A DNA stretch of 63,913 bases, the filler included, from Choristocarpus tenellus KU-1152 (taxonomy: Eukaryota > Protista > Phaeophyceae): assembly GCA_964200185.2 (NCBI GenBank). It is 9 parts of 9 records of this genome, joined end to end, with 100 filler letters (N's around TTAATTAATTAA, not from the genome) between each part and the next. Parts side by side here need not be neighbours in the genome. Positions count along the whole stretch, not along the records: positions 29,941 to 43,285 come from CAXNAD020001514.1; 8 more parts are not named here. One strand, given 5' to 3'. A program made the position numbers and the translations under genes. Shown in pieces: positions 1-63,913 of this stretch; position 1 is the stretch's first letter; each line of letters opens with the position of its first letter. Under the pieces are notes generated by a model. That model searched no databases. It saw nothing but the letters and a program-made list of their open reading frames with translations, and had not been told where the DNA came from.

Positions 1-258
1 ACAAAAAGAAAAAAAAAAAGGGGGGGGGGGGGGGGGTCGGCGTCCGTTTTTCACCCTTTTTTCGATTTTCACTTTATTGATGTGATTTGGTCGCACGTGT
101 CGGATTTGAAATGTCATAAAAAAAAAAAAAGTTTGGCCGAAACGGACGCCCCCCCCCCAACCACCACCCCCCCCCCCCCCCCCCATCCCCCCCCCCCCCC
201 TATTTGCTTTTTTCAACAAACTTACATACCATTAAAAAAAAAAAAGGGGGGGCGGGGA

Positions 259-297
<39 letters not shown>

Positions 298-1419
298 AGA
301 TACTTGGCCCATGTTTCAACACATCAGGTTGAAGCGGTGGTTAGGCAATATGATCGAGTGAAGGTATGTATATGCATTGACGAGGTTGTTGGGTGTCTTT
401 CATCCCCATTTGTGTTGCTGATGTAGGGTCATTGAACTGATTGATTTAATTGGATTTTGTTGTAGAATGTACAGGTTGAGTGCAGTAATGAGGAAATTAA
501 AGTCTCCAGAAGTTCGACACTTGACACAGGAATCATTGTCCATTCGATGTGTTAGCAGGAGAGATCTCCAAGGAAATGAGAGGATGTAAGCATGAAACAA
601 GCCCACCCTTGTATCCACCGAAACCGCTAACACCACTATTGAACTATGGCTTGATCAGTTAGAGAAGAAAAGGGATTCCCTTGGGGTGAGTAGATGATGG
701 AGAGATCCCAAGCTAGGTCCTAAATCCTCTTTACCCAGTTTTGAAAATGAACCTTCATGCATTCCATGAACGTTAGGAATATCGTGATCTGTCAGGAGTT
801 GAAAGTGTGTAAAGAGATAGTTTGTGTATACTACCAATATATCTTGTGCTCCCCCCAATGACAAAATTATTGTTTATTGAAGTTTTTTTCCTTCACTTAT
901 CACAAGTACAACTTAGCTGAGATATTTCACATAATTGAAGATATTTCTATAATGAATACACTATTAATATCTGGAACTAGTATATCCCGTTACTACTGTA
1001 ATAATTGGATATGAATATTTAGAGGTAATGGCATATCATATATTTGTAATGTTAGATATTAGTAGATGCAATGAATAATCATTTGTAATATAAATTCTTC
1101 AAGTGGTGTTTATGAATCCACCAAGTTTACTGTTATATTTTTGTTTGTTGTTGTAGATATAAAGGCCACTTCGTGCAGTGCGTAGGATGTTATTGTGTTC
1201 TTCAACAAAATAAAATGGAAAATGGACTCGAACGGGTAACATTCCAACATTCCAACATTCCAGTTGACCTTCCAAATGCAAATATCGAGATAACCAGGTA
1301 ATGAGACCTATGAGTGATGGACATCCACTACTGCTAGCAAAATAAACCAACCAGTACAACCCCCCTTACCCTATCCGCCATACTATTCTACCTGCAAATA
1401 CCTGTACGCAGCTTCTGCT

Positions 1420-1674
1420 GAGTCAATGTATCTTAGAGGGTGAAACCGCGTCCGTTTGGGGTCAAAATCCAATGTTGCCATTTTGATGTAAATTTGGGTA
1501 TTATGTTTGTTAGGAAGTGTCAATATCCTTGTTCCGAACACACCTCTTCAAAGCATACACATTTTACCTACTCAGAAACATTTCGGAGTAGGAAAATATC
1601 ATAACAATCCGTGGGAAGCCAAGCCCCCAATGGACAAACAGGGGAAAATTCGTACCCTCTGAGATACTTCACTC
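1420..1674 (+). mobile_element. MITE subfamily A, full copy
   Basis: TIRs GAGTCAATGTATCTTAGAGGG / CCCTCTGAGATACTTCACTC, flanked by a 4-bp TSD TGCT. Homologous to the copies at 11789, 58044 and 62323. Confidence 0.9.
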
Positions 1675-3729
1675 TGCTCTATGATTCTGCGCTCCGTACT
1701 TCAGAGTATTGTACCCACCGTTCACGAGTGAGTTCTCGGTGATAATCGCTTTCGTTGTTGTTGGTGGGAGGCTGTTGTCATCCTTCCATCGTGGGGTGAT
1801 ATCGGACGAATACCCTGCCCAGGTGGAAAATGTTGGAGTTACATTTAGGAACACCAAGCATTTGATATTTTCGGTATCTTTGTGCAATAGTAGTCTGTGC
1901 AGGTGTCTTCCTGTACACGTACTGGAGAATTACTTATTGTGCGTGTGTGTGATTTGTACCACAACCCCTCCCCACCTCTGCCTCCGCCACGTTCAACATT
2001 CAAGCTCACTATTACTCAGTATAAGCATACAGAGAGTATTATTTTGACGATGAGATAATGAACTTTCATAACTAAGCAGTGTGACTTCGTGTACGCACCT
2101 CACTTCGTCATTCAGCATTGCAAATTGATGAGTAAATAAAATACTACTATGAACTTCCATAATTTGATGAGTAACATTTTATTTAATATTATTTTTAGTA
2201 TTCATGTACACCTCCAAACGAAGCAAGAGGGTGAAACGACCTACAATTATGTCCACCGTTGACTGATTTTTATGAATTATCTGCAAGAGAATTAGATATT
2301 GTAGATGAGACCTTCATTTCCTTCAAACTGTGCCCATGTTACCCACCCAACAGAGAAACCATATTAACAAAAAAAAGGTGGAACGTGAATGTGCTAAGGC
2401 ATGCATGTACGCATCTCCGTAATGTTTGTTGTGTTGTTGTTCCACAGAAGAAATATATCATCATTGGTCGCAAACAAACGATCGCACCACCAACTGGAAG
2501 AAAAAATATTGTCGCAACACCTCCCAAAACGCAAGTTAGTAATATTTTCTGCATTCGATAGGAAGACAAGGACGGGAGAAGGAAGTACAAGAGAAGATGG
2601 AAGAGTTCGTGTAGGACGTTCCTTCATAGAGTTCGGATGGTGAGGTGTAGAGTGGGAGAGGAGACGTTTATAGGGACATTCAAAATATAGTTGAGCATTT
2701 TGTTTTTCTCTTTGAAAAACATAATATTTATTGCTGAAACGCGAAGAACACTACTCCTTTTGAGGTTACATTTTTCAAAGTTTGTAATCTAGAGTCACAT
2801 ACGTCATAAGACGATTTGACTCTACTGTTATGACCTTGAATAGAAACAAGTCAGTACAATATGAATTGACTATACACGTCATACTATGTACTATTGTTAG
2901 GAGGTATAATAGTATATATGTACTATCTACACAATACGATCAAATCAGTATAATATGAATTGACCACTACTATACTATACATTGTACATCCAGTATATAC
3001 CCTTTAAATTATAGTAATAATATAAACACGGATTGGAGTTACTATTATGATGAGGTGAGGGCGCTAAGTTCCGGTACAGTTTGAAGCAACAATTAACACT
3101 ATATGTGAGAGAGGTGGAGCAAGATCCAAGAATGACATCCAGCATCAAAGAGCCATCTTGAAAAACTGGGCCTCCAATTGTGTTGCTCTTGTGGTGCAAT
3201 ATGATAATAGCCCATACCGAGGACTGCATCAGGACGAGGTTTCAGGGTGCAGACTGCGTCTTTCACCAAGTTCTTTACACAGTAGCTTCAAGGAAACAAC
3301 GACGGCAATGGAATGATCAGGTTGGCACCTTTAGTGTTTGGGAGCTTTAGAGTTATTCTAGTAATTGAAGGGCAGGGAGCGATGGTTGGGGGAAGGCATG
3401 GCGTTAACTGTGAGGTCGCAGGGGGGGTTAATCTGTACGATCTGAACCCATATCTTGAAATGTATCCTTCGCGGTGAGAGGGAATGATAGGTTTTTGGGT
3501 AACTCGGACGGGGTCACGAGGAACTGCAGTGTGTAGCCCGATGCCTTGCTGTCTAACCCAAAGTGCAAGCGTGGATGGAGAAGACGCTACCAGAGCAGTA
3601 AGAAGTGGGTTCCGCAACTCATAGTGTGATGACCTCGTCAGCTGGAAAAATTATGAACGCATATGCTGTTCCTTTAACCTGTGTCGGGTTTGTGTGGGGC
3701 TGACGATAGAAATCTGGCGGATATGTTCC

Positions 3730-4560
3730 TCAATAGGCAACGGCTCGTTTCTTTCTGGGCTGAGAGGATCCTGAGGATTGTCGAAAACTTTCAACTCTAA
3801 ACAATACCAAACGACATTTCTTGGTCGGGTGATACTCTGCTGTTTTTTTAAAAATATATGGGCCTCTTTTATTTGTCTGGATACTGAGCTCGTTGTGCCA
3901 TATCATTCCTCCATTTCCTGCCGTGATGCATAGTTTCCGAGGAGTCCTTTCAAACTTGGCCCCATATTGTTTAACGGGAAATTTAACGTTTGGTATCCGC
4001 AGCTGCACGAAAAGCCTCTCGATGATACTCTGGCACCGCTGTCCAAACTATTATGAGCCTAGAGCTCTAGCTCGATGGGATGGCAAAATCGAGGAGCAAT
4101 GATTGTGTTGTTGCGAATGTACAAAGATGAACCTAATCATTTTGAAACAATACTGGTCCCTTGACTTTTCATATCCTCCAGTCTGTAACCCTGTGAAGCA
4201 TTCGAAAAAGGGAATGCCCCAACCCTCCCCGCACTAAAATAAACTAGATTTATCTTGTATCAATATTCAATACTCTCTATTGCGATATTGAGGCCCAGCC
4301 TCGTGGATACCTACAGTGCAGCGCGTACGTGTCACCGTTATTCCAGATATACAATCAGTCCACCCACCGAACCTAATTGATACGGTCGTGGTTGCGTTTA
4401 CAAACGGACGATGTTGACATGGTATACAAGCTACTTGATCACTTCAAGGAAAAAGTGTGACATTTGTTGAAACATGAAGTATTGCCCATCTTATTATTGG
4501 CCATGCATGGATAGTATTGATCAACATGGAGGGCAATATCTTGGCAGGGACTTCATTTTG
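3730..4560 (-). mobile_element. Highly decayed retroelement-type (rve) integrase relic
   Basis: TPRKLCITAGNGG resembles PxxIxSDNG, and TAEYHPT...VESFRQ resembles TAYHPQxNGxxERF. An upstream YYPCM..C..C resembles the integrase Zn-finger. Multiple stops. Confidence 0.35.
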
Positions 4561-5749
4561 CTTACATTTCGCCAATAGTAAAAGGGACACGAGACAGACG
4601 AAACTATGTTTTTTTCGTTGCGACCACAGAAACTAAGGACTATCTTTGGTATCCTCCACCGTTGTGTTTTATTGTTCTCCTGTTGGCATTCCTCGCAACA
4701 ATTTTTTTGTGGCTTGCTTTCACTGGAGTGGACTTGTCAGTGGTAAATTCATGCGTCATTACTACAACAGGAGAAATAATAAAATCTATTTGATGTAGTC
4801 CAATCAACCTCTCCTGACTGAATTTCAATTTTGACTTTTTCCTTTCAACTGCATGGCAACAATCTCGTCATGTACTGGTACAGGCTTAATCTGTGCTACA
4901 ATGAAGACAAAAAGTGATTTTCTTGTGTGTATTTGAAAAAACTCACACCAATATCTTTGTTGCAAGGCTGGTGAATCCGCATGAAGATCCTTTATACATT
5001 ATAACTTCTGTATCAGTGCATTTTGTTTAGGTTCAGAGAGTGTGAGAGAAAACGTGAAGGCTTTATACCAAAGTCTTGTATCAGTAAACAACCTGTGGAA
5101 CGCTAAAGTCAGAGTCCAATATTTTGTGTTGACAACTCTTGCAATCAATGAGAATAGATACTGTATTTGAAGCCTTGCAACAAGGGCATTTGGTTTGGAC
5201 AGCTAGAGTATGGAGTGCTCATTAGTATTTTTGTTCTGCCATAAGTCATTATTTCATGGTTCAATAGGTGTCAACACGTCTCCATGTTCAGTATTTGCTT
5301 GTTGGGCTGCATCAGTCCTATGGGAGCACACAGTGAGAATATTAGCACTGATCAGTCCAAAGTCATACAATTGTTGATTCTGGCAACTGCTTGAAAAGCG
5401 CACTGCGATGCTAGGTCATGTAGTGAGATGGTACCTCAGGGATATTCTGAGAAAGAGTTTTCTTTGCACTTATCTGGAGCAAGCTTGCACTGTATGAGAT
5501 ACCGTCCCCTCCTTGTGTTCTGAGTGGAGAGTACTTTGTTGAAGTAAGTTGCCTTAAGGCCTGTGGATGTGGCAATATATTACATTGTGATGATGACATG
5601 GATACTCTGCATCCTTGTTGATGATGATTTACACAAAATTGTGAATATTGGAAGAGGCAATGTTTGGTGTGCGTTGGCACGGAGATAGCAAATATGGCAT
5701 CATAACAGTGTCTTCCATTGCACAGGAATCCTTGTAGTACACACTAGAT

Positions 5750-5780
<31 letters not shown>

Positions 5781-7080
5781 AATTGAAGTATATATCTAAT
5801 CCTTTCCGATATAGCTAGTCTTTGTTTCATTGATCAGAGTAAATAGTTTAGTTTCTGGAATTTCCTTTACAAATGGTTGGAGTGTTCCGTGCGAAACTGT
5901 GATGTCAGCCATGGTGCATTATTTTTTATTTCTTATTTTGTGTATGTTGATTATATGACACGTCTTCAAATTGCACCTTTTGAACTCCTTGGTTGAGCAC
6001 TACTTGTTTGGTTGCAAGATAATTTATGGTTGCAAACAGCTGATATAGTGTATGTGTTCTTGGATCATTTTATGAGTTAAGTGTGTTTACATTCTGCGAG
6101 GAAAGATCTAGGCCCTTAGAAGTGTAATGCAACAAAGTAGTGTGGTTTTCCTCTCTTGACTCATGCTGAAGGTCTACAAGCAAACAAGTTCTTTTTCCAA
6201 TGAGGTGGTGGAGATAGTGCTTTTTGTGCATGAAGCAGTCTGTTGTCTAGTGATGTGTGTCTCCGTTTTTGTTGTGTTGTTGTAGTGCCGCCACAAGATA
6301 CTTGTTGACCCTATCTTCTTGAGAGTGAAGTCTGCCACCATTTCAACTCTCTATGTTCTTATTTCTTTGTTCTGAATATTTGTTCTCATCGATGTTGTTG
6401 TTCCCTTTGGTAGTACTATTTTAAGTATTGCCATTGTATTACTTACAATGTAACAACATGCATTGTAATTATGTTGAGTCTAAGTTGCATGAAGCCTTCA
6501 CCCTATCCCCTATCTCCGTGCAGTATTTGTAGAGGGGTAGTTCGTATCCCGCGAAGGCACTCCCTACAGCAATAATTGTTGCCCTTCCTCGCCACCCCCA
6601 CCATGCGATATTATCCTAACCTTGCAGAGATCTCTTTAATAGTTTGTCCTCTCTCTCATTTCTAAAGATCTTTCTGTGAGCCGTGGTGTGGTGATAGTGA
6701 AACAGAACGAACGATATTGACTGCCGATATGAAAAAGTACTACCAGCATGAACCAATATTTAAAAGGTAAGTTCGGACAGGCAATGGCTGTTTTTGACTC
6801 GGCTGAAATGTTTCTACCCTTCCACCACCCCGGTTCATGATTGCCAATGACACCATGAGAATGTCTTATCGTCTTCCTTGTTGATGTTTACCATACATCC
6901 ATCTGAGTTCCTTCTGGATAAGCGACAAGCATATTTTTTTCTTGTCCTGGATGACCCCACTTCCCCCCACCCTCCCAGACATCTTTTTGTTACTGAGAGG
7001 AAGAAAGGAACAAAGCAAGGAAAGAAGACAACTTCTGATGGTCAACGCTTCAGAGACGGAAGTATTCATCCTGTGTACGA

Positions 7081-9068
7081 GTGGGAAGGACTGGGCATAT
7101 TACTGAGATACAACGAATGCTATCATCGTACTTCAAGGGTGTTCAATTCCCACAATTACCATCAATGAGTGGGGATACCATGGACATAGATACAGAGTCG
7201 GGGAAAGCAGACAGCAGCACCAGCATCGACTGCATAAGAGGTCTGGGGGAAGTTCAGGGAGGGTCATCGATACCACTGTTATCCAGTAACCCATGGCCCA
7301 TGTCTTGTGCAGTAAGGGATGGAACTAGTCAACCTGCTGACGGATCAGAGGGAGATGGGGGGGGAGAGGGTAGGGGTATGGAAGTGGAACAGGTGGGCAA
7401 GGAGTGGGGGGAAGAAGATCAGGATGTCAGTGGAGGACAGAGGCAGGGGCAGTTGCAGGAAGGAGGAGGGAAAAGGCCGGTAGCAACCCGTGTGGGTGGT
7501 CGCAACAGAAAAGTGTGAGATGATTTTTTGATATAGGTGTTTTTCTGTTGTATAACTTTGAGGGTGTAGTTGGGTGGGATGCTTGGGATTAGGGTTTGAG
7601 AAGATGTGTATGTTATTGATAATGATATTTTTGTTGTAGGTGGTAATCAATTGTTTGTTAGCACTTGACACCGAGCTCTTCTTTTGCTCTATCGAGTACT
7701 CGCATCTTTCAATAAATGTGCATCTTATTGTTTTCCTTAATATTTATGGTTTCCACAACTACTGTGCTGTTGTGGATTGCAATGATGGAAGAAGAATCGA
7801 GTTTATGAAAATATATAGAAAAATGGTACTTACTGTGATTGAATGTATTTGTTTGTTTCAGTATGCAACTATTACAAGAGTAACATTGCATGTTTTAAGA
7901 GTGCTGATTATTTACTATTATAATATTTCAAAGGTTCAGTGTTTGGGATAGGGATAGGCATAGGGACAGTACATTACTTCAAAAGGATAAGGTTAGGGGT
8001 AAGGTTTAGGGTCAAGGTTAGGGGTAAGGTTAGGGTTGGGGTTAGGGATAGCGTCTTTGTACAGATGGCAGCAGAAGGAGATGCGCCATATGAGCACACA
8101 AAAGCAGAGGGTGCTTTTGAAATAATGTAGTGTAATGGTAACATTTGTACGCATCAGCCAAATTGTACACTTTCGTTTTCGGAGATCATCATACTTGTTC
8201 TTTCTAACCCTTTTCTACTTTCCTATCTTCCCAATTTTTATGCCTATGTTTTAAAAGAAGCATAATGCTCAGCGAGTCACTGGCTAAACTGGAAATTTTC
8301 GATTATTGCCGACTTGGAAATGGGCACCTAGTGGAGTGGTAAAACACTACATTTTAACCTCCATATGGTACAATCAATTGTACATACACCATCATCAATT
8401 ATTCTGTCATGATGTACTGCCGATGAAACCGAAATTCATACTTACACCACTGGCTTTGCAGTATCTTCTCCGCTCTAGGGAAGTAAGTTCTTTTTGATTT
8501 CACTTTTTCAAACTGTTAGGGGATCTAACCCTATGACCCTACTGTTATTCATCCTGATCACAGGGATGCATGTAGGGTGTTGGTTTTGTTGGTGGTATGG
8601 CATGACTGTGAAGGAAGCTGGTGGTGTTATGATACATTATTGTAGTACTGTTGTGTGGACTCGCCGGTCCCGCAACATTTGCTTGGTGGCAGGCTCCGAT
8701 TTTTATTGTCAATGTTGATGGACTGTGCTAATTGGAGCATTTAGTTCCCTGGTACTGAAACCCACTGCAACCTGGTTATATATGTTGATATTGCAGTGTA
8801 TCTTTTCTTTGCCCTGTTTGAGGGCAGCACACACAGGAGGATTGGTTCCAGTTAGGCACCGTTGTAGCTACCCCAGGTGGGTGGTGATACGGGTAAGTCT
8901 GTACCTATCAGAAAAAAAATTCGTCCAGTATCTGTCTCAATTTCCAACAATTTGCACACGTTACTTACAAGCCTCAATTTTTAGGCATTGACTGGACTAT
9001 GCACTTGTTATCATTGTTGTTCTTCTTCCTACTATAACCACTTCTACCAGCACTACTACTACTACTCT

Positions 9069-9115
<47 letters not shown>

Positions 9116-12100
9116 TTGCTACTACTACTTCAGAATATATGTATTTATTATTGCTCGTATTGTGTTACTATTTTGCTAAGAAATGCTATCTGGTGCACAA
9201 GTAGATATGGGACCATTTGTGCATGTAAGTAGATATGGGAATGCCATGGCCAAATCATTGTGTGTTTGTAACATCTGTCCATGCTGTGGCTATAGAGTTG
9301 TACGGCTGATTTGTTTTGTCACTGAAAAAATATATGGATACTCCAACAGTATATCCAAATATAGTTGAACAGTGTATGTGTAATTACCACGTTGTAAATG
9401 AACAATTACCTCTGAGACTGCTACATAGCATTACATACTGCTACATGGTATAAATTATTTTTGAAGTGTGTGATACTTCAGAGCACAGTGTCATGAAATA
9501 ATGATAGTCTTTATTGAGAGCATTCCATGCATCCACCAGTGCTCGAAGTGGTTTCTTGTATTTGTTTGGCGATATGATGTACAAATTAGATGATGCGAGG
9601 TATGAGGTTCAAATTTGTATGTAAATTTGATTTTTCCAGAAACACCTTCAAAGTGCTCGAGTAGTATTGAAATGTGCAGCCATAGTGTACCAAGCAGGAT
9701 GCTGTGAGGAACATTCAGCACACCTCATTACACTCATAGTGTGGTGTGATAAAGTAATAGGTGAATCCGACCCTTGAATTTCAATAACTATTTGATACTA
9801 TCAATACATATTTTTTGTAAATTACAATTGTGTATGAGATGATGCTGTAACTACTCTTATATGCACTAACCAAGACATTCCATTACTCACCTCAATCAAT
9901 TCATCTGCCCTTCCCTTTCCCCCCCTCCCAAATATCAATCTCTTCTCTAGATGTCGCATCCTAAATGCACAAGCCTCAATTATTCTAACCGTAACCCTTG
10001 ACCTGACTTGGCCATAACCTCAAGCCTATCCCTATGGTGCAGGAGTGCCAGGTATGAAGAGTTCAAAGTCCAACAGAGGTTAGAAAAGCGCATTGATGAT
10101 CTTGCACCCTCCGTGAAGTCCTCAAGGTTTTCCTCCCGCAGGGCTACGGCAAGATGGGAAGGAGGGCGTCACATTGTTGTTAAGCGGCAGGTGAGGCACA
10201 TGTAGGACAGGTTCGGGTTGCATTCCACAAATTGGTAATGCTGTGCTATTCCTTTTTGTAGTGATAGATGGTGATTGGTCTGTTTGGTACTTCCTAGTGG
10301 TTGTTGTGTTGATATTGATTGGTGTGGCTTTTGGTGATACTGCCTACTGAATTGTCTGCTCATTGCTTGTTGTAAGTTGTTCAATTGCTAGTGTTACGTT
10401 TATGTTTGTGTTTATGGTCATGTTTCCTAATATAATAGGTTTATTGTTGTTACATTATTAGGTGTAATATTTAGTCTTCACTGGGAGCGCTTTTTTGTTT
10501 GTGGGTGAGTAAATCCTCATCAAGCGCAAAATGACAGTTGCATACTGTTTTTTTAATTAACCCTAAGTGTGAAGATTTGTTCATACATTCATGTCTGATT
10601 TTCTTGTGGCATTTCCTTTCCTCTGGCCAATCTTCAAAATATTGTTAATTTTGTTGTTAAGAAATAGCACCATGTACTCTGAGTAGTACTGTGTAACAAA
10701 CTATTTTTTGTCAAATTCTCTTTTCTTGTTGGTTTTGTGCAGTTCCTAGTTCACAGTATTTTTGTGTCACGAAATTGATACAAAAGGATACCATAAATTT
10801 ATTTGTAAGAAATGATCTGCTAAGGATAATGTCAATAAGGTGTCCTAATGTATTTTGTAGAGCGATATGTTTCATGCTTTAATGCCAACTCTCACACTGA
10901 ACTCGGATACATGACCTTTACATTGGCAGAACTGCTGAGGTGTGAATAGACTCTTTTGATGACCTGGAGAGAGTATTGGTGGGCTGCTAAGAGTGCATGC
11001 ATAGTGTCACTGTTTGAGTGGTAAAATAGTATATGAAGTAATTGGCTCCCCAGTTACTGATTAGTAATTGATGGTGATAATTTGGATATAACTGATAATA
11101 ATCTGTGCCATGTTGTAACTCCATAGAATGGGGATAACCAGTGTCCTATGCACTATTCATTGACATTGTGCACATTTCTTTTTGGATTGCTCCTAGTACT
11201 CACAGCTTCTTCGCTAATGCAATTTCCCAACAAGATCACACATTGCGGCATGAAATTTTGTTGTCACTCTATGTTCCTTCAAGAACTTAAACGACTGGCC
11301 ACTGAGGGTAGAAGGAGGTGGAAGAGGAGGAGGGCGTGAAGATGGCATTGAGACAGTAGCTCCAGCTATGGCATCAGGGTTGAGGCCAGCAGTGAGATCA
11401 AGAGAAGTTGCAGTGGACACAATTGTATTGGCCAGGTGTAGACGAAAGAGCCAGACCATGTGGCCGGCACGAGTCTGTTCCAGGAGAGAGGTAAGAGAGT
11501 CACGTTGATACTCTAGTTTCAGCAGTGTGTTGAATGAGGGTTTAAGGTTAGCTGGGTTGGTATTATGGTAGCGGTGACGATACTGAGGGGGGGTTGAGGG
11601 CATTGAGGGGAGCATTAATGCTTTGTGAAGCCAATGGGGATTGAGTTGGCTTTCAAGTTCAGCACTTTAAAATTTTCTGTTCTTAATACTTTGAATTAGC
11701 TGGTGGGACTGTTGAGGCAGGTGGCAAGAGAGAGTGGTGTTGCTGGGTCTGTCATGTGCTGCACCTTAAACTGTGAATCTCACCAACAGAGCTAACGTAT
11801 CTTAGAGGGTAGAGCTGCGTCCATTTCGGCCCCATAATCCAATTTGTCATTTTGATGTAATTTTGGTTATCGTGTTGGTTAGGAAGTGTCAACGTCCTTG
11901 TTCCGGACACACCTTTCAAAACATACACATTTTTCCCTTCTCCGAAATATTTGGGAGTAGGAAAATGTCATAAAAAACACCATGGGAAATCAAGCCCCAA
12001 ATGGACGAACAGGGCAACATTCGTACCCTCTAAGATACTTTCACTCAACACTTGTACCAAAGGTGTTCTACCCCCCAACCTATTTTATACACCCACTCAT

Positions 12101-15100
12101 CCATCCTGCTCTTCTTGCTGATGTACAACCCTGGTGTCATTCTGGACAAATCTCTGGAATATTTCTGGAAAGGTCTTGGAGCGACTCAAAGAGGCACCAG
12201 CAGGGGATTGTGGTGTGGATGTAAGAAATGAGTGCCTGGTGGTATTCCTGTGTGAAGGGGGTCACCATGTGACAGACTGGGTGTCGCCCCATGTCATACG
12301 GCCATACCAGAGCCGTGCCATGTCCCATCCTAAAAAGAAGAAAGGAAATATGGGGACTATCCGACTTCAGGTATTATAGTTCCTCATGCTTGCCCTAACT
12401 CTGAGCTTTTATGTGGGAGAGTGATTTCAAGAACGAAGGAGTAGTGAAAGTTGAAGGACGAATCTAACGCTAACCCTACCCTAATCCCGCAGACAGTTCT
12501 ACTGATTCAAATGTTTTTTGTGCTATATTGCCTTCTCTCGCAAATCTTATTGTAATTTTAAACTTCTATGGTGAAATAGTACTTCATATTTGAGTAGAAC
12601 ATAATGCCGGATAGCACTCTTGATCAGATTAGAAACAAGCCTGGATGAAAGGTTTTCCGGAGGAATATAATGCCATTCTCTATTGCTACGACTTGCAGGG
12701 TGGGATTGCATTTTTGATATTCTTTCCCCCCTCCCTACTAGATAGAAATGTATTCTCTGATATACAGCTAGCCCTGGTCATGTGATTGATAAGAGCATGT
12801 GGCACTATCTTAATTGCATCCACCAGAATTAATTCAGAGGAATGTGCTTTGTTCATACCTAGCAGACGTATTACATAAACACCTGTTTTACATCCACTAA
12901 TGTGATGACCTACTTGTTGTCCTCAATGGCATGGGCTAGCACATTTTTTTTTCACAGCACCACCAGGATTTTCGATTTTTTATGCAGATCTTTACCTCAT
13001 ATGGCCTTGTCCTTGGTCCGTAGCTATATTCATACAAATGAAAGGTTGAAGGATCAAACACAATGTGCAATGTAGATGCAAAGTGACATTTCCTCCTCCT
13101 CCTCCTCCTCCTCCTCAAACTTTCCAATTTATCCTCCATTAGCCGGACTTCATTGCTGCCGAGGCATGGGCTGAAAGCCTCATGGACCTTGTCGTTTCTG
13201 CACGTGGTGAGGCCAGTATTGCAATACGCAATTGCCATGAGAAGGCTGCTTCTACCGACACCACTTCTCTATTTGCCGAGACAGCCTTGTTGCAACTAAA
13301 CACCGAGGGTGAGAAGGTTGGTGGGGAAGAGAATGAAGGTATCTTTCGTGAGGATCAAAGAACTGGGCATGATGAGAACGCAGTTAGGGTGGAAACAAAG
13401 GGGGTGAAAGAGGACGAAGCAAGGGTGATGATGGGCAGATGTGCGGGTGGTGACTACACAGACAGAGAAGGGGAAAAGTCTTTGGGGAGAGAGGTGCTAG
13501 ACGAAGCGGATTTTCATGAGGTTGAGAAAACGTTTCCCATACAAGGAAATGATCTGGTAGAGGCAAGCAATGGGAGAAGTGTCAAGGCCATTGCTAGTGC
13601 CGGGCTTGCTGGAAGGGTTGCCATAGAGTTGTCAGAAAGGGAGCAGGAAGTATCTCCGGAACACATGGGATCGGAACAAGGATTCAGAAGTACAAATCAC
13701 CTTCGAATATCAGTTTCCCAGGGTATAGATTGCAATGGAAGTAGTATGGGGAATTGTAAAGAAGTTTACAGTGGGATAGGGGGCCAGGAAGGGTTTCTGC
13801 AAAGTCCTAGCTTGGACGGTGGGGTTGGAGGTGGAGGAGGGATGAAGGGGGCAGCAATGCAGGGGGCAGCAATGCAGGGCTTGCCTTCTGAGAGTAAGGG
13901 GTTATTGGAGGGAGATTCTGCAGAAGGAAAGGCAATATTTGGGGCTTGTGAGGCAAGGAATGGGGTCAGTCTTGCTTGTCAGCACAAGAGGTGCGTATTT
14001 GTGTGAGTATTGATCAGTGTGTAAATGTTGTAATTGTGCCACACGCGCTTGCTTTTCCTGTGTAGCACATCATTTGAGAATTTACTTGTTTGGTTGCTCT
14101 AAAATTGAAAGGAAAATGGTCATACCTCAAAAATGTATGTATAACCAAGTGATTACAGAGGTGAAGCATCCTATACCTTCCATAAATACATAGATGAAGC
14201 TTCAGAGAGATCTTAACCATAATAGTAATATCCAGATGTGTCACTCATTCTAGATTGGAAATACCTTGCTGTGAGTTGAAGTGGGATCTGGCAGAATATT
14301 TGGACTAGTCCCTATCACGTAATCCCTCAATCACCTTCACATTGTTAGCCTAGTAGGTAAACTGCATTTCACTAAGAAGAGAACAGGAGAATATCTTAAT
14401 ATAGAAAATTAGTACGCTTTTACTATCTTCCTCTGTCTTTTTCTCCCTCTTTCTAATATCCGTGAATTATGTGTATAGGTACAATATACATTTGTGTAGG
14501 TTGGCACTAATACATTCTCCTTGTTCCCACTCCCTGTCTAATCCGTACGCCCAAATCATACCGGCTTATAGTCTACCCAACAAATCCTCCCTGACAGTTG
14601 CTTTATATTAATAGGTACAATATCAACACCTACTTCGGCAGTGTTGAGAGACTTTCAATCCCATGTCAATTTTCTGGTCAACTTTACAACTCCTGGTCTG
14701 TACTTCACCCCTGCACCCTGCACCTCTTTTCCCCACATCCTTTTTTCCCACGAAATTTATATCTGCCACACACATGCATTATCTGACTCCAGCTATATCT
14801 TTATTCTAGACCCTTGTGTCCCTTCCCTAAGACTTGACCCATGTCAACATGATCTCAAGTTAAATTCATGTGGCCAGCCTGCTGCTTTTTACCAACCTAC
14901 CCTTTGAAGATTCTATACAGTACATCCCAAATATTCATAATAATGCACACATTATGTAGCCTTGCCACATTCCGTCCAATATCAGGCCTTGCTCTATGTT
15001 AGCACCACAAGACGTTGAAGAAGTTGGGCAGAGAAAATTCCAACGCAAGCAGTTATCGAGCACTTCTAAACAGCTCTGTTGCACCAATGGTAGCGAGGAC

Positions 15101-18100
15101 TTTGGCCAGGACAAAGGCCTGGTGAACCAACTAGTGCAGTGCAAGGATGGCAATGTTGCAAGAAAGGAATCACCTCAGGGAGGAGTTGATAGAGCCCCCC
15201 ATGTATGTGGAGGGGGTCAGGAACAAGCTCAGTCTAGGGGACAGGATCAGGTTCAGGTTCAGACATCAATTCAGCTCCATGATACTCAGGCCACCCAGGG
15301 TAATTCCCAAGCTGATCAGCCTCAAGCCAATACCTACGCTCAGACACAGGGTAGGCCTCAGGATCTGACTTTGGCTCAGTCTCTGACTCCGAGAGCCATT
15401 CAGGCACACATAATCGATCAAATGTACCCATCACATGCCCACTTTCAAGCGAAGGTTGATCAGTCCAAAGCCAAAGCACCTACCCCCATCATGGGTCAGG
15501 GTCAGGTTTATCATCAAGATATGGGTCAGATGCAGTCTTCTGAGACCACTCTGGCTACTCTGACCACTAAAACAACCCAGGGATATGGGCAGGCTCCAGT
15601 GCATTCTGTGCATTCTCAGGATCGGTCACAGGTGGTTCAGCTCAAGACCAATGCCCATACCCTCGCCCAGGGTCAGACTCAGGCTCAGGCTATGGCAACG
15701 GCTCAATTCCAACCTCAAGAAGCTACTCAGGCTCATCCTATTGCAACAACTCAGTTTCAGAATCAAAAGGTCACTCCGGTTCAGACTATGGCAATGGCTC
15801 AGTTTCAGACTCAAAAGGCTACTCAGGCTCACGCAATGCTTCAGGTACGTCCACATCTTCAGGGTCAGTCACAGGTCAGGCAACCCCAGGCCAATTTCCT
15901 AAATCACACTCAGACTCGGTCTCAGATTCAGACACAGGTGACTCACACTCCTTCAAAGGCTCGTATACTTCCCATTCCATCCCAGGCTCTGTCCATTGTT
16001 GGCCAGCCCCTGGCCAATGTACTTACCCACAATGTGGATCAGGTTCATGCAAAGGCTAAGGTGCATTTCACTCATGCCCAGGGTCACCCACAGGTTGGTC
16101 AGACCCAGGATAACACCCTTTCCCACACCAAGGGTCACACTAATGCTGCACCTAAGTCTCAGGCTCAGAACCAGGGTGCTCAGATACCTAAAGCCCATGT
16201 CAAGGACAAGGGTCATTCTCAAGTTTGTTATTCTCAGGCTGACAATCACACTCAAGCTGAGGGCCAGGCTCAAGCTCAGAGTAATCCGTTGCAGTATGGG
16301 CAAGGGAAGCGTGACATTCATGGCAGTCAATCACAGGGCCATCATAAGGGTCAGCCAGGAGGCCCTGCCCAAAGCAGGTCGGATTCCCAGGGAGAGAAAC
16401 ATGTCTCTGGCGTCATTCACAATGGTGGTGGGGTGGGTGGTAGCAGAGGAGGAGATGGATGTGCTCGAGGGCCACCAGGGATGGGATACAGGACGCTTGC
16501 AGGCTACCCCTACAAATTTCCACATTCTTTGCCTCCACACAGTCCACATAACATATCGACGTGAGTGCTGCAAGTTGTTTGTGAGTGTGTTTGTGCCTGA
16601 AACCCACCTACCTACCAGTGTTGTATGTGCTGGTTGCAGGTATAATGAAAGAGATGATGTGAGTGCATCTGATGAGTGTTGATATGTGAATGGTGTATTT
16701 GTGAGCCAAAGTAAACGAGAGGTACCCAGGTATTGGTCGTTTCTCATTTTTTAAGTCAGGTTTTTAATCTTTCTTGCAATTCACCCATGCTTTATTTCTA
16801 TAGATGAAGTTCTAAATTTGACTTGAAAACATCGATTTCTCTATTGTTTGAAGAATTTCGACACAATTCATAAAATTTCCTACACGCTTTTGTAAGAGTA
16901 GATGATATTTTCACTTATTTGTCAGTATCCTTAAAATGCAACTCTGGGTACCTCTCGCTTGCTTTGACTCTGTGGTTTATGTTTGTGCTAAATACACCAC
17001 AACTGTAGGATATTTTCAGCTACTAAATGGTCATCTGCGCCTAACTGTTTTTATTGCTGGCATGCGTTGAGGTTATATTTTGTATTTTTTACAGTACTTG
17101 AAAATCTTCTGGCTTGGGTTTTCCTTGAATCAGCTTGTGATCATATTGAGTGCGCGAATAGATTCTGTTCCCAAGCGAAATAATATGTTTCATAGCCTGC
17201 AAGACTTGAAGTTGTGTGAATGAGACCTTATACAACAAGTCACACTTTCTCCTAAATGTAGTAGAAATTGGCTTGATATTTGCTGTGTTTAAAACTTGAT
17301 CTTATGGGCAGGTGACTACAACTTTAGTGATATCCAAGCCCTCCACTCTTGTATGTAGAGCTCTTCTAGTGTCTTGGGCAAAGCTCTTAGTCCTCTGAAA
17401 AGAACTGTGTTGAGAAGTAGTCATTTGGGTAGATGTACTTGATCAATATTTGTACATGAGATGACACAAGCCTCTAGCAAGGGAGGATGGGGGGCGAAGA
17501 AAGGTTTCAAAACATTGTTTCTGGAAATTTTGCAAACATGATATGGAATGAGACTGTTTAAACAGTTTCAAACATTGCTTTTCAATGTTGCATGTGCATT
17601 GCCATCGGCATCAACAATTGCAGGTTGGAGTTGGGACTAGGGAGATTTTTTGTTTGTGTAGAATATGTGCCGATTACTGGAGATGAGGTAAGGATCAGGC
17701 TTTGTGCGAAGTGGTGCAGCGCCTAAGCAAATGAGGAGTAATTTTGTTCTAATTGTATATTTTCATTCATTAGTTTCCTAGTATTGTTGTGTGCGGTCAG
17801 GTAGCCTCATGTACTTCAGCTAGTTGACATCAAAGTGACTTCTTTTCAACCCCTTTTGAACATTCTAGTCAAAGTTGAGTGAGCACAAATCACTACAGAG
17901 CGCCAAATTTTGTCTCTGACCCAAGAGTTGCATTGCACATATAGCCCCCCCCCTTCCCAAGTCCTTCCATTAATAGCTTGTGTAATGTTGTGTATTCGGT
18001 GCGTTGTGGTCTATGGTGCTTCTGCAGAGTACAGTAGTGTTTGTGGTGCTTGTGATAAAGGGCTAAAAGTAGTGAAATATAATGTAGTTGGTATGGCAGC

Positions 18101-20315
18101 ATCTGCATGTGAGTATATTACAGTATTGAATGTTGTCTTGAAAAGTGAGTCGTTCATGAAGAGCTTTTCAGAAGTCTTACTTGAGACTTGGACACAGGAG
18201 TATTGTAGTGCAGCATGGCTGTAAGGGAAAGGTCTATTTAAAGAAAAGCTGTTATGGAACATACATCTTGCTGCACAGTTGTGGTGCCATTCAGAAGGGA
18301 AAAACAATGGAGAATGAGGGTACACTCTGTGTTTTATTGTTGTTGGGGAAAGGGAAGAATTGATTGAGGTGTCATAGTTGCTGCCCTGCAATAGCACACA
18401 AAGGGTGTGGCCGCCTTTTTTTGTTTAGGTTTGAACTTTTGTTGTCGTTGGGAGGTGACATTCATCATTCGTTTTATTTTGCAAGAGATGGCACAGCTGA
18501 AACATATTGTACAAAGAGAATACTTGTGGAACAGGTATAACTACTGTGATGAAATCATTGTTGTCTTTTTTTCCCGCAGTATTTCTTAGGTTAGTATAGT
18601 TGAAAAACCATGACTCCTCTTACAACTGTTTGTCATCCCCCCCCACCCTAAATCCAAATAACTCATTTATGAAGGATAAATTTCATGTCCTTTTTCTGCG
18701 CCGTCCACCACATACTGGTGCATCTCGCTGTGGCTTCCCTTGCCAATTTGAAAGTCTGAAATCTCTAACATAGAACTTCAAACCCAATCTCTCTCTCTTT
18801 GGTAGGTACAATGGCCTGGTGTCCCAGCAGTGGCAACAGTATTCCCATCAAAACTCTTTGTCAGTCCCACCCGCCATACCATCACCTCCCAACTCCTTCC
18901 CTAGGTCCTTTGCTCGATTTGGCTATGGGCCTCATGTGGGGAGTGGAGTTGCGTATGGGTCTTACTTCCATTCGGGCATGTTTATGTATCCCTCAGCACA
19001 GAACCCACGACCTTTTTCACATCATCAAATATCCCCCCGGGGAAGCTATCTTGGTCCCAGTTACCCGCTGGGTAGTGGGAGTGGGTGTGTTCAGCCTCCA
19101 GTAGGCAGTGTGGTTATGAGTCAAGCCGGGGGTGGACCCCATATTAGTAATGAGACTGGTAGCAGTGCTGATGGCAGTGCTGGTGGTGGACGGAAAGAAG
19201 AAAGAGGAAACGTCTGGCATGGTAGCAGTGGGTCAAGTGAAAAGAATGGTGGGAAACAGGTGGCACAGTTTCCAGTGAACCTAAAGGGTACCAAGGGACG
19301 TGGGGCGGAACACGAGTGTATCACAGGCTCTGAAAACCTTGTGCCGTCTACTGCCAAAGAGGTCAGGGTGGGCAGGGGCCAGAGTGCAGAACAGGTAAAA
19401 AGGGCTGTGTTCGCCTCATTGGTTGGCTTCTCATGGGAGGAGAGTATATATTTATAGGATATTGACTAAGAAGGTGGGGGATGGGGATAGGTGAGGGATT
19501 TCTTCAGCAAAATAATAATTGAAATGTTACAAGTTAGGACTGTTATTGAACCTGCCATCAATACTATTATTCCTAGAGTTTGCATTGATACAGGGCTGCG
19601 CCATGCTTGCTCAGCTTGTCAAGTTGTCGAACTTGTTGAGATATTCCCACTAAACAATAACTGGACTTTGGGGAAGCTGAGTGTTTTGATTTCTCAAAAA
19701 TGTTCCGTTATCTACCTCTTTTGCCCAGATACTCCATCATTTTCACGAGGATATTCTAGTACATTCTCCGGCAAGCTATGTCAAGTATCTTTGTACATTG
19801 GATTGAGGTCACAAAAATAGTGTATTAATAGAATTTGATGAATCTTCTGTGCCCCCCCCTTATTGCTTGCATATACACATCAACCATACCTCTTCCCTCA
19901 ATTTTTGCAGGGCTCATGTTCCCACAGCAGGGCAAGGGTCGAAAGCTACCCTCATCTAGACACAGAGGCCAATCTTTCCAACTCCAGAAAGGACACATCA
20001 TGTTGTAATTTGGCATGCAGTGCTGGAAACATTTGCCCTGACCTAGGCTTGGAAAAGAAGAAGCGTGATGAATGCAGTGATGGAAATAGCACGGGTGCTA
20101 TCACAATCAGAGAAGAAGATGGGGTGCCAGGGGAGGAGGACAGGATGCTTGGCGAGGGGAAATGTGAGGGTCCAAAGGTGGACTGTGCTCAGGAACAAGA
20201 AGCTCCCTGCCCTTCCCACAGTGTGATCCCAGAAGGAGACCAGAGTGGCAGCGATTCGATGGGGGTGTCAACTGGGGTTGTTTTGCTAGATGGAGAACCT
20301 TCTGAGAGGAGGTGA
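7081..20315 (+). CDS. Multi-exon PWWP-domain protein with long Q/A/H-rich low-complexity region (putative chromatin reader); 5' end unresolved
   Basis: Phase-consistent exons: ~7081-7512, 8065-8126, 8823-8876, 10043-10190, 11284-11490, 12173-12370, 13143-13990, 14986-16560, 18806-19394, 19911-~20315. A PWWP-like pattern is split over three exons: IVLARCRRKSQTMWPARV / CLVVFL..TDWV..IRPY / FIAAEAWA. Confidence 0.65.
7990..8047 (+). repeat. Degenerate interstitial telomere-like (TTAGGG) tract
   Basis: GGTTAGGGGTAAGGTTTAGGGTCAAGGTTAGGGG..GGTTAGGG. Short perfect tracts also occur at 49830-49848, 51689-51709 and 52916-52938. Confidence 0.75.
9052..9128 (+). repeat. (TAC)n microsatellite
   Basis: Direct reading. 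Confidence 0.95.
11789..12046 (+). mobile_element. MITE subfamily A, full copy in an intron of the PWWP gene
   Basis: GAGCTAACGTATCTTAGAGGG ... CCCTCTAAGATACTTTCACTC, with a 4-bp TSD AACA. Confidence 0.9.
16703..16970. mobile_element. MITE subfamily C (same termini, unrelated interior)
   Basis: 27-bp TIR: GAGCCAAAGTAAACGAGAGGTACCCAG / CTGGGTACCTCTCGCTTGCTTTGACTC. Flanks TGT/TGT. Confidence 0.85.
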
Positions 20316-21370
20316 AACCAGCATTATGAGTGCCAGGCACATAGTACTGGGAGTGAGGTGCAGGAGCGGGGGCTGTGTCTTCATAATGAAATCGTGTAGT
20401 CAAAATGCTCCAGTACATGTGTGAGGAGGCTATGTATAGGATTAAGAGTTGGGACTGTTTTTTTTTGGGGTGAATGTCAATTAGTTCCATATCTTCTTTG
20501 GGTTATATGTCACTAATGGATCCCTTGCCCCAATCTCCACCCTGACTCATCTATCCGCTTGTTTGTTTGCATTTGGAAAATTACTGAAAGCGCCAAGTGC
20601 GACCACCACAGTTGCCAAAATTTGGCCACCTATGGCTTCCTTCTGCCTCGACTCTGTGGCCTCCACCGGCAAGAGAGGGTGGGTGGATATCCCTAGCAGT
20701 GACGCATTCCGATGATTTTAAGGAGGGAGGAAGGTTTAATTGTCAATCACTCTGTATTTCAGGGCCAATACAAATTATTTGTCTTTATTTGGGCTGGTAC
20801 AGTGGTTTACCCACTTCTCCAGCAAGCTCATGGAGTTGAAGAAATGATCGAGACCTGATCACTCATAATCATTATCACTGGTTGTTTTATACTGCTTTTG
20901 TGGCAGCAATGGAACCTTTCTCCTAATTGGTGATATACTTTCATTGTGGTACTCGGCAGTAAACCAAATGTAAAATTGTAAAGCAATCTATAATCTGATT
21001 TCAAGTGATCTCCATTTGTTTACCTTTGACTTTTCCCTTTTTATCATAATTTTACGTTTCCAAACTCTGGGAACTAAACTTATTTCATGGACAACTTGTC
21101 CTTCACAGTGCTACAGAGTGCCATCAGATTTTGATACACATAAATCTGTGCTAATCAACTGTTTATCATTCCTAACTCTGGTCTATAGTCATTGTGTACC
21201 TTCCACACCTCGTCTCAACACCAGGAATTTTCAGCCCAAGCACAACCCTACTCCTGCTATTTTTGAACTGTCTTCAACTAGTTGCTGCATTGACCCTCAG
21301 TGTTGACTGAGGGGGGAGGGAAAGAAATAGGGGCAACTATCCTCTCTCATCTACCATATGTTTTTATTGT

Positions 21371-21414
21371 GAGTCAAAGTATCTTAGAGGGTAGAGCCGC
21401 GTCCATTTGGGGGT
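21371..21414 (+). mobile_element. MITE A left end at contig break
   Basis: GAGTCAAAGTATCTTAGAGGGTAGAGCCGCGTCC runs into the gap. Confidence 0.85.
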
Positions 21415-21514
21415 NNNNNNNNNNNNNNNNNNNNNNNNNNNNNNNNNNNNNNNNNNNNTTAATTAATTAANNNNNNNNNNNNNNNNNNNNNNNNNNNNNN
21501 NNNNNNNNNNNNNN
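21415..21514. other. Artificial contig linker N44-TTAATTAATTAA-N44
   Basis: The identical 100-nt spacer, with stops in all six frames, also occurs at 29841, 43286, 46088, 50249, 53749, 58552 and 61313. Sequences on either side are not necessarily genomic neighbours. Confidence 0.98.
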
Positions 21515-24500
21515 TAAACACACTTTTCCTTATTTTGACCCAAATGGACACCCTGGTGTAGACCCCTCCCCCCCCCGAAATACTTTGGCTCTTACCCAGA
21601 CTAACTACATTGACAACTTGTGCAGACGTTTTCCCATCCAATCAACCACCCCCATCCCTGCAACCCCGTCCAGAAAGCTTGGAAATAGGGAGGGGGACAA
21701 TCCTTTAAAGTATTGTCCCCTTCCGAGAGGCAGTTGGAGGGTTGATGTGGGTCAGCAACATGACCAGGCTAGATGTGGCTAATGCAGTAAGAGCTGTTAC
21801 CCGTCATTCGCATGCTCCGAGTCAAGTACATTGGAGAGCTGTGACCCCGATCCTCAAGTATCTCAATGCACCAATTCCCAATCCATACATACATCTGTGA
21901 CTAAAGCCAGAACCATTCTCAGCAGCACATGCAAAGGCGTTGGGGCAATGGTGCCATGGAAACTCCAATCTCTCAATCTGATGGAAACATTTTGCTAACA
22001 AACACTCCTTGTATGTGTATCTCAATACCTCCCCAGAATTGTAACTTTTTCTTTGTGTGAATCCACTTTGCATAAATTACTCCGCATCTACAGGATAACA
22101 GTCCTCCACTAAATTTCATTTAACAAATCAGATATGTACCTTGATAACACAACTCACGCTCAGGGAACTAACTGGTGCCTTGATAGTCTTGTGTTCAGGG
22201 GGAAATCCATTAGATAATACCCTTGAACGAACGGTAGGATTGTATACACACAAAACAAAAAACAAGGTCACACTCGATAGAGAAACCAGACAAAAACACT
22301 TCAAAAAATGCTGATACTACGTAAAAAAAATCTCTTCCACACTCCGAAAAGGATTTGCACTACCACCAGACCTGGTAAGATACTGCAGAACAATATTATC
22401 GTTGTTGCCTCCCTTGTCCAGTCACTGGAACTTTATATTTTTCCTGTATTTTCTTTCCTCCTCATTGTCCTCCTCTGTCTTACTGTTGATGAGAGTTGTG
22501 GTATCTAAAACAGTACTCCGTGCCATGTCAAACTATATCCATTTTGCAAATAAGTTTCTAGGAAGGAAAGAAGGCTCAAAAAGAGCTCCACAATCTGTGT
22601 GCCCTCGACCGGTGGTGCGAAACGTTTGATAATCCAAGCAAACCTGTATGCTATATCTGTGAATATATATCGTACTGGCTGTTGCCACCTAAGAGTTACA
22701 GAAGAAATTGACCCAGAGGTTGGGAAGGGCAGAACTGTTGCCACCAATTTAAGGTAATTGCAAGTTAATGAGTCCACGTTCACACCAATTTGGAGAACAT
22801 CACTGAAAAAATTGAACGGGAGATAAGGAAGGAGTTCCCCTTACTTCAACCACCTTGCTTCAGTCACTGAAATGAAAGATGGGGCAGGAGATAAGCCCAA
22901 CTCCAACCATCTGGGACCTCTAAAAATATTCTTAACTGGAATTCCTTTTGACAAGAAAAATGTGGAAAAGACTACAAACAAATCTCCAACTTTTTTCTCG
23001 TTTCGCTCCTCAGGAACCACCCACAGCAACGGCTCAACATGCCTTTCAAGTGCTTGTGCAATGAGGAATGAGCTTAAACTAAGGGTGGCTCAAGGTAAGA
23101 CGAAATCAACTAAGTCAATGAACACAAGTTCACTTGAGTGTATCGTACGATCTCAAGCCCCTTATTCCTGCGTTGTGCCTTGCCCCTCACCTCCAATGTC
23201 AGGGGGTCATTATCCTGGGCTACAATAGACCAGATGTAGCATCTAACAAGATCTGTGTGGTCCTACGTAAGCACATCAGGAAGCAGGCTAGGATGGTCGA
23301 AGCGACACTCTGCACCAATCGCTCAACCACGGGCAGAGGTCCTCACTACGACGTTATCTAGCAGTTCAACTGACAGTGGCACATGTGGCAAGACGGTGTT
23401 GTCGTCTTCATCAAGTATACAGATTCTGGACAGTTTCATGCAGGACGCCATTTTGCCTCTTCAATTGAGGAATCGAGTCTCGAGTTTCGTGTATGCAGCT
23501 CAGCTACGCAGGATGTACTCATTTCTGTGAGTAGATGGTACTATGTAAACTCCTCTTGGTGTTGGTCCTCGTGTCATATTGATGCAGTAGTACTCCACCC
23601 CCCAACACTAGCACACACTCTCCTGCCCCGACCTCTCTCCAGTAAGAAGCTGGTACGAGATGCGAGGGTTGAGCTAAGGAATAAGTTCTTGACTCCTCTG
23701 ACGCACTGATCAGGAGGACTTCCAACTACATCACGTCCTCCTCCTCAGGCCCTGCTGATGATATGGGAGGGCTACTTCATCCTGTTCTCTCCTCGGTGTA
23801 GAGAAAGCTTGCTTAACCCACCTTGCTGCATGTATTTAACACCCTCTCAACTTCCCACCAGCAGGGATGACATGGTCCAATGAGACACATCTTATGCTGG
23901 GAGCTGTGCAAAGGTTCCTCCATCAGACCTGTGGCTAGCCTCAATGCATTTGCTCGAAGTGCTCAAAGTGGTCATCCCTACTAACGATGCTCTAGGACGT
24001 AGGTGCACGAGTGGTGACCCGTAGGTTGTATTTTTGCTGTTTTTCTGTGGTGGCACATGCCCTATCTTCTCAGTTACCTCAATACTTGCGTAGGTGTGCC
24101 TCAGTAATGTGTTGTAATTCGGAGTATGTATCCTATGTATATCCTAATTGGGTTCAGTCTTGTAGATAGTTAATAGATGTACGTGTTCTGGCTACTTTCC
24201 ACGAATGAATGCGAGATAGTATGGTGAAATGAGTGAAGTGGTGTGGTGAAGAGTAAAGTCGAGAGGATATGTTCACACGTCATACAAATCTCATGACTTG
24301 ACTCATATGTCCTTGCTTCACAGTTGAGTCGAATCAATTGAGAAGTAGGGAGGGTTTCATTCGAAGGATCCCGAAAAGAGCAGAAAGGCGTCATTCTGAA
24401 AAAATGTAGAAATATTCTTTGCTGAACTGTGGTGTCACTTTGTGTGTGGAGATGGGGGATACCAATTTTGCGTGGGGTCTTGTACACATGGAAAGAAATA

Positions 24501-24899
24501 ATGTATCGTACAGGGTAAGAAAAAAGGATTTGAAAGCAAATGGGTCCAAACCTGCCAACTCTCGATTGATTTGCTCAAATCAGTAGAAGAATATGTGCAC
24601 AATTTTCTGTATGTGAAGGCTGAAGGACTAGTGAAGATGGACAAATTATTTCTACCGAGGGATTTTGTACCATAAATTATGTATTTGAGGACAACTTAAC
24701 TTTGAGGAATGGTGTACAAATCCGGATTTGTCGATATATCCTTGTTGGTTCCCATGTACACATGATTTATAGATATCACTCACTATCACATCAACATGTA
24801 CAAATGATTTGTCCCTATCTGTTGAGAGAATACAGTTGTGTATCAGTGAGTTAATCCTCATCTTCACGTACTCTGGAGTATAAATCTTACCTTATTATT

Positions 24900-25175
24900 T
24901 TATAGGAATGAACAATTTGTACAATTCTTGCGTTGTGATTAAATAGGAATGAACAATCTTGTACAGATCTTATACTGTGCTTTGATAGGAAAGAAATTGT
25001 GTATTGCTGATCTGTCCCTACCTCATGCTGATCTACAAATCCTATGTTGTAATTTAATAGGAAAGAAAATTCGTGTACAAATCTTGCATTGTGGTTCAAT
25101 AGGAATGAACAATCTCGTATAAATCTGATCTTGTGACTTAGTAGGAAGAATGATCGTGTACAAATCTTATGTTGT
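24900..25175. repeat. Degenerate ~41-42-bp tandem repeat
   Basis: About six recurring ATAGGAA(T/A)GAA..GTACAAATCTT..TTGTG units. Confidence 0.7.
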
Positions 25176-26205
25176 TGAGGTTAAATATTGGAAAAAATTG
25201 TGTCCGACATATGTTAGGTCACTACTACTACAGAGGGTAGTAGTGATCAATATCTATTTAATATCTTCTCGAATGTTTTGTATTTGTAGATAGCAAATCC
25301 AGTTCGTTTGAGGTCCTAACCCTAGCCCAAAGAACCCAACACGCATTCCCTACACAAAAATTGGAGAAATTGCTTCGTGGTGAGTGAATTTCCTTCAGAT
25401 TGGTTCAGGCAGGGGGGTGGAAAAGGAAGGTGCATTCAGAGTAAGGAAATTACCCTTACATATGACAAGTTCACCAATATGACATGAAAATCACTACAGG
25501 TTCATACAGGCCTCGAATAGACACCTGAACCCCTCCTCTTTGGATACTATTGGTCATTCTATATTTTTAAGGGTGCTTTGAGGTTGGTTAGTCACCTCCC
25601 TCCTTGAAATTAATCACTCTGCAACATTTGTCAACATCCCTGTGTTTGTCGCTCCCATCTTTACATGAGTCGGGGGATACTTCTAACACAATATATTGGA
25701 CCTTAGGCTTCTAACCCGTACTCATCATGTCTTCGAATGGAGAAGGGACACCAGGCTATGGTCGGGGCCAGAGTGAGCTTCCCCTTGCTGAAGATCGTCC
25801 TGAACAACGTTCCTCTGCTGTGAATGGCCTATCTAAAAGGTGATAATGGAATTGAAGCAAGACTAAGACCATTGTTTTTAAACAGATGTTGATAGAGTCG
25901 GCAGTGAGGACACGAAATATAAAGACGAGTCAAAGTCAGCCTGAAGCCACCAGCCTCGTTTCGACCAACCCTCACACAAAAATTGACCTTCAATGCATTT
26001 TTTGGCATGTTTAAGAACAGGGTTGTCCCCCCAAGTGTTCATGCCCGGTTGTAGTGAGAATATGCCATTTACGATGTGTATGAAGGTACTCCTCACAGCC
26101 AAGAATATCGTATATATATATATAATTGTAGGAATCTCTGCCGTATCTACTACTGCTTGAGTCGCTACCACTAGCACTACTATGACGACAATGATGAAGA
26201 CTGAA

Positions 26206-26375
26206 GAGCTCAAAGTATTCTGGGGGGGGTGGTGACTGTCCATTTGGGACCTATTTTTCCATGTCAGAATTTTGGGTGATTTGGTTGCATGTGTCGGACG
26301 GATAATGTTAGTGCACTTCTCCTGATCAGGGCCCAAATGGACACTCTGATGTTGACTCCCCCCCCTCAGATACGT
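26206..26375 (+). mobile_element. MITE subfamily B (poly-G/poly-C subterminal tracts), near-complete copy
   Basis: GAGCTCAAAGTATTCTGGGGGG ... CCCCCTCAGATAC. The interior GGGTGATTTGGTTGCAT..CCAAATGGACAC is shared with partial copies at 1-310, 21515-21591, 29751-29840, 50150-50248, 53622-53748 and 58303-58381. Matching TIR/poly-C ends occur at 58652-58690 and 61413-61481. Confidence 0.75.
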
Positions 26376-28801
26376 CCATTGTAGACACATCTACCCCTTA
26401 TGTTGTCGTCCTTCAGCACTTATTGGTCGAGGGGTTAGGCTTGCTCGTTCCACTGGTACTACTATCGTTGCTGTACTGCCGAAGTAGTATTTTTTCCATT
26501 TTTTGTCCCATATTTTTGGTATTGATATCCTCCATGTGCGGTCAATTCTTGAAGCACTATTACCACTTCCCGACTTTGTTGAAGAGGTCACTGTACTCAG
26601 AACATCGCGTAGTAAAGACAATGAATTGATGATGTATGTTGTTCTTTTTGATTGCTTGTATTGACAATCCATTGTAGTAGAGAGATCAGGACAACCCTCA
26701 CACTACAGAGAACCACTGTCCCCCTTCCCCTCAATTGTGTCATTAAAAGTGATCTACTTATTTCTACTAATAGTCCTTCTGCATTCTATATATATATGTG
26801 TGTGTATCTTCTCCCTGCGAGTAACCTCGGATTGTTATAGTTCTATACACACATGGGTTCGGGATTATGGTGGCATATGGGTGAGAGGGTTGAGTAAGGT
26901 GAAGAACTGTTGTTTGGTGTTGCTGTATGGTGAGTGCTTACCATGTTGTGTTGTCTTGACACAGTGGGTGGTTTGACATTGTGCGTATGGTGTTCACAAT
27001 CCACCTGTTGCTCAGAGATCAGGACAACCCCTATATAAACACGAAACAGCGTTAACCTCCCCACCCCCCTCCTTCCTTGTGACATAGATGTTACTACTCC
27101 TATGGAGCACTACTATAAGTGGTCGTTAAATATAAAAAATCCTTCGTTGGAGTTACCTTAGATTTTTCTCGTAGCTGCATACATGTAGTTGTGATTTTGG
27201 TAGCATAAGAGTGAGTAAGGCGATTTAGATGAGGAATGTGAGGGAGTGTTATTTGTTATTTCTGTTGTTGCTGTGTGGTGAGTGCCTGTTTTCAATTATG
27301 TTGAATCAACACAGTTGACAGCGAGAGGTTTGACATTGTAGATCTCTTCTACATCACATCCCTTCTCTACTATGGTACTTTCATTACAAGTTCTCTTCCT
27401 TTTCTGTAAGGACAACCATAACACTAGTGTTCCGAATACTGACTTTACTCAATATACATTACTACGTTCATCACTCAAAACCTCACCACTACTACTTGTA
27501 CTGCATAGATACTAAAGTGAAGAACATTTAACATAAATAGTAGGTAGTACCATTGACAACCACAAACAACTCTAGTAGATAGGGAGGAGGAAAAGAGGAA
27601 GAACATTTAATTATCATAATCACCTATATGTGAGGCGGCCAACATATTTTGTGGTGGAAAGCAATAGAACGAGCATTAAGAGCAACGGCAAAGTAACACA
27701 CATCAACAAACAACATAGGGGATCATGAAAAAACAAAGAGACAACAGGCACTATCATTGCCACAGTGATACCTACAGCACACCTTAGAATGTGAACCGAC
27801 CACATACACAGGCACACACACACACACACAGTGTCATATCAGCCCTCATTTTAACCAGCTCCTCACCAGCCACAAATTATAGAGTGAATGAGAAAATCCC
27901 ACTATTGATCTCTCTAACGGAACGGAATGGCAAACAAAACTCAAGCTCTACAAAATACAACCCTGAGTTCCAATGGGCGACACTGAACTCAAAAGATCCC
28001 TCTGTTTGAAGTTCTGACGTAGAAAGTAAATTTGTCGTTTGAGATGGAATGCACACAATTTAAGGTCTGTTGGTCATAAATTGTTGACTTATTCTGCAAC
28101 TCTATAGTTAAGTACATTTCTCATGACATGTCGTAGTAGCATGGTATCTTTAGTACTACTTGACGCAATAAACCACTATTCAATATTGTAATTCTAACCA
28201 TATTTTGTCTCAATTTCATTTTCCTTTCCTGCTCTGTTAGGGTTGCTGAACGCTTGCGTGTGATATTCACCTGGCATCTATTGGTGTGAGATGGTGGAGG
28301 CATCCTCTTCAACTTTAACATGAAACGATATATTCTACTCGCGGACATAATGTTTCTCACATAAGTGTAGGATTATGAATCCAAATAGGGGCCTTCAATC
28401 TAGACCTACCAAAGCACAGATATGAAAGAGAAAGTAAAATATGCATGCCGTTCAGAAAAAACTTGGGTCATACATGATTGAACAGTTGGAAAAAAAAATC
28501 ATTACACCAAAGATGGGCAAGAAAAAAATCATTTTGATTTATGTTTTTACAAAAACAGATATGCCCTGGCTGTTCTTTGATTAAAAAAAAACAGCTGTGG
28601 GTAAGTCAAGATCAGAAATCAGCTATACCAACACAAATAAACTTACTCAGACTCTCCAACCATGACCCAGAAGTAGCAAAATACCTTTCATAATGTTTCT
28701 AATAACTAACTTTACCAACGAAATACGGCTTCAATATTGTGGCACTTGCGCACCTCAAAAGTGTACAGTAAAAACGGCATCCTATCACCCTCTATTAAGT
28801 A

Positions 28802-29650
28802 TTACCACCGTGCATGCACTGGCTGCAACATGCCCAGAGCCTCAGATAAGGACATCACAAACATTTTGGCCTCGTAGTTGTTAACCCCATACGGGATTAC
28901 CAACTTAGCATGATCAATGCCCTCCCCTCCCCTTTGCTCAACCAACATTCCCATGGCAAACTGTCGTTTCTCACAGTCCCCTTCCTTGGAAGTGCTCTCA
29001 AAACAAAATTCAAAAGATATTCGGGAAAGATTGAAAGGAGGTTGCCCGCTTAGTGTGAAAAACAAGTGGATATTATACAGCCTATAACCATCTGGCTTCC
29101 TGTAGATGTGGTGGGCTATACCCAAGAACTCATCTGAATCTGGCAAATATATTAACTGACCACCATTGAGGTGCACCGCCTCCAGTGAAGGCATTTGTGG
29201 ATGGTTGACTCTCGAGCCAGGCAGTGGCTCAGACTCAATAATGGCGCCATGGATCTTATGCACAGTGGTGGGATTGAGCCAAGTCAGAACAAAATCTCGT
29301 ACTCTGTCCCCAGAACTATACTGGAAGAATGCCTGGTTCTTTCCTGACAATGACCCCATGAGTGGGATCAAACTGGCAGGTTCCACTGAGGCTATCAACC
29401 CAATATTGTCTTTCATTTCCCACACCTCTGGCTTCAGCTTCATCAGGACAGCACGCTGTTTCCTGTGTGCACCCACCCAGCCATTGGTGAGGTCGCACTC
29501 AATACCAATAGGAGGCGACCTCTCATCAGGTCCTTGCTTGAGGCAGTCAGCTCGGAAATGAACCCACCACTCACCACCAAGTTGAAGCAGACGAGTATCT
29601 GACCTTTGACCACTATGTATCTGATTGATATGGAATAGGGGATTCCTCAA
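28802..29650 (-). CDS. Five-bladed beta-propeller glycoenzyme-like protein (GH130/beta-mannosyltransferase-like), possibly partial or degenerate
   Basis: 282-aa ORF with GKNQAFF (resembles EKNWxPF), LNGGQLI, FLGIAH, PPFNLSRISFEFCF, CEKRQFAMGM and IPYGVN, which are typical of this fold class. Recognised by eye only. Confidence 0.5.
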   Translation of the reverse strand: MRNPLFHINQIHSGQRSDTRLLQLGGEWWVHFRADCLKQGPDERSPPIGIECDLTNGWVGAHRKQRAVLMKLKPEVWEMKDNIGLIASVEPASLIPLMGSLSGKNQAFFQYSSGDRVRDFVLTWLNPTTVHKIHGAIIESEPLPGSRVNHPQMPSLEAVHLNGGQLIYLPDSDEFLGIAHHIYRKPDGYRLYNIHLFFTLSGQPPFNLSRISFEFCFESTSKEGDCEKRQFAMGMLVEQRGGEGIDHAKLVIPYGVNNYEAKMFVMSLSEALGMLQPVHARW

Positions 29651-31824
29651 GTGTTACTGAAGGCACATTGTGTACTGTGGCAGTTTTGTGTAGATGGATG
29701 TACGATATGTAGTGTTACAAAACTACAGTGAAGAAATCTAATGAAGAGCAGACCCAAAGTATAGTGGGGGGAGGGGGGGGGGTCTACACCAGGGTGCCCA
29801 TTTGGACCATAACCAGGAAGAGTGCACTTACATTATCCATNNNNNNNNNNNNNNNNNNNNNNNNNNNNNNNNNNNNNNNNNNNNTTAATTAATTAANNNN
29901 NNNNNNNNNNNNNNNNNNNNNNNNNNNNNNNNNNNNNNNNGTATATTTTGACCATAGTGCCCTAGAGGGGGGGAGGGTCAGGCGTCCATTCGCGACCATT
30001 GCAATCTTGCAGTGATTTTGATGTCATTTAAGTGAACACATCAGATGTAAGGGCAATTTCCTTCTTCTGGATGGACCTTCCTTCTCCAACCCCCTGCCTG
30101 GACCAAATCCGAAGGAAATCACCCCCAAAACGGCATCAGACTAGAGTGATTTGCAATAACTCATCAAGACCCGAATGTGGTCTAAACACTTTCCCTCTAG
30201 GATACCATGAACGTTGCAAAATGTTCAAAATGGCCTTCAAACTCAAAAGGGCCAAAATTACCCCTCCTCAGGTACGGTTTACCTCAAAGCGTGGAGCAGC
30301 TTCAAGCATTCCAGTAATATCTCAACGAGGTGGAAACTCCCGGGGTAGTGGGTGCATAAAAGAGGATATGGGGGGCTGCACTGAAGGGGGTGACAGAGTT
30401 ACACTAACTACAACAAACTGTGTCACTGCGGTATAAGTTGTAATGTTTACACCTATTATACATTTTGGATTGGAAACTCCCAGGTAGGGGGGTCTGACAG
30501 ACTCTTCATATTACTTCCCTAATTTTAGACTGCCTTCAAGGTACTGGTCTAGGTGGGCAACTTTATCGCCTAATTTAGTTTGAAGTAGTAATGTGTGATG
30601 CAATGACATTAGATCATCAACAAAGAATGTATGCCTACTCTGTTTTGTATCATTACTTTTTGTTCTATTTCTGTCTCTTCCCTCTCAACAGTTCTGTCCA
30701 AATATCACCAGACATACAATACTACATAGTAATATACTGGAGTATTGACAAATTAGAGGTCGAATTGAACAAAATGGCAAGAGGCAAGACATGTACCAAA
30801 GTTTGAAAAACGTTAAACGAAAACATGTTTTTTCCCCCAACTTAAGGTAACTGACTGGTTATACCTTTTCTGATTGGCTTTGTTGGTCTAGCATGATAGC
30901 TTCAAGTCCGCCAGCTTCATTTGATTTGGATCACAATTGTCGTATCTCTCCAATACATAAAAGTGCCACTAATGTGCTTTCTACCCTCCCCACTTCTATA
31001 CTTTTGAGCAGCACCTGTTTTCAGGTCTGTTTTGCTCATACAATAGGTCATTGTGCTGTGTCTTCGGGGACTCGATAGTCTTGGCTTGGGATATGTGGGG
31101 AATTCATTAGTGGTACAGTATGGTGTCACTGTATGACTCACCTTTCAATTTATTCATATGACTGCAACCTGGGCACCTAACTTCTCAACGCAGAAGCTAG
31201 CTTGCCCAGCAGCTATGCCCAATCTTTGCAGGAGTTATATTTTTGATACCAATACCCATAAATGGAACTTATGAACTAAATCAACCACTGGAAAAACGAG
31301 CTGATGCTTATGAAAATTCTTCCACATCAAGCATTACATTTTTTCTATTGACACATTGTTTCCTGGCGTCACTGCACACAAAGAGTTTATATTTTATTTT
31401 TCCAATGGATAGCAGACCAGTCGCCGAGAGATCCATGTGATTAATATATGCATAAGTAGCGGAATTCCATCCAGTGAATAATTTTTTTATGTTGAATTCA
31501 TTTTGTGGTGGTACATATCATCACGTACATATTAATACAGAACTCAGAAACTAACCTATTGGTAGATCCCTATAGCTGCATATAGCCGGGCTCGCCAACC
31601 CCCGATCAACAACACTTCCAAAAACAAAGCTCTGAAGTTACCTACATACAAATACGATATGAGTGAGAACTTATCAAATAGCAATCATCAGGTCCAAGCC
31701 CCCACATCCTCAGCGCACGGGAGCAAAGTCCGAGGTAAACCCTATCTATTGGCTATTCACAACAGAAGATTCAACCATCTCCAGAGAGTCCAGGATAGTT
31801 GTAGTTGCTCCTTTTGGTGCTAGT

Positions 31825-32172
31825 TCACAACAAAATGCATCTATCCTTTTTTTTTTCTGAGGTGCCAGTGCGTTCAACCTCCTCCCGAAGAATCTTTACC
31901 ATGTGCGTGTAGTACTCCACGTGCCGCGGGTCCCCTGGAAACGCCCTGGCTTCCCTTTCGTAGTACACGGCACCTGCTTCAAGGTCGCCATAAATCTGCC
32001 TTACTTCCAAGCGGAAGGCAACATATTTTTCGTCTGCTTCTTCTGACTGTCCAGCCACCTCTAAGGCCACTCCATACATGTAGTGCCGGATTGGATCAGT
32101 AGTGTTGCGAAACTCTTCGTGCCTCGTTGTGGCATCCTTGATGTCCTCGAACGTCCACAACCTTTGGTCCAT
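31825..32172 (-). CDS. Hypothetical protein (exon), divergent from the Pol I gene
   Basis: 115-aa CpG-rich ORF with protein-like, helical composition, head-to-head with the Pol I start about 380 bp away. The 5' structure is not resolved. Confidence 0.45.
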   Translation of the reverse strand: MDQRLWTFEDIKDATTRHEEFRNTTDPIRHYMYGVALEVAGQSEEADEKYVAFRLEVRQIYGDLEAGAVYYEREARAFPGDPRHVEYYTHMVKILREEVERTGTSEKKKDRCILL

Positions 32173-32554
32173 GCAAGAACATCAGCTCTGGTGGAGAAGG
32201 GGGCATTAACGAATTGTATGCAGAGAACGACTTCCTTTCGTAACTCACCATTATCCCTTAGTTCTTCCTCCAGTTTCATTTAAGGAAAAAATAAACTAAG
32301 ACGACATCATCCGACAAATATGTTGGAAGGCGTTCGTCATTTTGGGTTTGATATTATAATCATTACCATCAATAACACCCCCCTTCCAGATTATCTCACC
32401 ACAACCATCAAAATAGGACCCGGGCTGGTTGCCCAGGGTCGCGCATGATTGGATCGATCTCAACACTCTATCATTAGAGATAGTTTAGCGCTAACTTTGA
32501 GCAGGCTGGATGGTGTAGTAGCCACGCTTTCCGATCAAGTGAAGTAGGAAAACC

Positions 32555-35500
32555 ATGTCACACGACAGGACAGTGATCCGGCATGCAGTACATGAAATCG
32601 AGTTCGGTTTCTTTTCCGACGAGGACATCAGAGGACTCAGCGTGAAGCAAATCACCTCTCCGGTGACGTTCGACTCGCTCAACAATCCTTTACCGGGGTA
32701 AGTCTTGGTAGTGCCCCCCGAACCTTCCTCGTTATCCTCATATCATGTATGCTTGGCACGCAGTGAGCCATGTGGCAGACTTTTCGTAAACTCACATGAT
32801 TATCATACATCGATTCCACAGTCGAGATATATCACGAGCTGAGATCATCCCACGCAAGAATGACCTCAAACTTGCCCGAGTCATTTGGGGCGATGGTGAC
32901 CACATATTCCTTGAGGACTTCCATTAGTACAGGATCAAGGAATTAATTAATCCTGTTTTGTCTTAAAGGCTGGTGACATTTGCGCGCATTATCAATTTGC
33001 TTCTTTAACCTGAAATGTAGTATAATCTCTTAACCTACACATCCCCGATGTTCGTTTCCCTCAGCGGTCTCTACGATCCAGCTTTAGGTCCCACTGAGTA
33101 TCACACAATGTGCGAGACATGTGGACAGGACCAGAAAGAATGTCCAGGTCATATGGGACATGTTGAGGTGAGATTTGGAAAGCACTTCGAAAGTGCTGTT
33201 ACCTCGTCATAATATTGCTTCGTATTACTTTCTCTCCTCACCAATGTATTTTTTTATATCTCGAAAAACGATTGAAGATAAACTTTTTGTGGTCAGGCCC
33301 CAGCCCAAGTTGATACGCACAACAGTATTTCATGCTATTTTGCAAGGGATATCATGTTGAATGACCTGTCATAAATCTTGTGTACACCAAGTCCCCTATC
33401 TGCTTCCTGGTCTACAAAACTTCCTCCAACCTCATTTCCTTCACTTCTTGAATCAGTTAGCTGTGGATGTCTACCATCCCCTTCTCTTTGGTGCCCTGTA
33501 CAAGCTCCTTCGCTCAAAGTGCTTCAGTTGTCACCACCTTCGCCTCTCCAAGGCCAAGGCCCGTTTAGCATCTGTCAAGGTTAGTAAAAATGATACCTTC
33601 CAGGACGTAACAATTATGTCGAGCAGGGTACAGCGGTCTTATGCTAGTGGCCATACTTATCCTAAGAGCATGTTAAAGTGGGAAATACACACTTCATTAT
33701 GTTAGGACAGATAGTCAATATATGTTAATACAGGCGAAAATATGTCAATCTGTAATGTGTAGATACCCTTCTGAGATGACATTTTGTGGAATATGATGAA
33801 ATCGTCCATGATTCCTAATCCTTGACGCACTTGTGCACCAACACACGTCACAGATGATGCTCGTTGATGCGGGTAGAGGCCATGAGGCGAGATCCCTGGA
33901 TGAGGACCTCTTGGGCTACTTGAAAGGAGCGGAATCTGATGCTGATGGAACGGTTGCCAATCCAGTTGCTGCACATACGTATGTCCTTTTAACACCCCCT
34001 GCCTCCCCCATTGTGTGAGCCTTTCTGGAACTGATGCTTTGGTTGTTGCTGTTAGAAAAAGCTAATCTTTTACTTTAAAAGTGTTAGGAAAAGAGTGGAG
34101 GGGTAAGGGGTAAAAAATTCACAATATGATGTGCTATGTATACCAATGCATATTTTAAGAAAGGATGAATTAGTCCATGTGCCTATAGTAGTTTGTCTTC
34201 AACCATTATAGTCAGTAATGGGTGTGTGTAAGACTGTAGCGTTCTCACTCTATGTTTTCCTAGTTGATAAGTTGGTCAACCTAATTTTTTGTGGAATTGG
34301 AAAGTCGATTAAAATCTGTGCCAACCACGACTGGATTCTCTAATCCTAAACTTGGCCTGTCCAAGGTACACTTAAATTTCTTCAGCAATGTCACTGATGG
34401 TTAATGCAGGTTCAGGGAGCATCTTCTTGGCAAGATTGAGCAGGAGCTATATAGTGCACCTAAGTCAGTGTGGTGTGGTGGGCATGATCGAACACTGAGG
34501 TGCAATAAACAAGTAACCTTACACTTGGTCCATTGCTTGTCTTTTTCACCTGCTACACACCCTCCCCCACTTTGCATTGTTCCCTGAGGCTTTGTCAAAA
34601 TGGTTTTGTAGAGTAATTAAATATGATGAGATGTTAATCAGTTGACCCAGACATGAAGCTCTTAGCATCAAGTGGTTGCATAAATAGTGTAAGCCATCTC
34701 TCAGTTACTCCATCAACCAAGATACTTTGTCACCAATCTGTTCTCTCCTTGGTAGACGTGAACTGGCTGAGGGGTTGATCAAGGTAATAGGTGGTATCAA
34801 AAGGTGTGAGAATTGTGGAGCTCATTCTCCTCGAATCCGCAAGGATGGCAGTGACAAGTTCTTTCAGGTAGGAAGTATTTCGACATTCAATTCAACATAT
34901 TTGCTCTTGTCACCTTTCTGTATCACTTTCACAAGGTCATTTTTATCACTCAGAGTGAGGGCAATGTGTATCTTTTTCCTTAGGTGCCAATCCAATAAAT
35001 TACTTTCCGAAAAGGTGACTGGACTGTTTTATTGTACATTTTTGCCAATTGCGTATAGTGATCAGAATTTCTTGTATTGCTTGAAATGAAGTAATGTATC
35101 TCTTTGTCGAGCTATCAAACCAATGGATTACTTTCTTAGAGAGTGACTATGGAGATTTTTTTTTGTACAGTTTGTAAGTTTTGGTGCTGAGTGTACTAAG
35201 TAAGGAAATTTCAGACAAATCATAGTTGATAAAGCTGCAAATTTGTTCAGAGTAACTGGGTATCACAAGTAGGAAAAATTTATGTGTACATATTGTATTT
35301 TGCATATATTGAGAGTAAATGTGCTTCTTTTTTATCACTTCAATGGGTTTTGATGTTAATCCTCCAGAAAGTATATTTCTAACTTACGGCTAAATATATT
35401 TTGCAATGACGAGCCATGAACTGTGTCATACGTCTGAGATGTGTTTCTATGATGTCACAATTTTCATGCTGCCTTCCTTCTGAGCAAAATATAGACAGCT

Positions 35501-38500
35501 ACAAATAATTGTTAGAGTTGCTTTGACTTTGCTAGTAGCTTCTGTATTTATTCCACAAACCTTTTGTAGGCTGTGATGTTGGTAAGTTCATCTCCCATAA
35601 CATACATTGTGTCATGTCTTCTTTCAAGTTCTCTTTTTTCTGATGTTTATGTTGATTTGTTTTGCCAGGTCCCACTTTTGGAAAGATACAGGTCAGCGAA
35701 CAGGGCTTACAATGTTCCCATTACCTCTGCTGTGCATGTGAGAAGAGTGGAAATGGATTGAAGTTTTAAGTTAAAGAGTGAGGAACCTGTAATTGCTGAA
35801 TAGGAGTATAATTTGTGCATTCACAATTAATCACTGTAATTCACTTGAGTATTATCATTGATGACCAAACTATACTTGTCTAGTTCAAAAAACATCCTGT
35901 TGTTGCCGTCGAAAGCGTTGTTGCACGCGGTTTAAACTGTGACCACCAGGGATTGATGGTACATCTTCAAACAAGATCTATACCTGTTCATTCACTTTTT
36001 TTAATAGTTTGGAGAGTCAGGTATTAAAACTTGATAAAAAATGTGAAGGGTTGACTAATTATCTCTTCAGATACATATTTTGTTGTCGACTTTTTTTTTC
36101 AAATTATATAACTGTGGATAATGTGCTGCTGCTCATACTGTAATTGCTGCTCAGGAACAGTATGCTATGGCAAGTGGTGTTGATACTGAAGTTCCTGAAT
36201 GTGATGATTCTGATCCAGAGATGGATGTGGATGAAGAAAATGGGGAGGATCTTGAAAGAGGTGGTGAGGCTGGAGAGGGTATTAATGACGCCAGTGGTGC
36301 TGAGCTTAATAGCAAAGGAGGCAAGGCAGCGCACAAGTTTATGCCGCCAATTGAGGTATGTGAGTGTGTCAAATAAATGAGTGAGAATGCTGTGGACAGC
36401 ACTACTCATGTAGCAGTTTGTTGAGTAAGTTGTTATTTCCCACTTCTCTTCCCCTTACCATAATGCATGCCACCTATAACCTACCTTGATTATTCACAAT
36501 GTGGATGCTTCAGGTATTTTGGAGAGGATGGTGGTTGGAGAAAAATGTGATGGTCTTCAACGAAAAACTGACCACCTTGCTGTGATTTCATGGTTATGAA
36601 TCGTTACGTTCATTTTTTAGTTGGCCCTGTCTGACCACTCCACCTCTCATTCTTTGTTGGTATCCCTGATTATCCAACATCCATTGAGAATAGGTTGAAA
36701 TGCAGATGAAGCTCTTGTGGGCGAAGGAAGAAACACTGCTAAGCCTCTTATTCGGTTCAGCCTTTGCAGGAAAGCTATCAGGAAAAGCTGGGGAGGTTCC
36801 TGGTCCCATTGGAGGTGGGGCTGGCAAGATGGGCTACCGCCTGTTCTTTTTGCGTGCTCTTGGGGTCCCTCCCCCTCGTTTCCGACCGCCAATGACTATG
36901 GGGGACTTTGTAGCAGAGCACCCACAAAATATTTATCTGTCGAAGGTAAGCAGATAAAGACTTATTAAGGTCCTCCTGAGTTAGGTGATCTTCTTGTGAG
37001 CATATTTTTAAAATATTAAAAAAGTTGAAAGCAGTAGGAACTGGCTGCACCAATTAGATACGTAAGTTCCTATCATTTATAGGTATGGGATGATTTCTTT
37101 TTGTGCTGGATACTGTACATATTTGTATGTAGGGTACACTTTAAGAACCAACATTATGATCTATTGACCCACACAACCAGTTATATTATTGCTTATTAAC
37201 TTGTATCAGGGTTAAGAAGGGTGAGACCTCATCACCAGATGAGACTGAACAAACCTTTCTTTCAGTATTAACTCAGAATACCACATCGTTTCTGTGTCCA
37301 TTCAATGTGACTTTGTATCTTATTCTCGCAATTGGTTGAGTATCATCTTGAAATTCAAAGTAGAATGAAGTAGGATGAATCATGATGAATACAGTTCAAT
37401 TGATTAGAGTTTCTGAGAAACTGAATGCAATTCGTTACCTGATGAGAAAGCTCTTGTCTCTTTGGATGTGCCTACTTTGACAATTGAAGGTTAGTCATTT
37501 GTGCATTCTGTCTTGTGAAAATATTTGTAATAGTTTTTTGTAAGTGGATGCTACGAAAGGTACCTTTTTCCCGATCCTCAATTTTATCTTTAATTTACTT
37601 GAAGATAACTATGGCTTAGCAGTCCCTTCAACTCTGTACAATATTCCATGCATTTTTGTGCTCCTGAGAGTGAAGATATCTTTAGTTATCAGCGAAAACA
37701 AACAGATTTTTCTATAGCCAGCGTTAGTTCTCTATGGTATAGATATTTTATTGTTTAAATAGTGGGTGATATCTGTTGCTAATTCTTAAGCCACATTTTT
37801 ACTTGATGTATCATCTCCTGTATCAGCTAGTTTTAACTTGGCATGTGGTAAGGGTCTAGCCTACATACAATTTGACTCTCATTTTGCGTTGTTTTGCCTT
37901 ATATTTCTTGTTTGTTTTGGTCCCATTGTTCTCTGATCTTTAAAGATACTCAGTCTCAACGAAAAAATGAAAAATGCTGAGGAGCTGCATGGAAATGAAC
38001 TTTCTATGTGAGTAGGTGGAGAGTTTTTTTTAGTCCATACTCTACAGTCTCATTTAAAACTATCAAGCTGTTCTGTGGTGCACTGAAAGAGAAGGGTTGG
38101 TAGTTAATGTTTAGGTATTTCTCTAGAACTGTCACATATTTGTTATTACGGTGGTACTATGTACAGACTCCACATTTGTGAAAAAATGCATGATATCAAA
38201 GTACAGATAATGTTAGAGTATGGTGAGTGTTGCTCCTGTCACTTGTTCATGGTAGTCCTGCATGAATATTTTCTGCTTGATCTTTTTGACAGGGCAATTT
38301 CCTGAGTCTACTACTTCTATATACCTCCTGCAGCTGCATATTCTTGTTAGAATGGAGGAACTTGATTAAGTGAATCTGCAAAAGTCTTGAAGTGCATGTA
38401 CTTGTATTTAGCTCAAGTATGTAGATTTCCTCAAACAGAAAAGTGCGGTATACTTAATCAAATATCTTGAGTAACAGATTTTGGATGAATGGTGAACCGA

Positions 38501-41500
38501 GAACTGAAGAGTTTTGCAATGACGAGCCATGAACTGTGTCAATTGACCGAGAAGACCTTCTATGATGATGCAATTATCATGCTGCCTTCCTTCTGAGCAA
38601 AACTCACCTATTCGTGTCCGGTTTACATATCCACAAATGTGATGACTTACAAACACTATTCTATTGTCTTGTACATCGCTCTTTGTATGTGGAGTAAGTT
38701 TGCATTCTGGGTCCAACTTATTGTGCATAGACCAAGTACAGTTACTCGTTTCAACACTTAAAAAATTGAATGTCACTGTATACAATTGAATTGGCCTCCA
38801 GCTTGTTGATCATTAAGAATTGGTAAGGTTTGAAGGGGGGGAAAGAGATAATGTGTTATGTGTATGTACTACGTATGTTGAGGGGTAGGGAAATACTTGA
38901 AGTTTGTAGTTGTACTCGTTTGTTGTATGTGACAAGAGGGTTACTGATAATAAATATATCTCATTCAATACTGTACAGGGTGCTGTCTACATGGGTGGAA
39001 CTCCAGACAACAGTAAATTGCTACATGGATAGCAGCAAGGACCCAAAAGGAACTAATGATACTCCTCCAGGTCTTAGACAGGTGTGAACGTTTTTTTTGG
39101 TTACATCCTCATTAGTTCAAAGATCTTATGATAGTAGCTATCTCCTATTCTTAATTCTAGTTTGTGCTAGTAGTGAGGCTATATATTGATTAATCAATAA
39201 GTTGAACCTAGTTGATCTAGATCAGTATGGTAGGGGTGCTTGTGCTACACTGCACAAATGAACATGGTACAACAGTTTTTTTGTAACTCAAACTGCAGAT
39301 TGCTTATTCTAATGACAGCCTATCTCTATGCAGGTGCTTGAAAAGAAGGAGGGTCTGTTCCGGAAGCACATGATGGGCAAACGTGTTAACTTCTGTTGTC
39401 GATCGGTTATCTCCCCCGATCCGTACTTGGGCACGACAGAGATTGGTATACCATTGAGGTTTGCGAAGACGCTAACCTTTGCCCAGCCAGTGGTATCGTG
39501 GAATGCGGCGGAGATGAGGGGCTTGGTGGAAGCAGGAGCTATACAGTACCCTGGTAAGGCAGGAGGGGGTGCGGTACTCTAGGATGTGTGGATAGGATCA
39601 AGTTATGTATAATACAATGTCTATAATTGTGGTGTCCCATGCATTTTTGCTAAAAATAGTGCTTCAAATTGGTGGCTTGTCACATGTAGAATGGAGCAGA
39701 AAATAAACCTTCCTTTGTCTTGTGTATCTACAGAAGGGTGCATCAGTGCTAGGTCTTCGTTCTGTTAAACAAATCGTTGTAATTAAAGTATGCAACTGGA
39801 GGGTCAATTGTTTAACACAACAATACACATAATTATTCAATGACTATTTGTTTTACAAGTTGTTGGGTAAACATTGCTGAGCTTGGTACTTCAGTCTGCC
39901 CGATGATGAGTCTTTAAAAGCCACCGAGAACCCTTTTGATTTTATGTGGACAAAGACAAGACACCTGTGTTTCTGAGGGTTCTGACCAAGTCAGTTTAAT
40001 TTCATGAGTGAGTCATAGTATGCTTGTTTGTCTGATTTACAACATGGATTTTGTATGAGGATAGCACAATGATGTGAACTTCTAGAAAGTTTCTAGGAGG
40101 GCATTGGCCCTAACCGTTTCCCATTAAAATGGTAGTGTAGGTCATGTTATCAAACATAACCATGCCAGAGCTTTTTTTATCAAACAATTTTCCTGTTTCC
40201 ATGGTTTTTGTGTATCTCAGGGGTCAGCTCTCAAGGGTCAGCCTTAAGCTACTCGCTTCTTTTTGTGACGCCAGTACCTTATGTTCTCACTCCTGGAGCA
40301 TGTGTTGTTCCCTTCCTAAATGTTACATGTGTTTATTTTGGATATGTTCACACTGTGTTCATGTACCCGTGAAATATACTTCTGATTGTGAAAGGTGCTA
40401 ACTATGTTGAGGATGCACAGGGGAGACTCATAGACCTCTCAAGGTTGAGTGATATACGCAGGAGAGGGGTCGCTGCACGGCTCTTGTCAAAGCCTGGTCA
40501 AAAGGTATGACAATATTGTAGCCATCATTCAACCCTGAGCACAGCTCTCCAAAACCGTTGATGTTGGTAAGAGTTTTCTTCTGTTGTTAGTGTTTCATAT
40601 CCATAATTTGAGTCAAGGAAGTAAGAAATAAGTGGTGAGGTGAATGAAGGGCATGATTGTACTAGAAACTCGTTTAACACAATACTGATCTGCCAATCCC
40701 AATTTGTTCTTGAATCTGTAGTTTGTCCTCAAAATCCCTGCAGGTAATTCAGTTGTTTGTCAGGTCACTTCAAGCCACACATTTGAATTTATTCCTAGAG
40801 GTGCTTGTGCTCACCTATCCTATTATTTCAGCATCTACGTTACAATTTATCCACTGCTTAAATGGTCAGCGTCAAACTTTTGTCCTTCATACCTCCTATA
40901 ACAAGGTTTGGCGCCATCTCCATGATGGAGACTGCATGCTGGTGAATCGACAACCTACCCTACACAAGCCAGGCATCATGGCGCACCGTGTGCGGGTGTT
41001 CCGCAACCCAGAATATCAAACAATTCGCATGCACTATGCCAACTGCAATACCTACAATGCAGACTTTGATGGAGACGAGATCAATTGTCATCTTCCACAG
41101 GTATGTTCATAGTGTAGTGTATGTATGGTCTTTGATGTCATACGTAAGGAAAAATATATTTCTGATGTGTTACACTTGATACCATTTTGGAGACACTGCA
41201 GTTCTGTTGTTGAACTTTGTAATTTGTTCACCTTTGTACTATATGTGGTCAAGCACTGCACTCTGCCCTTTTACATGTAGTTTTTGATACATCTTTTTCA
41301 TTGCTCTCTGCCCCATCACGCTTGCCTCCTTTTCAGAATGAGGTAGCACGAGCAGAAGCAAATCTAATTGCTTTTACTGATCAGCAGTACATTGTGCCAA
41401 CAAATGGTAAGCCATTACGAGGTCTTATCCAGGATCATGTGGATGCTGGTGTGAAGCTCTGCTCTAAGGTAAACTAAAAACCCATCGCTGCATCCTGTCC

Positions 41501-43285
41501 TGTACATGTCGTTTTTATATTGTCTCCATAGTCTAGTGCAGCTCCCTTCAGAGTGAAATTCTTACTCTTAATACTTCTCCACCCTCGATTGATGCTGCGA
41601 TAAGGACTCCTTCCTGACTAAAGGTGAGTACCAGCAGCTTGTGTTCCAGGCTCTTGCAGGACTTCCAGGGTTGGAGATAGTTCATCCCCAAGAAAGGATA
41701 CATTCTATGCCACCGGCAGTGCTTCGCCCTAGAGAGCTATGGACTGGAAAACAGGTGATATATAAGCAGATTGTTCCATTGATTCTTAATTTTTGGAGTT
41801 TTAAAAATACAATCTCCATATTCTTTTCTCATTAAGTAGAAGACAAGTGGTGAGTATTTTGTGAAGTGTATAAGAGGCAGTTGGAATCAGTGATGCTACT
41901 TGTGAGTAAATTTGTGAAATTGCCTTTGGAATTCAGCTCTCCCCCTAAATCGTTTAGTTGTGTGGGATCTGATCATTTTCTTTCCCTTGAGTTAATTTGT
42001 CTAGAGAACATGGTACCTGATGCGTTTTCAACCCTACAAAATATTCTGTTTATTTCATTTGATACCAGGTAATGTCAACAATCCTCCTACACTTGACCTT
42101 AGGTCTGCCTCAGCTAAACTTGGACAGTAAGGCGAAGACACCATCTGTTGCCTTCGGTGATGACCAAGATGAGCACAAGGTATTTCGGTTTTTTCTTTGT
42201 TCATATTTTCTAATGTACAATTGTATCCACCACTCAACAATATTAATTCAGTAATGTCCTACCACTGTACTACTGTTAGCTTGAAAACTAATTCACTCCT
42301 ATGTTTCAATCTATATTTTCTATTACGCAGGTGCTGTTCAGAGAGGGTGAGTTGTTACGGGGTGTCCTTGACAAGGGAGCTTTTGGTTCCTCCACAGGGG
42401 GCATTGTTCATGCTGTGCAGGAGCTTTATGGTGCAACGGCTGCGGGAAAACTGTTGACGGTGAGTACTTGATCATGTCAAGAGGTTAGGTAGCTGAAAGC
42501 TGGGGTGTTAAATAAAGCTTCTGGATATCATTGATTCTTCAATGTGACATCATGACAAACAGTTATCTATGATAGCATATGTTCGTGTCAGCCTTACCCC
42601 AATGTAACCATTTTGGAAATGTCAAGTAGTGTTAATACATATGTAATCGAACTTTCTTGCATTATGTCCTGTGATGTTTGCAACTGGGTATCGTGTGTGT
42701 ATGCAAGAGAAGGCCCTTGGTCGTGTGCTGACCATCTACATGCAGTCATCCGGTCACACCTGCGGCATTGAAGATCTCACACTTAATGCAAAGGCAGAGG
42801 AAGAAAGAGCTAGTATTATAAAAAAGGTATGTTTGATACTGTGCCAGCTGTTACATGACTTCTGTGCATCATAGGTAGAACTGTTGGCATGTATACTGAA
42901 TTAAATTGATTCTGTGCAATGATGGAGAAACTGTCCGTAGTCTGATATATCTGCATTAGGTTGAAGAATGAAGCAAAATGTAGACTTCTTCTCCTGCTGT
43001 CATGACGATCTGTGACTGGGTGAACAATCTCTGAGCATAGTTTACCGAACAACAATATCACATACTATCTTATTTTACTATGACTTCAAACATGTTTCTA
43101 TGCCTGAAAACTGGGTAATTTCAGAAGACTTCAACCCTCCCTTGTCCCCAATCAAATATATTTTTTTCCAGTCTCAAGGTAAAGGTCAGCGAGCCATGCA
43201 AGAGCTACTGGCTGAGCAGGATGGTCAAGATGAGGCAGCAGCTGCAGCAGGGTCTAGTGGTGGGGGAGGTCGAAGTAGTGGGGGG
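32555..43285 (+). CDS. POLR1A: DNA-directed RNA polymerase I largest subunit (RPA190/NRPA1), 5' part, 20 exons, truncated at contig end
   Basis: Phase-consistent GT-AG exon chain: 32555-32697, 33065-33167, 33457-33579, 33854-33978, 34410-34499, 34756-34867, 35669-35737, 36155-36355, 36694-36945, 37946-38007, 38979-39081, 39334-39553, 40395-40504, 40906-41100, 41337-41468, 41605-41754, 42069-42179, 42331-42459, 42713-42826, 43172-43285. Motifs: [19 protein letters not shown] (Zn site), [23 protein letters not shown], catalytic [20 protein letters not shown] and [19 protein letters not shown] and HYANC point to Pol I rather than Pol II or III. Confidence 0.96.
35395..35493 (+). ncRNA. Intronic box C/D snoRNA, snR52/SNORD83-like, predicted guide for the 18S Am420-equivalent (copy 1, Pol I gene intron 6)
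   Basis: 10-bp terminal stem TATATTTTGC/GCAAAATATA. Box C ATGACGA (35406), D' CTGA (35434), C' ATGATGT (35449), box D CTGA (35480). The guide TGCTGCCTTCCTT is complementary to conserved 18S AAGGAAGGCAGCA. Confidence 0.9.
38509..38605 (+). ncRNA. Intronic box C/D snoRNA, snR52/SNORD83-like (copy 2, Pol I gene intron 10)
   Basis: 9-bp terminal stem GAGTTTTGC/GCAAAACTC. Box C ATGACGA (38519), D' CCGA (38547), C' ATGATGA (38562), D CTGA (38593). It has the same 13-nt 18S guide as copy 1, and the outer stem differs from copy 1 while still pairing. Confidence 0.9.
39898..39980 (+). ncRNA. Intronic box C/D snoRNA, predicted LSU rRNA guide just 3' of the P-loop (Pol I gene intron 12)
   Basis: Box C ATGATGA (39903), D' CCGA (39924), C'-like TTGATTT (39936), D CTGA (39973). 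Stem GCCC/GGGT, extended by CTTGGT/ACCAAG (39882/39985). The guide GACACCTGTGTT pairs with conserved LSU AACGCAGGUGUC with one G-U pair. Confidence 0.75.
42912..43040 (+). ncRNA. Intronic box C/D snoRNA, predicted guide for the LSU A-loop Um2921-equivalent (Pol I gene intron 19)
   Basis: Stem CTGTGC/GCATAG. Box C ATGATGG (42919), D' CTGA (42942), C' ATGACGA (43002), D CTGA (43031). The guide TGGGTGAACAATC (43017-43029) is the perfect complement of LSU GAUUGUUCACCCA. The D+5 position falls on the U before GUU. Confidence 0.88.
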
Positions 43286-43385
43286 NNNNNNNNNNNNNNN
43301 NNNNNNNNNNNNNNNNNNNNNNNNNNNNNTTAATTAATTAANNNNNNNNNNNNNNNNNNNNNNNNNNNNNNNNNNNNNNNNNNNN

Positions 43386-43438
<53 letters not shown>

Positions 43439-43762
43439 AGGAAGGAGTTCGTTGTTTTGGGAATATTTGACCCTAACGTCTATTGCCGAAAGGGTTGGGA
43501 ATGGTGGTATTAACAGCAGTTTTCAGAGGGTTGGGGGGGGGGGGGAAGGCAGGCAGACACACAGTCTGTCCTTTCCTCTCCAGAGTTTACTCACAAGAAG
43601 CTAGTAATACCTTCCTATTCCAGCAACTGAAAAGGTGAACACAGTCAGTACCAAACCCAGGAACACTTGTCAAAACAAACACAATCGACAAACAGAAGGG
43701 TACTCAAGAATGATCAATCACACAACCAAGACCAACAGTGTACTACTAGAATACCACTCCGC

Positions 43763-43836
43763 CCTTGGCACCATTAGACCATACCTTGGCACCATTAGAC
43801 CATACCTTGGCACCATTAGACCATTAGACCATTAGA
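43763..43836 (+). repeat. 21-bp tandem repeat x3 with 8-bp subrepeats
   Basis: CCTTGGCACCATTAGACCATA repeated, followed by CATTAGAC units. Confidence 0.9.
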
Positions 43837-43957
43837 CAATACCTTTACCAAGAAGCTTAAGACAACAGAACAACCATTGAAACCCCCCCCCGACCGGACA
43901 GGAAATGAGGGGGGGGGGGGGGGGGGTTAGGGAGCGGATCAAACATGAAAGAGCCAC

Positions 43958-44332
43958 CTTTTCCTTAATGGCCTCAGTTGCTGCTGCCTGCTCCTCTCTA
44001 TGTTGAGCCTCCTCCTTTTCAATAGCCTAGAGAGGGTAAGTGGTAGGCAGTGCCGAAACACCAGGGAGGCCAAGGGTTAGGGTTGGGGCATTGTGCCATG
44101 GACTCAGAACACAGTAACCACCGCCACGAAACAAAAACAAATAGGATACCAGGGGAGAGAGAGAAGGCGTTTGCGCGAGCCAGCAAAAAACAAAATAAAA
44201 AAGCTCTTGAGCGTGCGCATACATTATACATAGAGCTGTTCTTACCGAAACTGTAACTGCACGAAAACGCCTCACCACGGGAACAATAATATCAAGCAAA
44301 AACGCCAGTACAGGGTGAGAGCAATACTACGT

Positions 44333-44398
<66 letters not shown>

Positions 44399-46008
44399 GC
44401 ATCTGACCTTGACACGCATCAACTCCTCGTGCTCCTCCTGCCGTCGCCTGTCGGCCTCAAGAGTCTGTTGATACTCATCATCCTGTAAACGTCAGCGCAT
44501 CGGCACACCCACGGGACTGAGAAATGGATTGGACACACAAGAGTGGATGGCGACCTTCTTGTGCTCTTTGAGACTAGAACTACAGCATGATTCACTCCTC
44601 TTTAGGAGCCTTGCAGACTCAAAGCTACACGCTCTCACACGTACCCCAGGTTGATGCTGCATGAGGACACAACAGTGACACCACATTCCTCAACAACTTC
44701 ATAATGACTTACAACAGCCACCACATCCCACATCCCACATCCCACATCCCACATTCCACATTCCACACCAACACACCAACACTGCATAGCATTCTAAACA
44801 AAGATGTCTTATAGCAGTACCTCCAGTCACATGCTCACAAAACAAATTTGAACCAGACCACAATCCAACTATTGCTCTCCGCCTGTAACACTGCACCCTT
44901 ACCCTATCCCTATGATCACAGATCTGTCCTATCCCCAAAAGACAACTAACAACACCAAAAGCAGTAACTAACAGGAGGGTGCCGTTTAGTTTTTCGAGGG
45001 CCTCTCTGACTTTTTCTGGTGGAATGTAATTTTGGAGCACACGGCAAAACAGATGTGGACTCCAGTTTGACTACATTGTGAATACACTCACTTGTAGAAA
45101 GTGATTTGTCATTACCAACGTCCTTTTCCGAATGTCTTGCCTTCCCTTAAAAACAAACCTGGAAATACTTCTCAAAAAAAGTCAGTCAAAACATCTGAAA
45201 CATGCCCCCTTATCAGTTCAGTTCCCTTCACACTAAAGCTAACCACCAACATCATGAAAATAACCAGTTCATTCTCATAAATAGACTCGTCCCTCCCACA
45301 AGCAAAAAATGAAAAAAAAAAAAGGCAACCTCAATGCAATACCATATGTTCTCCCAAAAAAAATTGCGAATGGAATATCTATTAATAATCTTTTTTTTTT
45401 TTTAAGTGGGATCGGTTGCACAAACTCCCTTTGCTTTCATGTCAAAGCTCCTTCGGGGATTGGGAACTAACCTCAGCACCACATACACCTTCCTCATTAA
45501 ACATCACCTTTCTGACACAACCTTGAATCCTCACCAAACTACAAAGAGGGGACAAGATCGAGTGAGTTACACAGAAGGAAACTCATCGCTCTCTCACCAA
45601 ACTACAAAAATCAAGAAAAACTCTACAATCAAAAACAACTAAAAGATCTATCAACTTCACACCGGTGAACAATCACAACTAAAATATTTCCCTCCCTACT
45701 AGAGAGTCATTCTCACCACACAAAAAAAAAGAGGGTATCAGCCAGGCACCAACACCTTAGTATGTTGCCCGAGCAACAACCCCCTCACTTTGAATCACCT
45801 CAAGTCACCCCAACTCAACTCAACCCAACATATCTCTACCTGCTCTTGTCTGAGTCGACGTGCCTCTTCCCTCTCCCTCTGCTGACGTCTCACACGATCC
45901 AGCCGCTCCTGAAAACGGCCCATGGTTGAAGTCAGCTGCTCCAGTATGGACTCCGTAGTGCCCTGGGCTCCATCAACCCTATCAACCACCTGTTCCACAC
46001 AATCATAG
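43958..46008 (-). CDS. FAF1/FAF2-type UBX-domain protein fragment (end of UAS region plus coiled coil), 3 exons
   Basis: Exons ~46008-45840, 44482-44408 and 44014-43958 join in phase 0. They read ...RLDRVRRQQREREEARRLRQEQ|DDEYQQTLEADRRRQEE..., matching the FAF2 LRQEQDxxYxxSLxAD signature. Confidence 0.7.
44336..44396 (+). repeat. (CA)n microsatellite
   Basis: Direct reading. Shorter (CA)n at 5750-5777, (GTGAT)n at 63577-63608 and (TG)n at 63791-63810. Confidence 0.95.
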
Positions 46009-46048
<40 letters not shown>

Positions 46049-46187
46049 ACACCCAACCCACCTCGCCCCAAAAAAAAAAAAAAAAAANNNNNNNNNNNNN
46101 NNNNNNNNNNNNNNNNNNNNNNNNNNNNNNNTTAATTAATTAANNNNNNNNNNNNNNNNNNNNNNNNNNNNNNNNNNNNNNNNNNNN

Positions 46188-46960
46188 CGTCGCCCGTTGC
46201 CTCCTCAATTGTCTCCATGATCCCCCCCCCCCTCTGTGCGTGGCTTTGCCCCGTCCTGCTGCACAAAGACAGTGTGTCCTTCTGTCCTGGGCATGCAGAC
46301 CTTGATTGCCAGGATGACCTCCTTGCTCATGATCTCCTTATACCTCTCCCCGTTCACCATGGCCGGCACAAGCACCTTGGTGTCCTTGGGGCAGTGTTTC
46401 CTGGAGTGCTGAGCAACCTTAGGGTCCGTGATTGGCCAGATCCCGATTTTCACATCAAACTACAACCCGTTGAAGAGCTTCCTAGGGCGGGCCACAGCTG
46501 CAAGGAACATCACCTTTGTGATGTAACGCTTATTCTGTGCCCATGGGAGTTTGAGGGGGACCTCAATGGGATATGGGTACACACCTTGCCCATCGTTGAG
46601 GATGTAAAACCACTTCTTATCCACATGTACCCAGTCATACAGATCATCCACTAATACCCCACTTCCCCTCCTTCTGTGCGTGTGCCTAATGAAGTAACCC
46701 GTCCTGTTGACTTTCTGGTGGTCTGAGAGGACTGGTATTATCTACTGCTTGACCTTCTTCATCTTCTTGCTCTTGCACAGATTTCACAATGAGGCAAGGG
46801 AGACCCCAGCTTTGGCCGCCCATTTGCAGAAGGATGTGCAGTGTAACCGATGGTGGGATATCCCAAATATAGAGGGTACTTGTACAGTGACCACATCGCC
46901 CCTTGCAATATCGTACAATGGTCCATACGTTCACCCTGTCTGATCTGACTGTCATACTTC
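46188..46960 (-). mobile_element. Degenerate Tc1/mariner transposase (plant/oomycete DD39D-like)
   Basis: Motifs VHVDKKWFY, KVMFLAAVARPR, KIGIWP and VQQDGAKP across frameshifted ORFs 46460-46651 and 46205-46453. Truncated at the contig end. Confidence 0.88.
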
Positions 46961-49244
46961 TTCAGATGATAGAACACGGTAATGGGGGAAATTCCAAAGC
47001 CCTTCGTGATGACCACCACCGTCTCCCAAGGCATCCAAGCCCCACACCCTCTCACCCTCAGGCACCACGCCACCACGCTGTTCTTCATCGGGGTGTTTGA
47101 GTCTGGACCCCAGACAGACTTCTGGACCAAAGAATTGGGACCAACGGGCAACAATGGGATGAACAAGCCGCTCAAACAACAGGGGGCCTTCATCCCAGGC
47201 ATCCCAACAACATCTGCTTCAACAGTTTTACAAGGTTATTAAACCCTGTCAAATGCCACTCGGTCAACTTTGCACTGGTGATCCTCCACAGTCACGGCAG
47301 TCCACCATCTCAAATTTTGCACGCCTCCCAATCTATATAAGAACGAACCCTCGTCCAGAGGGGTTATCACGTGGGTCGTTTCCGGGTGAGAACAGAGCTT
47401 GAAAAAATTATGTTACGTTTAATCCTGAATGGAGAAAGTAGGTTGGAAAAATGTAACCCAAGTCGGATCTCCTGAAGTTAGGTTGGAATCCTAACTACAC
47501 ATGGGATGTGCGATAGATACGTGCCATTTTATGCTTAGTTTGGGTCAAATGATTCAGCCCTCCGAAATATACAGAGACGTTTAAACTCTGCAAAATATGT
47601 TACAGGTCGCTTAATCCCATCAAATATATATGGAATGAAATCTGGCGTCCTAAAACACCTACAAAGTTGCAGTAGCACCTTTGACAAACAATACAGCATG
47701 TGATAGGGCGCACAATCTGACTAAGGGGAGCAGTTATGTTTTCAGGGGGTTTTCTTGTTTTCATATTTGGACAATGGTTTTTCCTATTCATGACACAAAA
47801 CCTATTTCATTGGAGTGCTGATATGCACAGGACTCATAGGGGGTATGTTTTTGGTGGCTGAAGCCGTTGTGGCTGTAAAATGCTGAGTAATGCAGGTGAT
47901 GGGAGAAGAATGGATTAGATAATGTAGACAATGGCAGCAGTCTCTTCAATTTCCTTCTCAAGGGCCCCCCGATATTCAACCAGAAAATTGGGAATATGTG
48001 CTTCCTCTCCTCTATCAGAGATAGGGCCTTGATTCGACCCCTTCTCTACATAGCCCAACCGCTTCGGGATGATACTCAGACCCCTCAATGAAATTTCCAC
48101 CCAAACTTTGTCTTTGCCCAGGTCAACTAATCCCGGCTGAAGACCACTTTTCCGAAAAAGAGTTGTATATAGATGGAGAGTTCATCTCGTTGACTTGTGG
48201 AATAAGGAGGTTGCACCCCTTACGGGAGTTCACTCGAACAATTCCTCTCCCCAACCCCGAGGTGCAAAGAAATATTTCCTCTTTCTCTTTGCAAGTTTTC
48301 GCAACAAGGAAAATCTTGATGTATCCCAATTCCGCTGATAGGCAGACAGTCTCTACCACCTCAGTACTCATATGGTTGTAGATAACGAACTGATAGTATG
48401 GGATCAGCAGTACACGTGCCTGCTCCTCAGCTCTCTGCTGACCAACTTGAGCTTCTCTGTATGCTCCTTAGCATCAGTTTTTCCCAAACCTCTTGAGCAA
48501 TACTCCTGGCAACCTCCTCTACCCGTTCCAGAGGTACATGCAGCCTTGTGCACCCTTGCCTGGCCTTTCCTCGGCCTCCACCTCCCTTGTTTTGGGACGA
48601 ATCACATTGGCAGGTACCTCTAAGGCCGACCCTCTCAACCTCTTGCTCTTGTTATTCGCCATCCCAGGGCTCCTTGCTTGGGGTGTCGATAAGTCAAGAT
48701 CTGGCTTCAAGTGGCAGAAACAAATCCCGACAGATTTGTTCGCCTACTCCGGTTCTACCTAACCACGAACTACAGTCTTCCCTTGTCTTTTTTTTAAAAA
48801 GCAACCTAAGGAGACGGAAGGCGACCAGGAAATCCAAGGTTGGGCTTCCACTTTTTAACGCTAACATCAACAACTCAATGTAATTTTTTTTTAATGCCTA
48901 CGAAGCGAGATTTTCTTATTATTTCTTCCCTCCACGTAGTCCTCAGGAACCATGTCGTGCTTCAAAAATTGTGGGCACAGGACATTTCAAGTACAAACCT
49001 CCTTCCTCGCATTCTATGGGTAGTTGGAGTGTCAGGTCGGCCTGTTGTCTAAGAACCTATCTTAGGTGCAAAGTTAAAGAGTACTCCTGTACTCCCACCT
49101 AATCACATGGCTAAGCATGTCAAAAACGATGTGAGTCAAAGTGATTTGAGGGGTAGGTAGGTAGGTTTGGACAATTTTGCACTCTAAGCCTCCTTTCATA
49201 ACCCTGTGCAGTACACTCTATTTCATTGCTTTATGTACACAATG

Positions 49245-49469
49245 GGAGTCTTACCCTGTTTGTCCATTTGGGGCTTGGCTTCCCACGGGTATTTTATGAC
49301 ATTTTACCAACTCCAAAATGTTTCGGAGTAGGTAAAATTGTATACGTTATGAAAAGGTGTGTTCAGAACAAGGATATTGATACTTCCTAACAAACAAAAT
49401 AACCAGAAATACATAAAAATCGCAACATTTGATTTTGGCCCCAAAATGGACATGGCTCCACTTTGACTC
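49245..49469 (-). mobile_element. MITE A, reverse-oriented degenerate copy
   Basis: Reverse complement of the A interior (CCCTGTTTGTCCATTTGGGGCTTG..GGAGTAGGTAAAA..ACTTCCTAAC), ending in CTTTGACTC. Confidence 0.8.
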
Positions 49470-51021
49470 ATACCCAGAATTAATATTCCCCCTTTCCACA
49501 CACAAAGTGACACAACAATTTGGCGAAGGATCTTTCTGCAATTGAACAAAATTGCATATTTTTGCCCTTTGTCTGGATCCTTAGAATGCAACCTTGCCTA
49601 TCTCTCAATTCCTACTTTGGCTTCATCTAAGATCCTTGGTGAAAAAATATCCAGACATCACTGGTACATCAATCGCCCTGACAACTGGTGGCCCTCCGAA
49701 ATATCCTGGATAGTCTTAAGCTCAACTCACACTTTTTCAGTCCGATTATTCCCTAGTGTTACTGCTAGCCCCCCCGCCCACCTCCCTTTGGTGACTACAG
49801 CAGCTATTTGGGCTTTGGGATCGTTCATGACCCTAACCCTAACCCTAAGCTATGTCTGACTAAAGCTCTAAGTTGCTGGCCTCTATTTGTTGCTCCTGTC
49901 ACACTGTGAGTTGTTAGACCAGAGTAGGTTTTTGGTGGTGTTCTTACCTGCACTTGGGATACTGCCCCCATTGGCCCTGTGGTGCCCACAAAAGCCAGGA
50001 AGAGTTCACGCCCTGATCCACTCTAGTACACTCATCGTCCCTGGACTCAAAGTTTACTTTGAAGACTTGAGAGGTAGAGACACCCCAACACCAAGCATGT
50101 GTATGATGTACTGTCCGTGCCGACCTATCAGCATTGATCTTTGCCTTTGGACCCAAAGTATCTGGGGGGGGGGGGGGGGGGGGGGGCTACACCAGGGTGT
50201 CCATTTGGGTACCAACGATTAAAAGGGTACTTACATTATCTATCCGACNNNNNNNNNNNNNNNNNNNNNNNNNNNNNNNNNNNNNNNNNNNNTTAATTAA
50301 TTAANNNNNNNNNNNNNNNNNNNNNNNNNNNNNNNNNNNNNNNNNNNNGCCCCACTCGGATAGAGATAGGTCAATACCTCTCAATGCAATACCTTGAACC
50401 CTGCCAGGTGGTGCTTTTTTTTTTATTGAGTGAATCGATGCCCCAGGTGGATTCCCCTTTTCTTTGATCTTTAGTTTTAAGAAATTAAAAATTGCGGTAG
50501 TGCCGCTGGAGGAGGATTTACCTAGCCAGGCATTAAGTACGTGAGAAGGTTACCTGAGATAAGGGCAGCATCTACCCTGATGCTATACCATCAACGCGCA
50601 CATCTCCAGAGTCCATTCTGTTCTCATCTACTGTATATGTCAAGACCTCTAGTATAGTGAAACTCTAGTATAGTGAAACTGACTAACTTATTCTGGGAAC
50701 GTTATGAGGTATGCTACTGTTAGTAGTATTGTAACAATCTCGATTCAATATCGTTCATGTAATGATTACTATTGTATCCCAACAGGATTGGAGTAGGAAT
50801 CTTGTCATGTGTATGTATGTATGTATATCAATGGTGTACTATTGATGGTGGGCGTTGGCCCCTTTCTTTTCCCTCTGTTAGCGCTGGGATCATCTTGGTC
50901 AAAAATAGATTTTTTAAATGGTGATTTTGAGACATTTATTTTATTGCAGGAGCTCTGTGGATTGTGTTGATCAAAATGTCTATCTTTTCAAGTTTATGTT
51001 CGTATGGTTTGTTTGTTTTAG

Positions 51022-51245
51022 GAGTTCTGTGGGTGACTTGATGAAGACATCTTTTTATTTTTTGTACCCTTTTGTAAGAGCTCTGTGGGTGACTTGATGA
51101 AGACATCTTTTTATTTTTTGTACCCTTTTGTAAGAGCTCTGTGGGTGACTTGATGAAGACGTCTTTTTATTTTGTGTACCCTTTTGTAAGAGCTCTGTGG
51201 GTGACTTGATGAAGACGTCTTTTTATTTTGTGTACCCTTTTGTAA
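51022..51245 (+). repeat. 56-bp tandem repeat, 4 near-identical units plus degenerate flanking units
   Basis: GAGCTCTGTGGGTGACTTGATGAAGAC(A/G)TCTTTTTATTTT(T/G)TGTACCCTTTTGTAA starts at 51022, 51078, 51134 and 51190. Confidence 0.95.
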
Positions 51246-51372
51246 GAGCTCTGTGGATAGCCTTGATCAATATATCTGCCTTGAAGTTGATTTGATATGT
51301 TGGTTGTAGGGATATCTGTGGATGGCTTGATCAAAATATCTTTTCAATGTTGATGCAATCTATCTGTTGAAG

Positions 51373-51483
51373 GACTTCAGTGGATGATGCCTATGAGGTG
51401 AGGCGGAAATGGGCAGTGTCATCTGCTTTTTTCATGGCCCTTGACGGATTCCTTTTTGGTGGAGGCATCACTCTCATGTGTTG
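51373..51483 (+). CDS. Isolated internal exon of a probable membrane protein
   Basis: AAG acceptor and GTGAGT donor. Reads TSVDDAYEVRRKWAVSSAFFMALDGFLFGGGITLMC, a hydrophobic segment. Confidence 0.4.
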
Positions 51484-52739
51484 GTGAGTACTTCCATCCC
51501 CCCCCTCTCCCTCCTAGGCTTTTGTTGTTTGTAGCTTGTGCTCAAATGAATCAACCTAGAAAATGAATGGAGGTCAGGGTTAGGGTCAGTTAAAAAAACC
51601 TCTTAACCCCCCTTCTCCAATCCCCCCCCCTTGTATAAGAATATCACCAATACAACAATCTTGATCTATTCTTCTATTTGCTTTTTCTGGGTTAGGGTTA
51701 GGGTTAGGGGTACAGTTATCCAGGGATAAATTCCCTGTAACGCTTTCGTGTTATCCCCAAGATCAATAGTAATAATAATAATAAGAAGAAAAGAATACTA
51801 ACATGATCAATATCATATCGATAACAAGAATAACACCAGTAGTAGGAAGATAGCATCAATATCAACAATAATATCAAGAGTATTGCAGTACTATCAAAAA
51901 TATGTTTGTTCAGATGGAGAGGTGGGTTGAGGTTAGGTGCAATATCAATGCTTAGACCAATAGGATAGCTATACACTGTACTATTATAATATATATTTTG
52001 GAAGTAGAAGTTTCACCCAATAGGATGCCCTCATCGTACAATCTCTCCCCCAAGGTTTCGGTCTTCTCATATAATAACAATATTAATGTGTTTGTTCTCA
52101 TTAAATTATTATACCACTCGTATTTTTGTTAATACTAATACTAATTTATGTTTTTGTTGTTTTATTGTTCTTTGCTTAGTTCATTTTCACAGTTGAATTC
52201 AAGATTATATTTCTGTAACTTTTTTTAGCTGCTGCCTATCATACTTTTTGTAGAATAGGACATGATGGTATATGAAATGTGTCACTGACAGTGTAAGGAA
52301 CACCCGAAGTATATATTATCAACAGCTTTTTGTGCAATCATGCACATATACTGCTATCCAAGAAACCAATCCTTGTGTACATCCTACACTAGTATAAAAT
52401 GTGTATATTTTGTTCCTCTAACTTAATTCTGTCCTTGAATTGTGGTGGAATTTTGTATGATGTTCAACTATGATTATACCAAGTAAGAATCAATTAAAAA
52501 TGGAACTGACCTTCTCATTGGTGGACTATATTTCAACATCCCCGTCCCCAACCAATGAGAAGACCAGGTTCATTTTCACCATTTTGGATTTGGTGTATTT
52601 TAGACATATCGAAAAAAGGGTTTTGGTTTATCTGACCTTCTAACATACTTTGTTGGTCGGTAGTATGAGAAGTAGTGTAGTGTGTAATTACTCTGATAAT
52701 ATGATAATAAGCGATCGTGATCACTGATACAAGAGAACC

Positions 52740-53257
52740 AATGGTACTGAATTCTGAGGGATTACATTGGAAGATGTCATTATTTTGGACCTGTGGGGCC
52801 CAGTGGTGGGTTGTAGGCTTGGATGGGTATGCCATGGGGAGAAGCCAGTTGAACCAGCGGTTGATGTGTGTTCATGTTGGGATGACCCACAGTACTATGC
52901 AATGGGGACAATGCCAACCCTAACCCTAACCCTAACCCACGCCACGTGAAGGAGGGTCTCAGATAAACAGCAGTGGGGTTGGCTCAGTGTTGATAGCAAG
53001 AACAAGAGCATGAGTATGTGTCACCAATGAACTGGGTTTGCAGAGATGTTTACAACATGTTGGCATTCCTTGTCCACAAGAAGAGCCTCAAACTGCAGCT
53101 GAAACCCATCAGCAAGTCATATGTAGTGGGTGCTCTCCTGATCAATATTCACACCTGCCTGATCGGTATTAAAAAGACGGAGTGCTTTGGGGTGAAGCCC
53201 CTGGCACTGGAGGAGTGCCTTGCAATCCTTGCCACTACTATTGCATCTCACCAGTGA
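52740..53257 (+). mobile_element. Degenerate PIF/Harbinger (DDE_Tnp_4) transposase C-terminus
   Basis: IILDLWGPVVGCR resembles IAHLxGPVEGRRHD, and DDPQY resembles GDPAY. NWVCRDVYNMLAFLVHKKSLKLQLKPISKSYVVGALLINIHTCL..FGVKPLALEECL matches the typical C-terminal block. Confidence 0.75.
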
Positions 53258-53621
53258 AAAATAATAATTGGGTGTAAAAATTTTGCACCTGTCACAATAT
53301 TTTTCCTGCTTCCCCATGAGAGCAGAAAATGGATTGTGGTCTTAACCTTTTCAACTCATCTCATCGCAATAAGCCTGTACACTCTAGAGCTAAGGAAGAT
53401 CATGGACTTCATCGATGCCCCTGTCTCAGCATCATAAAGATGTCTACCATCTCTACAGATTTGAGAGCACACCACGTTCACCTGATGAGTGAATTCTGTT
53501 GGAACTTCTATCTGCTAAACCTAACGTTGGTTGACACTATTATCACCACCAAGTGTGTAAAAAGACATGTCCTGCACAAGAGTACGCTCTCTACCCACTG
53601 TGCAACCCATTTTCAGTGCAT

Positions 53622-53889
53622 GAGACCCAAAGTATCTGGGAGGGGAGGGGGGAGGGTCTACACTAGGGGTGTCCTTTGGACCAAAATCAGGAAAAGTGCA
53701 TTTACAATATCCATCCGACGTATGCAACCAAATCACCCAAAAATCGCGNNNNNNNNNNNNNNNNNNNNNNNNNNNNNNNNNNNNNNNNNNNNTTAATTAA
53801 TTAANNNNNNNNNNNNNNNNNNNNNNNNNNNNNNNNNNNNNNNNNNNNCCCAAATGGACACGGCTCTACCCTCTAAGATACTTTGACTC
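53622..53889. mobile_element. MITE B (53622-53748) and reverse MITE A end (53849-53889) on either side of a linker
   Basis: GAGACCCAAAGTATCTGGG... before the gap and CCCTCTAAGATACTTTGACTC after it. These lie on separate contigs. Confidence 0.75.
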
Positions 53890-54456
53890 ACATGCCTTAA
53901 CCAATAGTTTGCTGCAGTAAATTGCACATGTTCCCCCCACACATGGAAACCCCACAGGTTTTATTGGCTGCAACAGTTGTGTGTTGGTTGAAAGTATAGC
54001 GCATGAGAGGCAAACCCTCCACATATTTAAAGTTGACACTTGTGCAACAGACCTCAGCAACGAGTCTCTCACTTTAATTGCTTCCGCATTTCTCATTCAT
54101 CTTTCCTTCAAGCAAGTACACAGGAGAGCTCGAAACATCTGCAAACCTTGCAACAAGAGGGAACACTACGATTGAACTAGGTGATTTTCCAAACTTGTTG
54201 AGCTCCTGGAAAATATGCCCCAATACATCAGGTTTATATATAGATGTTTGTATGCATATACGTGGGGCCCAGTTTGTAGATGAGATGAAGTGGTCACCTC
54301 TGGTTGAAGAGAACAGATATTTTTAGTAGCTACTGTATATATTAATTTCTTAAAAACACAAGTGCTGCATTTCCACGACTCTCCATACTCTGATACTCAG
54401 AAAAATCCGACCAACAGTAAAAAAACTGGAAAGAGGCAGGCAATGAGGAAGGCTGG

Positions 54457-57050
54457 TTACAGTCTTACATGAGGCGGTTGGGAACCTGTCTTTGGTATTT
54501 CTCGGTCTCCTACAGGACGCTCCACCTTGTTTCCACTGTCCAAATCCAGCCCTCCCTCCATAGAAGACCTATCTCTTCCCTTGCACGAATCCATCTCTTC
54601 TGTAACCTTACTGCCAATTCCACATATCTCGATATCGCCCACCCCAAGGTCATGTACCTCATCCCGTTCGGATGACTCCAAGGTCATGTCTTTTTCAGCA
54701 TCATTTTCCTCTCTACGTCTTGCCTGCCCTTGTGAAGAGGCGTTATTTTCTTCATCATGTGGTGAGGCCAGCTCAGGAGATGATTTTTCCTCAATGGTAT
54801 TCCCCAGGGATTTCTCAATAATGGGGTATTCACCCAAGGGTGTGTCATCCTCCAACTCGATGGAGATATCCGACCCCTGGTTCATGACGGAGTATTAGTT
54901 GAGGCTTTAGAGCAAGAGGGATGGACTATACGTTTTTTCCCGAGCATTCCCTTGAAATCCCAACTGTTCACCACCCCAAACAGGGGAAAACAGATTTCCT
55001 ACATGTTCCCTATCACTTCTAAATCTGAAGCGGAAATTCCGACAAAATACTTGAAATGTCAAAGAACAAAAAATATAAACCTAACATAGAGGTTAGCATT
55101 GAAACAGTTGTTAAAATATTAGGTATGACATGAACTCCCCTGCCATGCTAGGAAAAGTCCCTAGCAGGGCAATTAAAACTAATAGCATGTTTCAATGTGT
55201 GAGCTCAGACCCCAGGCACCCAGGCATACACCACATTCCACCTCTCCTACCACTACAGAACCTTTCTGTAGGAGAAGTAAAAACACTGCGCCTTGATTGG
55301 TCAGTCCCAAGCTCTCACCTCTTTTACTGGTTGTTCCTCCCTCTCGAGTGTAGAGTCGTGCTGGAAGTATTGAGTGTCAAAACTGTTGTTGCCCCGAGGA
55401 GTCACCTCTGGTGTCTTCTCTTCTACCTCACCTTCTTCTAAAATCCCTCTCTTTTCAGGCCCTGTCATGCTCATAGGTTGGGGCTCAATGTGTAGGTCTG
55501 AGACCCCATTATCACGCTCCTAACGGTCCAATCAAGGTGAAGAGGGGGGGAGCACGAAATATCGAGAGGCAATAGGAAGGAATGCCTATGGGGGATACCT
55601 TGGCAATTAAGCCGGTGAAGTATACTTATCCAAATCAAAACATAAAGTTTGAGCTACTACTACCTCAGTTTGAATGTGCAGAGAACCAGATCATACGGGG
55701 TGCATTTTGTTCTTGATTTTCCACGCATCTCTTTGTATGCTTGCCCAAATGCTCCAAACTGTTGGAAAGGGGTATGAAGCAGAGCTATTATTGAGAGATC
55801 ATGGAACACAAAGTAGTATTCTATTAATGAGGAAATAGATGCGTTCATCCTTGCAACCTCTCCTGTACCCTCAATGTTAAATAGTTCTGTAGGGAGGCCA
55901 TTGTCAGTTTTGGGAGGTGGGTAGGGCGAGTTCCTGTATAGTACACTATTATATGTAGAGCAAAAGCAATGCGCCCACTTTATGTCTTTACGCCTTCCTC
56001 AATTGATGTGCAAACCCTACTTTGATACTATATTATTGATACTACGGGCTTTGTGGAAGTTGAACCAAGACACAACAACTACTTAAAATAAACTATTATA
56101 GTGAACATCACGGGCATCTCAAATGCCTCTTTGGTAATTTCGTGGAACAACCCCACTGAGACTCACACCAACATGGACATGACAAGAGGGGCAAAAAGTA
56201 ATTTTTGGCCCAATCTGCTGTATCATTCACCTCGACAGGTTTATTTCCCGTTTCACATGTCCCCTCAGGGCTGAGAAGATGGTCGCGCCTCTTGATGCCG
56301 GCCATAAGGGTAGCATCAACCACTTGGAGAAGATTGACCTTCAACCGAACAGTCGGGCAAGTGTACAGGTGTTTCAATGAAGGACTGGAAATGAGACTCA
56401 ACAAAGACGCACAGCTCCAGATAGGAGGTTGATCAAAGAGTGCACAAAATGAGCAGAGGAGAAAATTCCTAGTGCAGGAGAAAGTTCCCAGGAAGACGAC
56501 CTCAATCTTTCATTGGTGAATCACATGTGCAGACAAGGCAGTTTTCGGTGTGATATGTGCGTGTGTATGTGGGGGATAACAATCATCCAAAAGTTGGAGG
56601 CGCCTCTGTTTCTATTACTTACGAACACAGTGCCAATCAGTCACTTTTCGTGATGTGACAGGAAATCACTGGGGTCGAATTGGCAAGAGTTTAAGCAATT
56701 GCTCGAAGTATCTTTCTTACACAGAAGGGCGCAGTCTGTGAACAAATTAATAACCGTAATGATATAGTGTCAGCTGATCTTAGTCATACATTCCAAACCC
56801 AGCTGATTGACAACACAAAAACTTCTGCTTCAATGTATATGGTTTCAAGTAGTTTTTTTTTTATCAGAATAAACATATTTAAAATATTGTGAATCTTCCA
56901 TTGTGGTGGTGAGGTGAAGCACTACAGAGACGACAAAGCTCTGCACACACAAACGGAACATCCTTGGACCCTTACATACTCTCCACACCCACCTCTCGCT
57001 TGAGCATGTCGACCTGGGCCAGAGCAGCAGCTTCTCCTTGCCTTGACACA
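54457..57050 (-). pseudogene. Fragmentary multi-exon hypothetical gene with acidic low-complexity exons and apparent stops or frameshifts
   Basis: Exon-like blocks at ~54457-54885, 55320-55520, 55665-55930, 56170-56430 and 56900-57050 have splice-like boundaries. There are in-frame stops (e.g. VESM*), and no domain was recognised. Confidence 0.3.
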
Positions 57051-58043
57051 ATGATATCATGTCTAAGATTCAATATCTGATCAATAGCAAGAAATGGGAA
57101 TAGCAACCAGAGAAACTTCAAGGCTGATATAAGGTGGACTTCCAAAAATGTCATGGAATCTTTCAGACATCATCACAAAGACAAATACATTTCAAGAAGT
57201 AACATGCTCCCCTTGATACAAATTATACATACTCCATATTTGACACAAACACCCCTTGTACTTGATAAAACGTCCATGGATAGATCATTCAGATCCTGTA
57301 CACATGGTGAAACCCACTGGGGAGTAGTCCAACCCAAGATTTCCCTGCTGCATCAAAGTCCTGAGTGACCCTGTAGAACTTGAAGCAGGTGTCACACTGC
57401 AAGGGACAAACCTTTGACTTTCAGTGGTGATGGGAAAACACTCTTGAGAAAAATGTGATCATGTGACCTAGGTTGGACGACAGCAAACTAGCATCATCCA
57501 CTTCAGTCAAACACTTACAGTTGAAACTGTTCTCGAGGGAGAAACCACAATGCATTCGGCGCAATGATACTCTCCCGACTTTAGTCCAAGTTGGAGCAAT
57601 GTCAAAGGTATGTTCGTGGCTTGCCAGGTGTAGAATTGACATTAGAGAGAGAATCGGCTTGCAAAGTTTGGAAGGGAGCCGATGATACAGCACTGCAGTC
57701 TTTCCTGCTGGCTTAGCCAGAAATGACTTTTTACAGTATGGATGACTCTGTGTACAGCAAATGCATGGCCGCCTCAATCAATACAGCTTGCTTGAGCCAT
57801 GCAAGATGGGGCATACATTGTGCTTGGGGGATGTTAAGACACTCCTCAGCATTTCTTTGTAGGTGCTGCCCATACTCTGTGTATATATAGAACCGCATCA
57901 TGGTGTATGTTGCTCTATTGAACGTGCAAAGGTAGTAAAAACATATTAAATCTTAACCAATTTTCGAAAAGCAGGGGCAGTGCCTTGAGATATGCTTGAT
58001 CTGCTGGACACATTGTTCTTAGGTGAAGTGTTGCCGGCTGAAA

Positions 58044-58551
58044 GAGCCAAAGTATCTTAGAGGGTAAAGCCGCGTCCATTTGGGGGTCAAAATCCGATGT
58101 TGCGATTTCGATGTAATTATGGCTATCGTGCTTGTTAGGAAGTGTCAGTACCCTTGTTCCGGACACACTTTTTCATAATGTATACATTTTACCTACTCCG
58201 AAATTATTTTGGAGTGGGAAAATGTCATAAAACCCCCGAGGGAAGTCAAGCCCCAAATGGACAAACAGGGCACAACTCGTACCCTCTAAGATACTTCCAC
58301 TCAAAGTATCTGCGGGGGGGGACGGAGGTCGGGCCAATTTTTCCATGTCGCGATTTTTGGGTGATTTGGTTGCATATGTCAGAGCCAAAGTATCTTAGAG
58401 GGTAGGGCCACGTCCATTTGGGGAACAAAATCTAATGTTCCGATTAGGATGAAATTTTGACTATTTTGTTTTGTTTGGAAGTGTCAATATCCTTGTTCAA
58501 GACACACCTTTCCATAACATAAATACTTTACCTACTCCGAAATATTTATGA
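58044..58551 (+). mobile_element. Nested MITE stack: full A (58044-58302), B fragment (58303-58381), second A (58382-contig end)
   Basis: The first A copy is flanked by AAA/AAA and followed directly by AAAGTATCTGCGGGG (B terminus). The second GAGCCAAAGTATCTTAGAGGG interrupts the B interior. Confidence 0.85.
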
Positions 58552-61500
58552 NNNNNNNNNNNNNNNNNNNNNNNNNNNNNNNNNNNNNNNNNNNNTTAAT
58601 TAATTAANNNNNNNNNNNNNNNNNNNNNNNNNNNNNNNNNNNNNNNNNNNNCTGTGTCTCCCCCCCCCCCCCCCTGATACTTTGGGTCCAAGGCATGGCT
58701 TCCACTTTATTTCCCTACCAGCAACGTACTGTACTGCTGTACGATAGCATGACTCAGGAAAAAAGGCACTTTTCGCGAGAAATTTTACGCGCGCGCCAAA
58801 CTCGCGCGAATATCTCTAGGAATTTGTGCCAAATCGCCCGAATACGAGAATTCCGGTACAAAAGCCTATTTTTATTAGTATGTCGAAAAAAGCGGTACAA
58901 CATTGCATATTTTTCGATTTCGTTCATAATATTTGGCCCAAAATAGGGGCACCTACTGTAATCTTTTACACATGAATAAAAAGCATATTAACAATGTGGC
59001 AAGCACATTGATACGATATACCCTCTTGCCTATGAATATATGTTGTTGCTTCCTCCACCAAGCAATCATTTCGATCCCTTTTGCCCCCCCTTACCTTGTG
59101 GAAATCGAGTGATTCCCATCCATCTATTCATCGATAACTTATCGGCACTGGCTCTCATCCACATGTACATAATCGCACCAATTAGTCTCATTATATAAAT
59201 AAATTATTCTTTCACCAAATGACACTCCACACATTGGTCCAGAACGATCCCATTGCTGTTAGCGATTCTCCTCCTCATACCGCTGTTGCTTGCCATCTCA
59301 CACCTTTCGCAGGTGGGCTGGTAGTACCTGTATGTGTCTTCCAAGTTATATTTGTAGGTTCTTTGGCTCTAACCAGCTCTAGACTGTGTATATAGTTTGT
59401 ACTCAGGAGGAACGTACCTCATTTTCAGTCTACGGTATGTCTGGTTGCTGTCTCGTTTTAAGAACAATACGTTCCACGATTTCTTCACTACAATACGAAT
59501 AGTATGACGCAATGATAGTAGGTACGCCTTTTCTGCACTGCAGTTGTACACCCAGGATTCAAGATGCCAAAGTTGCAAGCCGACCGTGGCTGCAGAGATT
59601 CACAGAGGCCTGAAAAAGAGTATCAAGCAAGGCCTTGATATAGTCAGTTGTGAAATGCTGAGCGCGAAGCCTGTACCACCCATCATGGAAAAAATACTCC
59701 ATTGTCACACGTCTTGCCTCTCCATTGAATGTGTGCATGCAGCGAAGGTGGTCGGCCACTTCCAGAGAGGTCTATGTATGTTTGTTCACCCCATTCATAC
59801 CATACAATGAATGCATGGTTTATTCGGATTACAATATATCTTGGCACTTTTATACACTACTTATTCCATGAAATCACGAAAGTATAAATCACAATGAAAA
59901 TAACAATGTTCGGTACTGTTATCCCCGGAAATGTTTGACACCACCCAGATCAGATTCTTACGGTTAAGTTTGCCAACAGGTCATACCTGCTGCTCACAAT
60001 GACAAAATTACTAAGTTTCTAGTACTCAAACCTTTTTGAGTTGCAGGGTCGTGTCACAATATGCTTCTGGGTATGGGGGATCGTTTAACTCGGTGATCCA
60101 CATATCCCAGCTATGAGCCTCGAAGGTTGACCCTGCATCTCAGACAAGTGTGGGTACTTTCAGACCTTTGTCGGTGTTGAGTGTGAACAAGACTCTGTAC
60201 TACTACTGTCTTTGTGGAGGTGACTGACTGATACGAGGCTTTCCCTTGGCATGGATCAACTTCTCCCCCTTCACCGCACCAATCTCCTTCCCACCTATGA
60301 CCCCTCTTTTTATTGTTCCTCAACAGGAGGATAATAGGCACAAATATTTATTTTGTGATAGCCAAGCAATTATTTGAATCAAGAGGGTTGTGATCGTGTG
60401 AGGAAAAGAGTTCCGTAATATTTCATTCCTGTTTACTAAAGCAATTTGCTCGTATGCTACTTATTCCATATGTAAAGAGGTCACATAATTACTTGATCTG
60501 TCTAATTTTGCTATTTGAATGAAACGTACTAGGGATACTTGATGCACAGTTACCCGCCTACCCAACATACGTTTCGTGGTGGTTTGGTCTCAAACAGCAT
60601 ATCGACTTGACCAAGGACTTGAGGTCCAGTAAGACCAAACATCACTTTGCGACTCTCAAAAGAGCTAATTGTGGACACATTTTCACCAGGGCAACTAACT
60701 ACAGATCTGCACATTATAATAGCTAGCCCTTACAGGAGGAGAGACTATTGGCACACTCATGCGTACTTTGCAGTACGTGCTGTTCTGTCAGCAGAGGAGA
60801 TAATTTTGGTTTTTGTACAATGTCTCCTGCCCTTCAATCTTGCATGACTCCCATATTTGTATGAAAATGAGGAGTTGTGCAATATGTTTTTTGAAGTTCA
60901 TTGGACCTTGAAAGTCCAACTAAACAAAGCTTCACAGTCACACACGCATAGACTCCAGGCCCTGTATCCAGCCCCTGTTCTTACTACCAAATACCCCCCT
61001 CTCTCAAAAAACAATGGCAAAATATCTCCCTCCAATCAACTAGAAGAGTCGAAAACCAATAAAAAACTGATAAAACCGAATTCTTCAGTAAAAAAATTGT
61101 GTGACTCAGAAGTAGCCCTCCAATAAAGGGAAGAAACACCCCCAATATAAAGTCAGTACTAGGTAAGATGTAAAATAACAATCTTACACATACAGGTACA
61201 ACTAATAAGAATATTTGACACCCAAATGCACACCCCAAGATTTTCCGTGTCTCACCTTTAGCCCACAATATCAGGGGGTATTACATTCTTAAGAATAGTG
61301 CCTAGAGCTAGGNNNNNNNNNNNNNNNNNNNNNNNNNNNNNNNNNNNNNNNNNNNNTTAATTAATTAANNNNNNNNNNNNNNNNNNNNNNNNNNNNNNNN
61401 NNNNNNNNNNNNTTATTTTTTTTTTGGTGGGGGGGGGGACCGCCGACCCTAACCCCCCCCCCCCCCCCAGATACTTTGAGTCTTGGGCTAAAGTCACGCC

Positions 61501-62322
61501 TATTCCTTGTTCAATAACGTCCATGTGGGTCTTAAATCGCAATTATGATGACGAAAATTTAAGGGAGGTGCAATTGTGAGTAGGCGTTATCATTCCTCGA
61601 AAGTAGACTGCTACTCTACTGCTCTGCGTTGAACTCAAGTTAGGATTTTTGTTCTGCAGGCATGAGTCGGGACGGCTAGTATTTATATGTATCTACATAA
61701 AGTTCACAAACCTGTGAATGGGTTGAAGACCTTTGGGGCCATACGGCGAGGGGGTAGTATGATCTTTCTTGATGCAAACAGCAATTTAGATGGGTTGAGG
61801 GTAGCACCCGTGGCTTGGAGATTGAACAGCATTCTCTCTCTCTCAGTTAGTTGAGTGCGGTTTACCCATGTGGGAGGTGCGAACACTGTACCTTGTAAAT
61901 TACGAGGATGCACTTCAAAGGACTTTTTTCTTTTATTCTGAAACTGTTTTTTTTTTTTTTAATGAAGCTATCGAACAATCAGGGTGCATTACTGACTCCA
62001 AATGTTTATTGAATAGACTCCAATTTACCATTGGGAGTAATGAATGACATCTTCCCTGCAGTGTTCTTTGTATGTCTACTTGTATTTGTATTTGTATTTG
62101 CTAATATCCTGATTGGATATCCGTATGACTCAAATGTTTCTCACACCTTGAATTTTTGGAGGCAATCTTCCATGGATGGCAATGGTCAAGACTGCTGGAT
62201 GGCGTTTTTCGGGTGTATATTGTGACAGCAAGAATGAGACTATCCATCAGCTTTGAACATAGGCGTGGTGCTGGGTGACACACAGGGAATGGTTTATGGA
62301 TGAAATTTTTTTGGTTTTTCTT

Positions 62323-62589
62323 GAGCCACAGTATGTTAGGGTTATAGGGTAGAGCCGCGTCCGTTTTGGGGTCAAAATCCAATGTTACGATTTCAATGTA
62401 ATTTTGGCCACTGTGTTTGTTAGGAGGTGTCAGTATCCATGTTCTGGGCACACCTTTTCATAACGTATACATTTTACCTACTCCGAAACATTTTGGAGTA
62501 GGAAAATGTCATAAAAAAAAACTCATGGGAAGGCAAGCCCCCAATGGACAAACAGGGCAAAATTCGTACCCTCTAAGATACTTTCACTC
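62323..62589 (+). mobile_element. MITE A, full copy carrying a telomere-unit insertion in its left TIR
   Basis: GAGCCACAGTAT-GTTAGG-GTTATAGGG ... CCCTCTAAGATACTTTCACTC. Flanks CTT/CTT. Confidence 0.9.
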
Positions 62590-62699
62590 CTTGTCTCTAA
62601 TGTGCTTGCAAAGAGTCCCTTGCACACAATTGATCGGATGTGTCCCTGGTTAAAGGGAAAATCTAGCAGTAGCTATACTAAATTCACCATGTTCTTATT

Positions 62700-63400
62700 T
62701 TGGCAGGGTGAACACTGGCCTATGTTTGGCACAAACATTTAGTATCTCCTCTGTTTCTCTGGCAGTGAGTAGAGTGTCCGATATTGGTGGTACAGATACT
62801 TCTTTCAAGCTCAGCTCCTCATGTACAATACGAATATTTGGTTTGCTGGTAGGTGTAGCAGCATCAACACTGACGAATGGATCTTATATATCATCGTCTA
62901 CGGTGGCTGGACCAATATGCCCAACTTTCAAATCTTGCAGTGAACTTAACTCCTTGACTGGAGGGATTAAAATTTGGTACAACACATGAACCATGTTTGT
63001 GCTGAACCAAGAAGATGGTACAGCTTGCCGTCGGGCAGGACGATGGACTTTGACAACCCAAGGTTTGATACCAGGTTTCCATTGGACAGGCAGACTTTGT
63101 GTGAGGCTTGATACCAGGTTCCACTGGCTGAACCAGGAAGTGCTTCAGATTTCCTGTCAATCACGTCTTTGTGGGAAGGGACGTACTAAGGTCTCACGGT
63201 CAAGACTGTTACATGGGCAGCGGCATGAAGAGATGCAATACTTGCATAGGGTTGTTGAAAAGTGGCATTAATTTTCTTGGGTTTTCAGATATTACCTCGT
63301 CAGAGTTCATCGTTCTGGCATTACCTCAACATTTTAATCCCTGTATTTGAGGAGGCGTATCGTATTGCACTTAATCCTAATGCTCCGTTTTGTGTGTTTG
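62700..63400 (+). mobile_element. Decayed Zisupton/DUF6729-like transposase relic
   Basis: Ordered motif remnants DTSFK (~DHTFK), VRLDTRFHWLN (~LDxFHxMxR) and FWHYLNILIP (~FHxHLNxFIP), interrupted by stops and frameshifts. Confidence 0.35.
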
Positions 63401-63913
63401 CCCTTGCACCCTTCCCCTACTGTACTGCCCTGATCACCATCACTGACTGGCACTGCACAGGGTAAGGTGATATGGCTGTGGGCAGTAGCACGGCTTATGT
63501 ACGTGGCTTGGGAACATGAGCCGTCTGTCATCAAAGCTGCACATGACCTGGAAACAGACCTCGAGGTGTTTCACATGATGTGATGTGATGTGATGTGATG
63601 TGATGTGATTTGTGTGCATTAGAGTGTGGAGGAGTGCAGTATGTGCATTTGCAGTAGAATTGAGCAGAGTTGGGTTTGGTTATGTACTGTAGTATGTTAC
63701 TTGAAAGAATCTGAGATTCGGTAGATATGTTGGGTGAATCATGGTTTTGTTGTGTATTTTTGAGTTTGTGTTTTGTTTCAAAGTATTGAATGTGTGTGTG
63801 TGTGTGTGTGATTGGGTTCGTGTTTAGTTGGATTGTCCTCCTGTGTGGTTCTGCCTTAGTGATGTGATGTTCTGCATTAGATGGAAGGTCATCATTGTTG
63901 CACTGTCAGCAAT

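Follow-up and report, generated by a model that had tools for sequence, protein, structure and literature searches.

Putative box C/D snoRNAs in introns of the RNA polymerase I largest-subunit gene of the brown alga Choristocarpus tenellus

Four introns of the gene for the largest subunit of RNA polymerase I (RPA1) of Choristocarpus tenellus very probably each encode a functional box C/D snoRNA, splicing of RPA1 yielding guides for rRNA at the same time. The elements (sno-A, sno-C, sno-D and sno-E; Table 1) are intronic, in the sense orientation and located one per intron, within a window of 63,913 nt (the whole stretch of DNA that was analysed). The original prediction had placed four such RNAs in introns 6, 10, 12 and 19, and this was borne out by their coordinates, by splice joints in the public sequencing run X3 (introns 9-19) and by models built from other species.

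Intronic snoRNA hosting is an ordinary kind of arrangement, but this host gene was not found described: the literature searched yielded no account of snoRNA hosting by Pol I subunit genes or of snoRNA hosts in brown algae or other ochrophytes. The sole mention found was the prediction of Ectocarpus snoRNA loci with CDseeker and ACAseeker (PMC4513859). Hardly any snoRNAs have been described from stramenopile algae. This locus adds three guide families that are well supported and have predicted sites, among them the A-loop U (modified by other means also in bacteria and yeast), together with a host relationship lasting across several algal classes.

The host gene and its intronic elements

The host is, judging from its protein homologies, the largest (catalytic) subunit of RNA polymerase I, encoded on the + strand, which upholds the earlier assignment. 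Rpb1_1, Rpb1_2 and Rpb1_3 (Pfam; Rpb1 domains 1-3) were matched exon by exon, and the top four PDB matches (phmmer) were always the Pol I subunits RPA1/RPA190, with a lead of approximately five to eight orders of magnitude over Pol II, Pol III and archaeal subunits. In these searches each exon was used on its own. The amino-acid identity of the host protein to RPA1 of Ectocarpus and Sphacelaria is approximately 70%. A tRNA scan found no tRNA genes.

Introns 9-19 are spliced as modelled in a 2774-nt contig (depth 103) of X3, one of four sequencing runs of a single study, none of which is recorded as RNA. Intron 6 lies outside the stretch checked against reads, and its bounds were taken from the exon model. 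Intronic contigs of X3 (depth 2-5) overlap sno-B, sno-C and sno-E, and no X3 contig was present over sno-D; RNA ends are not readable from such contigs.

Table 1. Positions in the window of the host gene, the relevant introns and the box C/D elements
Feature	Positions	Strand	Remarks	Terminal stem	C box	D' box	C' box	D box	D guide
RPA1 host gene, 5' part (exons 1-20)	32555..43285	+	truncated at end of piece
Intron 6	34868..35668	+	carries sno-A; GT..AG bounds; flanking exons align to Tribonema RPA1 aa 161-208
sno-A, box C/D snoRNA	35398-35490	+	intron 6; model R1 E=2.4e-12	TTTTGC/GCAAAA	ATGACGA, 35406	CTGA, 35434	ATGATGT, 35449	CTGA, 35480	35466-35479
Intron 9	36946..37945	+	carries candidate sno-B; exon 9-exon 10 join in X3 contig; loose end at 37943
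sno-B, weak fifth candidate	37376-37447	+	intron 9; Rfam TtnuCD15 25.8 bits, E=7	3 bp	ATGATGA, 37382	CTGA, 37413		CTGA, 37439
Intron 10	38008..38978	+	carries sno-C; X3 contig GT..AG joint 38007>38979
sno-C, sno-A paralog	38511-38603	+	intron 10; model R1 E=9.3e-14	identical to sno-A	identical to sno-A	CCGA, 38547		38593	38579-38592, identical to sno-A
Intron 12	39554..40394	+	carries sno-D; X3 contig GT..AG joint 39552>40394, cut +1
sno-D, box C/D snoRNA	39895-39986	+	intron 12; model R2 E=3.5e-12	GCCC/GGGT	GATGATGA, 39902	CCGA, 39924	TGTGGA, 39945	39973	39960-39972
Intron 19	42827..43171	+	carries sno-E; X3 loose end at 42826 runs on into start of exon 20
sno-E, long box C/D snoRNA	42912-43040	+	intron 19; model R3 E=6.1e-11; internal hairpin ~42962-42990	CTGTGC/GCATAG	ATGATGG, 42919	42942	ATGACGA, 43002	43031	43017-43030

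All four elements have CTGA as the D box. The C box is canonical (RUGAUGA) in sno-D and has one mismatch in sno-A and sno-C (TGACGA) and in sno-E (TGATGG), these variants being kept in other species too. The terminal stems (4-6 bp) are 89-100% paired across species, with compensatory changes, and in each element an antisense stretch of 12-13 nt, longer than the minimum of 10 nt for such guides, ends at box D or one nucleotide before it. The anatomy originally described holds for the C and D boxes, stems and D guides; candidate C' and D' motifs are also present, in a degenerate form that is partly conserved between species.

A crude C/D motif scan gave five matches on the + strand and three on the - strand (shuffles: mean 1.3, maximum 5), and by itself cannot tell the elements from chance; a relaxed scan produced many false matches on both strands. 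Decisive for the reality of the four elements, at the level of sequence, were covariance models trained only on copies from other ochrophyte algae (R1 for sno-A/sno-C, R2 for sno-D and R3 for sno-E), which recovered all four with E values of 6e-11 to 9e-14, the next-best matches being at 0.26-0.54.

Comparison of the introns with Rfam, which had been proposed as a check, was performed in E-value mode for the whole piece and for sno-D and sno-E singly, and all matches fell below gathering scores. Sno-A reached 33.8 bits with snoU83 (gathering score 50), sno-A and sno-C reached 30 and 31.8 bits, respectively, with snoU83B (gathering score 35), and snoZ13_snr52 matched sno-A/sno-C at 22 bits (gathering score 47). 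By the Rfam threshold, sno-A and sno-C are therefore not assigned to these families, although they may be regarded as their functional equivalents because the guide is shared. For sno-D and sno-E, Rfam returned generic, sub-threshold C/D matches only, with nothing specific for sno-E.

The candidate sno-B resembles a short snoRNA of Ectocarpus and Sphacelaria in its exon interval (P0151 aa 366-392) and build; their guides differ. Neither of its guides had a recurrent rRNA target among 112 metagenome rDNA loci. Another candidate, on the minus strand (41687-41548) and containing a 10-mer complementary to 18S, lies antisense over exon 16 and was taken as a chance match.

Conservation among ochrophyte RPA1 genes

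Members of the A, D and E families also occupy RPA1 introns in five other ochrophytes, namely Ectocarpus, Sphacelaria, Tribonema, L003 and L119; the RPA1 proteins of these species share no more than 63-70% identity with that encoded in the window. The families present differ by species, and every copy in every species is in the sense orientation inside the RPA1 gene. The conservation of boxes and guides in orthologous Pol I introns that had been anticipated was seen in all five of these ochrophytes: the boxes and D guides do not vary, in contrast to the rest of the RNAs and the introns around them, which diverge. The guide of sno-D, for example, is unchanged in eight copies from three other species. 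The D' guides are not conserved across species. Covariation was found in the stems of each family, from UA to CG in the A family, from CG to UA in the D family, and as UA, AU and CG at one pair in the E family.

The position of the families within the gene is variable to different degrees. The E family occupies a single intron, after aa ~772 (Tribonema protein coordinates), in all four species that have it (C. tenellus, Ectocarpus, Sphacelaria and Tribonema). The A family lies in the interval after aa 208 (same coordinates) in three of five species, whereas in L003 and L119 it occupies the preceding exon interval, and the intron containing the D family differs from species to species. Copy numbers range from 1 to 4, with tandem copies 230-320 nt apart in Sphacelaria.

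Triparma and a pelagophyte have RPA1 genes with almost no introns and without any of these families; no snoRNA copies were found at L002, another RPA1-like locus. In organism A, a further sno-D-like copy is present on another contig of 10358 nt. These comparisons indicate that the association of the snoRNAs with RPA1 is inherited across brown algae, a xanthophyte and two other ochrophytes, and relocation of the families seems to have taken place mostly inside the RPA1 gene.

Predicted methylation sites and known counterparts

Targets were sought in the 112 metagenome rDNA loci, and with these the guides of sno-A/sno-C and sno-E form duplexes of 12-13 Watson-Crick pairs, starting from the second position off box D. 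The D+5 rule places 2'-O-methylation on whichever rRNA nucleotide pairs with guide position five. On this basis the predicted sites are (i) for sno-A and sno-C, whose D guide pairs with 18S CCAAGG[A]AGGCAGCA (present in 34 rDNA loci), the 18S A equivalent to yeast A420, (ii) for sno-E, whose D guide pairs with large-subunit GGAU[U]GUUCACCC (in at least 13 rDNA loci), the U in the large-subunit A loop, which is U2921 in yeast, U4498 in human and U2552 in E. coli, and (iii) for sno-D, whose D guide is complementary to large-subunit AUAAC[A]CAGGUGUC (12 pairs with an A as target base), an A of domain V approximately 275 nt 5' of the A-loop U, provided that the species has an A there. This base is A in two of 13 metagenome rDNAs (L056 and L070) and G in the other 11. 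On the rRNA map we take the domain V site to lie 3' of the P loop.

The human equivalent of the sno-E site was assigned as U4498 because the human 28S sequence has the target 51 nt downstream of m5C4447, and the same 51-nt spacing separates m5C2870 from U2921 in yeast. Long runs of the rDNA stretch in question match human 28S exactly.

The four RNAs correspond to three sites rather than four, since sno-A and sno-C are paralogs with one common guide. The claim that the guides address 18S and the peptidyl-transferase centre, of which the A loop is part, is retained for sno-A/sno-C and sno-E, whose two targets coincide precisely with known, conserved methylation sites; for sno-D it is conditional on the A in domain V.

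The D' guides of sno-A, sno-C, sno-D and sno-E had no recurrent complement in the 112 metagenome rDNA loci. In 28 loci the large subunit has a complement to a 10-mer of sno-E (at 42992); this 10-mer lies 5' of the C' box and not of D', is also missing from the sno-E copies of Ectocarpus and Sphacelaria, and is probably a chance match.

The closest parallel in targets is with yeast. A single RNA, snR52 (snoZ13_snr52), guides both 18S-A420 and 25S-U2921 (PMC9418376; PMC11121408), the two sites of sno-A/sno-C and sno-E. In the alga, by contrast, these guides are split over separate intronic snoRNAs, each of which uses its D guide. Yeast snR52 is transcribed independently. The A-loop U is also methylated by E. 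coli RlmE (RrmJ/FtsJ; Um2552) and yeast Spb1 (Um2921), which, unlike sno-E, are stand-alone protein enzymes and not RNA-guided; Spb1 backs up snR52 in yeast.

The best Rfam match of sno-A/sno-C, human SNORD83A/B (snoU83, snoU83B), extends over the full length with a nearly identical D guide, but its 30-34 bits are below the gathering scores (35 and 50) and the D' region is only loosely alike. The human genes are situated in introns of RPL3 and not of a polymerase gene. In animals, several intronic snoRNAs are hosted by genes of ribosome biogenesis such as NOP56, NOP58, nucleolin and TAF1D, the last of which encodes a subunit of a Pol I initiation factor and is named alongside snoRNA host genes in published papers. 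The algal locus is similar in that a gene for a protein of the rRNA pathway contains several sense snoRNAs, one per intron; it differs in that the host is the Pol I catalytic subunit itself, in ochrophyte algae.

Co-production with Pol I and alternative explanations

Their sense intronic position and the established pathway suggest that the snoRNAs would be transcribed by Pol II within the RPA1 pre-mRNA, that the C and D boxes together with the terminal stem would recruit the C/D core proteins fibrillarin, Nop56, Nop58 and Snu13, and that exonucleases would trim the intron to the snoRNP after splicing. The stretch just 5' of box D would then pair with pre-rRNA, a pairing evident from the sequences compared above, and fibrillarin would 2'-O-methylate the nucleotide opposite the fifth guide position. 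Because the snoRNAs lie within RPA1 introns, each RPA1 transcript would also yield guides for the rRNA made by Pol I, a co-production by splicing that is predicted from the anatomy.

Release of the snoRNAs could instead be independent of splicing, from intronic promoters of their own or by endonucleases, as in many plant and yeast clusters. Between the snoRNA 3' ends and the 3' splice sites there are 131-410 nt, a distance greater than the usual 70-80 nt of animal snoRNAs that depend on splicing, and the tandem arrangement in Sphacelaria points the same way. Nevertheless, all copies in all species are sense and inside the gene, with one per intron in the window, and we consider such release improbable. 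Even less probable, in our opinion, is that some of the elements, or even all, are not active methylation guides but snoRNA copies in decay, or conserved intronic sequences that serve a different purpose, for instance controlling host splicing. The variant C boxes, the D' guides, which are neither conserved nor provided with targets, the 3-bp stem and missing target of sno-B and the lack of an X3 contig over sno-D would fit this explanation; the guides and boxes of sno-A, sno-C, sno-D and sno-E are, however, invariant amid diverging surroundings, the stems covary, and two targets fall exactly on known, conserved methylation sites.

The strongest form of the co-production model, in which RPA1 is a selected, long-term dedicated snoRNA host in the branch of brown algae and xanthophytes, despite intron turnover, duplication and relocation, appears rather doubtful. 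If true, the supply of methylation guides, that for the universally conserved A-loop Um included, would be tied stoichiometrically to Pol I synthesis, and the locus would contradict the view that snoRNA locations change by constrained drift alone. Such drift is a serious alternative to selected coupling: the snoRNAs would be real and RPA1 an adequate, intron-rich and steadily expressed carrier, their residence there being devoid of regulatory meaning. We give this an even chance. Hoeppner and Poole found that snoRNA-host associations are unstable across eukaryotes, broad expression being the main requirement (PMC3511168), which is in agreement with the mobility of the D family, the displacement of the A family in L003 and L119, the variable copy numbers, the absence of the families from the nearly intronless genes of Triparma and the pelagophyte, and the extra copy in organism A. 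The common families, partly different introns and differing copy numbers of RPA1 in six species provide a natural test between selected co-expression and drift. Against drift, the families have stayed in RPA1 in all six species despite the divergence of the proteins, and the intron of the E family is unchanged in four of them.

Intronic box C/D elements in RPA1

Four box C/D RNAs, one each in introns 6, 10, 12 and 19 of the gene for the RNA polymerase I catalytic subunit (RPA1), had been proposed in the original prediction. All four elements (sno-A, sno-C, sno-D and sno-E) lie on the sense strand of the gene; sno-A and sno-C are paralogs, identical over their first 30 nt and last 25 nt, and in sno-E a hairpin occupies the interval from D' to C'. 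A box-and-stem motif scan was by itself unconvincing for these elements. In a search of Rfam (E-value mode), sno-A and sno-C gave full-length matches to snoU83 and snoU83B, which were sub-threshold, and a weak match to snoZ13_snr52, while sno-D and sno-E gave generic C/D matches only.

Short-word BLAST and direct reading detected members of all three families (A, D and E) inside RPA1 of other ochrophytes. The loci compared were those of Ectocarpus (L117), Sphacelaria (L118), Tribonema (L116), two further ochrophytes (L003 and L119), Triparma (L120) and a pelagophyte (L121). Covariance models of the three families (R1, R2 and R3, respectively), trained on the copies of the other species only, were used to search the whole piece (positions 29941-43285) on both strands with filters off, and these cross-species models upheld the proposed set (see the table). 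On such comparative evidence, the four elements are not chance motifs.

The alignments revealed that the boxes and D guides are invariant, whereas sequence varies in the interior, in the D' regions and in the intron around them. The terminal stems covary: at one A-family pair the window has U-A and the other species C-G, one pair of the E family is U-A, A-U or C-G and another G-U or G-C, and a C-G pair of the D family is replaced by U-A in L119. A second sno-D-like copy of the same organism was identified on another contig (10358 nt, sequencing runs X1 and X2); aligned to positions 39924-39978, it has five differences and its own perfectly complementary 6-bp terminal stem, and it may sit in the unseen 3' half of RPA1.

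Features of the RPA1 region and of related loci (window coordinates unless a locus is named; aa, Tribonema protein coordinates)
Feature	Coordinates (strand)	Position	Length or copies	Model (training copies), E-value; next best
sno-A	35398-35490 (+)	intron 6	93 nt	R1 (6), 2.4e-12; 0.38
sno-B, candidate	37376-37447 (+)	intron 9	72 nt	
sno-C	38511-38603 (+)	intron 10	93 nt	R1 (6), 9.3e-14; 0.38
sno-D	39895-39986 (+)	intron 12	92 nt	R2 (8), 3.5e-12; 0.54
sno-E	42912-43040 (+)	intron 19	129 nt	R3 (3), 6.1e-11; 0.26
sno-E 10-mer	42992-43001	directly 5' of C' box	10 nt	
C/D-like motif	41548-41687 (-)	antisense to exon 16		
Palindromic stretch	39132-39230	intron 11	99 nt	
Reading frame	31825-32172 (-)	~400 nt upstream of RPA1 start	115 aa	
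Conserved block	32004-32163	upstream of RPA1		
X3 intronic contigs	37394-37615, 38534-38889, 42837-43100	over sno-B, sno-C, sno-E		
X4 pieces	37334-37484, 38529-38739, 42017-42363, 42848-42998		151-211 nt	
E family, window, Ectocarpus, Sphacelaria, Tribonema		after aa ~772, same intron		
A family, window, Ectocarpus and Sphacelaria		between aa 208 and next mapped exon	two copies (Sphacelaria)	
A family, L003 and L119		before aa ~170	two copies (L119)	
A family, second window copy (sno-C)		further downstream, intron 10		
D family, window		after aa 466		
D family, L119		after aa ~520	two copies	
D family, Ectocarpus		after aa ~949 and ~1060		
D family, Sphacelaria		3' of aa 960	four tandem copies	
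ACCUGGUAAGCUU D-guide family	L117 8268-8349, 8964-9047; L118 8614-10090	RPA1 introns	two (L117), five (L118)	
Tribonema 18S-C guide	L116 8894-8995, 13821-13922	RPA1 introns	two copies	
Third Tribonema candidate	L116 5593-5669			

The host gene and splicing of its transcript

The piece has a G+C content of ~40% and abundant introns. Twenty exons were modelled on the plus strand from open frames and GT..AG sites, and the searches used single exons as queries. The identification of the host as the Pol I catalytic-subunit gene was borne out: the exons fall in Rpb1 domains 1, 2 and 3 (Pfam), exon 14 contains the active-site motif NADFDGDE, and Pol I subunits (S. pombe rpa1, human RPA1 and yeast RPA190) top every PDB sequence search with three exons. 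Their lead over subunits of Pol II, Pol III and the archaeal enzyme is ~eight orders of magnitude for exon 12 and ~five or more for exon 14, and the Pol I-specific exon 9 matched Pol I subunits only. Among named proteins, the nearest are the RPA1 of Tribonema minus and those of the brown algae Ectocarpus and Sphacelaria; over the aligned exons, amino-acid identity is ~70% to the two brown algae and 65% to Tribonema, which places the organism among the ochrophytes, close to the brown algae.

Contigs from four public runs of one study (X1-X4) were mapped onto positions 37300-43100. A single 14625-nt genomic contig of X1, probably the origin of the sequence studied here, spans the entire region, and a 2774-nt contig of X3 (depth 103) omits introns 10-18 at GT..AG sites; its loose ends continue across the exon 9/exon 10 and exon 19/exon 20 junctions. 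The host mRNA is therefore produced, and splicing removes introns 9, 10, 12 and 19 in agreement with the exon model. For intron 6, located outside the mapped region, homology and splice motifs point to the same. The exon 17 acceptor in the X3 contig (42103) is in frame, 33 nt downstream of the modelled one (42070), which best fits the Tribonema protein alignment; alternative 3' splice-site use may occur here.

Low-depth intronic contigs of X3 overlap sno-B, sno-C and sno-E, and none was found over sno-D among the contigs mapped on this region. As contigs cannot show RNA ends, these are suggestive of snoRNAs at most. In X4, labelled as a different organism (B), there are, at depth 2-6, pieces that match the window exactly, three of the five overlapping sno-B, sno-C and sno-E, together with organism B's own G+C-rich RPA1 exon 12; the identical pieces look like carry-over between samples of the study. 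The stretch with internal palindromes in intron 11, with a ~94% identical paralog on other contigs, has a word depth of 1191 in X3 versus 34 in X1, and may be a mobile-element fragment in a highly expressed transcript.

Upstream of RPA1 there is a divergent reading frame without a Pfam family, and a block within it has 72-74% identity to the equivalent position upstream of Ectocarpus and Sphacelaria RPA1. This suggests a neighbour gene conserved in head-to-head arrangement.

Predicted rRNA targets

The rRNA of the species is absent from the piece, and therefore 112 eukaryotic rDNA loci from metagenomes, retrieved via the universal ITS1 primer site at the 18S 3' end, were used for the target search, which called for a duplex starting at the second position from box D and a Watson-Crick pair at the fifth. 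In 34 of these loci, the guide shared by sno-A and sno-C can pair with CCAAGG[A]AGGCAGCA, which lies ~1356 nt 5' of the end of 18S. By position and context this is the A420 site of yeast 18S, an assignment consistent with the Rfam U83 and snR52 matches. The sno-E guide pairs with GGAU[U]GUUCACCC in at least 13 loci. These results support the proposal that the guides are aimed at rRNA, namely 18S (sno-A and sno-C) and the large-subunit A-loop U (sno-E).

A published stretch of human 28S (PMC12477938) includes the sno-E target sequence, 51 nt downstream of a fully methylated CpG. With this CpG taken as m5C4447, the target is U4498. The spacing of m5C2870 and U2921 in yeast is likewise 51 nt, and U2921, the Um of the A loop, corresponds to Um2552 of E. 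coli (PMC11121408). Yeast snR52 serves 18S-A420 as well as 25S-U2921 (PMC9418376); there both guides are on one snoRNA, whereas here a single host gene carries them on two separate snoRNAs.

For sno-D, the predicted target is AUAAC[A]CAGGUGUC; in typical loci it is 275-276 nt 5' of the A-loop U, and ~169 nt 5' of the GGGAUAAC motif. This site presumably belongs to domain V, with the P loop some 25 nt to its 5' side, and we know of no yeast or human methylation there. The target position is A in two of 13 metagenome rDNAs and G in the rest, so the prediction depends on an A at this position in the present lineage. All eight copies of the family in three other species share an identical guide, a point in favour of a real target. 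No recurrent rRNA complement was found for any D' guide among the 112 loci.

Two further complementarities were rejected. The putative guide of the minus-strand C/D-like motif is complementary to the 18S stretch GUGAAAUUCU; the motif overlaps exon 16 in antisense and was taken as a chance match. The sno-E 10-mer is complementary to the conserved large-subunit stretch GACAGCAGGA in 28 rDNA loci. Neither the Ectocarpus nor the Sphacelaria copies conserve the 10-mer, and the match is probably due to chance.

Host relationship across ochrophytes

All RPA1 loci were placed on Tribonema protein coordinates. The genes of the relatives hold extra C/D families without a counterpart in the visible part of the window: a guide ending ACCUGGUAAGCUU, whose complement resembles an 18S stretch, a short snoRNA guiding at the 18S stretch GUUAAAAAGCUCG in both Ectocarpus and Sphacelaria, and, in Tribonema, copies whose D guide is directed at an 18S C, the U14-type site, six nucleotides 5' of the one addressed by sno-A. 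The almost intronless RPA1 of Triparma and the pelagophyte yielded none of these snoRNA families. On this comparison, RPA1 is a predicted multi-snoRNA host throughout this ochrophyte branch, with a content that varies and copies that shift within the gene. A third Tribonema candidate, without an identified target, has a 13-bp terminal stem.

The elements occupy sense intronic positions in a spliced host transcript, have conserved boxes, stems and guides, and are complementary to rRNA; two of the complementary sites are known methylation sites elsewhere. By the established snoRNP pathway, core proteins would assemble on the nascent intron, the snoRNA would be freed by splicing, debranching and exonuclease trimming, and methylation would take place at the D+5 position.

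The idea that guide production is coupled to that of the Pol I subunit is true in the physical sense, as a single transcript gives both products. A serious alternative to selected coupling is constrained drift of snoRNA locations, a model that predicts only broad expression of the hosts (PMC3511168); the shifts between RPA1 introns are in line with it. The snoRNAs persist inside one gene in six species, which fits selection, or at the least a strong bias to local movement.

Intronic box C/D snoRNAs in ribosome-biogenesis genes are a well-known arrangement. The host gene, the lineage and one possibly lineage-specific site are new here; our literature search found no paper on Pol I subunit genes as carriers of snoRNAs, nor any on brown-algal snoRNA hosts.

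A fifth candidate, sno-B, absent from the original list, combines a canonical C box and two CTGA boxes with a terminal stem of just 3 bp; the metagenome rDNA scan gave no rRNA target for it. It shares the exon interval (P0151 aa 366-392) and the equally short build of the GUUAAAAAGCUCG-guiding snoRNA of Ectocarpus and Sphacelaria, but differs in its guide. sno-B is thus a positional analogue of that short 18S-guiding snoRNA; that it is itself a functional snoRNA we regard as somewhat doubtful, and it may have been re-targeted or be a copy in decay.
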